In this document: positions 1 through 58,822 of the stretch, one piece after another
How the letters are laid out: each line of letters starts with the position of its first letter
Position numbering within the stretch: position 1 is the first letter of the stretch
Virus record (IMG/VR): IMGVR_UViG_3300038608_000026
Location: 1 to 58,822 of that record
Direction: 5' to 3' (one strand)
From: a virus
Lineage: Duplodnaviria; Caudoviricetes
Length of the DNA stretch: 58,822 nt
The notes under the pieces: generated by a model
Seen by the model: the letters and a program-made list of their open reading frames with translations, nothing else
Database searches by the model: none
What the model was told of the DNA's origin: nothing
Program-made: the position numbers and the translations under genes

Positions 1-127
1 AAGCGTGTAGCGTGCAAGCTATTGTTATTTCAGGTAATTCTGCCTTAATTGTTGATAACATTGTTGATAATAGGTGTTACTGGGTATTTTCACCGGTTCA
101 CTGGGTTTCCTCACAAACGGGCATTTT

Positions 128-157
128 TAAGCTCCTGATTGGCCTAAGGTGTTGATT
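128..157 (-). promoter_or_regulatory. Two tandem IHF-like sites
   Basis: Minus strand 145-157 reads AATCAA-CACC-TTA, an exact WATCAA-N4-TTR match; 128-140 reads AATCAG-GAGC-TTA (1 mismatch). Confidence 0.5.
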
Positions 158-304
158 TACAAGCATTATTCCAGTTATCAACAGGTTTCGCAGGTGGTTA
201 TTTTCACCAATTAGCACGGTTCGGGGATTTGCCAAAAACTTTTATATATTTTTATTACCTTTTAAAAACAGATACTTACGGTGTTTTGTTGTTATTTGCA
301 AGGT

Positions 305-333
305 TTGGCATGTCTATTGCTCTTATATAAAAT
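305..333 (+). promoter_or_regulatory. Early promoter: sigma70-type overlapping a sigma54-type element
   Basis: TTGGCA(305-310)-17 bp-TAAAAT(328-333); the same bases read TGGCATG-TCTA-TTGCT (GG-N10-GC). Confidence 0.65.
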
Positions 334-391
334 CAGATTTAAACATAAAACACGGGGGCCGCGCATCCGGCACGCGGGAAAGAGGGAAATC

Positions 392-841
392 ATGAACGAT
401 AAAATTTATCAGGTAGTAACCGACGGACAGGAATTGGCAACCAAGAAGAGCTGGCTGAAGAAGGGGTATGTTGATTTGATGGCGGCGATCAACACGGAGT
501 TGGGAAAAATCCCCGATATGGACGAGGATTGTATTGAGTATGTAATTAAGGAGTGGAGCGGCTCAGACTCCCGCGGTGAGAAGATTGATAAAACAATCAC
601 TGTGGATTTGATTTTCTCCGGCGACGCTTATCTGCAACTGAGCCTCAATAAGCGCGACCCGTATGAGGGCACATGGTCGGGCGAAAGCTTGGACAAACCA
701 GCAACTTCAACCATTCGACTTTTTGCGGAAAAAATAGCAGATGCCTTTGATTTTTTTGCGGAAAAAATAGTGGAGCGCAATCTTGCCAACCAAACCGCCA
801 TTGACACAATAACGGGATTGATTGCTAAACTGCAAAAATAA
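392..841 (+). CDS. Hypothetical early protein (149 aa, acidic)
   Basis: ORF; start moved to ATG 392 after purine-rich AGAGGGA. Confidence 0.8.
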   Translation: MNDKIYQVVTDGQELATKKSWLKKGYVDLMAAINTELGKIPDMDEDCIEYVIKEWSGSDSRGEKIDKTITVDLIFSGDAYLQLSLNKRDPYEGTWSGESLDKPATSTIRLFAEKIADAFDFFAEKIVERNLANQTAIDTITGLIAKLQK

Positions 842-884
842 ACACATGGCTGCGCTATCGGCTTGACGGGCGAAGGAGAAAGTT

Positions 885-1097
885 ATGAAAAATCTGACAT
901 TAAAAGAAATAAGAGAATTGTATCGCATCGAACAAACTCGTGAGGCTTGCAATGTTTTTGCCTCATCGGGCGACGACAAAAACGAGGCCAGAAACATGTA
1001 CCTGGCAGCAGTGGACTACGCGGGAGAGGAACTGGCGGTATGCGACACCGACAGGGAGAAGATAAGGGCAATATACGAGGCGAGTCGCTCGATGTAA
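885..1097 (+). CDS. Hypothetical early protein (70 aa)
   Basis: ORF with AAGGAG RBS. Confidence 0.8.
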   Translation: MKNLTLKEIRELYRIEQTREACNVFASSGDDKNEARNMYLAAVDYAGEELAVCDTDREKIRAIYEASRSM

Positions 1098-1149
1098 TAA
1101 ATAAAAACAAGGTTGCCCGGCGCATGGGCCGGGCGAAGGAGAGAAAATT

Positions 1150-1371
1150 ATGAAAGAGGAAGAAAAAAAGGGCACTTATTGTAGTAAACCCGATGGGGAT
1201 TGTTACACCTGCAGTCTTGTCAATTATGGCAGAGATTGCCATAACAACCCAATTTTGGGGAATGATATATTAGCAATTCCCCCAGAGGGGATCGCCGGGC
1301 TCAAGCGAGGCCAAATCATGGACATCCATGCCCGGGCAAAACTGCACCCGGGAGAGATTTACGAGGACTAA
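1150..1371 (+). CDS. Small Cys-rich hypothetical protein
   Basis: AAGGAG RBS; C-x6-C-x2-C-x8-C-H motif (CSLVNYGRDCHNN). Confidence 0.8.
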   Translation: MKEEEKKGTYCSKPDGDCYTCSLVNYGRDCHNNPILGNDILAIPPEGIAGLKRGQIMDIHARAKLHPGEIYED

Positions 1372-1376
1372 AGTGA

Positions 1377-1637
1377 GTGAGTGAAAATACAGGTTCCCGG
1401 CACCTGAAGCCGGGCGAAGCAGAAGAGATTCTGATGCGTGATATGCCGCAAGGGAGTATCGGCAGAATTATAAGTGATCCATATCACAACACAATTGTGA
1501 GGAGAACTTACTCGGAAACTCTTGTGGTAGAAAATCTGTCGGATCCGGGAAATAACTGTTGTTGGACATCGCTGGATGTACTTGGTTTGCGCGTGTCGCT
1601 TACGCCCAACGCAAAAATCATCATTGATATGGGCTAA
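1377..1637 (+). CDS. Hypothetical protein (GTG start)
   Basis: ORF closely follows the upstream gene. Confidence 0.65.
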   Translation: MSENTGSRHLKPGEAEEILMRDMPQGSIGRIISDPYHNTIVRRTYSETLVVENLSDPGNNCCWTSLDVLGLRVSLTPNAKIIIDMG

Positions 1638-1651
1638 GAAGGAGAGAGAAA

Positions 1652-1852
1652 ATGTTAGAAAATAAATGGACTCTAAAGATAAAGCAACTACAAGAACGCA
1701 TAGACTACCTGGAGTCGTGCCTCCGGGCTGCTGGTGACAATGTGCAAGAGAATCAGCGGCTGCTAAAGCTGGCATGGGAGCAGATAGACCGGATGAAAGA
1801 GGAACTGCCGGAGGAGAACATTAACCTTATGTTTTTTGAGTTAGCGGGTTAA
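1652..1852 (+). CDS. Small coiled-coil protein
   Basis: AAGGAG RBS; heptad pattern. Confidence 0.75.
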   Translation: MLENKWTLKIKQLQERIDYLESCLRAAGDNVQENQRLLKLAWEQIDRMKEELPEENINLMFFELAG

Positions 1853-1904
1853 TTGCAATTGCCTGCCTTCCCCTGGAGACCTAAAATCGCCTACAATCAA
1901 TTTT

Positions 1905-1944
1905 GAGGCTGGGAGGGTTGGTTTGCCTTGCCCGGCCTCTTTTT
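1905..1944 (+). terminator. Intrinsic terminator of the early cluster
   Basis: GAGGCTGGG...CCCGGCCTC stem followed by TTTTT, in the convergent gap. Confidence 0.7.
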
Positions 1945-2054
1945 CGTCCCCTGCGAAGCTACACAGCGTTTTTACCCGGTTCAGTGACCACACCTGAACT
2001 TATATCGTGTTTATTATTGCTATTGCATATTCCCTCCGATTTAACTCGATAGTC

Positions 2055-2312
2055 TCAAAACGGAACATCTTGCGATTCGATTCCGACCGCGGCGGCAATC
2101 TCTCGCAAAACGTTGATAACATTATCTTTATTACCTAACGTAACTTTTACTGGCCACGATTTTTCCTGAAACTCTCCCTTCCCCTTCTGATACATCGCCC
2201 ACACGGCGTAGTTTTTGTCGCCCACCACGTTCTGGGCTGATAATGATATAACTCCCTTATATTCCTCAACTTTTATACCTGTCTTTTCGCCTGTTTTAAT
2301 AATTTTGTCCAT
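2055..2312 (-). CDS. Putative ssDNA-binding protein (PC4-like)
   Basis: Small beta-rich protein ending in an SSB-type acidic tail (SQDVPF); lies in the replication arm; AGGAG RBS. Confidence 0.55.
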   Translation of the reverse strand: MDKIIKTGEKTGIKVEEYKGVISLSAQNVVGDKNYAVWAMYQKGKGEFQEKSWPVKVTLGNKDNVINVLREIAAAVGIESQDVPF

Positions 2313-2523
2313 TTTTAATCTCCTTTGATTGTCTCTTTGTCTCAATTGCTTCGCAGTTTAATTTATCTGAAGTGAAATATCTGATCATCGATTCTTTTTT
2401 AACGCCGTACTTTTTGGCCATCACGGGTAAGCATTTCAGAATTGCCTTGTAATTAGTCTCAGCTTCCGTTTCCATTTTGGAAATCTCGCCTTGGTAATTG
2501 AAAACAACCTTGAATTTATTCAT
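2296..2523 (-). CDS. Hypothetical protein, paralog-like to 2516-2740
   Basis: GGAGG RBS; FKV...MAKKYGV resembles YKV...IAKKQGV. Confidence 0.7.
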   Translation of the reverse strand: MNKFKVVFNYQGEISKMETEAETNYKAILKCLPVMAKKYGVKKESMIRYFTSDKLNCEAIETKRQSKEIKNGQNY

Positions 2524-2740
2524 TTTCGTCGACCTCCTTAAATTCTGTTTCAATCAGGATATCAAAATTGTCCGGGAACTCCTTCATCCATGACAATACA
2601 GTTACCGGCAAAACCCCTTGTTTTTTAGCAATCCGTCTGGCTATTACCATCCGGGCCTGCTTTTCTGTATAGGCCTGTACATATTCAATATATAGATTTT
2701 TTCTGAATTGAACCATAACCTTATACAGGTTTTTAATCAT
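2516..2740 (-). CDS. Hypothetical protein
   Basis: Overlaps both neighbours, consistent with translational coupling. Confidence 0.7.
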   Translation of the reverse strand: MIKNLYKVMVQFRKNLYIEYVQAYTEKQARMVIARRIAKKQGVLPVTVLSWMKEFPDNFDILIETEFKEVDENE

Positions 2741-4415
2741 CAGCTTTCACCCATCCTAACTTTTCGCCATCTTTTTTAACATCAGAAAAAAACATACCTT
2801 TTGTCAACTTGAAAGGCTTTTCCATGCCGTTTGGGTTTATCAATCCTGAGACCCAGTTTTTTGCTTTTACAATCTTTATGAACCCAGGACGCATTGACAA
2901 ATAGAGTCTTGCTTTCTCTGTTGATCTTGCACCTCCGAGCCCTTCATCTCGTCCCTTGTTTTTTTGAATTGCAATAATAGCTATACCTTTGTCCAGTTTA
3001 TCAAATATTTTTTTAATAAAGCTGCCTATTTTGTAAAACTCGTCATTTATTTCAAGGAAATCAATTATATTGATATCGTTCGGCCTTATCGCTATATCAA
3101 AATCATTTGATCGCTCAATAAAAGTGCAGTGTTCCCACATTTGTAATGGTACTCTTTCGGTAAAGTTCAATAGCCGCTCTTTAAGCTCCGCTCCGCCCAT
3201 CTCCGAGCTAAAATAAAAAACCTTGTGGTCAATCATGTTTTCTGCTGCCGTGTTCAGAAGAAATGCACTTTTCCCAGCATTGGATTCCCCGGCAATAATA
3301 ATTATATTTTTTGGCATGATTTTTACCATCTCGTGAATCCCAAGCGGTAATTTAAGCGGCAGACTGGTATTATCTGCTGAGGCCAGATCGATTATGCTTT
3401 CTTCCAGTTGCTCGGTTTTCTTGTAAGTCCCGCTTTTTTCTCCATATTTTTCTATTATTCCTGCTTCTTTCATCCTGAGCAATGCCATATTGATAGCTTT
3501 CTTGTGGTCGCTTGTGGTCGCTTGTAGCTGTTTGTGGCAGTCTGTGGTCGTTATGTAGCCGTCTGTGGTCGTTATGTAGTCGCGTACTTCTTCCGTCCAA
3601 TTTTTTTGTCGTCGTTCAATTCTGCCTATTGCAGATTTAATTTTTGAGTCAATCCATTTCTGGTCAGGATTTTCTCCCCACGAAAGTATAATCCTTTCAA
3701 GCACTTGTGCTATCTCATCATCTGGCATGCCACCTTTAACAAGGCAATTTGCAGTGTGAAAAAGGTCGTTGTCCCTGGTGCCAGAAAGGAACATTTGTGG
3801 TCGTTTGTGGTCGTTGTGGTTGGTTGTGGTTGTGGTTGGTTGTGGTTGTTTTGTGGTTCCCTTATATAATGTACTTATATTATTATATATGCTTGTGCCC
3901 TGGAGGGCACTCGTTAGATTCGCGAAGTCGGATTTGCTTTTTGGTTTGATTAGCCATGAGTATTCATCACCACTTTTACTTCTCGTTGGCGGAAGAGTAA
4001 TTAATGAGTTTTCTGACTGCAAATCCATGTCACTATAAAAACGGACTTGCTTCTTTAGAGGAACGTCTGAGTAAAAAAAATAATGTCTTGCACCTGAAAT
4101 AGATTTGCTGCATGGGATGATTATTCCATCCGGCAAGATTGCTTCTATATCATCTATTGCTTTTTGTGAGTCACAATCAATTGCAACCACACCGCCCGAA
4201 ATGGAACCCATTACGGCTGCAATTCCTGCTTCTGGAAACTGAGTCCACCAATTTTTTATATCTTCATCTGTGACTTCTTTTTTTTGCAATTCACTCCATG
4301 GAACAAGTGGTTTTTTTTCATACTTGCCGCGTAGTTCATTCCACGTAACATTAACAGGCAAAACATTTAATCCCAGGTCATTTTTATAATGCAGTGCAAT
4401 CTCAATCATATTCAT
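2733..4415 (-). CDS. Bifunctional primase-polymerase (Prim-Pol) fused to a RecA/DnaB-like P-loop helicase
   Basis: N-terminal KKPLVPW, WW..FP.AGI, VAIDCD, RHYFF motifs; PriCT-like GTRDNDLF; Walker A GESNAGKS; Walker B-like IIDFL. Confidence 0.85.
   Translation of the reverse strand: MNMIEIALHYKNDLGLNVLPVNVTWNELRGKYEKKPLVPWSELQKKEVTDEDIKNWWTQFPEAGIAAVMGSISGGVVAIDCDSQKAIDDIEAILPDGIIIPCSKSISGARHYFFYSDVPLKKQVRFYSDMDLQSENSLITLPPTRSKSGDEYSWLIKPKSKSDFANLTSALQGTSIYNNISTLYKGTTKQPQPTTTTTNHNDHKRPQMFLSGTRDNDLFHTANCLVKGGMPDDEIAQVLERIILSWGENPDQKWIDSKIKSAIGRIERRQKNWTEEVRDYITTTDGYITTTDCHKQLQATTSDHKKAINMALLRMKEAGIIEKYGEKSGTYKKTEQLEESIIDLASADNTSLPLKLPLGIHEMVKIMPKNIIIIAGESNAGKSAFLLNTAAENMIDHKVFYFSSEMGGAELKERLLNFTERVPLQMWEHCTFIERSNDFDIAIRPNDINIIDFLEINDEFYKIGSFIKKIFDKLDKGIAIIAIQKNKGRDEGLGGARSTEKARLYLSMRPGFIKIVKAKNWVSGLINPNGMEKPFKLTKGMFFSDVKKDGEKLGWVKADD
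3501..3890. repeat. TGTGGT(CG) repeat clusters plus AT-rich tract inside the replication gene (putative origin)
   Basis: CTTGTGGTCG x2 (3501-3520); GTCTGTGGTCGTTATGTAG x2 (3540-3558, 3561-3579); TGTGGT run 3795-3858; AT-rich 3861-3890. Confidence 0.6.
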
Positions 4416-4548
4416 TCCAGCCCCTCCATTTTTTATAATGCTCTGTCAATTTTTAATGACAGGCGTTTGCTGAAGGGTTTTTTGATGTTTCTCTCAAGAA
4501 ACCTGAGGTGGATTGACCAAACTAAACGTTTAATTTTGTTTATCATTT

Positions 4549-5262
4549 TCATCGTTGCGTCACACCCCCGCCGGACGAATATTCACAAAACATCAACGAC
4601 GGTTGAAATGGTTTCTCTAACTTATTGGACTTTCTGATATTATCCGCCGCCCACATTGGTTGCAAATTTTTCAGACTCCAACATTCCTTAAAGTCAATGT
4701 CTTCAGGTGTTTCAAAGTTGAATACCGATTTAGGGACCCGATGATCCAGATGCCATCGTCCGTAATTCTCCCAAGACATACCGGGTTGAAACTTCTTTTC
4801 AAGATGTTTCTTCAAATCGTCAACAGTATAACTAACCAGTTCTTCCCAGCTCCTGCCGGCCTTACTGCCCCTTAGTGCCTTATATATTCCGACCGATACT
4901 ATCTTATGCAATTTCCTCGCGGGGGTAGAACTATATTTTCGCCTCTGGATTTCTTTATATCTTTCGGGATTTTTAGCACGCCATTGTTTTTCGGCTTTCC
5001 TTATGTTTTCGGCGTTTTTAGCCCTCCATTTGCGGGCGTATCCCCTTGCTTTTTCAGGCTTTTCAGGATTTTCAGCCTTCCATCGCCGCTTGTTTTTCCT
5101 TACTCTTTCAGGATTTTCAGAGCGCCATTTTCTGGCTTGCTCTTTTGCGCATGCCTTACAGCAAAAGAGATGCCCATTTTTCGTTCGCTTGTCTCTATAA
5201 AATTCATCTAAGGGTTTTAGCGCACCACATTTTTTACATCTTTTGTTAGTTTTTATTGTCAT
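4549..5262 (-). CDS. HNH endonuclease with N-terminal zinc finger
   Basis: CKKC...EFYRD...CKAC; MSWENYG.WHLDH..P...NLQPMW..DNIRKSN. Confidence 0.85.
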   Translation of the reverse strand: MTIKTNKRCKKCGALKPLDEFYRDKRTKNGHLFCCKACAKEQARKWRSENPERVRKNKRRWKAENPEKPEKARGYARKWRAKNAENIRKAEKQWRAKNPERYKEIQRRKYSSTPARKLHKIVSVGIYKALRGSKAGRSWEELVSYTVDDLKKHLEKKFQPGMSWENYGRWHLDHRVPKSVFNFETPEDIDFKECWSLKNLQPMWAADNIRKSNKLEKPFQPSLMFCEYSSGGGVTQR

Positions 5263-5443
5263 CTTTATCTTCCTTATCAAGTCCTAATTCCTGTATTAGT
5301 GTTTCAACGTCCTCAAATGCATACCGGAAAGAACGCTTGAGCGTCTTCTCCAGCTCGACGGTGAGCTGCCCAGTTTGTTCTAAATATGCAAGCAATTTTG
5401 CTAATTGTCGATTTTTTAATTTTTCAACACGATTTACTTCCAT
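5246..5443 (-). CDS. Hypothetical protein (65 aa)
   Basis: ORF directly downstream of a promoter, with GAGGA RBS. Confidence 0.75.
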   Translation of the reverse strand: MEVNRVEKLKNRQLAKLLAYLEQTGQLTVELEKTLKRSFRYAFEDVETLIQELGLDKEDKDDNKN

Positions 5444-5461
5444 ATCCTGTCCTCTGTCCGT

Positions 5462-5490
5462 ACCCTAGCACACCTTAACCCGGATGTCAA
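5462..5490 (-). promoter_or_regulatory. sigma70-type promoter for the replication genes
   Basis: TTGACA-17 bp-TAGGGT with TG extended -10. Confidence 0.65.
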
Positions 5491-5559
5491 ACTTTTTTAG
5501 GCCGCTGATTGGCTACGCTGGTTCAGCAGGCCGAAACCTCGATTGACATATTCATTGGT

Positions 5560-6342
5560 TCACTGCCGCTTGGCGGTAAACTTGTTTTGATAGTTCTTGA
5601 TTCTTTCTTGAGCCATTGTGCAGTATTGGGAAGAATGTTCAGCGCCTATCCATTCACGATTTAATATTTCGGCAGCTAGCGCCGTTGTGCCCGATCCCAT
5701 AAATGGGTCAAAAATCACACCTTCATTTGTTGCGGCTATGCATCTTTGAGCTAATTCTATTGGAAATGGTGCGGGATGTTTATTATCCCGCGCTTGAGGT
5801 ATGTCCCATACATCTCCTTGACAATTAGCCTTCGGAGCTAATTTAAAGTCTGGTTTTGCTATCAAATAGATTACCTCATAGGTAGGCAGAAAATATCCCG
5901 GGTTGAAATTAATCCCGCCCTTACGTCTCCATATGATAATTTGCCGAACAGGAAAGCCATCAACGATTTCTGCCCTATCCTGGAGTAATCCGTTTTGAAC
6001 ACGCCATTTATGGTTATAAAAAATAGCGCCATCCGGTCTTAATATCCTCATCATAGCCGTAAGGCAGTTTCGTTGCCATTCGACATATTCGGGATATGGC
6101 ATGTCATCACTATGATCTGTATAGCCATTTCTTAGCGCAGCATTAGCCCATTTCCCGCTTCCGTTGGCTTGCATTCCAGGCCGCCCTGTACTGTTTCTGA
6201 GATTATACGGCGGAGACGTGACAATAACACTGATACTTTCTGCCGGGAGAACCTTCATCAGCTTCAGGCAATCCATGCAGTTAATTTTACCAATCCATTG
6301 GGCTAACGCTTTATTTTCTTGTGGCATGAGTTTGCTCTTCAC
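5560..6342 (-). CDS. DNA amino-methyltransferase, beta class (N4-C/N6-A)
   Basis: TSPPY catalytic motif precedes HPAPFP and the DPFMGSGTT SAM-binding motif. Confidence 0.92.
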   Translation of the reverse strand: MKSKLMPQENKALAQWIGKINCMDCLKLMKVLPAESISVIVTSPPYNLRNSTGRPGMQANGSGKWANAALRNGYTDHSDDMPYPEYVEWQRNCLTAMMRILRPDGAIFYNHKWRVQNGLLQDRAEIVDGFPVRQIIIWRRKGGINFNPGYFLPTYEVIYLIAKPDFKLAPKANCQGDVWDIPQARDNKHPAPFPIELAQRCIAATNEGVIFDPFMGSGTTALAAEILNREWIGAEHSSQYCTMAQERIKNYQNKFTAKRQ

Positions 6343-6724
6343 GTCTTGATTTAAACTGTTCCGGCCACCGCCGGAGTCGGTACGAAATTAATGCCTTCTT
6401 GTATTCCTTCGTGTCTTTTTCTATGCGAATATTTTTGGCAGGATTGTATACCTGCGACCGGCATGCCCCGCACAACCCTCCGCCCATGATCATTTTCACC
6501 CTCCCGCAATTGCAGCAGGCCTTCATTCTGTATTTTCTTTGCGACGCATAGGCGCCTTTGTGATAATCGCAAGACCTCACAGTGTAAGGCGTTATTTTAT
6601 TCAGTGTTTCGCCGCACTTGATACAGGTGTCCCGATTAATTAGTTTAGACCCGCAGCGCGGGCATGGATGAGTCACGTTTTCACACTCCAATTTTATAAG
6701 TAATGGGATAGTTTTTTGTAGCAC
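6311..6724 (-). CDS. Zinc-finger protein
   Basis: CPRC/CIKC and CCNC/CGAC pairs; exact start uncertain. Confidence 0.65.
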   Translation of the reverse strand: MLQKTIPLLIKLECENVTHPCPRCGSKLINRDTCIKCGETLNKITPYTVRSCDYHKGAYASQRKYRMKACCNCGRVKMIMGGGLCGACRSQVYNPAKNIRIEKDTKEYKKALISYRLRRWPEQFKSRREEQTHATRK

Positions 6725-7065
6725 TCCAGCTTCCAGGCAGCAGTGTTCTTCTGGACTCTATTGCGCTCTTCCCGCAGCCGGTCAAAAAACTCTTCCGTCC
6801 GCACGCCAGTTGCAACCAGAATAGACTTGAAGTCGGGATCACGATGCGCTGACAGACCGCCCATCGTGTGATGATACGGGCAAAGTGAAATACCCGCGTC
6901 CAGACAATAACGCATGGTGACATATCGCCGGGAATATAAGTGGTGCGGATGAAGCTGGGTGTAATTGGCATTGCAGTCCGGATATTCACATTTAAATCCG
7001 GCGCGTTCGATGACGGCTTGGCCCCACAATTTGAGTAATTTTTTGTCAGTCAATTTAATTATCAT
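6694..7065 (-). CDS. NinG/Rap-like HNH-fold endonuclease
   Basis: W...V..R...KCEYPDC...LHPHH..SRR...R....GISLCPYHH. Confidence 0.7.
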   Translation of the reverse strand: MIIKLTDKKLLKLWGQAVIERAGFKCEYPDCNANYTQLHPHHLYSRRYVTMRYCLDAGISLCPYHHTMGGLSAHRDPDFKSILVATGVRTEEFFDRLREERNRVQKNTAAWKLECYKKLSHYL

Positions 7066-7083
7066 TTTTCAGACTCCTGCTTA

Positions 7084-7857
7084 TCATTCAAACATCACCG
7101 TTTGGTCTTCATCTTGTTTTGTATGTTTATCTTCTTCCATCCACCAACGGAAAACATCTTCACCATTCTTCCAGTGCAAAATCCGATTTGCATCTGTGCC
7201 AGTTATTGCTATTTTGTCGAATGCCCGCTTATACAACATTTCATATTTCGGCCAACGCTTAAATTCTTTTTTTCTGCCGTTAGTGCCTGCCATAGGGCAA
7301 CCAATACAACCGAGTCGTTTAAATCCCTCGTCGTAAAGGCCACAATACTTAATTTTATTAATTTTTATATATTCCCAAACATCTTCATCAGTCCAATCTA
7401 TAATTGGATTAATATAAATCTTATTTTTATCTTTAAAACATTGTTCAACAAAACTTCTTTTTCTACGCTTATTGCTCTCCGCCCACCTAACACCCGTCAC
7501 AACCCTTCTGCCACCCCCGCCGCGTTCCTTCAAGTACTCGCAACAATAACGAACCAAACGAGTCGGAGGCATCATCTTTTCTTCTATCAATTTCCACATA
7601 GTTTTTCCCGGCTTATGCCGTTCAACTTCAGGGAAATTGTCACGGATGAAATAATAAAGTTCTGGCGGGTCAATCCCGGTGATATTGTAATGCGCGTCGA
7701 ACGGAACCCCCGCCTTCTTTACCAAATCTAAAATCACAATACTGTCCTTCCCTCCAGAGAAGGCAACATAATAACCTTCCGGCGGACAGAACGCTTTAAT
7801 GCGGTCAATCGCGATTTCGGTTTTATCCTTACCAGAAAAAAGGTTTAAGGTACTCAT
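7084..7857 (-). CDS. PAPS reductase (PP-loop) family protein
   Basis: AFSGGKDS, RYCCEYLKE, GVRWAES, NPIIDW, RLGCIGCP. Confidence 0.9.
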   Translation of the reverse strand: MSTLNLFSGKDKTEIAIDRIKAFCPPEGYYVAFSGGKDSIVILDLVKKAGVPFDAHYNITGIDPPELYYFIRDNFPEVERHKPGKTMWKLIEEKMMPPTRLVRYCCEYLKERGGGGRRVVTGVRWAESNKRRKRSFVEQCFKDKNKIYINPIIDWTDEDVWEYIKINKIKYCGLYDEGFKRLGCIGCPMAGTNGRKKEFKRWPKYEMLYKRAFDKIAITGTDANRILHWKNGEDVFRWWMEEDKHTKQDEDQTVMFE

Positions 7858-8033
7858 TTTTTTGCCTTCTTATAGTATGCTTCGATCCTGTCCCAAAGGT
7901 TTATGTGCCCGGCGTTTTTACCATTTATTAGCCGATACAGCGGCATATATGGCCACCTTAACCGGCGAGACATTTCCATAACCCCATATTTTTTTACGTC
8001 TTTTTTAAGTTTTTCCAGAAGTTTCTTTCTCAT
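7854..8033 (-). CDS. Cro-like HTH protein (59 aa, absent from the ORF track)
   Basis: Translates MRKKLLEKLKKDVKKYGVMEMSRRLRWPYMPLYRLINGKNAGHINLWDRIEAYYKKAKK; ATGA overlap with the next gene; HTH-like pattern. Confidence 0.7.
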   Translation of the reverse strand: MRKKLLEKLKKDVKKYGVMEMSRRLRWPYMPLYRLINGKNAGHINLWDRIEAYYKKAKK

Positions 8034-8043
8034 AGTGGCTGGT

Positions 8044-8072
8044 ATGATATAATAGTTTTACATTTTTGTCAA
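8044..8072 (-). promoter_or_regulatory. Leftward sigma70 promoter
   Basis: TTGACA-17 bp-TATCAT. Confidence 0.85.
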
Positions 8073-8094
8073 CAGGTAATCCTACTGCTAAAAA

Positions 8095-8116
8095 TATTTT
8101 ACTTTTTTGTAAAATA
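8095..8116. promoter_or_regulatory. Operator-like inverted repeat
   Basis: TATTTTAC-N6-GTAAAATA between the divergent -35 boxes. Confidence 0.45.
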
Positions 8117-8120
8117 ATGT

Positions 8121-8149
8121 TTGACAGAAAAAAAAGACTGTGTTACTAT
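8121..8149 (+). promoter_or_regulatory. Rightward sigma70 promoter
   Basis: TTGACA-17 bp-TACTAT with TG extended -10. Confidence 0.85.
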
Positions 8150-8176
8150 ACGTCATCAAAAGCCCCAAGAGGATTT

Positions 8177-8611
8177 ATGATTTGTAGAATTTGCAAAAAT
8201 GATTATCCGGAAACAGCAGAATATTTCTATCGACATAAGAAATATAAGAATGGTTTACAATCTGAATGCAAGACGTGCAGAAATAAAATTAAAAAAAATT
8301 ACGTCAAAAATCAAAAACTTGCAAATATAAGTAGCAGAGAATGGAAAAAAAGAAATCCAGAAAAAGAGAAGGCGCATCATTTAGCATATTACAATGTTAA
8401 TAAAGTAATCATTCTATACGAATGTCCTTGCGATCATCCAAAAAAACATAATCATCATCCTGATTATTCAAAACCCTTTGAGGTTCATAAACTATGCCCT
8501 GCCTGTCACGCGGCAGAGCATAAAAGAATCAGATCCTTAGCGGTTCAGTCCGCTTTAGATAGTAGTACCCCTGCCGACCAGAGCGTAGCTCAAAGTTCGC
8601 AGGGATTGTAA
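8177..8611 (+). CDS. HNH-like zinc-finger endonuclease
   Basis: CRIC...FY...CKTC and HHPDYSKP...LCPACH...H; start after AGAGGA. Confidence 0.75.
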   Translation: MICRICKNDYPETAEYFYRHKKYKNGLQSECKTCRNKIKKNYVKNQKLANISSREWKKRNPEKEKAHHLAYYNVNKVIILYECPCDHPKKHNHHPDYSKPFEVHKLCPACHAAEHKRIRSLAVQSALDSSTPADQSVAQSSQGL

Positions 8612-8785
8612 CACAGTAAACCGTTTGGCTCGTTTCTTTGACAGGCCGTTGCTTATATAGAGGGAAAGCACTTTTTTAAGTCATCCCTACTAATTAAGTG
8701 ACACATGATCATCGGGAAACTTGCACCGACTGAAACAAATTCGGAAACGGAGGGACGGGCGGAATAATAAAAAGGAGGATGGAAA

Positions 8786-9025
8786 ATGACAGTCGCAATG
8801 TGGGGATATTCAGACGGAGACAGGGAAATAGGTATAAACGATATTGACCCTAAAGTGTATGAAAAACTTCGTCCGGTCTTCGATGATGGATTTAATTCAA
8901 CCTATAGAGGCAGAATTACTATTAACAAAAATACGAAACTTGTTTTTTACAAAAAGGAAGATGACAACACCATCAGAAATGAGGATGAAGTGGAGTTGAA
9001 AAATGAGGGTCTTGGTGGCGTGTGA
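8786..9025 (+). CDS. Hypothetical protein
   Basis: AGGAGG RBS. Confidence 0.7.
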   Translation: MTVAMWGYSDGDREIGINDIDPKVYEKLRPVFDDGFNSTYRGRITINKNTKLVFYKKEDDNTIRNEDEVELKNEGLGGV

Positions 9026-9554
9026 ATTTAGCGGAATAGTTCGCAGCGCTTTTGCGGAAAGAGGGCATGAAGCGTTCTCCTGCGATCTTTTGCCGACAGA
9101 AGGAAATCCAGATTGGCACATCCAGGGCGATGTTTTGGAAATCCTTGGTGATTGCTGGGATTTACTGATTGCTTTTCCGCCATGTACACATCTTGCCGTG
9201 TCCGGCGCTCGATGGTTTAAGGACAAACAAAAAGAACAAGCAGATGCGCTAATGTTTGTCAGACTGCTAATGTCTGCGCCCGTGCCACGGATCGCCATTG
9301 AAAACCCGGTCAGCGTAATTTCAAGTCAGATAAGAAAACCGGATCAAATTATTCAGCCGTGGATGTTTGGTCATGGAGAAACAAAGGCGACCTGCCTGTG
9401 GCTAAAAAATCTGCCGTTATTACAGCCGACAAACATTGTTGACGGCAGAGAGCACAGAATCTGGAAATTACCGCCCTCTCCAAGGCGGTGGAAAGAGCGG
9501 TCAAGAACATTTACGGGGATAGCCGAAGCGATGGCAGCCACCTGGGGCGCCTAA
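9003..9554 (+). CDS. Short phage C5-cytosine methyltransferase-like protein
   Basis: VLVACEFSG, FPPCT (PC motif), IENP, QPWMFGH. Confidence 0.8.
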   Translation: MRVLVACEFSGIVRSAFAERGHEAFSCDLLPTEGNPDWHIQGDVLEILGDCWDLLIAFPPCTHLAVSGARWFKDKQKEQADALMFVRLLMSAPVPRIAIENPVSVISSQIRKPDQIIQPWMFGHGETKATCLWLKNLPLLQPTNIVDGREHRIWKLPPSPRRWKERSRTFTGIAEAMAATWGA

Positions 9555-9573
9555 AATCAAGAAAGGAGGAACT

Positions 9574-9810
9574 ATGAAAGAAACAAACAGCGCGGCAGAG
9601 TTTAATGCACTGATTTGTGAAGCGCAGGTTATATTCCTTGAAGCCGAGGCCATGAAAATTGCTAACAGGGTGTCGGAATTAAAGAAGGAAAACCCGGCAT
9701 ACCGTGAGTCTGATTTCATGGAACTGGCACAATATGTCAAGGGAATAGCGGATAAATTCAGGAAATTGGGAGCGGGAAAGCATGAAATCAAGGCAAAAGA
9801 GGAAGGATAA
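9574..9810 (+). CDS. Hypothetical protein
   Basis: AGGAGG RBS. Confidence 0.75.
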   Translation: MKETNSAAEFNALICEAQVIFLEAEAMKIANRVSELKKENPAYRESDFMELAQYVKGIADKFRKLGAGKHEIKAKEEG

Positions 9811-9813
9811 AAA

Positions 9814-10347
9814 ATGATTTTTGTATCCGTAACACAAGCACTTCAGCCGTGGGCTGACTTTAGCCGGATTCCGCCAGCGGTGCTGGAGGCGGCCAGCGTA
9901 CGTGGAACGGCAACCCATGACGCCTGCGCTACTATTGCCCGGGGTTTGCCTGTAATTAACCTGACCCCGGAGATAGAAGGATACGTGGACAGTTACCGGC
10001 GGTGGTTCGATTTGATTGTTGACGAAGTGCTGCTGGTCGAGACGCGGCTTGTTGACCTGGATTTCGGGTATAATGGGGAGCCAGACTTGGTCATCAGGGC
10101 AAAGAACGGAGAAGTTTTATTGGTCGACAACAAGACTCCGATTCAGTTGGCTAAGAGCTGGAGGCTCCAATGTGCCGCATATTGCGCCCTGGTGTCCAAA
10201 AACGGTATAGTCCCGGCCCGATCCGGTAGTCTTCGGCTGCACCCGGACGGCGGAATAGCAAAGATGGATTATTACCAAAACTCGTCAAGTGATTTTAATC
10301 TGTTCTTGCAAGCATTGAATATTTATAGATTTTTCCACAACAAATGA
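9814..10347 (+). CDS. PD-(D/E)XK exonuclease (RecB/Cas4-like fold)
   Basis: SVT, RGTATH, E, G.PDL, VDNKT, LQCAAY motifs; next to recT. Confidence 0.8.
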   Translation: MIFVSVTQALQPWADFSRIPPAVLEAASVRGTATHDACATIARGLPVINLTPEIEGYVDSYRRWFDLIVDEVLLVETRLVDLDFGYNGEPDLVIRAKNGEVLLVDNKTPIQLAKSWRLQCAAYCALVSKNGIVPARSGSLRLHPDGGIAKMDYYQNSSSDFNLFLQALNIYRFFHNK

Positions 10348-10361
10348 AAGGAGAATAACAC

Positions 10362-11228
10362 ATGATTAATTTATCAGCAGCATTAGAAGATGGACAAACA
10401 AAGAAGGATGAAACAATCGTTGACGCGGAAATATTGCCCCCCGGCCCCGTGCTTTCGCTTGTCGCGGTCAAACCACAATTTACAAAGTACGTCGAACGGG
10501 TTGACGGCATGATTATGGATGCCGCAAAAATCGAAATCGTAGATGAGGGAAGTCTTAAATTTGCAGTCGCCCTGGGCGGAGAGGCAAAGAAGATTGCTAA
10601 AGCGATAGAGGCTAAGCGGAAAGAAGTGACGGCGGACGCCAGCGACTTTGTCGACGCTGTCAATGGCTTCTGCAAAATCTTCGTCGAGAAACTTGTCGCC
10701 AATACGAAAAAGTCAAATGTCGACGCTATTGAAATTGTGTTAAAAAGCAAGATAACGGCTTATCAATCGAGAATAGAGTTGGAACGCCGGATGCAGGAAG
10801 AAGCGGCTAGGAAAGCCGCCGCCGCATTTCAGGCGAAACTTGACGCCGAGGCAGCCGAGGCCAACCGCAAGGCGCGGGAAGAGGCGGAACGTAAAGCAGA
10901 GGAAGAAGCCAGAGCAAAAAAGGCCAGCGCGGAAGAAATTGAAGCGGCCAGGAAAGCGGCTGCGGAAGAGGCGGCAAAACATGAGGTCGTTGCCCCCCAG
11001 GTACCAGACATCATCATTCCGCAGCAGGAAACAGTGACCAGGACGGAGTCGGGAACGTCCAGCCATCAAGTCAAGACGTGGAAGTGCTTTGTAGAGCGCC
11101 CGGAATTGGTTCCGAGAGAATTTTGCGTTCCTGACGGGCGGCTATTGAACAACGCGGTAAAAATGGGCGTCAGGGATATACCTGGATGCAGAATAGAGGA
11201 AGTGAGCGACACAAGATTTCGGACTTAA
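10362..11228 (+). CDS. Coiled-coil protein of the recombination module
   Basis: Long A/E/K/R helix; C-terminal VPREFC.PD...IPG..I. Confidence 0.7.
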   Translation: MINLSAALEDGQTKKDETIVDAEILPPGPVLSLVAVKPQFTKYVERVDGMIMDAAKIEIVDEGSLKFAVALGGEAKKIAKAIEAKRKEVTADASDFVDAVNGFCKIFVEKLVANTKKSNVDAIEIVLKSKITAYQSRIELERRMQEEAARKAAAAFQAKLDAEAAEANRKAREEAERKAEEEARAKKASAEEIEAARKAAAEEAAKHEVVAPQVPDIIIPQQETVTRTESGTSSHQVKTWKCFVERPELVPREFCVPDGRLLNNAVKMGVRDIPGCRIEEVSDTRFRT

Positions 11229-11254
11229 ATAAAATAAAAACAGGAGGAAAACAC

Positions 11255-12391
11255 ATGGGAAACAATTTACCAGCAACACAGAAGGCGGCAAACATCCGCG
11301 CATTGCTCGAACAGAGCAAAAAGCAAATGGCGATGGCATTGCCGAAACATCTAACCGCTGATCGTCTCTTGCGCGTAGCAATGACCAGTATTCAAAAAAA
11401 TCCGAAACTACTGGACTGCACACAGCAAAGTCTTTTGGCTTGCGTTATGACGTGCGCCCAGCTCGGCCTTGAGCCAGATCAATTTCTCGGACAGGCCTAT
11501 TTGGTGCCCTTTAAAGACACAAAAAAAGATATCACAATTTGCACCCTAATCCCAGGTTATCGTGGATATATTGCCCTTGCAAGACGATCCGGCGAGGTTC
11601 AGAGCGTCTCATCGCAAGTAGTGTATTCCAACGACCACTTTATTTTACAGTATGGAATCGAAGAGAAGCTTGAGCACGTCCCGGCTGATGGGGATCGTGG
11701 GGAAGTAAAAGGTGCCTATGTTGTTTTCAGGTATAAGGATGGCTCTTATTCTTTCGACTACATGTCCAAGGGGGACATTGACAAAATACGCAAAAGGTCA
11801 AAAGCAGCAAATGATGGGCCCTGGGTTTCGGATTATGATGAGATGGCCAAGAAAACCGTTATAAAACGCCATGTTAAGTTGGCGCCCCTGTCCGTCGAGT
11901 TCGCCCATGCCGTCGCCCTTGAAGACAGGGCAAACATGGGAGAATCACAGGCTGACCTTCTGGGGATTGATAATGGCGACGTGATTGACGCCGAACCCGG
12001 TGATGATACCGCAACGCTGATAAAAGCTTTTGACGATTCAATTCCGAAAGGAATTAACGAAACAATTCTGAATGAATTTCTGACCCGAACGGCGGATAGC
12101 AACAAAACAACCGTCGATCAGGTGAAACTTGAGGGTGGAAAGGCCACGGAAAAATTCTGGAAAATTTATTCGGCATACGAAAAACAACAAAAAGCAAAAC
12201 AGGAAGAAAAGAAAGAACCTGCTGCCGTTCCCAACCCGAAAACAACTGACTTTGTGCCGGGCCCCGACCCGGCGCAACTAATCTCTGTTGGCCTGGCTCC
12301 GGCTCCGTGTCCTGACGACCCGAAAACAATCTATCTCCGAAAACATTGCGAGGTATGCCCGAAGTTTGTCGGATGTCCGGTTTATTCTTAA
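11255..12391 (+). CDS. recT: RecT-family single-strand annealing protein with Cys-rich C-terminus
   Basis: GLEPD..GQAYLVPF, GYRGYIALARRSG, GPW..DYDEMAKKTVIKR. Confidence 0.92.
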   Translation: MGNNLPATQKAANIRALLEQSKKQMAMALPKHLTADRLLRVAMTSIQKNPKLLDCTQQSLLACVMTCAQLGLEPDQFLGQAYLVPFKDTKKDITICTLIPGYRGYIALARRSGEVQSVSSQVVYSNDHFILQYGIEEKLEHVPADGDRGEVKGAYVVFRYKDGSYSFDYMSKGDIDKIRKRSKAANDGPWVSDYDEMAKKTVIKRHVKLAPLSVEFAHAVALEDRANMGESQADLLGIDNGDVIDAEPGDDTATLIKAFDDSIPKGINETILNEFLTRTADSNKTTVDQVKLEGGKATEKFWKIYSAYEKQQKAKQEEKKEPAAVPNPKTTDFVPGPDPAQLISVGLAPAPCPDDPKTIYLRKHCEVCPKFVGCPVYS

Positions 12392-12407
12392 GCGGGAGGA
12401 GAGAAAC

Positions 12408-12653
12408 ATGAGTTCAAAGCGTGAAGAAGTGAAAGCCTTTAAAAGACTGGCTAAAGAATTCCCCGATGAATATGTACAGTTAGAAATTTATTATTCTGGG
12501 TGTAACAAAATTATGAACAAGCACTATACTGCCTATCATGCAGGAGTTACAGAGGCAGAAAGGGATTCGTCGGCGGACAAGGCCAGCGCGACTCCTGACG
12601 AAGCCATTGATGCTTTAATCGAAAGACGCGACTTGTTAAAGGAATACAGGTGA
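12408..12653 (+). CDS. Hypothetical protein, paralog of 13509-13772
   Basis: GGAGG RBS; AFKRLAKEFPDEYV shared. Confidence 0.8.
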   Translation: MSSKREEVKAFKRLAKEFPDEYVQLEIYYSGCNKIMNKHYTAYHAGVTEAERDSSADKASATPDEAIDALIERRDLLKEYR

Positions 12654-12988
12654 AGAATCAAAGAATAAATTACTCCCGCCGGGGAGTTTGCATGGCACAG
12701 ACCATCACTCAGGAGGAGGAATGCCTGCATTTTGCGCCGGCGAAGGATGACAAATATTATCATGTTTGTAAACATAGAGAGGAGAACGGGAAGTATCGTG
12801 GAGAAGAAGCTTTTTTAAGATGTCTTCTGGGAGAAGAAGACATTGAGCAGGTGAACGATCTCAAGTGCTGCGGCAACTGTAAACACTATACACCACGCGG
12901 AGATTGCCGGTCGAAGCATGGATATAGCCCAGGACATTACTGTGATTTTTGGTATACAGACGGGCTTACTAGAAAGGACAGAGAGTGA
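12650..12988 (+). CDS. Cys-rich protein with LKCCGNC domain
   Basis: GTGA overlap; domain shared with the next gene. Confidence 0.75.
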   Translation: MKNQRINYSRRGVCMAQTITQEEECLHFAPAKDDKYYHVCKHREENGKYRGEEAFLRCLLGEEDIEQVNDLKCCGNCKHYTPRGDCRSKHGYSPGHYCDFWYTDGLTRKDRE

Positions 12989-13016
12989 TAAAGGAAAGAG
13001 ATTGGAGGAAAAGAAA

Positions 13017-13253
13017 ATGAAAAAACTATCAATTGACGATTTAATAGCAGAAATTTGGGCGGCGGGGTGGAACCGTGATCGCGAAAAATATGAATCTGCT
13101 GCGTATGAAATCCGCAGCATGTTAGAAAACCTCAAGTGCTGCGGCAACTGTGAAAACTGGTTTGAGCACAAATGTTATTGTTTTCATAACTGGAATCCAC
13201 ACAAATATTGCAAAAACTGGGTTTCTGACGGGTTGACAACAGAAATAAGGTGA
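13017..13253 (+). CDS. Cys-rich protein with LKCCGNC domain
   Basis: GGAGG RBS; paralogous C-terminal domain. Confidence 0.75.
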   Translation: MKKLSIDDLIAEIWAAGWNRDREKYESAAYEIRSMLENLKCCGNCENWFEHKCYCFHNWNPHKYCKNWVSDGLTTEIR

Positions 13254-13483
13254 TTTTGATGACCAAACGCTGTTGGAAATTCTATGCTGAGATTGAAGAT
13301 GACGGATGTTCTTTGGGAGAAGAAGATATTTTTAGCTGCTACCTGGGAGAAGACATTTTTATCGGCACAGACGAGGAGGCAACCGCTGAAGCGAATCGGA
13401 GATCGGACGCCTACGAAAGAGAGACGGGCAGAATCATTAGCAATGTCGTCATGGAATCGCATGGAAAAGTCATTAACTACTGA
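13250..13483 (+). CDS. Small acidic hypothetical protein
   Basis: GTGA overlap. Confidence 0.7.
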   Translation: MILMTKRCWKFYAEIEDDGCSLGEEDIFSCYLGEDIFIGTDEEATAEANRRSDAYERETGRIISNVVMESHGKVINY

Positions 13484-13508
13484 TGGGAGAGAAAAAGGAG
13501 GAGAAAAA

Positions 13509-13772
13509 ATGAGTTCAAAACAAGAAGAGATAATGGCCTTCAAAAGGCTTGCACGAGAGTTTCCTGATGAATATGTAGTATTACAAACTTATTACTCAGG
13601 ATGTAATGGGATTATGAATATACATTATATTGCATATCACGAAGGAGTAACAGAGGCAGATAAATGTTCCTCGGCAGCGAAAAACAGCAAAACACCAGAT
13701 GAAGCTATTGATTTTTTAATAAATGTCCGGAAAAAATTACAAGCTTATTTAGAATATAGTGGAGTTACATGA
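13509..13772 (+). CDS. Hypothetical protein, paralog of 12408-12653
   Basis: AGGAGG RBS. Confidence 0.8.
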   Translation: MSSKQEEIMAFKRLAREFPDEYVVLQTYYSGCNGIMNIHYIAYHEGVTEADKCSSAAKNSKTPDEAIDFLINVRKKLQAYLEYSGVT

Positions 13773-13820
13773 GAGTGAAAAACAAATAATGGAATAGTCA
13801 TCAATTGATGGGAGAGAAAA

Positions 13821-14072
13821 ATGAAAGACAAAATAATTGATGGATTTTTATTACTCGTTGTAATTGTTTGTGTTTTTGGTTTGCTTATTTCGTGGGGTAT
13901 AGGCCAGAGGAACAAAAAGGCTAATTTGTCTTGGACTCTTACCAAAGCAGAACAGAAATATATCATGGAAGAGTTAAACGCAAGAGGTGCAGGGTATTGT
14001 GAACTGGAGCCAATTCCTGGTGGTTGGAAATGCACGGACCAACAGGGGAAGATTTTCGTGGTGAGAAAATGA
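13821..14072 (+). CDS. Small membrane-anchored protein
   Basis: N-terminal hydrophobic helix. Confidence 0.75.
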   Translation: MKDKIIDGFLLLVVIVCVFGLLISWGIGQRNKKANLSWTLTKAEQKYIMEELNARGAGYCELEPIPGGWKCTDQQGKIFVVRK

Positions 14073-14263
14073 ATGAGCAAGCTCGAAATTATATAATCAA
14101 CCAGTACCTCTTTGAGACAATAGCGCGGGATAACAAAGAGCCTGCGTGTGCGATCTGCGGGCACGGGGTTAAATACCATAACCATAACTTCCAGTGCCCG
14201 GATTACACCGGCCCGTCCGTTAGATGGCTGGAAACGAAATTTGTAATTAATCAGGAGGAGTAA
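14069..14263 (+). CDS. Small Zn-binding-like protein
   Basis: ATGA overlap; CAICGH....H.....CP. Confidence 0.7.
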   Translation: MNEQARNYIINQYLFETIARDNKEPACAICGHGVKYHNHNFQCPDYTGPSVRWLETKFVINQEE

Positions 14264-14266
14264 AAC

Positions 14267-14830
14267 ATGTTAGAAGAAGCAAAAAGAGCATACGAAGAAA
14301 TTTTTGAAGTAATAGAAAAACATGGCGATTTGTGCGTCTTTAATGTCGTCAACTTGAAACGAGAAGCAGAATGCCACATCTTTGGTCTTGAACTAAAAGA
14401 AAAATATGGACTCAATTTTAAGGAAAAAATTTATTCAATAGATTATATTTGTTTTGGCGAGTATATGCAGATTGCCAGATGGGGTGAAAAATATAACAGA
14501 ACAATTAGTTGGTCTGACGACGACACACAACCAAACGATGAAGTGTTATTGAGTGTATCATTTCCCACCGGGCCATACATCTTTGGAAAAGATTATCCAC
14601 GAGAGTTCTTTTTAAAATTCTTTAGCGAGTTGCAAAAATATAACCCTAAATATAAAGACTCGACGAATTATACTCTTTATTATACTTTGGATAATGCCAA
14701 GGACATCTTCAATAATTTAGATAAAATCTTGGATAAATATTACAAAATAAACAAAGAAGACTGTATCAGACGTAAAATAATAAAGCTAGAAAAAGAACTA
14801 GAAGAACTTAGAGGAAAGGAGGCGAAATAA
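14267..14830 (+). CDS. Hypothetical protein (187 aa)
   Basis: GGAG RBS; long ORF. Confidence 0.8.
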   Translation: MLEEAKRAYEEIFEVIEKHGDLCVFNVVNLKREAECHIFGLELKEKYGLNFKEKIYSIDYICFGEYMQIARWGEKYNRTISWSDDDTQPNDEVLLSVSFPTGPYIFGKDYPREFFLKFFSELQKYNPKYKDSTNYTLYYTLDNAKDIFNNLDKILDKYYKINKEDCIRRKIIKLEKELEELRGKEAK

Positions 14831-15237
14831 TGTACCCAGAAAAAGAACAACTGGAAATGTTAATCAGGTTACAGTCCGTAATAAAAGCGAACATGAAAAA
14901 TTGGGAAATAGGAGACCAAGTATGTATAAAAGACAGTCTATGGTCTAACAAACTAAGTGTAGTGATTTATACCTATAATTGCCATGACGATAATTTTATA
15001 AGATTATCGAGACATGGTGATTATGACGTAGATGACGAACGGATTATCCGTCTCCCTTTAATTATAGATCCTGTTAATCCACAAAGAGGATTGTGCGGAA
15101 TGTTGGATTGGAGGAAGTGGAGTTTTTCCTGGAAAGAAATTGCCGTTATATTTGACTTATATCATAATATTGTCTTTACAGAAGATACCATTGCGACGGG
15201 CATGTTAAAAGCCTTGTGCGCACAAGAAGGAGTTTGA
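14830..15237 (+). CDS. Hypothetical protein (135 aa)
   Basis: TAATG overlap; GGAGG RBS. Confidence 0.8.
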   Translation: MYPEKEQLEMLIRLQSVIKANMKNWEIGDQVCIKDSLWSNKLSVVIYTYNCHDDNFIRLSRHGDYDVDDERIIRLPLIIDPVNPQRGLCGMLDWRKWSFSWKEIAVIFDLYHNIVFTEDTIATGMLKALCAQEGV

Positions 15238-15239
15238 CG

Positions 15240-15374
15240 ATGAAAACAGACTGTGAAAAATACGATGAGTGTCGGAAGCCAGTGCAGGCATGCACTCCCA
15301 AATGCCTGGAATATGTCAAAAGAAAAAACTCAAGTGCTCGAAAACAAAAAAGATTAGAGAAACGACGTCAATGA
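15240..15374 (+). CDS. Small Cys4 protein (44 aa, absent from the ORF track)
   Basis: MKTDCEKYDECRKPVQACTPKCLEY...; AGGAG RBS; ATGA overlap with the HNH-AP2 gene. Confidence 0.65.
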   Translation: MKTDCEKYDECRKPVQACTPKCLEYVKRKNSSARKQKRLEKRRQ

Positions 15375-15871
15375 AAACAATAAATATATATAGGAAGAAA
15401 GAAGTTGTCGGCCAAACCCAAGTATCTGATGAGGACTATGTAGACTTAAATCAGTATAGATGGGGAGTGCAGAGAGGTAAGAATACTGATTATGCAAAAA
15501 GAGGTAAGAGTGTAGAAGGAAGAATCTTACATATTTTTATGCATAGAGTCGTGTTAGAACGTAAACTTGGTAGACTTTTATTATCTGGTGAGTTTACCGA
15601 CCATATAGACCACAACGGCCTTAATAACCAAAGAGACAATATAAGAGTTGCTTCAAAGAGTCAAAATGAAATGAATAAGCATTTAAGTATTGATTCCTCT
15701 TCTGGTTGTAAGGGCGTATGTTGGTATAAAGAGCGTAAGAAGTGGCGTTCGTGTATTAGGTTTGAGGGAAAGCAAATTCATCTGGGCTATTTTGATAATA
15801 AGGAGCTTGCTTCTCAAACCTACCAAACCAAAGCCAAGAAGCTCTTTGGAGAATTTTACTGTGAGAAATGA
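15371..15871 (+). CDS. HNH-AP2 homing endonuclease
   Basis: VSDED, FMHRVV, DHIDHNGLNNQRDNIR, SSGCKGV, HLGYF...LFGEF. Confidence 0.9.
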   Translation: MKTINIYRKKEVVGQTQVSDEDYVDLNQYRWGVQRGKNTDYAKRGKSVEGRILHIFMHRVVLERKLGRLLLSGEFTDHIDHNGLNNQRDNIRVASKSQNEMNKHLSIDSSSGCKGVCWYKERKKWRSCIRFEGKQIHLGYFDNKELASQTYQTKAKKLFGEFYCEK

Positions 15872-15890
15872 TGCGAGATGGAGGAATGAT

Positions 15891-16061
15891 ATGAAAATGT
15901 CTTGTGAGAATTTTGGCAAGTGCACACTCCCGGTACAGATCTGCGCCAGAAAGTGTCCCGGATATAAAAAATCTTCTTCCGCGAGCGGGAGTAAGCTGGC
16001 TGACGCTAATGTTGGGGAACAAAAGCAGGCAGTTCCCGCTCGCGGAAGGAGTAAGGAATGA
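15891..16061 (+). CDS. Small Cys4 protein, paralog of 15240-15374
   Basis: CENFGKCTLPVQICARKCPGY; GGAGG RBS. Confidence 0.65.
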   Translation: MKMSCENFGKCTLPVQICARKCPGYKKSSSASGSKLADANVGEQKQAVPARGRSKE

Positions 16062-16132
16062 AAAATCTTTGGGTGCTTCAATTATAAGCCCAAAATTGTG
16101 ATTGGAAATTTTTTAGGGAGGAAGTAAAGGAA

Positions 16133-16411
16133 ATGAAATTAGAAGATGCAATTTATTGTCCAAAATGTAAAGAAATGTTTAACCAGATAGAGCATGGACA
16201 TGGACATAGATGCCCTTTTTGTGGCAATCAATGTCCCTCTATTTTGGATATACTGCTGGTTCTTAATACAGCCGATATTCTGCACAAAGGGAAGTTCGGG
16301 TTCGGCATAGTTAATAGAGTAATAATTATTACTCTGCTGGTATTGGCGTCATGGGGAATCGTCTTTGCGGCTTTTTATGGTGCAATTAAAATAATAGAGT
16401 TAGTTTTTTAA
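16133..16411 (+). CDS. Zinc-ribbon protein with C-terminal TM helix
   Basis: CPKC/CPFC; hydrophobic C-terminus. Confidence 0.7.
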   Translation: MKLEDAIYCPKCKEMFNQIEHGHGHRCPFCGNQCPSILDILLVLNTADILHKGKFGFGIVNRVIIITLLVLASWGIVFAAFYGAIKIIELVF

Positions 16412-16546
16412 AAGGAGCGAAATTTATGATGAGCTTAGATAAACTGAAGTTGATTTTTGACTACATGTGCTGGCCAGATGACAAAAATGGTACAAAATGA
16501 CATCCTGCCATTGCAAAGATGTTAAGTAATATTTTGGAGGGTAGAA

Positions 16547-16909
16547 ATGGGTCAAATAGAAATGACTGAAAAAGAAATGTGGTACAAAAAAAAACATGAG
16601 AGTCTTTGGAAGTGGTTAGCAAAAAACCCCAAAAAAGAAAAGAAAGACTGGCCGGGATTTAAAAAATCTTTTGTGCCAGACTGGGAATGCTTCGCTTGCG
16701 ATTTTGCTGGTAGAGATGAAAGTGGAAGAAGTTGTCACAAATGCCCTGTTGACTTCGGGGTAAAAAAGAATAAAAAAAATCCGCCTCATTGCGAGCATCT
16801 AACCAACGAAAAAAAAAGTTACTATATGTTATGGCAAAGAGCAATAACGTCTGCGGAAAGAAGAAAATATGCTTTGCTAATAGCTAATGGCTGGAAGTCA
16901 GGAGGATAA
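16547..16909 (+). CDS. Cys-rich hypothetical protein
   Basis: H..LW.WL, CFAC, C..CP motifs; GGAGG RBS. Confidence 0.75.
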   Translation: MGQIEMTEKEMWYKKKHESLWKWLAKNPKKEKKDWPGFKKSFVPDWECFACDFAGRDESGRSCHKCPVDFGVKKNKKNPPHCEHLTNEKKSYYMLWQRAITSAERRKYALLIANGWKSGG

Positions 16910-16964
16910 AAAATGGAATCATACGAATATCGTGGCTACTGCACAGCCAAAGGTGAAGAACAAA

Positions 16965-17174
16965 ATGACTTACGAATGTATTGTATATAAAAACGGTATA
17001 GCAATTGATTGGCTTAGTCCAGTCATCAACGAAGATGACGTCACTGAAACAGAAGAAGGATTACATATTGTTTTAGGTAATAATGCTACTTATGATTTCT
17101 CTAAGGAAGACTACGATTTTTACGAGTTAGACGAGTTAGACGACCCGGACACACCACTTTTTAAAGGAGCTTAA
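16965..17174 (+). CDS. Small acidic hypothetical protein
   Basis: ORF; start uncertain. Confidence 0.6.
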   Translation: MTYECIVYKNGIAIDWLSPVINEDDVTETEEGLHIVLGNNATYDFSKEDYDFYELDELDDPDTPLFKGA

Positions 17175-17215
17175 ATGTTCGTCGATGGAATTTCTAAAGA
17201 TAAAAGGAGGCTAAA

Positions 17216-17428
17216 ATGAAAGAGATAAAAGAATTAATTGATCTCTTAGAAATGAACACATGCGTTATGTCGCAGATCCCTTCAGTTTATAAAAGAACGC
17301 GGGAGTCTCTAAGACTTGCGACAACAATCAATAACAAAATAAAGGCTGTCGAGACATTAATTGACACGCCGAAATATGCGAATGACGTTGTAACTGTGCA
17401 TCAGATTCAGGTAATTTTAGAGGCATAA
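17216..17428 (+). CDS. Hypothetical protein
   Basis: AGGAGG RBS. Confidence 0.7.
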   Translation: MKEIKELIDLLEMNTCVMSQIPSVYKRTRESLRLATTINNKIKAVETLIDTPKYANDVVTVHQIQVILEA

Positions 17429-17434
17429 GGGAAA

Positions 17435-17626
17435 ATGAAATTTTATGAATATCATGGCTACTGCACAGCCCGAGTCGAAGAACAAAGAAAGTGCAGGAAT
17501 TTTGCAGAGTGTAAAGCAGGACAGGGAATCTGCAAATATTCCCTCTTAGGAGGGTCATGCGACTGGGAACCAGATACTATGGACATGATAGTGGATATTT
17601 ATGATTGCAAAGGAGAAAAAGAATGA
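17435..17626 (+). CDS. Small Cys-rich protein
   Basis: ORF coupled to neighbours. Confidence 0.65.
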   Translation: MKFYEYHGYCTARVEEQRKCRNFAECKAGQGICKYSLLGGSCDWEPDTMDMIVDIYDCKGEKE

Positions 17627-17853
17627 GAAAGTGCAAAGCAAAGTACTTGAATGAAGGTTCTTGGGTGTGGATAGAGGGATGGTTCCATACGTGGGCACCC
17701 TGGTATGATGAGTATGAGAATGGCCCCGGTAATTATATGGAGGCGTTGGTCGAAGAGAATAATGGGCAAATGAGGAGATGCTATGTTGACTCTGTGAAGT
17801 TTACAGATACAACAGAACCACTTCCACATAATCAAATTGGATACGATAGATAG
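17623..17853 (+). CDS. Hypothetical protein
   Basis: ATGA overlap; G.FH.W...E.GPGN...ALVE...G. Confidence 0.7.
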   Translation: MRKCKAKYLNEGSWVWIEGWFHTWAPWYDEYENGPGNYMEALVEENNGQMRRCYVDSVKFTDTTEPLPHNQIGYDR

Positions 17854-17855
17854 AT

Positions 17856-18077
17856 ATGGCTTCCGAAGACAGGGATAAACCGGTAAATAGTCAAGAGCAG
17901 AGGGCAATAGATATGATTAATGATTTTGCTAGTCTCATAAAGCAAGGATTTACTGACTACGAGAAGGTAGTGTGTATTCAAAGGTTACTTAAATCTTATT
18001 ATGAAATAAAAGGTAATGTAATTGTAGATGACTATGAAAAAACCATAATGGCTCGTAAAAAACTTTATAAAAAATAG
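17856..18077 (+). CDS. Hypothetical protein
   Basis: ORF in operon. Confidence 0.65.
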   Translation: MASEDRDKPVNSQEQRAIDMINDFASLIKQGFTDYEKVVCIQRLLKSYYEIKGNVIVDDYEKTIMARKKLYKK

Positions 18078-18089
18078 AAAGGAGACAAA

Positions 18090-18761
18090 ATGACAGAAAA
18101 AGTAAGAGAGGAGAAAAAAATGGCCATTACAGAAGAATTTTTAAAAGATATCCACCCTTGCGACGAAGGGTATCAATGGTGGCTGAATCACGGAAGGCCA
18201 GCAGATTCACAGGCTACGTTAGAAACATTAATTGCCGACGAACAAGAGAATTGGGCAAACTGGCTGATTGTCCGCCTGATGAATCATAAACAAAAAATAG
18301 CATATGCCATATATGCCGCAGAGCAGGTAATTTCCATCTACAAACTAAAATACCCAGATGATAATCGGCCGCAAAAGGCGATTGACGCCGCGAAAAAATT
18401 CCTTTCGGATACGTCTACGAAAAACAAAGATACTGCTGATGCGGCGGCTGATGCGGTTCATGCGACTGATGCGGCGGCTGATGCGGTTCATGCGACTGAT
18501 GCGGCGGCTGATGCGGTTCATGCGACTGATGCGGCTGCGGCGGTAGTTTATGAGGCTGATGCGGCAGTTTATGCGGCGGATGCGGCAGTTTGTGCGGCTA
18601 ATGCGGCTTATGCTGCTGATGCTGCTGCGGTGACAGTTTATGCGGCGGATGCGGCAGTTTGTGCGGCTAATGCGGCTTATGCTGCTGATGCGGCGGAAAT
18701 GCTGATAAAAATTATAAAACATGGGATGAGCCTAATGACCTTTGAAGAAAACGTTCCGTAG
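18090..18761 (+). CDS. Ala-rich repeat protein (Imm5-like helical region)
   Basis: WANWLIVRLM...AAEQV...YPDDNRPQKAIDAAK followed by an Ala-rich repeat tract. Confidence 0.75.
   Translation: MTEKVREEKKMAITEEFLKDIHPCDEGYQWWLNHGRPADSQATLETLIADEQENWANWLIVRLMNHKQKIAYAIYAAEQVISIYKLKYPDDNRPQKAIDAAKKFLSDTSTKNKDTADAAADAVHATDAAADAVHATDAAADAVHATDAAAAVVYEADAAVYAADAAVCAANAAYAADAAAVTVYAADAAVCAANAAYAADAAEMLIKIIKHGMSLMTFEENVP
18435..18696 (+). repeat. Coding tandem repeats
   Basis: 30-nt unit (DAAADAVHAT) x3, then VYAADAAVCAANAAYAADAA x2. Confidence 0.9.
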
Positions 18762-18803
18762 GTGAGGTTTTCATGGTTAAAATAGTAGAGGAGGTGAGGT
18801 AAT

Positions 18804-19025
18804 ATGCCAGAATTGTCAGCAGAAGATATCAAAAAAATGAAACATCATGTGAACTCAGGTAAAAAGTTTAATGAAGCAAAAGAAAAAAGACCGATGTATG
18901 AAAGTCAACTCACTTGCTATAGCTGGTGCTGTAAGTGCGGATATTGGAATGAAGCCAACTCGCCAGTATGTGCAGCATGTGGAGGAGATGAGTATAAGAC
19001 AGTGTTGTATGCAGTGCTGAGCTGA
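18804..19025 (+). CDS. Zinc-ribbon protein
   Basis: WCCKCGYWN.....CAACG. Confidence 0.7.
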   Translation: MPELSAEDIKKMKHHVNSGKKFNEAKEKRPMYESQLTCYSWCCKCGYWNEANSPVCAACGGDEYKTVLYAVLS

Positions 19026-19036
19026 AGGGAGTCACC

Positions 19037-19234
19037 GTGTTTGTAACAGTAAAAAGAAAAGGGAAGAAAGTTAAAGTAGATGTAAGTGAGAAGAATTGCC
19101 CGCTCTATACGTGTTTTTCGGTAGACCTTGTTTGCCGGGACGGGAGTAAACCGAGCAAGGAAGATTACAACGTTTGCAGTTGCAGACACCTTCACGGTTG
19201 CCCGGACATAAAAATATTTAAGGAGAAACTATGA
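19037..19234 (+). CDS. Small Cys-rich protein (GTG start)
   Basis: CP...CF...C....HGCP; ATGA overlap. Confidence 0.65.
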   Translation: MFVTVKRKGKKVKVDVSEKNCPLYTCFSVDLVCRDGSKPSKEDYNVCSCRHLHGCPDIKIFKEKL

Positions 19235-19689
19235 TTAATATTAAAAAGAGTCAAACAGCAGATACAAGATCGTGTGATTTTTCACAAGTAACAAAAGAAC
19301 AGTTAAGAGAAAGTAGCTTACAACACATTAATGACGTAAGAAAGGGAATGAATTTCATAAGAGAATTAATTAGTATGGCTGCAACTTATCACGATTATGA
19401 CAAACTAACCAATTTAGATCATTTTCATGCCGACTTTGTAACTGGATTTAAGCAAACTGGTTGGTGGGATAATCACAGAAAAGTCAATCGTCATCACCTG
19501 CTAGCGGAAGACGGAATACCTCATAACGTAAATCTTGTTGATGTATTGGATATGATTGTTGATTGCGTCATGGCTGGCATGGGAAGAACCGGAACTGTTT
19601 ATCCTTTAGAAATAAAACCAGAGGTCTTAATGGCTGCCTTTCAAAACACAGTTGAATTATTAAAGAGCGAGATTGTAGTGGATGATTAA
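19231..19689 (+). CDS. HD-like metal-binding protein (DUF5662-like)
   Basis: H...V, HDYDK, HRKVNRHH, DMIVDC. Confidence 0.65.
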   Translation: MINIKKSQTADTRSCDFSQVTKEQLRESSLQHINDVRKGMNFIRELISMAATYHDYDKLTNLDHFHADFVTGFKQTGWWDNHRKVNRHHLLAEDGIPHNVNLVDVLDMIVDCVMAGMGRTGTVYPLEIKPEVLMAAFQNTVELLKSEIVVDD

Positions 19690-19747
19690 GTTTTCTTTGA
19701 ATGGCTGAAGTCAGAAAAAAAGGGTGTAACGTTTAAGCCTTGCCTGC

Positions 19748-20302
19748 TTAAATCAATTTAACCGGGTTTTTAAAGCACCCCAATTTGTGCATCCCTGTGG
19801 GAGTAAGCGCTTTCTCAACTGGCTTACATAGCTGAGGCGCAACAAGCTGTAGACCAATCTGCCAAGCCTCTGAACAGAACAACCGTCGAGCTGAAGCATT
19901 GACTTTTAGGAGTGCCTGCTTTGCCACTCCCAACCAATCATAACCAGTACCGATCATAGAAAGGATCTGGGCTCCTATTTTATCTCTGTACGGATCCCAC
20001 TCGTCCTTGAGCGGATACCAGTAAATATGCCCGGGGTAATTTTTTATATAATCAGACAAAATATCGGGATAGAATCCTATTGACATTGCCTCTATTGTGA
20101 ATCTGCGTCGCTCAAACCCCTCATAAGCTCCCGCCCGGACAAGACCTCCCCAGTGACTTAAGCTTATCTTATTGACAGGGTCAGCGTCGCCTTTCGTCTT
20201 CCACATAATCAAATTGGATACGATTCCAGTATTAGCAAAGCCAAGGCCGTCACCGGTAAGCATTTGTTCTTTCACCTGTTCGTAAATAGTTAAATCATTC
20301 AT
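19748..20302 (-). CDS. Permuted NlpC/P60 (YiiX/YebB-like) papain-fold hydrolase
   Basis: GD.L, SHWG, EA, G..YDW, LFCSE, TP motifs; TAATG-coupled start at 20302. Confidence 0.8.
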   Translation of the reverse strand: MNDLTIYEQVKEQMLTGDGLGFANTGIVSNLIMWKTKGDADPVNKISLSHWGGLVRAGAYEGFERRRFTIEAMSIGFYPDILSDYIKNYPGHIYWYPLKDEWDPYRDKIGAQILSMIGTGYDWLGVAKQALLKVNASARRLFCSEAWQIGLQLVAPQLCKPVEKALTPTGMHKLGCFKNPVKLI

Positions 20303-20556
20303 TACAACCTCACTTCGTTCAACTCTTTGACAATCTTCACCATTTCCCATTTAATCAGATTGTCGATTTTCTGAATTTCAGAAATGCTCATTGTTGCAAT
20401 ACATATGATAAGTAAACCGAATATTATTTTTTTCATTGTCTCTCCAATTCCACTAAACAATCCGCCGACAAGCACGTTGTACCCATCATCGCCTCTTCCG
20501 TATGTACCTTCTGCTTTGGCAATAGCCGAAAGGAAGGCCTTGCGGTTCTGGTTCAT
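20302..20556 (-). pseudogene. Truncated lambda-R-like endolysin fused in frame to a membrane-peptide ORF
   Basis: MNQNRKAFLSAIAKAEGT...DDGYNVLVGG matches the N-terminus of lambda-type lysozymes, then switches to MKKIIFGLLIICIAT. Confidence 0.7.
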
Positions 20557-20558
20557 GA

Positions 20559-20936
20559 TTAATCTCCTCCACTTGCGACATGGTCTGTAGTCCTTTGGTG
20601 CATGTTTATTCTGTCTTTGCATTTCTGCTGAAAAAGACCTAACTCAAGTGATATCTGAGCTACCTTGCCGTTTGCCATCCTTTGATATTCTGTCAACGAT
20701 TCCTGTTTTTCAGATACTTTAACAATTCTTTCTTTCAGGTCATCAATCCGTTCTTTTATCTCTGCTGAGGTTTTGGCCGTCGTATCGGCCAATTCCTTTC
20801 TGATTAAAGTTTCTGATTTTTCTCGGTCACTCATCCATTTTTTGAAGAGGTAAACGAAGCCGCCCCAAAAGATAGTGAGCGCTACAATAATAACGCCGCC
20901 GTTAACTATTATTGTTTCTAGACTAATTTTACTCAA
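20559..20936 (-). CDS. Putative holin-like membrane/coiled-coil protein
   Basis: One N-terminal TM helix plus coiled coil, next to the endolysin remnant. Confidence 0.5.
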   Translation of the reverse strand: MSKISLETIIVNGGVIIVALTIFWGGFVYLFKKWMSDREKSETLIRKELADTTAKTSAEIKERIDDLKERIVKVSEKQESLTEYQRMANGKVAQISLELGLFQQKCKDRINMHQRTTDHVASGGD

Positions 20937-21267
20937 GGTTTTTCACCACCTCTGCGGCTACTTCCTTTGCGTGAGTTCTTAACGCCTGATACGCCACATA
21001 TTCAGCAGTCCCAGGACTGGCAAGCTCATTATTGATAAGAGCTAATTCAACGTCCTTATTTCCAATTTCGTCTGTAATAATTGCATCAATGATTTTAGCT
21101 CTTGTCAATTCACCTTCAATGGCGACATAGGAGAAGTCATAACAAGCTCTTTTCGTGCCGTCCATTTCTTCAAATTCAGTTTCTTTGATGTCATAACGTA
21201 CCTGTGTTTTACCGGCACTTTTGACTATAATTTCTGGGTAAGTATCCGAACCGTATTTAACTCTCAT
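20929..21267 (-). CDS. Small tail-associated hypothetical protein
   Basis: AGGAGG RBS; follows the receptor-binding gene. Confidence 0.7.
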   Translation of the reverse strand: MRVKYGSDTYPEIIVKSAGKTQVRYDIKETEFEEMDGTKRACYDFSYVAIEGELTRAKIIDAIITDEIGNKDVELALINNELASPGTAEYVAYQALRTHAKEVAAEVVKNLE

Positions 21268-21288
21268 AGTATCCTCCTTAATGGATTT

Positions 21289-22857
21289 TTATTTTCTCAT
21301 TACTAACCGGCCACCGACAAGCCGTGACACATACGCCAAAGCATAATTCGCATACAGATAGAAGGCCCCAACATTCGCGTTAGCAGCCGCAAGGCCGCCA
21401 GATACGACCACGCGCCAGTCAGCAGCCTGATCATAATAATCTGTGATTTTGTGTGTTGCATCCCCACCAGTGAGGGAAGCTGGGAAAAATGCTCTTCCTG
21501 TAAGTTCAAGCGTTCCTTGATAACCAGTAGCATTAATCATTGTGATTGCATTGCCATTTACATCAGTCGGATTGGTATAATTGGTAGTATTCGCAGCATC
21601 ACTGAAATTGGCAAAGTTGTTGCAGAGATAAGGGATATTATTGTTTACTTTATATCCATCAACAAATTTCCAGATATGTCCATAGAGATTTTCAATACCT
21701 CTGTATTTTAGGTAAACACTTTTTGCTGCGTCGCCAGTTGTAATTGCCGAGGTTGCCGTATTACCAGAAGCATTACCAGTTCCGTTCCCGTTGCCTGATT
21801 TAGCAATGGGGTTGTAGTCATTATAAGCTGCCCAATTCCCAAATGATGCAATCCCATAGCCCAAAACAGATTGAGAATAGAAAGAAGCGTATTCAGTTAA
21901 ATAGAGCAGTTGAAGTGCTGAATAGGCATCGCCATATAACTGGCTCCATTGAGCAGTAGCCGCATCATTAGCTGCTTTACCACCACCTCTGTTTTCAGCC
22001 CACGTTCTAAAATGTGCTCTTGTTCCATTTGCACTTCCACCTGTAATCGGGCAGACACCACTTACAGAACAGAGTTTATCGCCTGAAGTATCTGTTACAT
22101 CAGTCTGCGTCTGAATAACCGTTGCCGCGGCTGTTTCGTCTGTAAGATTTTCATCAACTGTAATTTTGGTAGGTGATACGATTGCTTTAACTGTCACCGT
22201 GGCATTATTGTTTGTAGTTCCAGTAATAACAAGTTTTTGGCCAATTGCTAAAGCCGCTGCCCATCCAGTTCTGGTGGTAATCGTAATCGAATTGTCCGCT
22301 GCGGCAAATGTAGCACTTACAGCAGTTTGATGGCACTGACCGACGTATTTAAGAGCTGATACATCAAAAAGACTTGCTTCATAAGCTCCAACATAGAGGT
22401 AGTCTTTTTCTACCGCATCAGACATGAACGCTTCATGGACTTTAAAGCCAGTCAAAGGAACAGGCGAAACTTCCCAAGTATGAGTAGTTCCAGAATACCC
22501 GTAGCGATACCAGAACTTAGGTATTTCGACCATTACCTGTCCGTCTGTGCCATCAAGTTTTGAAGCCGTTACACCATCCTCTTTCTTTGTCCAGTCTGTA
22601 GCGCCAAGATAGTAATTAACCGTCCCGTTATCAGCAACGACACAACCTCTCATTTTTCGCTGAACAGGAAGGAAAACATCGCCTAAAGTAACACCGCAAG
22701 GTTGTCCTGCAGCGGAACCTGTACGAACATAAGTATCTGTTAATTCATTCCAGGAGACACCGATGGCTCCACCTGCAATCTCTATGTTTAAAAACGTCTG
22801 CTTCCCTGTCCAAATATTTGCTTTGTTGAGTAAATCTATTCCGTAATAATCTGCCAT
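21289..22857 (-). CDS. Receptor-binding/tail protein with C-terminal CLec (FGE-like) fold
   Basis: GQVMVEIPKFW, YVGAYEAS, YRGIENLYGHIWKFVDG, terminal GG...GGRL. Confidence 0.75.
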   Translation of the reverse strand: MADYYGIDLLNKANIWTGKQTFLNIEIAGGAIGVSWNELTDTYVRTGSAAGQPCGVTLGDVFLPVQRKMRGCVVADNGTVNYYLGATDWTKKEDGVTASKLDGTDGQVMVEIPKFWYRYGYSGTTHTWEVSPVPLTGFKVHEAFMSDAVEKDYLYVGAYEASLFDVSALKYVGQCHQTAVSATFAAADNSITITTRTGWAAALAIGQKLVITGTTNNNATVTVKAIVSPTKITVDENLTDETAAATVIQTQTDVTDTSGDKLCSVSGVCPITGGSANGTRAHFRTWAENRGGGKAANDAATAQWSQLYGDAYSALQLLYLTEYASFYSQSVLGYGIASFGNWAAYNDYNPIAKSGNGNGTGNASGNTATSAITTGDAAKSVYLKYRGIENLYGHIWKFVDGYKVNNNIPYLCNNFANFSDAANTTNYTNPTDVNGNAITMINATGYQGTLELTGRAFFPASLTGGDATHKITDYYDQAADWRVVVSGGLAAANANVGAFYLYANYALAYVSRLVGGRLVMRK

Positions 22858-22860
22858 AGT

Positions 22861-23286
22861 TTATTCCCCCACAAATTCAAGTACAATAGTTATTACAGCA
22901 CTGGCAATTAAATTACCAGTAATAGTTACTGTAACATTTCCGGTGATTAACGCCGGGAGGGCGTATCCCGCCGGCCCGATCGGAATCCACGTCTTGCTGG
23001 TAGCGCCAATCAGGTCTGTACCCTTCCCACCGAGAAGGTCAATACCGTATTCATCCGTAATCGTCAAATCGGTAGCGTCTGTAGGAGCCGTCGTCCCTGG
23101 GATTGCTTTAACTGAATAGAGTTTCAACCCCCTGATGTCAAAAAGTGATCCGACGGAATCAACCGCCAATGGATTAATGATAGTCGCAGGGAATGCCCCA
23201 TCTTCCGCGGTACACGTGAGTTCCAGTACCGCCATTGAAGGTCTGCCCTGTTTCACAATGCTTCTTTTTAGTATTCCTGTAATCAT
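22861..23286 (-). CDS. Small beta-rich virion protein
   Basis: PG.TAPTD..D.TITDE.GIDLLGG motif; start moved to MITG. Confidence 0.65.
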   Translation of the reverse strand: MITGILKRSIVKQGRPSMAVLELTCTAEDGAFPATIINPLAVDSVGSLFDIRGLKLYSVKAIPGTTAPTDATDLTITDEYGIDLLGGKGTDLIGATSKTWIPIGPAGYALPALITGNVTVTITGNLIASAVITIVLEFVGE

Positions 23287-23363
23287 TTTTCTCACCCCCT
23301 GATATTTATTATTATATAGTTCCCTTGCCGTAAAACACAAGAATTATTTCGGCGGCGGCAAAG

Positions 23364-26300
23364 TTAAGTTTTCTCCATTCTCTCTATTGCATCGTTCACG
23401 CGTTTCATTCGCGCCGTCATATAATCGTCAATCCGCCTGATTTGTCCTGGACTGGCTCCCATGTCTTTTAACTTATCCCGTCTTATTTCCAGTTTACGGA
23501 TAAGGTTTTCTGTCTTGCCCATTATTTTAAAAAGACGCGCTTCCGGGTTGTCTTTTAAATATTCCAATACTGAACGACCTTCTGATTGAAGTCCTTTTAG
23601 TTCTCTTTCGTGCATGTTCATTTTTTTTACGTTATCGTAAAATTTCCTTCTCTCATTCGATGTGCCTTCCGCATTTCCATAGAATCTGCTCGCTACGGGA
23701 ATTTTATAGGTTGGAAGTTCTTCGCCGGAATACATGGATTGAACCGTCTGCGAAGTTTTACTAAGTTCTCTTCCAATTCCACCCGTAGCCTGTCCCGCCA
23801 GATAATCAATCTGATCCGGTGTTGGGCTGAAATAACCTGGAATATATTTGCTGCCGCCCGTGGCAATGTTTAGTGCATAACTAAGTCCCCGTCCTAATAA
23901 TGATGCCGTATCTTTCGCCATTGCGTGCCCCGGAGCTGGATTTAATGAATTAAAATTCTCTTTATAAATCGGTTTTCCAGTCCAGTCCTTATTCTCCGCT
24001 AAGGCAACAAACGGATCTGCTATGGTTGGCGCGAAGGTTTGCAACGAGACTCCGCTGCTTCCCAATGGGTTAAAGGCTTCCAGGATGATTCCGAACAAGG
24101 AGCCAACCTTTCTGTCCGCACCCTTCCCGCCAGCCAACGCTATTTCTACTGGAATACGCCCGATACTGGGGATAATATTAAACCCTAAAGGCATAGGAAT
24201 TGTGATATATTGTTTCCCGCCAATGGGGATAATAATGTTTCGTTCCCTTACAAAATCAGGTGGTTCATCATCGTCGAATCCCGCAGCGGCCAACGCCAAG
24301 GCTTGTACAGCTCCGAAAATCAATCCACCGGCAATAATTTTTCTTCCTTTCGGCCCTTTGAGTGTTTCGTACATTCTCATCGAACCCTGAACACTTGCGT
24401 TAAAGAAAGCATACATTGCCCCAGCCTGACTTGCCCATTGACCTTTTCGATTGAAGTTTACCGTCAAATCCTTGGCCATAGCCGCGGCGGCATCTTTGCT
24501 CATTCCATTGGCTATTCCCACTTCATAGGCAGAAAGTCTTACTGCGTTTTCAATGCTGTTGTTATAGTTTGACAATGCTTCTCCCGCCCACGAAATTATT
24601 CCTCTTATCGGCGCCTTGCCTTTAATCATCTTGAGTTGTTTGTCGATGTCTTTCGTCCGGTCTTCTGAAGTCTTATAAAGATCAACATATCCGGTCTGTC
24701 CACCGCGCATTTGAAACTCTTTAAAAAGTTTTGCCTGTGGTGAATCGAGATTGCCTCTCAAGGCTTTTGAGATTCCCATCATTGCAGGGCCGATTCCTTT
24801 TAATACCTGCGCCTGCTTCCCAGCAATAGGAGTTGTTGACAAATTGAAGGCCATCGTCCCTAAGTCCCTGAAGAAGTTCGTAATACCAAACACGGGATTG
24901 TATTGCGTGTTAATTGAGGCCATGTAACGAGTAACTTTGGCCATCGTCCCCAGTACCGTACCAATAGAATCAAGGTCAAGGTTCTTCAGTGCAAGCGCCA
25001 TCCGTGCCGCACGGTCGTTCTTTTTATTGAATCGGATACCTTTTTCAACGATTTCGCCGTCCGAACCGAGTTGCCGAGACATGATCACCATGTCCTCTTT
25101 CTTGTAGGATTCGTCCAAAACAGGAACTGTTTCTCCGGTAGCGACGTTCATTTTTGGGACTACCTGTGGTTTCACTACTTCCCAAAATTCAGGATTTGGA
25201 TTATTCTGCGCAAGCGAATAAAGGGCTTTGGAAATAATGTTCTTTTCGCCCCTCTTGATATACTTCTCTCTTTGCGCAGCAATGTTGGACAAGATATTCA
25301 GGGCCGGTTTTTCCGACCCTCCCTGCCTGCGTGCGCTGGAAGGGCCAGATACGGAAAACCCTGTAGGGATAACTCTGCCATAAACCGGGTCGTCATCTCT
25401 GGAAAGAGGAACATAATGTTGATACGAACCAAACCATGCACCAATAGTATTCTGAGATTCCACACCATAGTCGATAAGTATCTGCGCTGATTTATGGGTA
25501 ATCCTGTCAATCATGTCGGCTATTGGCATCATCTTGTGATGAAGTTCAGGAGTCAAAGTATTGAAGACATAGTCCCCGGTTTTCACTTTCTTGCCGTTGA
25601 AATATTCATCAACCTGCGCATCCAGGACGCCAGACCCACCGTCCGGCGTCCCCCTGTTGCGACGATAATAACCGTTGGCTTCCTTGGCATGACGCATTAA
25701 CAGAAATTCTTCAAACTGTTCTCTGCTTATTCCCGCTCTAGCCAACGCTTTCATAACTGGTTGGAATTCGTTCGACAAGAAGTCCTTAACTCTGGCGTCC
25801 AATCTGCCCGAATAGTTTGTTTCTTTGAGTTTAACATCAGTTTCCTCTGAAACTGTTTTGCCAAAGTCACGGATAGCCTTTACAACATCTTTGGCGTCAA
25901 TGTTTTTGTCGGCCAGGTTATAAAGGAAATCGTCCCACCTGGTATGTTCTGGAGTGTTCCAGTGATTTGCAAGTGGATCAGAATTCTGTCGCTGGAACTT
26001 AGTCTCTGCTACCTTCCTTTCCGGCGTCCCTTCTGATATGGGGACTGTCTCTCGTCCTTCCTGCCGTGCAATCTTTCCTTTGTTTCCTTGTAAATAACGC
26101 TCGCGGTATTCAGAGTATCTCTTCTTTGCTTTTGTTTCCTGGCCATGTCTCTCATCATATCTCCAATATTGGTATCCGTAAAAAGATAATGGCCTCATAA
26201 AAAGCCCTTCGTTTCCGGTGGTTTCCACATCCCCTTTTATGTTGACATGAGCCACAAATTTATCCAGACCGGCGTAATATAATTCATCGGCTTCTGATCT

Positions 26301-29300
26301 GGTGATGGGTGTATATCCCTCAGCGATAAAATCTCTGGGCTTCTGCCAATATGCAAACGGAAGGCTTTCTATCTGTTTTTTGATATCCATGCCTTCCCAC
26401 CATTTGTAATCAGGATTGTCCGAACGCGAAAACATGGGTTGAGTCCGGCGAACTGGTGCGCGTTGAAAATCGGCCGGAACTTCCTTATCCTGTTCTTCTC
26501 TTATGGCGTCTAGTTTTTCTCCGTTACGTTCCAGAAGGGCAATGCGGTCTAAAACTTTCTGATTCCATAGGACGTAATTATAAGTGGATTCGTTCGCATT
26601 CTTTAAATCTGATATGGCATTCAATAAATCTGGCGATACCTCATAATTACTCAAGTTTTTACCAAGTGCAGCAGAAATAGCCTGCGACGGATAGTCAAAC
26701 CCCAACCAATCATTGTCATTTATAGCTCTAAGTACACTTTCTTGTTCTGGTGTAAATGCACTCGTTCCAATAAGTTCCATAACTTCATTGAAGTCTGCAT
26801 TTTCGGGGATAACGTCAAGAAATGCTTTTTTAATATCCGCAAGCGGTTTATTCCTGCTCATCTGATCCAGATATTTATTGCCGGGGATGCCAATAGAGGC
26901 GAGAAATAAGGACGCTGCCTTTTTGTCATCCTTAAGGTGCAAGCCCATTTGCTTTAATATTCCGTTATTACCGCTAAATAACTCATAAAGTTTCTCACCA
27001 GTTATGCCGTCATCTATTACGCCTTTCCATTCAGTTATTGCTTCTTGAGAAAATCCAGCAGATTTCATCCCATTAAGTATTTTCTGTTTGATATTAGATT
27101 GATCTTTAACCGGTTTTTCCCAATCCAGCAACTTCGGCAGAACGTCATCAGGGATTTCGAGTTTGTAGAGGGAACCAGGTTGCTTATTTACGTAATTGGT
27201 TGCAACGCCAAAACTTTCCGCCGAATACCATCCATATCCATACGCCGCGGCACCTTCTCCTGTTCCTATCTTATCAAGTCTGGGCCTGCCATGAGGGAAT
27301 CCCGGTTCAGGACGCCAAACGTGTGGTGTACCATGATGGGCTATCTTGAAGTTGACGCCCTCGCCCCCAAACTCCTTAAACGCATCCTGTAATACGACCC
27401 GGACTTCCGCATCGGACAACTTGACATCTAACCCGACAGCTCTTAAAAGGTCATGGAATACAGCAACTAGTTTGTCGTACCATTTGGGCTGGGACTCATA
27501 AGTTTGATTGCAAAGCCATTCCTCACATGCCTGTCTTCTGCCCTGAACAGTATTGATGTTTAAATGGGTGTGGGTAGTCTTAACTAACTGTTTTACTTCT
27601 TCGGAGTGTGCCCTGTAAATAGCGTCCATCAGGGCTTCATATTTCATCCGGATGGGCATTATCTTGCCCTGTGTTTGTCTCTGGAAGAATTTACCCAATC
27701 CGCTATGAGTCAACTCGTGAGCAAGTGTCCTAAAGATTTCATCTGTGCTTCTCAGGTTGTCGGATATAAGATAGACTTCCCCGTTATGGGTAAATCCCAT
27801 AGCGTCGTCTATTTCATATTCTTCCATTATTCCCTGAACAGATTCCGGGCAATCCTGATTAGACTGGACGACATTGACCTTTGGGGCATGTGGAATGAAC
27901 TCAAGTGCCAGGTCAACAACAGACTGGACTTTGGTCTGTCGGAGGCCGGTGGAAACGCCTCGCTGGAACGAAACATCTTTCTCAGATGGATTAGGGGATT
28001 CGTGCGCTTTGGCCCAGATGTCGAAAAGCTCTTGTTTTGTTATCGGGGCTTTTTTATCAAAAGTATCCTTGCCACCCATAAGCCCATAATCAAGTTTCTC
28101 CCACGGAAAGGGTGTTTCTCTATCAATTACTTCGATATTATCCCGGTTGTATTTTTGGGGTAATTTTTCAACCGGCTTTTGAATCCATTTTACATTCGTG
28201 ATTAACGGTTCTCCATCATGTCCATAACCAATAATATCGCCCTTTACCACGCCAATATATTTCGTTGCCGCTTTTGGTTGCGCTCCAACCCATTCTTGTT
28301 TATACAGCGGAGTATAATATACGGACATTCCGCCATAGGGTTCGCCTGTGAGATGATTTTTAGATTTTACATCAAGAAGATGTTCGTTTGGATTATTAGT
28401 TGCGCGATAAAAAACTTTTTGGTTTCTATATTGGAATGAACTTTCCAGGTCTTTTAAATCGCTTATTGAATCAATACCGCGATAATTATATATTTTACCA
28501 TTAAAATATTGGGTTCCGTGCCACGGTGATTCGTACAACGTATCGTTTGCGAAATCATATGGGCTGTCGTATTGCCTGGCTTTGTTTATTAACTCCCCTA
28601 TCTCTTCTTCCGTTATCTTTTCTTCCGTTTGGTTTTTGCGCTGGAACGAAACATCTTTCTCAGTTTGAACTTCAGTTTTGGTTTCTGGTTTTAAATCAAT
28701 CAGCACTTCGCTCTTGCCCATAGTAACTGGAACTGCTTTTTTCCATGCTTTTGCTATATAGTCTTCGTTATTACCTTTTACGGTAAGTAAGTAGCGTGCA
28801 CCAATACCTTTTGGCAATATATCAAGATTTGTAATTTTAAGGTCTTTAGAATATGGGATAATATTTTTTTCTTCTTTCGCAAACAGGTTCCCTGTCGGGA
28901 TGACTTCCTTTATCTTTTCTCCCATTCCTCTTGGCGCGGCCTGATTTGCAAGATTAAAAGAGTCTGTTCCTTCTAATTCTGTTTGAACGTCACCCTTTGA
29001 TTTAATCTTATCAATGGCGATTTGCGCCCAGACATTATTTTTATAGTGATTTAAAACTTCGAGGGGAACCTTTTCGCCGTTCGCTACTGCCTGTTTGACG
29101 TGTTGAGCATGTGCCGCCAGACGTATTGCCCTTTCATCACCAGTAGCATCTCCGACAAATTCTTCTCTTGTTTGTTCCCACGGTTGTTTGGTGATATAGG
29201 ATTCCTTTGACATTTCGTCAAAGAATGAGGCTATTTCTGTATGGGCTGCTTCGAGTTGTTCGGGCGAATACCCTTCAGTTTCAAGAATTTCAGAAGTGCC

Positions 29301-32300
29301 GGATACAAGATCGTCTTTGCTTTCTGCAATCTCTCCGGCGTCAATTTCTTCTTTGGCAAGTTGTTCTCTTGTTTCATTTTGTAACTCCATTACTTTTTCA
29401 AATTGATTTACTATTCCGGCGTAAGTTTTTCCGCTTTCGTGATCGGCTATTTTATTAACATCTTCCCAAATAATACTCTGCTTACTTGTAAGTTTATCAC
29501 CCTTCAACCCCTTGGTGATAATGTTTGCTAGATATTTTGCATTAATACTTTCCTTTTCTCCTGTGGGAGATGTCTTTTTATTCCCGTATTTTTTTACAAT
29601 ATCACTAAACCATTCCGGGTACCCTGATTTCGCATAAATAGGATTCCCGCTCTCGTCTTGTCCCTGAAGTCCACCTGGCGTACCTGTTTCTAATCCAGAC
29701 CACATTTCATGTAAAACAAGTTCTCTTACTTCTGGATTTGTTTCCTTTATCTTTTCTTCCGTTTTTACCGGGGTAATAACTTCGGCACGTTCAATAGGTG
29801 TCTTCTCTTTTAGTGGTTTAATAATAGATTCTTTCGGTTTTGATTCAAGTGCTTTTCCCTTCTGCACAGAAAAGAATTTTTTAGCCTCCGTTGCAGAGTT
29901 AAATGTATTCCCCGGAAATACTTCGTTCCTTGTACCACGATAAAATAACTTGAATTTCCCATCAGGTTGCTCAAGAGCCTGTATACTATCAATTCCAATG
30001 TTCGGCTTTGCGGCTAAATCACTTATTTCCCACGGTTCTTTGGTTCTCTCCTTCTCGGTCTCTGCTAACTTCTCCAATCTCCCTTTAATAGTTGCATTCC
30101 ACGGTTGCCGAACGCTATGAACCGAAGGCGCGGCATGGGCAAACCTGATGCTATCAATTCTATCCTGTGGCAATGTCTTTTCTCTAAGGTATCTATCAAG
30201 CTCAGTTTCCGTTGCAGATATTAATCGTTCAATCCTGCCTGTTTCTCGCGTTGATTTTGCGGCGTTTTTTTCTTTTGTTAAACTAGCCAGCCTATTAATA
30301 AGTTCTGCTTTATATTCAATTAATTGACCTTTTATCGCCTTCTTAACTTCTTCGGTGTCTTCCGGTTGAGTCGGTTTGGTTTCAGCATTTGGTGCCAGTT
30401 CAGCTTTCTTCAATTCTGGATAGTCGGGATGTTCAGTTATTTTCCCCTCGGTTATTGCTTGCTGAACAATATCTTTATGATTATATTTCCGTTGCCCTGC
30501 GTCTATGGCGTCGGATTCGTTTCTAATGTATCCAGCGTAAGATTTTAAATTATCGGCTACTCTGGCAATCCTATCTTTACTATAAAGCGTCAACGCCCTA
30601 GGAGTCGCGCTTACGCCATTGGAAAGTTTATATTCATTCCCTTTTTTCGACAATATCAGCCCATATTTGCGGTATTCACCACGTAAGTCATCAAATTCTC
30701 CAATATATTCTTTTGGAGCATATTCAGATTCTTTTTCAATTACATCAGCTAGTTTTGCTGGCATGGTAGGAGCGTATTCATTTACCGTCATTTGCCACGG
30801 TTCTTTGACTTCCGTCTTGACCTCGTCCGCGCTGCCTTCGGGTAGTTTGGGTTCGGTAGGCACGACCTTTTCTGATGGTTTTGTTAGTTCTGCCAATCTC
30901 GTTTTCTTCTGTTCTAAATCAACCGCCCATTTTTCATACTGCGTTTCTCCTTTGTGATTTGCATTTCTGGAAAGATACTCTTCCTGCTGGACAATTTGAT
31001 TTTGAAGTTTTTCAACTCTCTTTGCCATTGCCGGTGGAAGTTCTTCTTCTATTGTATCTGGCGGTTCAAAACCAGGGACGTCCTGCTCAACGGTATTCAC
31101 CAGGGATTCGTCAATCTTTTTCGTGACGTTTTCAGTTATTAATCCATTAATACTGTCTCTTAACTGTGGATATTTTTCTTTGAATCTGTCAAGGTCGGTA
31201 TCATCAAAAATTCCACTGTTCTGAGCTTCCTTAATAATTCCAACTGCAACGTCAGGAGTAAAATCATCATCACCATATTTCCCTGTTTTTAGTCCTTCAT
31301 CAATATCCATTGAGATCATGGCTCCGGCTTTTAACTTTTCAATATATTGCGCTGCTGCTTTTTCCTCCTGGTCTTTACTTCTTAGTTTATTGGATACTCC
31401 AGCCAGCCCACCAGTAAGAATAGTCATAAATGCCGTTGGGCCGATAACATCAATAGCTTCTCCGATCGGATTTGCGTTTGGTCTTATTCCTGAATATTTC
31501 TCTACCTCGGCTTCCAGTCCGGCTTGCCCTGTTTCAGTCCCGGTCTCAACGCCGATAGTCTTTATTAAATCTTTTACAAACTCCTTTGCCCCTCTTTTGG
31601 TAATTTCTGACTCGTCAAGACGAAATAATTTTGCAAGATATTTTGTTCCAAAAAATTCGCCTGCTGATTCAATCGCACCGGTTAAATAAGGGGAAAGTCC
31701 AGGATCAACTCCCGTCTGCTCTGCTGTATCTTTAGTTTGTTGCGCTTGCGATAACCCGAATAAAGTCGCTGTTGACCCAGCAGCAATATTCGTAGCTGAC
31801 TTTGCAGCAGCCGTGGCTTCTGCTATCTTTCCGGCCTTTAGTAAAGCATTAACACCCTTAATTCCGCTCGCTGCTGTTCCAATAACACCTGCTGGAAGAA
31901 GAGAAGGAGCTAGCATTTTAGTTCCTTCATAGACGATTCTATCCAGTCCAGTTCTCTCTATCTCCGGTCCATATATTTCCTGCCTCTTCTCTTCCGCCCA
32001 ATCCTTTAATGATTTACCTGCTTTTTCAATCCCTTCGAATGGAAGATGAGAACCAGCGAACTGCAAAGCTCCGCCAATCATCGATGGTAATTCTGTTGTA
32101 ATACCCTCCGCTCCACCTTGTAGAAATGATTTTACAACATTTCCGCTTGACTGACCAACGCTGGCCCTCAGTTTATCCTCGAACGTTGGATTACGTTGCC
32201 GACGGTCTTCTTCCAGAATAGACCCGATACCAGCAGACTGTTTCCATGTATCAAAATCAGGCTCTCCGTTGTGGTAACCTTTTTGATATGCGTCTTTGGC

Positions 32301-32372
32301 AACATCCTCCAGGGATGCGTCACCGTAAAAGTCCTTATATTTATCTCGATACCTGATAATGTCAAAAGGCAT
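23364..32372 (-). CDS. Giant polyvalent (DNA-ejection-type) protein, 3002 aa: ART-like domains, zincin metallopeptidase, C-terminal LPD38-like domain
   Basis: HELTH (HExxH) at 27705-27719; HHGT...IGTGEG.AAYGYGWY ART-PolyVal-type motif; TVNFNRKG...YAFFNASVQG...IPMPLG...NKDW.G.PI C-terminus. Confidence 0.8.
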   Translation of the reverse strand: MPFDIIRYRDKYKDFYGDASLEDVAKDAYQKGYHNGEPDFDTWKQSAGIGSILEEDRRQRNPTFEDKLRASVGQSSGNVVKSFLQGGAEGITTELPSMIGGALQFAGSHLPFEGIEKAGKSLKDWAEEKRQEIYGPEIERTGLDRIVYEGTKMLAPSLLPAGVIGTAASGIKGVNALLKAGKIAEATAAAKSATNIAAGSTATLFGLSQAQQTKDTAEQTGVDPGLSPYLTGAIESAGEFFGTKYLAKLFRLDESEITKRGAKEFVKDLIKTIGVETGTETGQAGLEAEVEKYSGIRPNANPIGEAIDVIGPTAFMTILTGGLAGVSNKLRSKDQEEKAAAQYIEKLKAGAMISMDIDEGLKTGKYGDDDFTPDVAVGIIKEAQNSGIFDDTDLDRFKEKYPQLRDSINGLITENVTKKIDESLVNTVEQDVPGFEPPDTIEEELPPAMAKRVEKLQNQIVQQEEYLSRNANHKGETQYEKWAVDLEQKKTRLAELTKPSEKVVPTEPKLPEGSADEVKTEVKEPWQMTVNEYAPTMPAKLADVIEKESEYAPKEYIGEFDDLRGEYRKYGLILSKKGNEYKLSNGVSATPRALTLYSKDRIARVADNLKSYAGYIRNESDAIDAGQRKYNHKDIVQQAITEGKITEHPDYPELKKAELAPNAETKPTQPEDTEEVKKAIKGQLIEYKAELINRLASLTKEKNAAKSTRETGRIERLISATETELDRYLREKTLPQDRIDSIRFAHAAPSVHSVRQPWNATIKGRLEKLAETEKERTKEPWEISDLAAKPNIGIDSIQALEQPDGKFKLFYRGTRNEVFPGNTFNSATEAKKFFSVQKGKALESKPKESIIKPLKEKTPIERAEVITPVKTEEKIKETNPEVRELVLHEMWSGLETGTPGGLQGQDESGNPIYAKSGYPEWFSDIVKKYGNKKTSPTGEKESINAKYLANIITKGLKGDKLTSKQSIIWEDVNKIADHESGKTYAGIVNQFEKVMELQNETREQLAKEEIDAGEIAESKDDLVSGTSEILETEGYSPEQLEAAHTEIASFFDEMSKESYITKQPWEQTREEFVGDATGDERAIRLAAHAQHVKQAVANGEKVPLEVLNHYKNNVWAQIAIDKIKSKGDVQTELEGTDSFNLANQAAPRGMGEKIKEVIPTGNLFAKEEKNIIPYSKDLKITNLDILPKGIGARYLLTVKGNNEDYIAKAWKKAVPVTMGKSEVLIDLKPETKTEVQTEKDVSFQRKNQTEEKITEEEIGELINKARQYDSPYDFANDTLYESPWHGTQYFNGKIYNYRGIDSISDLKDLESSFQYRNQKVFYRATNNPNEHLLDVKSKNHLTGEPYGGMSVYYTPLYKQEWVGAQPKAATKYIGVVKGDIIGYGHDGEPLITNVKWIQKPVEKLPQKYNRDNIEVIDRETPFPWEKLDYGLMGGKDTFDKKAPITKQELFDIWAKAHESPNPSEKDVSFQRGVSTGLRQTKVQSVVDLALEFIPHAPKVNVVQSNQDCPESVQGIMEEYEIDDAMGFTHNGEVYLISDNLRSTDEIFRTLAHELTHSGLGKFFQRQTQGKIMPIRMKYEALMDAIYRAHSEEVKQLVKTTHTHLNINTVQGRRQACEEWLCNQTYESQPKWYDKLVAVFHDLLRAVGLDVKLSDAEVRVVLQDAFKEFGGEGVNFKIAHHGTPHVWRPEPGFPHGRPRLDKIGTGEGAAAYGYGWYSAESFGVATNYVNKQPGSLYKLEIPDDVLPKLLDWEKPVKDQSNIKQKILNGMKSAGFSQEAITEWKGVIDDGITGEKLYELFSGNNGILKQMGLHLKDDKKAASLFLASIGIPGNKYLDQMSRNKPLADIKKAFLDVIPENADFNEVMELIGTSAFTPEQESVLRAINDNDWLGFDYPSQAISAALGKNLSNYEVSPDLLNAISDLKNANESTYNYVLWNQKVLDRIALLERNGEKLDAIREEQDKEVPADFQRAPVRRTQPMFSRSDNPDYKWWEGMDIKKQIESLPFAYWQKPRDFIAEGYTPITRSEADELYYAGLDKFVAHVNIKGDVETTGNEGLFMRPLSFYGYQYWRYDERHGQETKAKKRYSEYRERYLQGNKGKIARQEGRETVPISEGTPERKVAETKFQRQNSDPLANHWNTPEHTRWDDFLYNLADKNIDAKDVVKAIRDFGKTVSEETDVKLKETNYSGRLDARVKDFLSNEFQPVMKALARAGISREQFEEFLLMRHAKEANGYYRRNRGTPDGGSGVLDAQVDEYFNGKKVKTGDYVFNTLTPELHHKMMPIADMIDRITHKSAQILIDYGVESQNTIGAWFGSYQHYVPLSRDDDPVYGRVIPTGFSVSGPSSARRQGGSEKPALNILSNIAAQREKYIKRGEKNIISKALYSLAQNNPNPEFWEVVKPQVVPKMNVATGETVPVLDESYKKEDMVIMSRQLGSDGEIVEKGIRFNKKNDRAARMALALKNLDLDSIGTVLGTMAKVTRYMASINTQYNPVFGITNFFRDLGTMAFNLSTTPIAGKQAQVLKGIGPAMMGISKALRGNLDSPQAKLFKEFQMRGGQTGYVDLYKTSEDRTKDIDKQLKMIKGKAPIRGIISWAGEALSNYNNSIENAVRLSAYEVGIANGMSKDAAAAMAKDLTVNFNRKGQWASQAGAMYAFFNASVQGSMRMYETLKGPKGRKIIAGGLIFGAVQALALAAAGFDDDEPPDFVRERNIIIPIGGKQYITIPMPLGFNIIPSIGRIPVEIALAGGKGADRKVGSLFGIILEAFNPLGSSGVSLQTFAPTIADPFVALAENKDWTGKPIYKENFNSLNPAPGHAMAKDTASLLGRGLSYALNIATGGSKYIPGYFSPTPDQIDYLAGQATGGIGRELSKTSQTVQSMYSGEELPTYKIPVASRFYGNAEGTSNERRKFYDNVKKMNMHERELKGLQSEGRSVLEYLKDNPEARLFKIMGKTENLIRKLEIRRDKLKDMGASPGQIRRIDDYMTARMKRVNDAIERMEKT
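27961..28663. repeat. Exact 25-bp direct repeats bounding a 678-bp in-frame cassette
   Basis: CGCTGGAACGAAACATCTTTCTCAG at 27961-27985 and 28639-28663 (both encode EKDVSFQR). Confidence 0.92.
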
Positions 32373-32384
32373 TTTTAACTCCTG

Positions 32385-33185
32385 TTACGATAGTCCAGCT
32401 CTTAACCGATTTCGCGCCTGTCGTTTTTTCCTTTCTTCATCCGTTTCTCTCGTTGCATTTTTTTGTACGGTATCCCAGTATTGTTTATTAGCTTCTACTT
32501 CTTTGGGACTATTGAAAAAAGAAAATCCGGTAGCAGATCTCCTCGTTCTGTTAAACTCATTTTCTCGTTGTTCTAATGTGGGAGTGGATGGAACGTTCTT
32601 TACAACCGGTATTGGCGTTTTCACGGAAGTACCACCGCTGATATCAGGAGTAATGAAACTGCCTTTATCGTTCCCGGTCGGAACGACTATTTCGCCTTTT
32701 TTTGTTGTCTCCTGTTTCATTGTCGGCTCCTGTTTTATTGTCGGCTGTCCTTTGGCTCCCAAACCAAGAGTTCCCAGTATATCATCCTGGTTATATTTTT
32801 TGCCAATTTCTTGGCGCATGGTTTGCGCATTAAAACGTCCAAGATTCTCATTAACTCTCTCCTTGTACAAACCAAGATTATATGTACGGGCGTTATTAAG
32901 ACGATCTGTATCTTCCATTAACGTCTGCCGAGCTAACGCGCCGGCATTGGTTTCACGTGCAACATTCAACGCGCCGGCGTTTGTTTGTTTCCCGACATCA
33001 AGTTGCGTATTTCGTCCCCTGAGCTCTTTCAGATAGGCTTCTTCGCTACCTTTCCTGAGCAAGTCATCTTCCCGTTCTCTCTCTTCTTTGCTGTTAAGGG
33101 CGAAAATATCATCTGTTCCACCTTTCCTTTTTTTAACCATATCCAGTACTTCATTAATTAATCCCTGAAGATTTACACGTCCCAT
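32385..33185 (-). CDS. Putative internal virion (ejection) protein
   Basis: Low-complexity, charged protein upstream of the giant gene. Confidence 0.55.
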   Translation of the reverse strand: MGRVNLQGLINEVLDMVKKRKGGTDDIFALNSKEEREREDDLLRKGSEEAYLKELRGRNTQLDVGKQTNAGALNVARETNAGALARQTLMEDTDRLNNARTYNLGLYKERVNENLGRFNAQTMRQEIGKKYNQDDILGTLGLGAKGQPTIKQEPTMKQETTKKGEIVVPTGNDKGSFITPDISGGTSVKTPIPVVKNVPSTPTLEQRENEFNRTRRSATGFSFFNSPKEVEANKQYWDTVQKNATRETDEERKKRQARNRLRAGLS

Positions 33186-33234
33186 GATTGCACTCCTTTA
33201 ATGCTTCACTTAATTGCCATCGTTCCACAAATTT

Positions 33235-34596
33235 TCACACCTTTATCCGAAAGTACGTACAGGGAATTATGGCATATTTATCATTAATAGACAATGTTTT
33301 TGTATAAGTGTTGCTGTCTTTTAAATACATCTGATCCAGTGATGAAAAAGCTTTAGTGGCTGGAGTAATAGAATCCATCTTTAAAACGGCCACCCTATCA
33401 CCAACGCTGTATACAAGGAAATCAGATGATTCTATTTTGATTTGGCATCCCTGAACAGAAACAAGGTATAAATTACCAGCCCTGCCATCTACTCTGTCGT
33501 CTTCCAACGTAACTCCCATTACAATCCCGGATGTAAGATTTCTAGTTTCCATCCAGTTCCCAGCATACAAAAACGGATTACTCTCCTGAAACCACCAGAC
33601 ATGAGGTGGACAGGCGACCGGGCGAACAAGTATTCCGATGAACTCTCCCGGAACCGGGAAGGTAGAATCTTTATGTATCCAGTACCGCATCCATAATTTT
33701 TGTTTAATATCTTCTCCGTAATCCTTTATATTGCTAGCCCACAACTCCACATCACGGGAAGCAACAGGGGCATAAGCGGACGTACCGTCTGAATTATTGT
33801 TATTCTGTGAGGGTATAGATATTTCCGGTTTATAATAGGCACTTTCAATAAGGTGTCGTCCAAAACAATAATTTAGTCCGGCGTCTTTCATATCGGGAAA
33901 CATCTCAGGAACGCTTTGTATAGAAGGTTTGTATTTGTCTTCCAAATAACTGATAGCAGGCTTTTGATGATAATACCCTGAAGAAGCGTAGGCCGCAAAG
34001 GGATATCCGCTCAATTCCGTTTCCTGAAAAAGAGAAATAACTTCCATGACTCCGAGTTGGCCTATCGGGAAAGCGACATATCCTACATAATCGTTGGGTT
34101 TGTCCTTAAATCCATTCGACCCTTCTGATGGATATTCAAGTGGCAAATCTTTTGTCCTCAGTTCAAAAAATGCCGTGTTAATCCAGTAAATACCGTTATT
34201 TTCGTATTGTGCATAGATCAGATTACCAAAAACATCCTCTTGCACTTCCGTAGATAGTTGTTGTTTTAAATCTGTCAGCACCTTTAAGGGTTTTAGTCCC
34301 GGTAGATAACTTAAAAAGTTGAGATTATTATTTAGATAACTCGAATAATCATAATGAGCAGCTTCCTCTGGCTTGTCATAATATTTGCTCAGGAAATTCT
34401 GGTGAAAATATAAATACCAGAGGTCGTAGGCTATTGGCGCAGCAGAAACCTGGCCGTCTGAAGTTCGGACTATATCTCCTGGCTCCATAGTCCCGAAAAA
34501 ATCAGAAACCTTTTTAATGGTTTCACCAAGAACAGTTCCGCTCCCAGCCAATCCTTTCATGCTTTCCAGTTTATTAATTAATTCGTCTCTTGTCAT
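33235..34596 (-). CDS. Virion-module protein with OB-fold-like C-terminus
   Basis: SGIV...YLVSV...SSDF..YSVGDRVAVLK. Confidence 0.55.
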   Translation of the reverse strand: MTRDELINKLESMKGLAGSGTVLGETIKKVSDFFGTMEPGDIVRTSDGQVSAAPIAYDLWYLYFHQNFLSKYYDKPEEAAHYDYSSYLNNNLNFLSYLPGLKPLKVLTDLKQQLSTEVQEDVFGNLIYAQYENNGIYWINTAFFELRTKDLPLEYPSEGSNGFKDKPNDYVGYVAFPIGQLGVMEVISLFQETELSGYPFAAYASSGYYHQKPAISYLEDKYKPSIQSVPEMFPDMKDAGLNYCFGRHLIESAYYKPEISIPSQNNNNSDGTSAYAPVASRDVELWASNIKDYGEDIKQKLWMRYWIHKDSTFPVPGEFIGILVRPVACPPHVWWFQESNPFLYAGNWMETRNLTSGIVMGVTLEDDRVDGRAGNLYLVSVQGCQIKIESSDFLVYSVGDRVAVLKMDSITPATKAFSSLDQMYLKDSNTYTKTLSINDKYAIIPCTYFRIKV

Positions 34597-35753
34597 GTTG
34601 ACGCCTTTCTTATCGTATGGGCTAATTGTGTTGTGATTTCCGCCGCTGCCAACTTTTCGGCAACATTAATCGCTGCATACGCTTTGTCCCATGAATTATT
34701 CGCCCTTGCTGAATTTTCCTTTATTCTTTCAGCATCAATCGCTGCGTCGTTAGCTTTATTAATATCAGCCAATGTTTTATTAAGTCCCGACATATTGCTT
34801 TCTAGTTCATTTCGCAGAAGTTTTTCCTGTTCATCGCGTTGAAGTATGTATTCTTTGGTTGTTTGTTTCAAATTAAGTAAGTCGTCTTTATTACGATAAA
34901 TAGTATCTTCGTGAGACATCAAAGTATGGGCAATATAATTAAGTTCAGCCTCCGCATCGTCGTATCTGGCCCGCGCCAGGGTTATGCGTGCGTCTGCTAT
35001 AGGAAGATTTGATTTAAGAATAGTTGTTTCTGCCTTGGCCAGAGCAAGTTCATCCGAAAGAAGGTCTATCTTCGCAATAGCCCTTTCGGTTTCTGCAATA
35101 TTTACTTGTGTCCGCGCCATCTGAACGTCTATATCCAGCAGTTCAGTAGCTGTGCGTACGATCTGAACCTGTAATCTTAAAATCTCGTTTGCCGTGTCCA
35201 TCTTCTGATTTTCTACACGTAGTGCCTGCAATTCCTTTTCTGCTATTTCAATTTCGACGTTACTTAAATTTATCCCCTCAATTTGAATATACGCCTGTAA
35301 TTCTGTTATTCGTGCCGCGTTCTTTTCTATCTCGGAAGACACTTTTGCAGACAAGGTTTCCAGAGCTGCCCGATCTGCGTCAAGAGCAGCATAACGCGCA
35401 TCGGCAATGGCGCTTTCCATATTAATCTTTTCCTGAGCAGTAATCATTTTCCGGTCATGGATAAGCTTGTCAATTTCGGCTAAATATCTCTTAGAGACAA
35501 TATCAGCGACGACAATTTGTTCCTGATTATTCAAGTCTGCTATTTTGCTATTATAATCAGTAAGTAAATTCGCTAAATCGGAATCTTCAATCTGCTTTAA
35601 ATAAAGTTGTCCATTTATATATGAATTAGAATACAATCCAAAGATAACAATCCTTTCGGCGGATTCCGTTTCATTAAAATGGTATGAGTAAGAAAAGGGA
35701 TTCCATATTTTGAGTTCCCTTGCCATATTTCGTGCTCTTGCTTCGTCGGACAT
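34593..35753 (-). CDS. Coiled-coil virion protein
   Basis: Heptad-rich; ends AAAEITTQLAHTI, similar to its neighbour. Confidence 0.65.
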   Translation of the reverse strand: MSDEARARNMARELKIWNPFSYSYHFNETESAERIVIFGLYSNSYINGQLYLKQIEDSDLANLLTDYNSKIADLNNQEQIVVADIVSKRYLAEIDKLIHDRKMITAQEKINMESAIADARYAALDADRAALETLSAKVSSEIEKNAARITELQAYIQIEGINLSNVEIEIAEKELQALRVENQKMDTANEILRLQVQIVRTATELLDIDVQMARTQVNIAETERAIAKIDLLSDELALAKAETTILKSNLPIADARITLARARYDDAEAELNYIAHTLMSHEDTIYRNKDDLLNLKQTTKEYILQRDEQEKLLRNELESNMSGLNKTLADINKANDAAIDAERIKENSARANNSWDKAYAAINVAEKLAAAEITTQLAHTIRKAST

Positions 35754-35763
35754 TGGATCACCC

Positions 35764-36969
35764 TCAACTTATCAGATGTGTCAGTTGCGCTGTTATGTGA
35801 GCAGCAGCCTGTGCGTCTGCAACCCCTTTTCCTTTGTGTATTTCCGCTGATGTCTCGCTGCCAGCCGCATTGATATTAGCTTGTGTAATTGTTCCAGCAC
35901 TTTCCAGTCTTGAACTGTTATTAACCGCGTTAATTTCCGTTTTGTCTGAAATAATTTTTGCCTGTGTTGCCCTTTCATCATTGATGATGGAATTAAAAGA
36001 ATTATTTACATCGTTCTGGTACCGATTCTCGTTTATTATCTCTTTAGAAATAAGGGTTTGCTCATTGCCAAACTGTTTATCATTCAGGTCTCTTTTTGCC
36101 GCCGATATTCCGATACCCTTATTCTCGGTTTTGATATCTTCCTTTAACTTTTCCACCTCTTTTTCGGAAAGGTCATTCTTCACATTTGCCTGTTCCAACT
36201 TTTCTTCCGCAATGTCATGCTCTATTGCAATTTGAGAAGGTATTAAGGCAGCATGGTGATTTGTTACTGTTGCCAACTCTGCCAATCCGGGAATCATTTG
36301 TTGTTTCTTGGTTGCCGTTTCTTGTTCCGCCGCAATTAACTGGGAATAATATGTGCCCTTACCCTGCTCAAGAATGATAAGTTCCTGTTCTTTAGTAATA
36401 ATTCTTTCAATCACCGGAATGATTTCTAATTTCTTTTGTGCCGTAAGAAGTTTGGCGTTGGCCAACTGTACCTCATAGGGAGCAGTTGCCGCATCAAGGG
36501 TTGCAAGTTGTGTACGATATCCCTCCATTTCAATATCGATGGCTGTCTTGGCGTTAATTAAAACGGCCTGCCGTGCATCGACTTCAATGGCGAGACTATT
36601 TAACGTTTCTTCCTCTCCGGCCATCCCTTGTTTAATGATGGATAGTTCAGCATCCCATGCTGCAATTAAAGATTGCTTCTCTGATTCCCAAATTATTCTG
36701 GCCGTTATATAGGCGTTATTGTAGTCGATCCCCATCTGTTTAAGTTCACGTTCAATGGTTTCTTCAAGAATCTTGTAATTCAGTTCAGAAAGCCCTAATT
36801 TAGCTGCCAGTTCGATTTCATTCTCAAGGTCATAGGCATAACCCGGAAGGTTCTTAAACCCACGTCCGGCTATCTCTGAAAGTAATTTTGCATGTTCCGC
36901 AAGATACTTTCGGATAACCGGTGTTTTACTTTTGCGCCATGAGGCTAATTCTCTTAAATGTTCTGACAT
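35764..36969 (-). CDS. Coiled-coil virion protein
   Basis: Heptad-rich; ends AAAHITAQLTHLI. Confidence 0.65.
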   Translation of the reverse strand: MSEHLRELASWRKSKTPVIRKYLAEHAKLLSEIAGRGFKNLPGYAYDLENEIELAAKLGLSELNYKILEETIERELKQMGIDYNNAYITARIIWESEKQSLIAAWDAELSIIKQGMAGEEETLNSLAIEVDARQAVLINAKTAIDIEMEGYRTQLATLDAATAPYEVQLANAKLLTAQKKLEIIPVIERIITKEQELIILEQGKGTYYSQLIAAEQETATKKQQMIPGLAELATVTNHHAALIPSQIAIEHDIAEEKLEQANVKNDLSEKEVEKLKEDIKTENKGIGISAAKRDLNDKQFGNEQTLISKEIINENRYQNDVNNSFNSIINDERATQAKIISDKTEINAVNNSSRLESAGTITQANINAAGSETSAEIHKGKGVADAQAAAHITAQLTHLIS

Positions 36970-36975
36970 AAAATC

Positions 36976-38376
36976 CTACTTGCTCAAAATAACAGGTATA
37001 AGTTTTATTACATCCAGCGTATCAAAGTCCGCTATTGACAACTTCCAGTTTCTTGATTTCTGTTCATGCGAGGCGACAACCATGCCTTTAGTGTCAATAT
37101 TGTAAATTTGGCGACTGCCGTCATCACATTCAAACACCATGACAGGAGAAACTCCGGAAATTCCTAAATATCCTTTTCTAAACCGCTTTTGATTTGGCAA
37201 TCCAAAGTCTGTCTCATTTAAAATAACTCCATCATGGATTGTATCCCCGGCATCCGTTGCCCCGGTAAGCTCATAGATACCCGTGTCATTTGCCCCAAAA
37301 GCCCTATTTTCAAACACGCAATACGAATTGAAGTTAAAGCCGGAATACATGGAAGGGTGAAATTTGGGTGTATTAAGAACATAACATTCATAAACCTCAT
37401 CATCTAACTCCACCGTTACATTCATGGAGATGGTATCATAAACAACGGTATAAAAAGTTCCCTTACTGGAGATGGTTTCAGTTAAGGAAAGAGCTTCATC
37501 AAGCGATATTCCTATTCTGCTAATCAAACTTGCAGTATCCGAAGCGTTGAGTGATTCCTGAATAACATTAATGAATGTAGCAACAACACTTACGGCATCC
37601 ACGGCGGAAAGCGTTTCCTGAATTATCATCTGCCAGGCGTGATATGAAAAATCAGACAGACCAAGTGATTCGTCCAACGACATAACGCTTGTTCTCATGG
37701 CATTGGCCAAATCAGAGAAACCCAGATATTCAAGAACGGTTATGGTTAAAGCATAACTGTTCGTATCCGTCAGGGTAATCGCTTCGTTGATTGAAGCAAC
37801 TACGTTAAAATACTTTTCTACTATATCATAAATATTCAACGTGTCATTTACAATATCTCGTCCGTTCCAGTTGTTTGTTTGAGAATCAATAAGCGTAAGC
37901 CAGTCATGTACCATTAAACCAAGAACCTCAGACGTACTATCGGTTAAAACAAGACTCTCTTCGTTGGTTACAGACCATCCGTGTTCCAGCTTATCCCAAA
38001 TAAATAGAACATCCGTCAGAGTAATATTGATGGTAGAATTTAATATTTGAGAAATAGAGACGTCCCCGATATTTATACTTTCGTTAATGGACAGCGAGTA
38101 AATTGCCTCAAAAGCAGTAGAAACAGAGATGTCTTCGCTATACATTGGCAAGGTGGAGGTCTCAACAGTTCCATCAAATACAGTAGAGGCAGAGATGTCT
38201 TCGCTAATACTTATGGTAGGGGTACTCTCAATCTGCATTATAACAAAAGGCTGCCCTTGAAATGCCCAGTCCATTGTTGTGAGGTTGACATTCCCCTGTG
38301 CATCAACCATGCAGAAAGGTTGCCCTTGAAATGCCCAATCTAAAGTTTTTAATTCATCTCTGGTTGGTAAACTCAA
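36976..38376 (-). CDS. Acidic beta-repeat virion protein (TTG start)
   Basis: DWAFQGQPF x2; repeated I.E.L.L.D motifs; GGAGAGG RBS. Confidence 0.65.
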   Translation of the reverse strand: MSLPTRDELKTLDWAFQGQPFCMVDAQGNVNLTTMDWAFQGQPFVIMQIESTPTISISEDISASTVFDGTVETSTLPMYSEDISVSTAFEAIYSLSINESINIGDVSISQILNSTINITLTDVLFIWDKLEHGWSVTNEESLVLTDSTSEVLGLMVHDWLTLIDSQTNNWNGRDIVNDTLNIYDIVEKYFNVVASINEAITLTDTNSYALTITVLEYLGFSDLANAMRTSVMSLDESLGLSDFSYHAWQMIIQETLSAVDAVSVVATFINVIQESLNASDTASLISRIGISLDEALSLTETISSKGTFYTVVYDTISMNVTVELDDEVYECYVLNTPKFHPSMYSGFNFNSYCVFENRAFGANDTGIYELTGATDAGDTIHDGVILNETDFGLPNQKRFRKGYLGISGVSPVMVFECDDGSRQIYNIDTKGMVVASHEQKSRNWKLSIADFDTLDVIKLIPVILSK

Positions 38377-38390
38377 CTTTCAACCTCTCC

Positions 38391-40742
38391 TTATGCCTGA
38401 CTAATCGTAAGGTCATCCACGAACACAGTGTACGATGTTCCCCCATAAGCATGAGCTTCAATTTCCACGACCCCACTTTCAGAAGGTTGAAATGAAAATT
38501 GAACTTGCTCCCACGTATCCGCCGCAGCCGTTATTGAAGCCGTTACATCATCATCTACTCCTGCAATTTGTCTGCCCTTACAAACCAACTTGCCGGTAAT
38601 TCCTGTATTGCTTCTGCGGAACCACGCTTTGATAGTAACCAGAGCATTTGCTCCTACCGCTACTTTTGCAATAGATAAATCAAGAGGGTAACTTGAAGAC
38701 CTGTTTGTCGAAGTTGGGTCAAGTCTCCAGGCAATGCCTGAATCAGTATGTCTGATTGTTGCCTCACTGCGAATAGTCCCTCCATCTGTAAAGATTTTAT
38801 GATTGTTTAATGTTTGATCATGCTTCCCTGAAAAAATACGGGCATTAATAAAGTCCGTAAATCCAGTAACTTCAGTTGCCTCGGCTATTAAAGCGTTAAA
38901 AAGATAGTTTCTCCCTACGTTATTAAAAACCCCGGCAGTACCATTCCCGGAAGTTGATAGAGTTCGTATGTTACTATTATAGCTATTGTAGTAGTAAACT
39001 CCATAATTGGTATTATTATTTGCATTAGATAAAATAGATATAAGGCTATTATAGCAGCCGGAATAGTAAACTCCGTAGCCGTTGTTATTTGCATTAGACA
39101 GAGTTGTTATGGAATTGTTATGGCTACTGCTATAGTAAACTCCATTATTGGTATTATTATTTGCGTTAGATAAAGTCGTTATGGAGTTGTTATTGCTATT
39201 GGTGTAGTTAATTCCGTAGCCGTTGTTATTTATATTGGACAGGGTTGTTATAGAATTGTTATGGCTATCGTTGTAGTAAACTCCGTAGTAGCCGTTGTTA
39301 TTTGCATTAGACAGGGTTGTTATAGAGTTGTTGTTACAATTGCTGTAGTAATAAACTCCATAGCTGGTATTATTGTTTGCACTGGACAGAGTTATTATAG
39401 AGTTGTTACTGCTAGAGAAATAATAAATTCCATGATTATATCTACTAAAGTTCAAATAATTTAATGTAATCCAGGACTTATAACTTTGATAAAGCCCATA
39501 TCCATATCCGTTCAATCCATCAAAAAATGTTTCTCCATCCTGAAGCCCAGAAGAGGTATTCCAACCTCCCTGAAATTGGATATTGTTCCCCGAAGTTCCA
39601 TTATCTTGAATTTCCTGAACAGCCAGTGAAGCAGATGATACCAGATTTGTTTTAATTGTTTCCCGTTTATAGGTCGTAACAGTTTCAGTTGTACCACCAT
39701 ACCCTCTACCGGCATTGGCCAATGTCTCCGTTTCATTATCCAAAAGCACAGTCACACCATCTATGCTTTGTATTCCATACCAACCTTCAGTCCCTCCCTG
39801 CTCGGCGGAGTTTTTAGAAATCAGACTTTGAAGATTAAGCCCATTCGTTGTGCAAGCGATAATATCATCTATTAAAATGGTTGGTGTGCCGGGGTCACTG
39901 TCAGCATAAATAGCTATAGATTGTATAGTAGCGCCGAGATTCCCTCCCCCATCTTTTGTTAAGGTTAGGGGTAAAAAGCGATTAGTAGAAGGAATAGCCG
40001 GAATCCAGAACGTGTCTACTACTGTGTCACCAGTCGCATCAGAGCAAAGACAAACTCTAAAAACATTCCCGCCTGCAATAGCAACACTGTTTCTAAACCA
40101 GAAAGATATTTTCTGATAGGCTGATAAATTAATAGAAGTAATTGCTTTATAAGCAACCTTGCCTGTAGTAAAAGCAGAAGCAATGGCAAGCGAAGCAGAA
40201 TTAGCACCCTGTTTTCTGGTAGTGCTTGTGGTAGCTGTAACATCGGCTGAAGCCGTCCAAGCCTCTTCACACAAATCAATATTAAGCGTTTGCGCCGCCC
40301 CAAGAGTTACTGTCTTCGATAAATTCGTCCATTCACCAGTTGTTCCAAGTGAAGTAGGAGCAGGACTTTTAGCTATTCTTATAATGTCTCCTGGCGCTAT
40401 TCTCGCAGCAGTTGCACCACTTGTAACGGTCTTCCAGGCGTCTGCCCAGTTCATTCCACCAAAGGGGACAGCATTTCCAGTTACATCTGCTCCATTGAAA
40501 GACGTCCAAGAAGCACCATCAAGGGTAAAGGTATCAGCGTTTACCAACGTAATTTTCCACACAGAATTAGCATAAGCCTGTGTGCAGCCGGAAACAGTTA
40601 TACATGCCCCCGTAACAAGGCCATGACCTGCCTTCGTTCCCAGGACATCATCCACACCTGACAAACTAAAGACCACATCTGCCAGTGTTGCCCGAACGGC
40701 ATCATTCCCGTTTTCATAATCCATGTAAAAAATGTTTGACAT
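38391..40742 (-). CDS. Tailspike/appendage protein with right-handed beta-helix repeats
   Basis: FYMDYENGND...AWKT...APGD.I.I; NNSITTLSNANNN..YGVYY repeats. Confidence 0.7.
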   Translation of the reverse strand: MSNIFYMDYENGNDAVRATLADVVFSLSGVDDVLGTKAGHGLVTGACITVSGCTQAYANSVWKITLVNADTFTLDGASWTSFNGADVTGNAVPFGGMNWADAWKTVTSGATAARIAPGDIIRIAKSPAPTSLGTTGEWTNLSKTVTLGAAQTLNIDLCEEAWTASADVTATTSTTRKQGANSASLAIASAFTTGKVAYKAITSINLSAYQKISFWFRNSVAIAGGNVFRVCLCSDATGDTVVDTFWIPAIPSTNRFLPLTLTKDGGGNLGATIQSIAIYADSDPGTPTILIDDIIACTTNGLNLQSLISKNSAEQGGTEGWYGIQSIDGVTVLLDNETETLANAGRGYGGTTETVTTYKRETIKTNLVSSASLAVQEIQDNGTSGNNIQFQGGWNTSSGLQDGETFFDGLNGYGYGLYQSYKSWITLNYLNFSRYNHGIYYFSSSNNSIITLSSANNNTSYGVYYYSNCNNNSITTLSNANNNGYYGVYYNDSHNNSITTLSNINNNGYGINYTNSNNNSITTLSNANNNTNNGVYYSSSHNNSITTLSNANNNGYGVYYSGCYNSLISILSNANNNTNYGVYYYNSYNSNIRTLSTSGNGTAGVFNNVGRNYLFNALIAEATEVTGFTDFINARIFSGKHDQTLNNHKIFTDGGTIRSEATIRHTDSGIAWRLDPTSTNRSSSYPLDLSIAKVAVGANALVTIKAWFRRSNTGITGKLVCKGRQIAGVDDDVTASITAAADTWEQVQFSFQPSESGVVEIEAHAYGGTSYTVFVDDLTISQA

Positions 40743-40772
40743 TGCTATTTCCTCTCATTCTAAATAGTTCGC

Positions 40773-42278
40773 TTAGACTGCTCCCATCACATCTATAAGA
40801 CCAACAAAACTTGTGGATACCAAGACACTCTCGTCAAGTCCATCCATTGATGTATCAAAATAATCCGTTATGTTTATATTTTCCGACAGACCATCAATAA
40901 GGCCATCTATTGCCTCAGTTACGGACACATTCTGCTGGATTGCCTTCCCTCCGTCCGTAACTGTGAAAGAATCGTCAACACTGATGTCTTCCGTTATTAA
41001 CCCGTCAAGCGTGCTAGAGACACCACTCAAAGTTATGCCATCTCCCGTTTTTTCTGTTGAAAAAGTAGGGGAATAAGCAATTATATCGACAACATTATCC
41101 GTTGCGGTTGCCGTAAATTCAGCGCCTTCAATTCTGTTAATTGCAAGTGTAAGGTTTGCGGCGGTTTCGTTTACTGTCGCTCCTATCTGAACTTCATATT
41201 GATTCCTCGGATAATAATTTACAAAAGTTAAAGTTACATCCCCTAACGTTCCACCTTTCAGTTTGATGGTATCGCCTGGGGCAGGATTAGTCGTTAAAGT
41301 TATTGAACTGTTGGATGTTAGTTCAATCAACCCGTAATCGGAAGAGAAAATGAACGGTTGAGACGGAGGGGTAAATTCTTCAGTCCAAACAGCACCTTTT
41401 ATTATTTGGTATCCATCAAAAATTATTTGAATAGCTCCCCCTATCATTAGATTTAATAAATGAGTCTCTACTGACGCGTCACTCTCAAATTCAAAAGGAG
41501 GGTCATTGAAGTTTGTTCCGTTAAAATAATGATACTTATTATAACCGCCACTTACCTTTACAAAAACGACTGCTTCATGAATTCTACTTCCCGCAGGGTA
41601 CTCGCCAAAGGGTTCAAGCGGTTTATAAAAAGCTGACATTGTAAAATTATCTTCTGTGCACCTATTAACAAATGTTGAATTGGTTGAATATATTAACACT
41701 GCTGGTGATGATTCAGAACCATTACAAAAACATGACCCTGAGCCAAATAAAACATTTCCTGTTTCAATTGTACAGTTTTGTATTGTTGAAGGCATCAACC
41801 CACTAACAGACTCAACAAATGAACCTTCAAATTCTACATCGAAAAGGATTTCTCCGGCTAAACTTGGAGTCTCTGGAGAAGGTATTTCTGTTGCTGACAC
41901 AACCACCGGGTCGCCGGGATTACTATTATCTAAAAAGGTGGCTATATTCATTGTCCCTGAAAATGTTACGGTTAAAGTAACATTCCCCGGAAGAGAAAAA
42001 TCAGATATCGACGCGTAATCGCTCCATTTACCAGTAGCAGGAATATAAAAACTCGCGGCTCCATTGACGGTTACCGGAATATTTTTGGTTCCCTGAATCA
42101 GTCTTGCGCTGGTTATAAGAACAGAAGAAACACCATTCCCCGCAAGCCAGAACTTCATCTGTGGCGTGACTGGCACTGAAAAGGTCTGCGACACAGTATT
42201 TAATACTGATGTCGTGCCTGAACCTATCCCTGATGGGTCCCAGGGGTTCCCTCTGGTAAATAAAACAACTTTAGACAT
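40773..42278 (-). CDS. Virion protein with LamG/ConA-like domain
   Basis: FGSGS..NG, DNFT...F, YQI.KG...T..FTPP..PF. Confidence 0.6.
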   Translation of the reverse strand: MSKVVLFTRGNPWDPSGIGSGTTSVLNTVSQTFSVPVTPQMKFWLAGNGVSSVLITSARLIQGTKNIPVTVNGAASFYIPATGKWSDYASISDFSLPGNVTLTVTFSGTMNIATFLDNSNPGDPVVVSATEIPSPETPSLAGEILFDVEFEGSFVESVSGLMPSTIQNCTIETGNVLFGSGSCFCNGSESSPAVLIYSTNSTFVNRCTEDNFTMSAFYKPLEPFGEYPAGSRIHEAVVFVKVSGGYNKYHYFNGTNFNDPPFEFESDASVETHLLNLMIGGAIQIIFDGYQIIKGAVWTEEFTPPSQPFIFSSDYGLIELTSNSSITLTTNPAPGDTIKLKGGTLGDVTLTFVNYYPRNQYEVQIGATVNETAANLTLAINRIEGAEFTATATDNVVDIIAYSPTFSTEKTGDGITLSGVSSTLDGLITEDISVDDSFTVTDGGKAIQQNVSVTEAIDGLIDGLSENINITDYFDTSMDGLDESVLVSTSFVGLIDVMGAV

Positions 42279-42280
42279 GT

Positions 42281-42850
42281 TTATGCGTCCGCCAATGTAA
42301 TTGAACAAACAACCATTAAAATGTCACCGGATACCACTCCTTTCGCTGTGGCAAACTTACTTGCCGCAAAGAGAGTCCCTCCGCCTGCGGCGTCGCCCTT
42401 AGTCGTTGGCGCAGTGCCACCTCCGCAAAGAAAAGCGCCATAAATCGTTTTGGTAGCGTTTATTGTAAAGGTTGCCTTGCTTGCGCTGTTTGTGGTAACT
42501 TTTGCCGTAGCCGCTGCTTCGACATATTCAGGTCTTGTCGCTTCAGTGTAAGCCGAGCTTTCGGTAAATCCGGGAATGGCATAGGTATCACCTATAAGAG
42601 GCGTGTAATCATTCTCAAACAATCCCATGTACCAGGTAGCTATTGCCGCTACTCCGTGAAATCCGACATTAAGCAGATGATTTAATCCTTCTGTCGTATT
42701 GACATTCTTCTGTTCCCACCGGTCAATGAGTTTTCCTTTCCGGTACTGCTCAAATTCCCACCATGAACCGATAGGAATAATTGATTTGACCGATGGACTG
42801 CTGATAAGGTGAGGGGTAAAAACTGTTCTAATAGGTAATCTTGATTTCAT
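42281..42850 (-). CDS. Virion structural protein, paralog of 44801-45406
   Basis: N..TTEGLN.LL...WYMGL...TIYGAFL. Confidence 0.7.
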   Translation of the reverse strand: MKSRLPIRTVFTPHLISSPSVKSIIPIGSWWEFEQYRKGKLIDRWEQKNVNTTEGLNHLLNVGFHGVAAIATWYMGLFENDYTPLIGDTYAIPGFTESSAYTEATRPEYVEAAATAKVTTNSASKATFTINATKTIYGAFLCGGGTAPTTKGDAAGGGTLFAASKFATAKGVVSGDILMVVCSITLADA

Positions 42851-42872
42851 AATATTTCTCCTTTTTTTTAAA

Positions 42873-43685
42873 TCACTTTGTAAAATTCCAGTACATTCCT
42901 GTCTGCCGCGCTCTATTATTATAAGACGCCCTGATTTGGCTATCTGAACGCAAATTGCTATAAAGATTATCGAGATAATAATTCCGGTTGGTCAACTGGA
43001 CACAAAGCCAGGCATGGCCACCACTGAGTAAATTGCCGCTTGAATCCCATGTATCCAAACCCTTTAACGTACCAATTTCAATGTGAATAGCTGACGCAGG
43101 GTAACCTTTATCCAAAAGTCTCTTTGCCTTTTCCAACGCATGGTCTTCGCAATCACCCGAACCGAGAACACTGACAAATTCCCAATTGTCCAGTTTCCCG
43201 CCATCGGAAACAAACGGATAGGTCTGGTCGACATAGGAATTTACCTCCTGAAGGTCGGCAAGAACGGTATCGGAATAAGTTATTTTACTGTCTTCTTCAT
43301 TCGTTATTAAGGCAAAAGAAGGATAGTGTTGCGCAAAATTATAGAATCCGGGAACGGGCACAAATGCCGTCTGAAGCACAGGATAAGGCTGCTGATAATC
43401 AATGCTTATTCTTGCATCGATGTTTGATTCCGGTGGTGAGATATCAGAAAGTAAATTACCATTAATATCAAATACTTTTATACTAGGCGCTATCAGTGTT
43501 TCACCCTCAACTTTTATCCCGCTATTAGCAACAATAAACCTAACATTATTGGATGGGAAGTCTCCGGGTACCACGCCTCCATCACGGTCAAAAACAGTGC
43601 AAACCTGAAATCTTCCGCAGGACTTGATTGTCTTCTGGTATTCTCCCACGCCGTAATGTTTTGCCTTTAAATATGTAGTAGTCAT
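42873..43685 (-). CDS. Transglutaminase-like cysteine protease (BTLCP/LapG-like)
   Basis: VNSYV, D.W, GDCEDHALEK, GHAWL, YLDN give a Cys-His-Asp triad. Confidence 0.8.
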   Translation of the reverse strand: MTTTYLKAKHYGVGEYQKTIKSCGRFQVCTVFDRDGGVVPGDFPSNNVRFIVANSGIKVEGETLIAPSIKVFDINGNLLSDISPPESNIDARISIDYQQPYPVLQTAFVPVPGFYNFAQHYPSFALITNEEDSKITYSDTVLADLQEVNSYVDQTYPFVSDGGKLDNWEFVSVLGSGDCEDHALEKAKRLLDKGYPASAIHIEIGTLKGLDTWDSSGNLLSGGHAWLCVQLTNRNYYLDNLYSNLRSDSQIRASYNNRARQTGMYWNFTK

Positions 43686-43686
43686 A

Positions 43687-44790
43687 TTAATATTGAATGG
43701 GCGGCGTCCACCCTCCTCCTCCTTCAATACCCAGGCAGGTATCAAATTCAATGGTATTGACAAAATTGTAATCAACCATCGGGAAGTTATAGAGAACAAC
43801 GTAGGCCATTGTCGAGATGGTGTATAATCTTAATTGCGCTCCGGTGTAGGGATCGTGTTTATGATCCGGGCACCAATAATATTCCTGTTCTTCCGATTCA
43901 CTTACAAGGTTGCCTTCGCTGTCTTTCGGCCACGAGCCATCATCAAATGTCCACTTACTCTCGGCCTCGTCCCACTTGCCCCACTGCCCGGATAACTGGT
44001 CTATAATAATATCTTCCCAATTGGCCGTCCGCACAACGTACAGCAGATGTTCATTGGACATGTCGCACCGGCTCTCGACAAGGTACATCGGAAATGGCGA
44101 TTCTTCCCCTCCTACCTGGTCGTCCCACCAACCCTTACGCATGCCAATAAAATCATAAATTCCGCTGGTAATAAGATTAAATTCATGGTCAAGGGTTATG
44201 TACGTTGTCGGACTTGTCCTTATCAGCCAGAGTTCCCGGTTCCACTGCCAGACATGGTCAATAATATATCCTTCTGAATTAGAAAGTGTATAGGTCTTGC
44301 TAACCGTGCCATCCATGCCAACGAGTTTCACCCATGACGGGCAGACAACAATATATTTCTGTTGTCGGTAACTCCATGAAATGTCGCAGTTTTCGGAATT
44401 AAAAATAATATTGTTATAAAGCAAATAATCATTGGGAAAATTATCGGCCCTGGCAATATTTTGATTCTGATAAACTACCAGTTTTTGAAGTAATATTTTA
44501 CTCTTCGATCCGCCATAAATGACTTTGCAATCGCCGATTGACAAGGCGTTGACCTTCTTCATTACAATAACAGAATCACCGGCAACAAAATTCTCCGCTG
44601 CGCCGTAAATCGCTCCATTATCGCGTAAGTTTGAAGTGGGCAAACTGTGCCAAAACAAGAGAGCAGGATAAACACTCCCTGCAATATTCACCGTACAGGT
44701 ATCATCAGAAGGGGAAACCGTTACTATTTCCCCTTCAAGAAACTCATTTTTCAGCACATCCCCTATATCCACAAAATCATGTGTGGGCAT
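43687..44790 (-). CDS. Virion-module protein with N-terminal OB-fold-like region
   Basis: G.I..V...DDTCTV...F..GD.VIV. Confidence 0.55.
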   Translation of the reverse strand: MPTHDFVDIGDVLKNEFLEGEIVTVSPSDDTCTVNIAGSVYPALLFWHSLPTSNLRDNGAIYGAAENFVAGDSVIVMKKVNALSIGDCKVIYGGSKSKILLQKLVVYQNQNIARADNFPNDYLLYNNIIFNSENCDISWSYRQQKYIVVCPSWVKLVGMDGTVSKTYTLSNSEGYIIDHVWQWNRELWLIRTSPTTYITLDHEFNLITSGIYDFIGMRKGWWDDQVGGEESPFPMYLVESRCDMSNEHLLYVVRTANWEDIIIDQLSGQWGKWDEAESKWTFDDGSWPKDSEGNLVSESEEQEYYWCPDHKHDPYTGAQLRLYTISTMAYVVLYNFPMVDYNFVNTIEFDTCLGIEGGGGWTPPIQY

Positions 44791-44800
44791 GTTGATGCTC

Positions 44801-45406
44801 CTAAGTTGAGGTGCAAGAAATAGTATAATTTATACTGAGCACATCATTATCAATAACCGCACGAGCTGTAGTAAACTTTTTAGCGCACATCAGATACCCG
44901 GTCGTTGCAGTTTTGGCCGGATCGGTTGACAGAAACGCCCCATAAACTGTTATACTCTGTGCCATCGTAAAAGAAGCCGGCGATGCAGAATTGGTGCACG
45001 AACCCGAAGCCGCTGCCGCGATGGTATATGATGGTTTATTGGTTAACGGAGAGTCGTAGTCGGCATCCTGACATTCTCCATAAGTACCTGCTGCCCCAAG
45101 TTTAACTGATGCAGTGTCTGCAAGCGCCGGAGTTACATTGTTTTTGAAAATGCCAACATAAAAAATAGCACTGCCAGCTTTTGAGGTTGTACCAAACATA
45201 ACCTCAAGCATATAATTCATGCCTTGTGTCGTGAATATGTTCCCGCCCTGGTCGCACTCATGGATCAATTTCCCTTCACGGAAATGTTTTGTAAACACCT
45301 GTCCATGAAAGTTAATGCCTGATTCCATAAAGTGTTTGGCGGCATATCTTGCCTCAACGCTGTCTCTTATGTTTCCAAGATCGATGGGAATAACTTTTCT
45401 TTCCAT
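44801..45406 (-). CDS. Virion structural protein
   Basis: NIFTTQGMNYML...FYVGI...TVYGAFL. Confidence 0.7.
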   Translation of the reverse strand: MERKVIPIDLGNIRDSVEARYAAKHFMESGINFHGQVFTKHFREGKLIHECDQGGNIFTTQGMNYMLEVMFGTTSKAGSAIFYVGIFKNNVTPALADTASVKLGAAGTYGECQDADYDSPLTNKPSYTIAAAASGSCTNSASPASFTMAQSITVYGAFLSTDPAKTATTGYLMCAKKFTTARAVIDNDVLSINYTISCTST

Positions 45407-45429
45407 TGTTTATCTCCTTTGTTATTTTT

Positions 45430-46758
45430 TTAAATTTCCACGCCGTCCCTATAAACCTTGCAGCTTACCGAATCTGTAAAGCAGGCACGGGAGATCTCTC
45501 CTTTTAGTACTTTATTGTGGATATCTATCCTGTTATTTTTGAACGTATTATAAGTTTCTTCATCCCGAAAACCTCTGCCTGTGCCGGTCGTTCCTGTTTT
45601 AAAACTGGTAAGAAACTGGATGACACCGTTAAGATTACGATACAAGGAAGCTCCCAGTTCAGGTATACCCATTTTAAGTTTATTTTTTGTGATATTAAAA
45701 AACTTTCCAGATGGACTACCGACTACAATACCTTCTTCTGTCAACCAGACCGGGACGTCTGCAAAGTCTTTCTCTGGTGTTCCCAGAGTCCACCCCAATT
45801 CCGGAAGATTATTACAATAAGCCAAAGTTCCTTTGATTGATCCCGGCCCCGCGTCTTGAACAGTCATTTGTTCCGGTATAGTTCCAGCCAGAAACAGCGT
45901 TTTTTTCTTCATGCCGATGAACAAGCCAGTCGTCACTTTCGCAATCATTGTAACCGTATCCTCGAATGAATATTTATTTGATGTTAATTTATACCATCCA
46001 AAGTTAAAGGCTTCGGAATAATAAACATTCTGTCCAACAGATCCCCAAACACGACCAAAAGCATAACAGAGATTTTCCATATACGGCGGAGGGGAACATA
46101 AAAATGATGGAAGTGGTTCAATGGTCGGAATATCAACTACTCTATCTGTTGCCCCAACTTTATAAAAAATACTCTCGTCGGAATCGGTCACCCATACTAA
46201 AGCGCCAGACGGTCTATTCAGTATCTTGATCCCTCCTTCTGCACTCAGTGTAATTTCGGTTATCGGGCCATTGCCAGAAAGTTGGTTATCAGATACGTTG
46301 GTCATACATACTTTATATGTCCCGGCAGGGAGGTTACCGTTATCTGTAGTGAGCATTGGGCCGGGAGGAACGGCTACACCCCATTGAGAAATTGAATTAT
46401 TGTACGGATTAAACACTCCCTGCCAGTACGGGTTACTGCAATATACCTTGTTCTCTACATCAATGTAAGAAAGTGGTGATTTGGAGCCATATACGGTTCC
46501 AATATTTACCGCTGTGCCCTGAGATATACGATACAAAATACTATCGGCCACGCAAAGCATACAGGTTTTGCCAGCCCAAAGACTGTGCGCGTTTTGTAAT
46601 CCCAAGTAAAGCGTTGTTCCCTGGCGCCGCTTTAAAGAACCGTCAAGGTTCACATCAGCGTTCAAAATAACACGCGGAGACAACAATCCCTTGGACGTTA
46701 GAAACTGTTCGTTGACGTTATTTGCGCCTGAAAATCCTTTTGTGTTAATCTCGCTCAT
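45430..46758 (-). CDS. Tail nozzle/stabilisation protein (P22 gp10-like)
   Basis: GF.G.NN...N.D....G.LKRR.G N-terminus; position after the adaptor. Confidence 0.6.
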   Translation of the reverse strand: MSEINTKGFSGANNVNEQFLTSKGLLSPRVILNADVNLDGSLKRRQGTTLYLGLQNAHSLWAGKTCMLCVADSILYRISQGTAVNIGTVYGSKSPLSYIDVENKVYCSNPYWQGVFNPYNNSISQWGVAVPPGPMLTTDNGNLPAGTYKVCMTNVSDNQLSGNGPITEITLSAEGGIKILNRPSGALVWVTDSDESIFYKVGATDRVVDIPTIEPLPSFLCSPPPYMENLCYAFGRVWGSVGQNVYYSEAFNFGWYKLTSNKYSFEDTVTMIAKVTTGLFIGMKKKTLFLAGTIPEQMTVQDAGPGSIKGTLAYCNNLPELGWTLGTPEKDFADVPVWLTEEGIVVGSPSGKFFNITKNKLKMGIPELGASLYRNLNGVIQFLTSFKTGTTGTGRGFRDEETYNTFKNNRIDIHNKVLKGEISRACFTDSVSCKVYRDGVEI

Positions 46759-47438
46759 TAGTAATCGTCATCACTTCCATAATAAGATGGGCCTTCGTCT
46801 ATGCCTATAAAAGCACAAAGTTCAGTCATTGCCTCATTAAAAATACTATTGTGTATTTTATATCCGGTGCCCATGTTATCTTGTCCATCTTCCAAATGTT
46901 CTCCGTATATTCCTTTGCAGACATACGATTTTATTAATTTCATTTGCAGATGTTCAGGAATCCCGTCAGGAGAATCTCCGTCCAGTGCCATGTCGGTTGG
47001 CTTACGATAAAAATGCAGTCCGATAGTCTCAGGGGTTGCGGGAATGCCCTGATAGTATAGTCTTGTACCTTTAATGGCGACACAATAAACCTGCCCTTTT
47101 TCTTCAAGGCGCAAATCACTTAAGCCTCTCAGAAACAGATTATAGGCATAATAATTACCGTCGGATGTAGGGCTAATCCTGTTCCCGGAACTATCGCAGA
47201 CAAGAAAGACATTGCGTTGATAATCAGAAGGCAAAGAGACGTAAGCCTGAGTTGATGTTATTACCGTGTCGTAGTCAACCAAATCGGGCAAAGGCGGAGA
47301 AATACTTCTATCCGGCATTATTATACCGGCAGCGATGGAATTTACCGCTTCGTTTATTTTTTTTGTATATTTCGCCAGATACGCATCGTCTTGAATTATA
47401 TCATTGATGGCATCGGTAAGAGTTGATAAAGTTTCCAC
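46758..47438 (-). CDS. Head-tail adaptor (GTG start)
   Basis: INEA, LPSDY, ..YRKP.DM..D.D.P.GIPEH. Confidence 0.65.
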   Translation of the reverse strand: METLSTLTDAINDIIQDDAYLAKYTKKINEAVNSIAAGIIMPDRSISPPLPDLVDYDTVITSTQAYVSLPSDYQRNVFLVCDSSGNRISPTSDGNYYAYNLFLRGLSDLRLEEKGQVYCVAIKGTRLYYQGIPATPETIGLHFYRKPTDMALDGDSPDGIPEHLQMKLIKSYVCKGIYGEHLEDGQDNMGTGYKIHNSIFNEAMTELCAFIGIDEGPSYYGSDDDY

Positions 47439-47451
47439 GCCCAGCCTCTTT

Positions 47452-47487
47452 AAAAAAATCCCTCCCCTCGCTAAAAGGAGAGGGATT
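47452..47487 (-). terminator. Intrinsic terminator after the capsid genes
   Basis: AATCCCTCTCCT-loop-AGGGGAGGGATT then T-run. Confidence 0.85.
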
Positions 47488-47512
47488 GTATTATTTAACA
47501 GAACAACTTTTC

Positions 47513-47899
47513 TTACGCTTCCAGAGACTCCTGTTTTACGTATGCTGAATCGTCGTAAACGATATGCAGCAACACATTTGTCACGCCGTCAAGGATTGTG
47601 CCATCAAGCGACACCTTAATCTTGGTATTAGCAACCGTTGACGAATCGGGATCAAAAACCAATCCCTTGTTTGTGATGTCGGGAACACCTTTCAGAACTA
47701 TTCCCGCAGCAGTATTGCCCGTTGGTGCAGTAGCCGTATTGACTGCCGTGGTGTCTCTTAATAAAATAATTGTTCCGCCCGCAACCATCGCTGCGTTGGC
47801 CATATACTCTGCTGACTTGACCGTTCCACGGCAAGGAACAGGAATGTAATAGTCTTCCACTCCTCCGGCACTGTATAAATTTACATAAATATCTTTCAT
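47513..47899 (-). CDS. Putative capsid decoration protein
   Basis: Small beta-rich protein downstream of the capsid gene. Confidence 0.55.
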   Translation of the reverse strand: MKDIYVNLYSAGGVEDYYIPVPCRGTVKSAEYMANAAMVAGGTIILLRDTTAVNTATAPTGNTAAGIVLKGVPDITNKGLVFDPDSSTVANTKIKVSLDGTILDGVTNVLLHIVYDDSAYVKQESLEA

Positions 47900-47941
47900 G
47901 GTATTTCTCCTTAATTTTATTTTTGTTACTTACGTTAAATG

Positions 47942-48859
47942 TTATTCAGCTATCACCGCAAAAGGTACTGTTGCCGCTACGCCGTTAAGACCAGTAAGGA
48001 TGTTGCCGGAGGCCAATGCTAAATTGAAATCATAGCCATCCGTGGTTGTGGCGATATTAGCAGCCGTAATCAGACGATTATCGGTGACAATAACTGTATC
48101 TGAATTGTCGTCAATAGTCAGAACTGTTGCCTTAATGATGCTGTTCTTGATACGACTGCCGTATGCCGGTGAATTTGCCACAACATCAATGCCCTCTGTG
48201 GCTTCCACGAAGCAATCATCGATCAGGAATTGATGGGTTGACGCTGTTCCGGCGACGGCAATTCCAACCGCGCAAATACCTGTTCCGTACGCGCCGGGGT
48301 TCCGGTGAATCTCAAAACCTTGAATCTTAAAGAGGGCCGAATCGGTGATCTGTACACCGACTGTATTCCCTGCTAAAGACGGCTGCAGCATACCGCCCAA
48401 AATCTGGAAACCGTGGCATCCTGCTGGAATTGTAAGACCGACACCGGTTCCATCTAATGTGAATCCGATATTGATAAAGCGGCATCCAACTTTTGCCAAC
48501 GCAATAGTGTGATGGCCGATTATACGGGGATAAGGAACTAGATCAGAGCCACATCCGATGATATCGCATTTTTCTGGAAGAACGGTTAAGTTTTCGGTAA
48601 TACCATCGCCGCATACAAAAATCTTATTGCGTCTTGCCCACCAACGATTCGCCGCAAGGCCAATACTGGTGTTGGAAGCGGTGATTGCTTCTGCAACAGT
48701 CGCGAAGGGATGATCGGGTGATCCACTACCGGTTGCCGCTACATTCAGATCAACGTAATACTTACCGGCCTTGGGCCCTTCGTAATCGTTAACCATTAAA
48801 AAATCTGAAATAGGCTTAGATGCCTTACTTCCACCAACGGTTAAAACTCTTTCACTCAT
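47942..48859 (-). CDS. Beta-helix virion (head appendage) protein
   Basis: YYVD....GSGS.D.PFATV.EAI; AAGGAG RBS. Confidence 0.65.
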   Translation of the reverse strand: MSERVLTVGGSKASKPISDFLMVNDYEGPKAGKYYVDLNVAATGSGSPDHPFATVAEAITASNTSIGLAANRWWARRNKIFVCGDGITENLTVLPEKCDIIGCGSDLVPYPRIIGHHTIALAKVGCRFINIGFTLDGTGVGLTIPAGCHGFQILGGMLQPSLAGNTVGVQITDSALFKIQGFEIHRNPGAYGTGICAVGIAVAGTASTHQFLIDDCFVEATEGIDVVANSPAYGSRIKNSIIKATVLTIDDNSDTVIVTDNRLITAANIATTTDGYDFNLALASGNILTGLNGVAATVPFAVIAE

Positions 48860-48911
48860 GATATTCTCCTTTATTGCAGGCCTCAAACTACGCCTGCCGA
48901 AATTTAAAGGG

Positions 48912-49101
48912 TTAAATTACATTCGGCCTTGCAAATTCTCCGAACAATTCAAAAGATTTTTTATTATACGCAATAGCGGCGAGTTCTGGCGAAGGATAAC
49001 AACCAGCGGATATTTGCTTTCCGTTTATACTTATTGAGTTCGTCAAAATCTTCATCGTCTACTAAAGTTTTCCCGCCATTCGTTAATTCAATCTCTTTCA
49101 T
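48912..49101 (-). pseudogene. Internally deleted HNH-AP2 endonuclease remnant
   Basis: MKEIELTNGGKTLVDDEDFDELNKYK joined out of frame to NGKQISAGCY...AAIAYNKKSFELFGEFARPN; HNH core missing. Confidence 0.85.
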
Positions 49102-49115
49102 ATCGTCCTCTTGAT

Positions 49116-49185
49116 AACCCTCATGTTGCTTCGGGGGAATCGGTGAGGTTTCCCGACTTTCAGGCTTAAGTCCCTACCCCCGAAG
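49116..49185 (-). ncRNA. Structured cis-element (three-way junction) upstream of the HNH remnant
   Basis: 9-bp CTTCGGGGG/CCCCCGAAG stem enclosing two small hairpins; loop CCTCA complementary to downstream TGAGG. Confidence 0.5.
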
Positions 49186-49193
49186 ATCAAAAG

Positions 49194-50192
49194 TTAAGCG
49201 GCCTTAGACAGATTAACATGTAAGCAATGCATCTTTCTGTTCGTGCAAATCAAATTTCCCTGCCATCTCGTATTGGCCGATATCACATCCGGCTGTCCGA
49301 GAACTGACTTGTCAAGCCACACCGGCTGGGTGAAATTGAAATCCTTATGCGCTTTCAGCCCCAAATAGTTGAGATTGAGTGCAAACAGCCAGCCGGCTGG
49401 GACGCCACTATCGGATACAATAGGAGCGCCTTTGTGCATGATGTTTCTCCATCCGGCCTGAACCATGACATCGTTTGTGTATCTTTGCTGCGGATGTAAG
49501 GACAACTCGTAGGCATCTTTCAATAGTGCCGTTGTGCAACAGAAATTGGGCAGTTTACTGTCAACGTCGCCTGCCGCAGGTGCTCTGAAAATGCCCTGCA
49601 TAGTCTCGAAACACATGGTTTCTGCTGTCTCGATGACGTTGTTTATCCAGTTCGGCTCTTCAGACAGGGCGATACATCCGTATTCAACACTTGGCGCACC
49701 CTTGACTCCGGCGGCGCTTACATTGAATAAGTCCAACAAACCGTTTATGCCGTCACCTGTGCCCCTTGCACTCATAATCTGTGCCGCAAGATCAACACGG
49801 GCAGACTCTTTGATGTTTTCCATGTATTGATTGGTTAATCGGATTACCGCTTCCGAGCCGGAGTTCTTAACCTTGTCGTCAAGATTCAACGTATTGGAAC
49901 CGTAGGCGCCACCCCATCCGAATCGGGCCGCAGTCACAAGGTCTTTCTTGGACTGATTAATTACGGTAGTTGCTCCGTAGGTGCCGTGATTTGAATTCGC
50001 ATTAAGCAGCGGAACTTTAATCATAGTTCCGCCGTCAACAGTTTCTTCGGGTTGGACAATAAGACTATCTTCCGCTTTCGCCTTGCCGCAAAGCGCCCAT
50101 AAAAGAGCCGATGCAGTATTAAAAATATCTTCTGGAACAACAGAGTTCCAGTATACTTCGGTTGTTGCATTTAATTGATTTTGTAAAGTCAT
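49194..50192 (-). CDS. Major capsid protein (HK97 fold)
   Basis: Follows the scaffold; DGG..I.VP, G..N...G.P.V.D..P.G.L..LN, GNL...NR..H. Confidence 0.85.
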   Translation of the reverse strand: MTLQNQLNATTEVYWNSVVPEDIFNTASALLWALCGKAKAEDSLIVQPEETVDGGTMIKVPLLNANSNHGTYGATTVINQSKKDLVTAARFGWGGAYGSNTLNLDDKVKNSGSEAVIRLTNQYMENIKESARVDLAAQIMSARGTGDGINGLLDLFNVSAAGVKGAPSVEYGCIALSEEPNWINNVIETAETMCFETMQGIFRAPAAGDVDSKLPNFCCTTALLKDAYELSLHPQQRYTNDVMVQAGWRNIMHKGAPIVSDSGVPAGWLFALNLNYLGLKAHKDFNFTQPVWLDKSVLGQPDVISANTRWQGNLICTNRKMHCLHVNLSKAA

Positions 50193-50218
50193 AGCTATAT
50201 CTCCTTATACAAGGACGA

Positions 50219-51004
50219 TTACCCGCTTAACTTGGCCAAAGCTTCGGCCATAGCAGCGTCACGCTCCTTGCCGGTTAGTATTGTTTTGTTAGTGGTCTGT
50301 CCGGGACTTTGTCCCTTTATGATCACCGTTCCTGTTTTATCCCTCCCTGCTTGCAGTTTAAGGGCTTCCATCATTTCTGCGTTTTTTTGTTCCAGTGCGG
50401 CTGCTCTTGCTTCCGCATCAGCAGCCTTGATTTCAGCGAACGCCGACATTTTGTCATGCATCCCGGTAGAATCGTTGGCGATAAAATCATTTATTCGCTG
50501 TTGTATTTCCGGGGTGTTGAATGTGGGATTTGCCTTGAGGAATTCTCTCTGCGATGTTTTTATATCGCGTTCCTGTAATTCCTTCTGAAAGAGCTTCCCA
50601 GCCTCACCAAGGACAGTATTTTTAACTTTTTCGGCTGTTAGTTGATTAGATTTTGACATCAACTTAGCAAGTTCGCCCTGATATTTTTCACTCAAAGGAT
50701 CAAGTTTCTCTATCTGAGCGTTTACGTTTGCAATTTCCGAATCGTAATCAATACCTTCCGCCTTTTCCTTTCCGTATCCCGGTTGAGATTTCTCTTTGGT
50801 AAGGGTTTCTTTTAGGGTTTCGGCTAAGGTCTGCGCTTGATTGCGTATTTGCCCCAGTTCGTTCCCCTGCTCTCCAAGTTTCTTTTCCAGATTTGTCCTC
50901 TGCGCCTGTTCTTTGACGAATGCAGCAGCTAACTCTTCCGGGGTCTTAAAACCTGTCCCAGCAATTCCTTTATCTTCGCTTTGATCATTCACATTCTCTT
51001 CCAT
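50219..51004 (-). CDS. Capsid scaffolding protein
   Basis: FKTPEEL...LEKKLGEQGNELG.IR; coiled coil; precedes the capsid gene. Confidence 0.8.
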   Translation of the reverse strand: MEENVNDQSEDKGIAGTGFKTPEELAAAFVKEQAQRTNLEKKLGEQGNELGQIRNQAQTLAETLKETLTKEKSQPGYGKEKAEGIDYDSEIANVNAQIEKLDPLSEKYQGELAKLMSKSNQLTAEKVKNTVLGEAGKLFQKELQERDIKTSQREFLKANPTFNTPEIQQRINDFIANDSTGMHDKMSAFAEIKAADAEARAAALEQKNAEMMEALKLQAGRDKTGTVIIKGQSPGQTTNKTILTGKERDAAMAEALAKLSG

Positions 51005-51022
51005 TTTTTTCTCTCCATTTCC

Positions 51023-51074
51023 CGGACTCAGTATGATTTCGGCTACCCTTGCGGACCGATGGCTGAGCTACCCG
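51023..51074 (-). promoter_or_regulatory. Structured 5' leader of the scaffold gene
   Basis: Nested stems with two GG[GTA]GC/GTCC bulge motifs and a GCAA tetraloop just before the RBS. Confidence 0.55.
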
Positions 51075-51085
51075 ATTTTGGTATT

Positions 51086-51141
51086 AAAAAAAAGCCCAGA
51101 TTGTACGGACACGTTTGTGTTTGTCGTACAGTCTGGGCTTT
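51086..51141 (-). terminator. Intrinsic terminator downstream of the solitary repeat
   Basis: AAAGCCCAGACTGTACG...CGTACAATCTGGGCTTT followed by T-run. Confidence 0.85.
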
Positions 51142-51180
51142 AGCTACCTTCTTAAAGGACTTAAGTACCCCTTATATCCT

Positions 51181-51216
51181 ATCTACAATAGTAGAAATTT
51201 AATCCGTCCTTTGGAC
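51181..51216 (-). CRISPR. Solitary type V-A (Cas12a) CRISPR repeat
   Basis: GTCCAAAGGACGGATTAAATTTCTACTATTGTAGAT: 36 nt with the canonical 3' AATTTCTAC-loop-GTAGAT handle; single copy; no cas genes seen. Confidence 0.9.
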
Positions 51217-51267
51217 ATATTTTTAGCAGTAAAACATCCTTAAAATAATAACGGTTGACTGAGCATT

Positions 51268-51456
51268 CTATTTACCTTGTTTTAAAATACACACCTTTGT
51301 ATTGTCTTGCATATGCGCTGATCCTATGAATCCTTGTGAGAAGTCTAGGATTAATGTTAATTCAACTCTACCAGAAACTTTATCCAATATCAAGTTTTTT
51401 ATTTTCTCCCTGCAAAAAGAGATTATGGCTTCAATTTTCTGTTCTTTATCGTCCAC
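51268..51456 (-). CDS. Small hypothetical protein (GTG start)
   Basis: SGRVEL...F.QG.I motif; follows the zinc-ribbon gene. Confidence 0.6.
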   Translation of the reverse strand: MDDKEQKIEAIISFCREKIKNLILDKVSGRVELTLILDFSQGFIGSAHMQDNTKVCILKQGK

Positions 51457-51460
51457 ATCG

Positions 51461-51742
51461 TCACCCAATAGTTGTAAGCCCATTTCGTGACAAATACTTC
51501 TTATGCTCTGTCCGCGACTCGATGTGCTGTGCATCATTCGGCAAGGTGTCTAACGACGATTTTAACCACTTCACATCATTAATAGAGTCACACAGTATCG
51601 CACCGCTTTGGGGAATTATCCGTCTGGCCATGCGTCCACACCCTTTTGTTTGGCACCTGGCCTTTTTAGGGATATTGTCTATCCGATGGAACTTTTCGGT
51701 TATTTTTTTACACCTCGGACAACTATATTCGTAGATAGGCAT
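51461..51742 (-). CDS. FmdB-family zinc-ribbon protein
   Basis: MPIYEYSCPRC...C...CG..ARRII. Confidence 0.85.
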   Translation of the reverse strand: MPIYEYSCPRCKKITEKFHRIDNIPKKARCQTKGCGRMARRIIPQSGAILCDSINDVKWLKSSLDTLPNDAQHIESRTEHKKYLSRNGLTTIG

Positions 51743-52027
51743 TTACACTCCTTTAGACTTTTTTAGTTTTTTCTTTTCCGCTTCTTTTCCATTACGAATT
51801 TCTCCCAATAATCCAATCAATGCTGTATACGTAATTTTTTGAACATACGAAAAGACAAGCTCGTCTCCTTCGATAAAATTTCTTCTATTTAAAAAATCCT
51901 CAACAAGTTTAAATGTATTTTCTTTAAATCGTAACTCAAACAAACCTTTAAACATTGCTTCTACTCGCGCAGCCAACTTGTCCTCTTCTTCTAATGTAAT
52001 TCCGTACTGTCTTCTTAAAGATTCCAT
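51743..52027 (-). CDS. Hypothetical protein
   Basis: GGAGG RBS. Confidence 0.7.
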   Translation of the reverse strand: MESLRRQYGITLEEEDKLAARVEAMFKGLFELRFKENTFKLVEDFLNRRNFIEGDELVFSYVQKITYTALIGLLGEIRNGKEAEKKKLKKSKGV

Positions 52028-52057
52028 GTTGCTTCTCCTCCTCCTTATGTTTTTGTT

Positions 52058-53941
52058 TTATTTTTGATCGTTTCCCTGCGTTTGCAACGATGATTGCATG
52101 ACAAAATCTCTTAGCTGAATAGCCGTCTCTTCCGGCAAACCAGCATCAACTAAAACCTGAAGCGCCTGTTCTGTTTGAGATTCAGCATTTCTTTCTAAAA
52201 TCTCTTTCCATCCGGGAAATCCGATGGATTCAAGTGTTGCTTGTTGGTCAATGACGCCCATTTCTTTTAACTTTAGCGCTAAATCTTGCCATTGAAGTTT
52301 TGTTCTTGGCGTTGATGAACCTGACTCAACCACATAACCAAACTTTCTCCCGGCGAACTCTACACCTGCAAATGGCAACTGTTCGTCCGCCACATTAACA
52401 GAATCAGGACGTGTCCCAAAATTTTGATACAATCCTATTGCCCACTTGGATCTCTCTTCTGCTAGAAAATCAACAGAAGAAGTCTTGGTCAGCATTAAGA
52501 CCTGATTACGTTCTTGAAGCGCCTGAATCGCCGCATAAGCGATAACTCCATTCGGTGCTTGCCCCCTGTCGGCATCCTCTATAGCGTAAATACGATCAAA
52601 ATTTCGTATAAGCAATTCCAGGACGCGAAAAAATGTTTCCGGTAAATTGGGTATTTGCATAAACTCAATCCGGGCATTCGGAATGGTCGGCATCAAAACC
52701 ATCCTGCCGGGTTTACTGATAGAATTTTCTATCATTTCTTTAGTTATTCCGCAATGTTGCTGCACAATTAACGGTGGAGCCATAACGTTGATTACATAAT
52801 TGATAAGTTTAGAGAAAATGAGATTGATTTTAACTATCAGATCTCCGACCTGTTCAGCCGCTGCAAATCCATAAATTGTAACACCATCTTTGTAGGAATT
52901 TGCAACATAGCAGGGCAATCTCCCCCAAGGGTATGTTGTTGAAGCAAGTTCATCTGCCAACTCTGGATTAAGATTTGGGTTTGGATTATCGTCAAGGATA
53001 ATTATTCCGCTCTTAATAGCCGGATCTTTGCTTTTGGAAATCGTTATTTTTCGTATTCCGTCGCGATACACTTTTTTCTTTATTGTTGTTATTCTAACTT
53101 GAGGAGCCCCGTTTTCGTCTATAAAGGGTTCTTCTGTTTTTTCTTCTGTTTCGCGGTCATCTCTTAACCAAACCTCAATTACCAGACAACGTTCAAGGAT
53201 TTTTGTGTCTTGTCCGGCAACCTCTCTAGTTACGGTCATAGCATCAGTATAATTTCCAATACTCTTCTCTATTCCGTAACCTTGTGTCTTGTATGTTTCC
53301 CGGACTGTGCCCATTAAATCATAAGCATCATCTTTAGCAATATCCTTTACTTTAAAAATACTCTCTATGCTAGAAACGAAATCAATGTACGCATAACAGA
53401 TATACGGAGCTTCCTCTGCTATATTATCCCAGTTTCCGGGACATGGGAAAATACTATACGGGTCTGTCACTGCAATATCGGGGCGAAATCTTCCTTTGTC
53501 CCAATAGGGTTTTTCCGGTGTAAATCCGTATATTTCCATCTGTCTGGAGGATGCGCGTGTCTTTGATTGTTGATTAGTGTCCTTCCACCATTTTTTTAGG
53601 ACAATAGACAGGATATTTTCAGAACCGTCACCTTGTCCATCAAGGTCAACTACTTCTCCGGTGGGTTCTCTTGCAGTAATGTTTGAGACAGTTCTTTCCA
53701 CATTGGCAAAATAGAGATTAATCGGAGTAAGGACTTTCTTTTTGCGTGGAGCTCCTTTGCGGCCTGATTGCTGCGTATCCTGATTCCCTCGATACAAGGC
53801 GAAATTATTATTAAAATCGTCATGTTTTCCCAAGCGTTCCTTTTCGTTTTTTGCCGCTTCAAAAAGCAAAAATGCGAATTCTCCTACATCAGGATCATTT
53901 TTCGGTGGCACATTTGATAGACTCCAATCATTTTTAACCAT
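52058..53941 (-). CDS. Portal protein (P22-like)
   Basis: 627 aa between terL and scaffold; YGF..AE...DL...IN...S..I.Y. Confidence 0.85.
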   Translation of the reverse strand: MVKNDWSLSNVPPKNDPDVGEFAFLLFEAAKNEKERLGKHDDFNNNFALYRGNQDTQQSGRKGAPRKKKVLTPINLYFANVERTVSNITAREPTGEVVDLDGQGDGSENILSIVLKKWWKDTNQQSKTRASSRQMEIYGFTPEKPYWDKGRFRPDIAVTDPYSIFPCPGNWDNIAEEAPYICYAYIDFVSSIESIFKVKDIAKDDAYDLMGTVRETYKTQGYGIEKSIGNYTDAMTVTREVAGQDTKILERCLVIEVWLRDDRETEEKTEEPFIDENGAPQVRITTIKKKVYRDGIRKITISKSKDPAIKSGIIILDDNPNPNLNPELADELASTTYPWGRLPCYVANSYKDGVTIYGFAAAEQVGDLIVKINLIFSKLINYVINVMAPPLIVQQHCGITKEMIENSISKPGRMVLMPTIPNARIEFMQIPNLPETFFRVLELLIRNFDRIYAIEDADRGQAPNGVIAYAAIQALQERNQVLMLTKTSSVDFLAEERSKWAIGLYQNFGTRPDSVNVADEQLPFAGVEFAGRKFGYVVESGSSTPRTKLQWQDLALKLKEMGVIDQQATLESIGFPGWKEILERNAESQTEQALQVLVDAGLPEETAIQLRDFVMQSSLQTQGNDQK

Positions 53942-53953
53942 GTTTCTCTCCTC

Positions 53954-54109
53954 TCACAAACCCACTCTTGCGTTCGCTATTCTTATCGCTTTTTTTTCGT
54001 CTCCTGTTTCTTTCAATATTGCATTGGCTATCTGAGCGGCTTTTTTTGCTTGTTTATCCGACAATTTATTGTTGTGCTTTTTTCTAAATTCTTCTGCTGT
54101 CCAGGGCAT
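53954..54109 (-). CDS. Small ChaB-like protein (51 aa, absent from the ORF track)
   Basis: MPWTAEEFRKKHNNKLSDKQAKKAAQIANAILKETGDEKKAIRIANARVGL; GAGGA RBS. Confidence 0.65.
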   Translation of the reverse strand: MPWTAEEFRKKHNNKLSDKQAKKAAQIANAILKETGDEKKAIRIANARVGL

Positions 54110-54139
54110 TTGACGTTCCTCATTTTTGACTTACTGCAA

Positions 54140-54433
54140 TTACTCGCCGCTCACATCAACAAGCGCAGGGTTTCTAAGTGAAGAAACGACTGACACGTTT
54201 TCTTTGTACGCATTAATTAGTTTTTCATCGTTGACGTCGTAATTCATCGTTCCCCGATCAATCTCAAAATATTTTGGCTGACCCAGCATGGGAACAATAT
54301 TTACTTTAAACTCTCCTTCTTCCGTTTTAATCATTTGCATAATTCGGGGATCTTTCAATGCTAATATTCCAATCTCCGATGGAACCTTCTCTCCGATGAT
54401 ACCTCCCGTTTGCGTGTAAACTATTTTAATCAT
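54140..54433 (-). CDS. Hypothetical protein
   Basis: Coupled ORF. Confidence 0.7.
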   Translation of the reverse strand: MIKIVYTQTGGIIGEKVPSEIGILALKDPRIMQMIKTEEGEFKVNIVPMLGQPKYFEIDRGTMNYDVNDEKLINAYKENVSVVSSLRNPALVDVSGE

Positions 54434-54770
54434 TACTTTCTCCTTTATGAGACCTTTTGTGGCTATTCAGTCCTAACTCACTCTTACATTCCTTGCCGCA
54501 TACATCGCAGATAAAGACGGGGATAGGCACCTGCAAATCATTGGCTGCTATTTTTGCCGGCATCACTACGTTCAGGGCGCCTCCTACAACCAGCGGAGCC
54601 AGGCATTCAGGGCACGCAAGTTCTGCTGCCTTAGTTGTTGCTGATAATAAGAAATCAATATGATATTGAAGCAGCGAACGCAGCATCCCGCCGTGGGGCG
54701 GTAAATTCGGGTCAAACTGTTCATTAGTTTCAAATGACATCCTCCCGCATTGGGGACATTTCACTTTCAT
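54426..54770 (-). CDS. Zinc-binding protein with C-terminal C2H2 finger
   Basis: CPQC, CPEC, FICDVCGKECKSELGLNSHKRSH. Confidence 0.75.
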   Translation of the reverse strand: MKVKCPQCGRMSFETNEQFDPNLPPHGGMLRSLLQYHIDFLLSATTKAAELACPECLAPLVVGGALNVVMPAKIAANDLQVPIPVFICDVCGKECKSELGLNSHKRSHKGESND

Positions 54771-55036
54771 GTTTCCTCCTTAATGTTTTTCCCGAATATA
54801 TGATTAAAAATTCTATTTTTTGCAAGGACTTTTTTTTCCGCGCCATCTTCGCTAAGAGAATCAAGCTCGTCTTTCATCGTGAACACTTCGCCCTTTGGGA
54901 CACTACCCGTTATAAATCCAGTCCCTGGAATAGTTGACTTGGCGCGATGAACGATAAAGGCACCGAGAAAGACACCTGATAAACATAAGACCCCACCAAG
55001 TCCTATTAACGCCAATGCCTGCAAAAGTTCAATCAT
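54767..55036 (-). CDS. Small membrane protein
   Basis: N-terminal TM helix; AGGAGG RBS. Confidence 0.7.
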   Translation of the reverse strand: MIELLQALALIGLGGVLCLSGVFLGAFIVHRAKSTIPGTGFITGSVPKGEVFTMKDELDSLSEDGAEKKVLAKNRIFNHIFGKNIKEET

Positions 55037-55061
55037 TGTTTTTCCTCCTGTTTTTTGTTCG

Positions 55062-55769
55062 TTAATTATCAATCACAAAGCAATTAGAAGAGTGCTGATC
55101 CATCCATTCGCATGATAATAAAAGCGTATGGATCAATCCCCCCACAGCTAAAACAGCCGGTTCATCTCTTTTGAACTCTCTTAGTCTGCTCTTCAAAATC
55201 TCTAACCCTGAAAACTTAAAACGCTTTACTTCAATGTCTTTTGATATTAACGACTGCATCGAGCGCGCATAATCATCAAAACATGTCGATTCGTACAGAT
55301 CAACAGTCGGGCTAATTGCCAATTCTTTACCCTTATATCTCTCGTTAAATCTCGCTATTGTGGTTACAAATCTGTCCGGGTCTCCCCACCACGAAGCCAG
55401 CAACGTAGGTTGTAATCCATAGCCATACTTCTCTCGCATAGATATTGTATGATTTAGCAGGGTTGGAATATTCTTGCTCTCAGCTTCGGCAAGTAAGCGA
55501 AAAACAGGCTCTTGTATCGGTTGCGTATCTTTAATTACTGCAACAATTGCTAAATATCCGGGGCGCCCTTCGTCCTTTTCAGAAATTTCAGTTGGCCAGC
55601 CGATACAGCCGTAAACATCGTAATATTGTTCATTATTTTCAATATTCTCATAATAAAATGGGCGCTCAATCATTGGTTTGCCGGTGATCAGGGCGTTATC
55701 AAGTCTGCTTTGGCGTAACTCATACGCATAAGGATGAGTTATTTTTTTAATGATAGAACTCAATGTCAA
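55062..55769 (-). CDS. Hypothetical protein, possible RNase H-like fold
   Basis: GCIGWP...PGYLAIVAV beta-strand pattern; coupled to terL. Confidence 0.5.
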   Translation of the reverse strand: MTLSSIIKKITHPYAYELRQSRLDNALITGKPMIERPFYYENIENNEQYYDVYGCIGWPTEISEKDEGRPGYLAIVAVIKDTQPIQEPVFRLLAEAESKNIPTLLNHTISMREKYGYGLQPTLLASWWGDPDRFVTTIARFNERYKGKELAISPTVDLYESTCFDDYARSMQSLISKDIEVKRFKFSGLEILKSRLREFKRDEPAVLAVGGLIHTLLLSCEWMDQHSSNCFVIDN

Positions 55770-58063
55770 TCCTCAAATACACTATCGCTAAAAAAGCTCT
55801 CGCCGATCAGGTCGGTTATTGCCCAGACCAGCGCATCTAAACGGTTTGGCGATTTATCTCCTGGAAGCCACAAGCAGAGCTCATCTTCCAATGCCGGAAA
55901 ATTTCCGACGTGATGGACAAGATTCTTCTCATACTTTGCGCTTACCGGCTCGGCGCGCACATTTTTACCGCGCGCGGCGTGAACGAGTTTAACGGGAACA
56001 TCTTTATCAACTTGTTTAATTGTAATGGCCACCATCTCACCACCTTGGTTTTTTTCGGCAACAATCAGATTAGCTTTGTGTTTGTAATAGGCATCAACAG
56101 CAGCTTGTGCCCAGGACAGCGGGGAACCATTCAGCGTGTCATCTTCCAGGACGTACACCTGATTAGCAAGACTGCCCGCAACGATGACACCGGCTGCGTC
56201 CCCTGTGCCTTCCGCGGAGGTCGTAGGGTCGATGGCAACAACAATCTTGGTTAATTCAGGAGCCTGTATAACCCTGTTTTTTTCAATGCTGTCACGTGTC
56301 CACAGCGCGCCCGGTGCTTGATCTATGTCCTCAGCAAGGATTTCCATGCGGTAAGCCAGGCTGCTCATGTCAGAAGTAATTTCTGCCAGCGCGTCTTGGC
56401 TTATGTACGGATTGTCCATCGAGGAAAAGTGAAATGTCGCCCAGCGTCCGGGGTTTGATTTTTCCAGTAACGCCGCTTTTTTAAAAAGTTTTGCGGCATG
56501 TTGAGGGTCGTTGGCTTTTGAAACACTGCGGGAATGCAAAGAGGGCGGCGTATAAATAAAAACTGCGTCTCCGTCGTTGTCCAGCAGCATTGGTGCACCG
56601 ACAACCGCCCAGGCATCCTCGTTGATGAGTTGGTACTCGTCAAAAATAAGAAGACTGCAATAATCGCCACGTAGCGTATCCGCATTCCAGCAGGTTTTTG
56701 CTCTCAATCTTTGCTCTGTGCCTTTTAACTCAATAATATGTTCAGTCTCATTTTTGTAAAAAATCTTGTTTCGGGTCAGCTCATCGGTTGCGTTTGTAAC
56801 CGATGTCCAAAATCTGCCAATTTGCTCTGAGGTTGGAGCTGCATACAGGACTCTGCGGCCTTTTAGAAATTCTTGTATGGCAAAAATAGCTATCCCCACG
56901 GTGTTATGTGTCGCAATGAAATTATCCGTAAGGTAAAGTCCAGCCGGATCAGATATCTTTATACACTGCGCGGCTTCTTCTCTAACTTTCTCAACTTTAT
57001 GTATGTATCTTTTGACCGGCCAAGCTCTCCGTTTCGCTTTTTGTTTTTTGGCCGGGAGGGTAAATAAACATGAGGCATCCGGGAATAATATGCTTTGTCG
57101 GTAAACATCTCTCGCTATAACTTTAACCCCTTTGTATTTATAAGAATTTTTCTTTACACGAAGAGTGCATAATCCACCCATAGATTGTATTACCTCTGCG
57201 ACATCTTTCGCAAGTCTTTCTGAAGTTTGTTCTAGCCTCGGCTGGCCATAATAATCTACAGACCCGTCTGTATCTAATATCCCCTGGATAATTCCCATCC
57301 TTACCTCTATAGAGTTATATTTATATATATCGGGAATATATTTTTCGTAACTGTACTTACCCCATAAATTAAGCTTTTTTAGTGCTCTAATGATTGGATT
57401 CTTGTAGACACCCATACCAACACTTAAAACATAATCATGTTTGTCGCCATCTCGCCGCATAGTCATTCCTTGCGGCAATCTTTTACTCACTTGCTCACGG
57501 ATATATGGATCATATGCAGACACCATCACTGATTCATGCAACATGCTGCCATCTCCAATCAAAACCCCAAGCAAATATGGATCTATTGGCACATCTTGAG
57601 ACATAAACCGCACGGGGCTTGTGGATGGAATGGTTGGCCTCCTTTTAGTGCCATGACCCACTTGTGTAATGGTCTTCATTTTTGATAATTGTTCAGTCGT
57701 AACAACCCTGGTTCTCTCCTTCCAAACACTATCTGTTCGCCTTTCTTTTATCTCCCAAAGATGGTCGAATGTGCTTTCAGCGTATTCACCGCCCCCAAAC
57801 GATACACGATAAATATCCTGTATCCCTTGCGGATAGACTCCTTCAACTCTTGCCACGCCACCAGCCGGTGTTAGGACTTTATCTCCGATTTTGATATCCG
57901 CCATAATTTTATACCCCGTAGGAGTATATATTTTGGCCGTTAGCGGCTGTGCTTTTCCCGAGCGTCTCCCCGCCCTAATCACCTTTCTTTTTGCGGCCGA
58001 CTGCATAAAATCCAGTTGTTTTGCGTGCGGCTTCGGAAGTTTTACTGTGTATTTTTTAGTCAT
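55766..58063 (-). CDS. terL: Terminase large subunit (intein-containing)
   Basis: AGRRSGK/T Walker A split by the intein, LRG...FDE Walker B, DNPYI, VVAIDP, EKNQGG, SPNRLDALVWA. Confidence 0.95.
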   Translation of the reverse strand: MTKKYTVKLPKPHAKQLDFMQSAAKRKVIRAGRRSGKAQPLTAKIYTPTGYKIMADIKIGDKVLTPAGGVARVEGVYPQGIQDIYRVSFGGGEYAESTFDHLWEIKERRTDSVWKERTRVVTTEQLSKMKTITQVGHGTKRRPTIPSTSPVRFMSQDVPIDPYLLGVLIGDGSMLHESVMVSAYDPYIREQVSKRLPQGMTMRRDGDKHDYVLSVGMGVYKNPIIRALKKLNLWGKYSYEKYIPDIYKYNSIEVRMGIIQGILDTDGSVDYYGQPRLEQTSERLAKDVAEVIQSMGGLCTLRVKKNSYKYKGVKVIARDVYRQSILFPDASCLFTLPAKKQKAKRRAWPVKRYIHKVEKVREEAAQCIKISDPAGLYLTDNFIATHNTVGIAIFAIQEFLKGRRVLYAAPTSEQIGRFWTSVTNATDELTRNKIFYKNETEHIIELKGTEQRLRAKTCWNADTLRGDYCSLLIFDEYQLINEDAWAVVGAPMLLDNDGDAVFIYTPPSLHSRSVSKANDPQHAAKLFKKAALLEKSNPGRWATFHFSSMDNPYISQDALAEITSDMSSLAYRMEILAEDIDQAPGALWTRDSIEKNRVIQAPELTKIVVAIDPTTSAEGTGDAAGVIVAGSLANQVYVLEDDTLNGSPLSWAQAAVDAYYKHKANLIVAEKNQGGEMVAITIKQVDKDVPVKLVHAARGKNVRAEPVSAKYEKNLVHHVGNFPALEDELCLWLPGDKSPNRLDALVWAITDLIGESFFSDSVFED
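56903..57952 (-). mobile_element. Class 3 intein with LAGLIDADG homing endonuclease (350 aa)
   Basis: Starts AQPL, ends ATHN with +1 Thr; block B HLW, block F Cys, block G Thr; LLGVLIGDG and IQGILDTDG motifs. Confidence 0.9.
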
Positions 58064-58527
58064 TATTCACTTTGCGTCTTCCCTTCGCTCTCGTAAATAA
58101 TTTTAATTTCCACTGGCCCCCCATCCTTCCCAACTACCTGCTGATTGTCAGCATAATGAGCATGATTTTTTAGCCAAAAAATTGCTCCGGTAGCGTTCTT
58201 TCCCGCCAATAAATATTCCTCAACATTCATTTCAACTTTTAACTTCGCCTTTTTTATTATGTCTAAAAACCCTTTTCTGGTATCATAATTAATAAGCGAT
58301 TGCCGGGAATTAAACCCAAGGTACGAGGCTAAGCCTGCTATGGTGTATGGTTGATTTTGATAACGACTATTGGTTGTTGTGACATTCCCTTCTTTGTCAG
58401 TAATTTCAACAACTTTATCAATCCAACAAGAGTCAAAATACTCTTTTATTTTAGTTTCTAACTCCTGCGGTGTTTTAAAAACAAGGGGTCTTCCGCCGAC
58501 ATTTTTTTTGTTCTTTTTTTTCAGCAT
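58063..58527 (-). CDS. terS: Terminase small subunit
   Basis: GGRP..FKTP.EL..KI.EYF...PYTIAGLA.YLG...IFWLKN. Confidence 0.9.
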   Translation of the reverse strand: MLKKKNKKNVGGRPLVFKTPQELETKIKEYFDSCWIDKVVEITDKEGNVTTTNSRYQNQPYTIAGLASYLGFNSRQSLINYDTRKGFLDIIKKAKLKVEMNVEEYLLAGKNATGAIFWLKNHAHYADNQQVVGKDGGPVEIKIIYESEGKTQSE

Positions 58528-58620
58528 CCTTTTAATGCTCCTGATCTAACCCATATCGACACATTTTTCCGCAATCGACTTGTCCGTTATTAAGTAGATG
58601 TAATAATTAAGTTTTATGTT

Positions 58621-58822
58621 CAGGGCATATTGTCGGGACTACCATGTAGCTCCTCGCTGTCTATCCCAGCGTGCCATCCGGCCTCCATATTGCCGCCGGC
58701 CTGTTACTTCCCGGGTCAACTGATGTTTCCCCGGGCTCTAGGTTCCCGTTTTGTCCGTTACCCGGCGACTTACTCTACCTGCACCGGCGATCGGGGTGCC
58801 GGGTATATCAGCACCCACCCTG
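58621..58822 (-). ncRNA. Candidate ~200-nt multi-stem structured RNA or packaging element
   Basis: GC-rich non-coding block with a closing stem and four internal hairpins; G-U pairs favour the minus strand. Confidence 0.5.

Follow-up and report, generated by a model that had tools for sequence, protein, structure and literature searches.

A solitary type V-A repeat lies in the phage head operon

The window, i.e. the whole stretch of 58,822 nt that was analysed (IMGVR_UViG_3300038608_000026), is a record classed as a virus, with a CheckV completeness of 95%. On its minus strand, a complete type V-A repeat of 36 nt is found at 51181..51216, and the 3' 19 nt of this repeat constitute a Cas12a handle that folds correctly. 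Adjoining the repeat in guide position is a native phage protospacer (51153..51180, minus strand), from which the mature guide would span about 51180-51158, followed by a terminator-like hairpin and T-run (51086..51141, minus strand). An earlier note had pointed out this combination of repeat, guide-length stretch and terminator, and its letters and minus-strand positions proved to be as quoted. Its statement that only one copy is present also holds: the 17-nt handle pattern has a single exact match in the window, together with two matches carrying two mismatches, where the shuffle control predicts 0.37 matches at up to 2 mismatches. No cas genes, again as the note had said, were found among the window proteins scanned (27 distinct ORFs, a subset of the window's ORFs). 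The repeat is therefore solitary, being present once, with no partner repeat within 100 bp and no cas hits in the scanned ORFs. The element gave no Rfam match at gathering score, and the exact repeat had 0 matches elsewhere in viral contigs.

Upstream of the repeat on the same strand lie a 19-nt inserted piece (51217..51235), which is probably the 3' tail of a preceding host spacer, a 5-nt copy of the guide's first five bases at the left junction (51236..51240), representing microhomology or a target duplication, and the motif TTTA (51241..51244), which, where the insertion is absent, directly precedes the target as its presumed PAM and here stands 60 bp away from it. The element sits between an 89-aa ORF and a probable scaffold gene (50219..51004, minus strand), in the operon that also contains the genes for terminase, portal and major head protein; the element's other neighbours are a zinc-ribbon gene and small ORFs of unknown function. 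The scaffold gene has no family hit and is named by its position, downstream of the element and before the major head gene (49194-50192). A sigma-70-like promoter candidate lies 150 nt upstream (51365..51393, minus strand), but it is a consensus match from a scan at chance level (2 found versus 1.5 expected).

As a candidate recombination agent, the phage encodes a RecT-family annealing protein (11186..12391, plus strand; PF03837, E 1e-53). No integrase or serine recombinase was found in the 95% complete record, although relatives are located within genomes of Smithellaceae. Other small indels occur near the element in the family. A decayed endonuclease-like remnant, read from the sequence, follows the major head gene (48950-49100, minus strand); a 41-bp part of this remnant is missing from three relatives, and in three about 750 bp of the next gene are skipped. 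The gene for the large terminase subunit (55766-58063) contains an inserted region around which the profile matches split, and which resembles an intein in its motifs.

The repeat is identical to that of a Smithella array

A search of the genome collection with a 22-nt part of the repeat returned two stretches, one being the Smithella sp. SCADC array and the other a partial match by chance. All 40/40 repeats of the SCADC array equal the phage copy at 36/36 positions, so that an array of the kind which the earlier note had proposed to look for exists, and it adjoins cas12a. A match in Prolixibacteraceae (L002) is partial, with a broken handle, and was dismissed as chance. The SCADC spacers are 26-32 nt long, giving repeat-spacer units of 62-68 nt. 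The locus encodes a 1250-aa Cas12a with the five Cas12a Pfam domains REC1, REC2, PI, RuvC and Nuc, and a second protein of 1064 aa, whose only solved relatives at E < 0.001 are Cas12a3 (987 aa searched). From ORF order and their sequences, we take three further genes to be cas4, cas1 and cas2. The part of 10.1101/192799 that covers this locus also names these three and describes the 1064-aa protein as active at TTTA sites. Cas12a3 is RNA-triggered and cuts tRNA tails, according to part of the text of PMC12851939. With such an effector at the cognate locus, one RNA might be loaded by two nucleases of very different kinds.

The phage head protein was matched in 6/116 Smithellaceae genomes, in 4/116 at about 60% capsid identity and with syntenic structural genes. 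From the repeat identity, the Cas12a locus and these head-gene matches, we conclude that a Smithella carrying this V-A system is the most likely host, and the suggestion that the phage borrows host Cas12a has gained a concrete counterpart: the repeat is the host's type V-A repeat, and a host locus with Cas12a exists. The spacers of SCADC and of a second host genome, G004, matched the window and its relatives with 5-7 mismatches at best and so were not used as host evidence. Two Smithella loci (L069:5017-11970 and L081:1903-9315) each hold a 1250-aa gene, a second large gene (1064 and 1217 aa, respectively) and one array; their repeats differ in the 5' half while their leaders are alike, and in SCADC the two large genes are Cas12a and the Cas12a3-like protein. 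Lone or paired V-A repeats also occur in two other Smithellaceae genomes (L082 near 4022, L083 near 4250).

Filled and empty alleles

What the earlier note could not see is that the repeat is part of a 60-bp insertion, composed of the 5-nt duplication, the 19-nt piece and the 36-nt repeat, which is missing from close relatives. Four relatives at 98-99% capsid identity lack the repeat. A search with the guide sequence, in a collection from which records very close to that of the window may be missing, returned 5 viral and 2 metagenome records, some of which may share a sample, and 7/7 are empty, with TTTA directly before the guide in each. Absence from relatives, the outcome that the note had set against its own reading, is thus what the compared locus shows. 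The guide matches the repeat-less siblings behind TTTA over 24/24 or 21/21 positions. TTTV, the usual PAM of the Cas12a family and the presumed one here, occurs at 2.2% of positions in the genome, which is the chance of finding it at a random junction. In a part of 10.1101/2024.10.29.618823, TTTA is named as V-A PAM. The size of the insertion, 60 bp, compares with host units of 62-68.

In the filled allele, the PAM is followed by the first 5 guide bases only (9/23 overall), and the end of the repeat precedes the true target; a PAM with an 8-nt guide seed was not found anywhere in the carrier genome. The earlier statement that the guide has no PAM-flanked self-target is therefore correct for this genome and fails for the siblings, which carry TTTA and a full match. 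Among the roles the note had listed, a guide against a competitor is the one that fits, given this full match in siblings. The idea of a purpose-built cassette does not survive the comparison, as the repeat is missing from close relatives in 7/7 records and the guide and terminator are phage DNA conserved without it.

Four of 24 listed sequencing runs (X1, X3, X5 and X18) were examined as assembled contigs. X1 and X3, which may be the source samples, hold the filled allele in one contig each, at depths of 381 and 200, with no empty branch and no other letters. In X5, a 2025 run from another study, a filled contig of 134 nt (depth 5.3) runs through the entire insertion; its guide side comprises 30 letters, one fewer than our bridging rule demands. 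X5 also contains a contig without the 60 bp, with a joint of 5 (depth 7; its shorter side has 25 letters), and a repeat-spacer-repeat piece at depth 7.7, whose spacer is unmatched in the window when up to 3 mismatches are allowed. X18, a possible RNA run that looked like DNA, left the repeat region uncovered and was uninformative. Given that X5 contains the filled allele, the empty allele and an array piece, and X1 and X3 the filled allele, the insertion is genuinely polymorphic in a phage population exposed to this array. All 7/7 other records lack the filled allele, so there has been no wide sweep.

These contigs also bear on whether phage and host array reads were fused during assembly or amplification. 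The 36-nt repeat is longer than the 31-letter word, X5 contains an array piece as well, and its filled contig is thin on the guide side, all of which a chimera would accommodate. The left junction between the phage flank and the 19-nt piece shares no long word, however, and so must be present in the reads; moreover, the junction recurs in three samples from two studies and years, at depths up to 381 and with no empty branch in two of them. We regard a chimera as extremely improbable.

The guide stretch and terminator are conserved in relatives lacking the repeat

In 12/17 relative loci, the guide stretch can be aligned to a conserved motif that precedes the scaffold gene, and the handle is present in 0/17; several of these loci come from one genome, and at least one lacks the region. 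The terminator hairpin is conserved in 8 aligned relatives, with two-sided changes in 9/18 pairs, and this covariation is seen in relatives without the repeat. The phage copy of the repeat carries no mutation. Judged from this conservation, the guide and the terminator are old phage DNA. Because the motif and the hairpin are conserved in handle-less relatives and the repeat is unmutated, we consider the repeat to have been gained recently. A tree of 8 rows fails to separate the close relatives, and the polarity therefore rests on outgroups; by phylogeny alone, loss in the siblings via the 5-nt direct repeat would be possible in place of gain. The guide itself folds into a hairpin of -3.0 kcal/mol; 8/38 host spacers fold as strongly and 30/38 more weakly.

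The segment 51010-51180 (minus strand) has the appearance of a structured scaffold leader conserved throughout the family, made up of the motif, a small hairpin, the covarying terminator hairpin and a further conserved stretch. It has no Rfam match, and we take its structure to resemble an antitermination signal. The earlier note had suggested that host Cas12a might cleave the late mRNA at the repeat and thereby tune scaffold and capsid expression. The repeat does share the sense strand with the head operon and precedes this leader, and an unrelated phage (L073) has a handle at the same operon position. Yet such a switch for head genes is very unlikely, because phages 98-99% identical run the same operon without the repeat; the hairpin also predates the repeat, and cleavage would be better read as a cost or side effect.

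Origin of the 19-nt piece

The last 15 nt of the 19-nt piece, anchored at the repeat, equal window positions 8083-8097 (plus strand). A TTTG motif sits 29 nt upstream of the end of this match, a typical spacer length, which delimits a PAM with a 29-nt candidate protospacer at 8065..8097 (plus strand) in the divergent early control region; the corresponding stretch of a sister phage is the likely source of the spacer tail. In controls, 2/20000 shuffles and 9/11402 unrelated words of equal G+C reached 15 nt, and 0/38 host spacers exceeded 12 nt against this genome. Over 24 nt the match is 19/24, and from this imperfect agreement we infer that the piece was probably captured as a spacer from a sister phage. 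No sister alleles of the early control region that explain the remaining bases were found in the records, which are fragments. The region itself (8054-8150) contains repeated operator-like inverted motifs and, by eye, a strong sigma-70-like promoter.

Other sources were considered for the 19-nt piece. The host leader was rejected, as the leader ends of SCADC and G004 differ from it, and 16 viral matches were attributed to chance, their flanks being unmatched. The 19-nt tail was found in 0/116 Smithellaceae genomes, and neither the tail nor a spacer equal to the guide was found in the SCADC genome. A metagenome scan for an array with the guide as spacer gave 2 matches, both of them empty phage alleles. 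By its composition, the insertion looks like a spacer tail plus repeat from an array with two adjacent spacers against this phage lineage.

The missing donor array is what one would expect if the element were a functionless array fragment, joined by chance through short-homology repair and drifting at local high frequency. The rarity of the filled allele among public records, the hairpin formed by the guide and the other small indels nearby in the family would agree with such a passenger. Against it, the junction falls exactly between the PAM and a guide-length native stretch, and the filled allele is the sole one at depths of 381 and 200 in two samples and returns in the 2025 run from another study. 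Overall, we consider neutrality quite unlikely.

Type V-A handles in other viruses

A scan of viral contigs for V-A handles gave at least 116 stretches, of which 80, together with two more and the window, were reduced to 61 distinct units. Each was scored for the presence, 20-60 nt upstream, of TTTV plus a copy of the guide's first bases. A copy of at least 5 nt was present in 3/61 units (5 nt in the window, 8 in L114 and 11 in L103), and in the swapped-guide control 6/3660 reached at least 5 nt and none at least 8. The signature of PAM and duplication is thus missing from most viral handles. In L103 (1159-1203, minus strand), TTTG is followed by an 11-nt copy of the guide start, 14 nt, a V-A handle and the guide. 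This is the layout of the window, and a self-repressing guide is an equally good reading of it; a search for its empty allele in GenBank phages gave no match. L114 was rejected as a parallel, being a tandem, degenerate mini-array.

Several of these loci deserve mention in their own right. In L114 (9650-9835), a prophage resembling Moraxella phages, a promoter-like stretch behind TTTC is followed by a repeat, a diverged copy of that stretch as spacer, and then a second repeat and handle fragments, an order in which self-repression is possible. In L104 (near 2613 and 3995), the sequence behind a V-A handle matches its own virus elsewhere at 18/20 positions, without a PAM. A V-A handle directly behind a viral tRNA-Thr gene (L071:14642-14739) is of note as Cas12a3 cuts tRNA tails. 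A full-length solitary V-A repeat occurs in another virus (L072:6624-6659), and the L073 handle (1360-1382) lies between a small zinc-finger gene and a probable scaffold gene. When the guides of the 82 other viral handle records were compared with each other, no PAM-flanked target was found.

Comparison with known repeat-derived elements

The element resembles the solitary repeat units (SRUs) and RNA anti-CRISPRs (Racrs) described in part of the text of PMC10651486, which likewise consist of one host-like repeat in a phage without cas genes and include V-A examples; the match to the host repeat is full-length (36/36), as required of an SRU. Relative to that description, the present repeat is unmutated and polymorphic, its empty site is visible, and the stretch behind it is matched perfectly by a PAM-flanked target in siblings. 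The repeat could be kept as a decoy that titrates Cas12a and the Cas12a3-like effector, the site of insertion being incidental. Type V-A Racrs inhibit Cas12a in the same part of PMC10651486, the late operon would be strongly expressed, a self-folding guide suits an inert decoy, and solitary V-A handles are common in viruses, one of them, in L073, at the same operon position. A decoy leaves unexplained the TTTV exactly at the junction, the spacer-like tail and the unit-sized insertion, however, and the repeat is not conserved in siblings. Late expression would also be ill-timed against DNA cleavage at entry, and neither the promoter scan, itself at chance level, nor the neighbouring genes scanned pointed to an own promoter or acr gene beside the element. 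We thus hold a decoy as the primary role to be unlikely, and a decoy effect would be possible as a side effect.

CracrVA1, as presented in part of 10.1101/2024.10.29.618823, shares the outward layout of a single V-A repeat, guide and intrinsic terminator, from which the same processing would follow. A cas-repressing RNA that redirects Cas12a to the host cas promoter is therefore a natural thought, and the earlier note had named a cas12a promoter among the possible targets. In that account, Cracr guides share at least 9-10 PAM-proximal bases with the cas promoter, whereas the longest PAM-proximal match of the present guide upstream of cas12a is 2 nt in SCADC and 3 nt in G004, and the guide is the phage's own DNA. 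Measured against the bar of at least 9 PAM-proximal bases to a cas promoter or a CreR guide, the element falls well short. Two PAM + 10-nt seed matches in the two host genomes lie inside unrelated coding genes and were discarded, and no handle-like CreR was found upstream of cas12a at the SCADC and G004 loci. For these two loci a Cracr is largely refuted, leaving it a very remote prospect.

Viral mini-arrays (PMC6858448, PMC7099407, including Faure 2019), as treated in parts of these texts, likewise borrow host Cas proteins, target a close relative at a site near the array and spare the carrier from self-targeting, and a recombinational origin has been proposed for them. The present element has one repeat where a mini-array has two, of which one may be partial, and it lacks a spacer of its own; the target was converted into the guide where it stood, and the carrier would be protected by displacement of the PAM where those arrays rely on target mutation. 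By sequence, the sibling match behind TTTA in 7/7 records, with the carrier spared, corresponds to mini-array targeting. The element qualifies as an SRU, is neither a Cracr nor a two-repeat mini-array, and would nevertheless work like a mini-array.

Two further systems are similar in part. In the TnpB omega-RNA and donor joint of IS200/IS605 elements (10.1101/2023.03.14.532601, in part), a right-end scaffold uses the flank as guide, a motif lies at the left flank, and loss of the element recreates motif and target. The empty site here has the same form, with a motif directly abutting the flank that serves as guide. Unlike TnpB elements, the insertion of only 60 bp has no transposase, no nuclease gene and no IS ends, occupies one site with a 5-nt duplication and needs host Cas12a, which limits the likeness to how it would work. 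Crossover between spacer and protospacer was described by Varble 2019, as cited in parts of PMC8616872 and PMC7099407; there the products are transducing particles or array insertions, and here a viable phage allele keeps one repeat unit.

A proposed origin and function

With a probability of roughly two in three, we interpret the element as a scar left recently when the phage recombined with a type V-A array of Smithella, an event by which a protospacer escaped and a guide arose as by-product. Initially, the host would have acquired a spacer from the PAM-flanked stretch 51180-51153, beside another spacer against the same lineage. The phage protospacer would then have paired with that spacer, probably aided by RecT, such that the repeat upstream of it was copied together with the end of the spacer before, and the ends rejoined at the 5-nt microhomology. 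Recombination with host arrays has been put forward as the source of leaderless phage mini-arrays (PMC6858448, PMC7099407, in parts of both). In the resulting sequence the repeat separates the PAM from the target, and Cas12a should no longer recognise this target, because the PAM now faces five seed bases and the repeat end stands before it. The conserved motif under the target would stay intact. Escape is likely to have been the first benefit. Escape from Cas12a through microhomology deletions is reported in part of PMC10132644; an insertion preserves the conserved motif, which may explain why it was chosen over a deletion.

The scar could then have acquired a second activity. A late transcript running through the repeat, guide and terminator would be turned into a crRNA by host Cas12a, which would cut the repeat-less siblings. 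According to parts of 10.1101/2024.10.29.618823, Cas12a trims a repeat with guide and terminator to 19+21 nt, and CracrVA1, when fully matched, stops repressing and appears to cut. That the element yields a crRNA matching siblings behind TTTA, and so excludes them, is in our estimate possible, at somewhat less than even odds. Homing, in which repair of a cut sibling from the filled genome copies the element across, is more doubtful. Equally tentative is the fuller picture of a 60-bp, protein-free homing element, in which the captured repeat shields the carrier, the flank serves as guide, host Cas12a cuts and RecT copies; it would include the cutting of revertants made by the 5-nt direct repeat.

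A limited literature check, covering titles, abstract openings and excerpts of text, found no description of a repeat inserted between PAM and protospacer, or of homing by such a unit; published tables of SRUs, Racrs and Cracrs may list this element or junctions like it. In the part of PMC6858448 that addresses these matters, the origin of phage single repeats, and why mini-array spacers match sites beside the array, are called unclear. With filled and empty alleles and readable junctions at hand, the origin of phage solitary repeats becomes directly testable. The locus points to an escape route that needs neither seed mutation nor deletion, in which the host's own repeat is pasted before the target and the regulatory motif is kept. 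If the guide works, escape and attack on siblings would come in one 60-bp step. If the homing reading is true, TnpB-style selfish spread would have been rebuilt from a host repeat; a TnpB gene drive in plasmids is the subject of a preprint. It would then also suggest how phage solitary repeats, mini-arrays and self-repressing guides arise in general.
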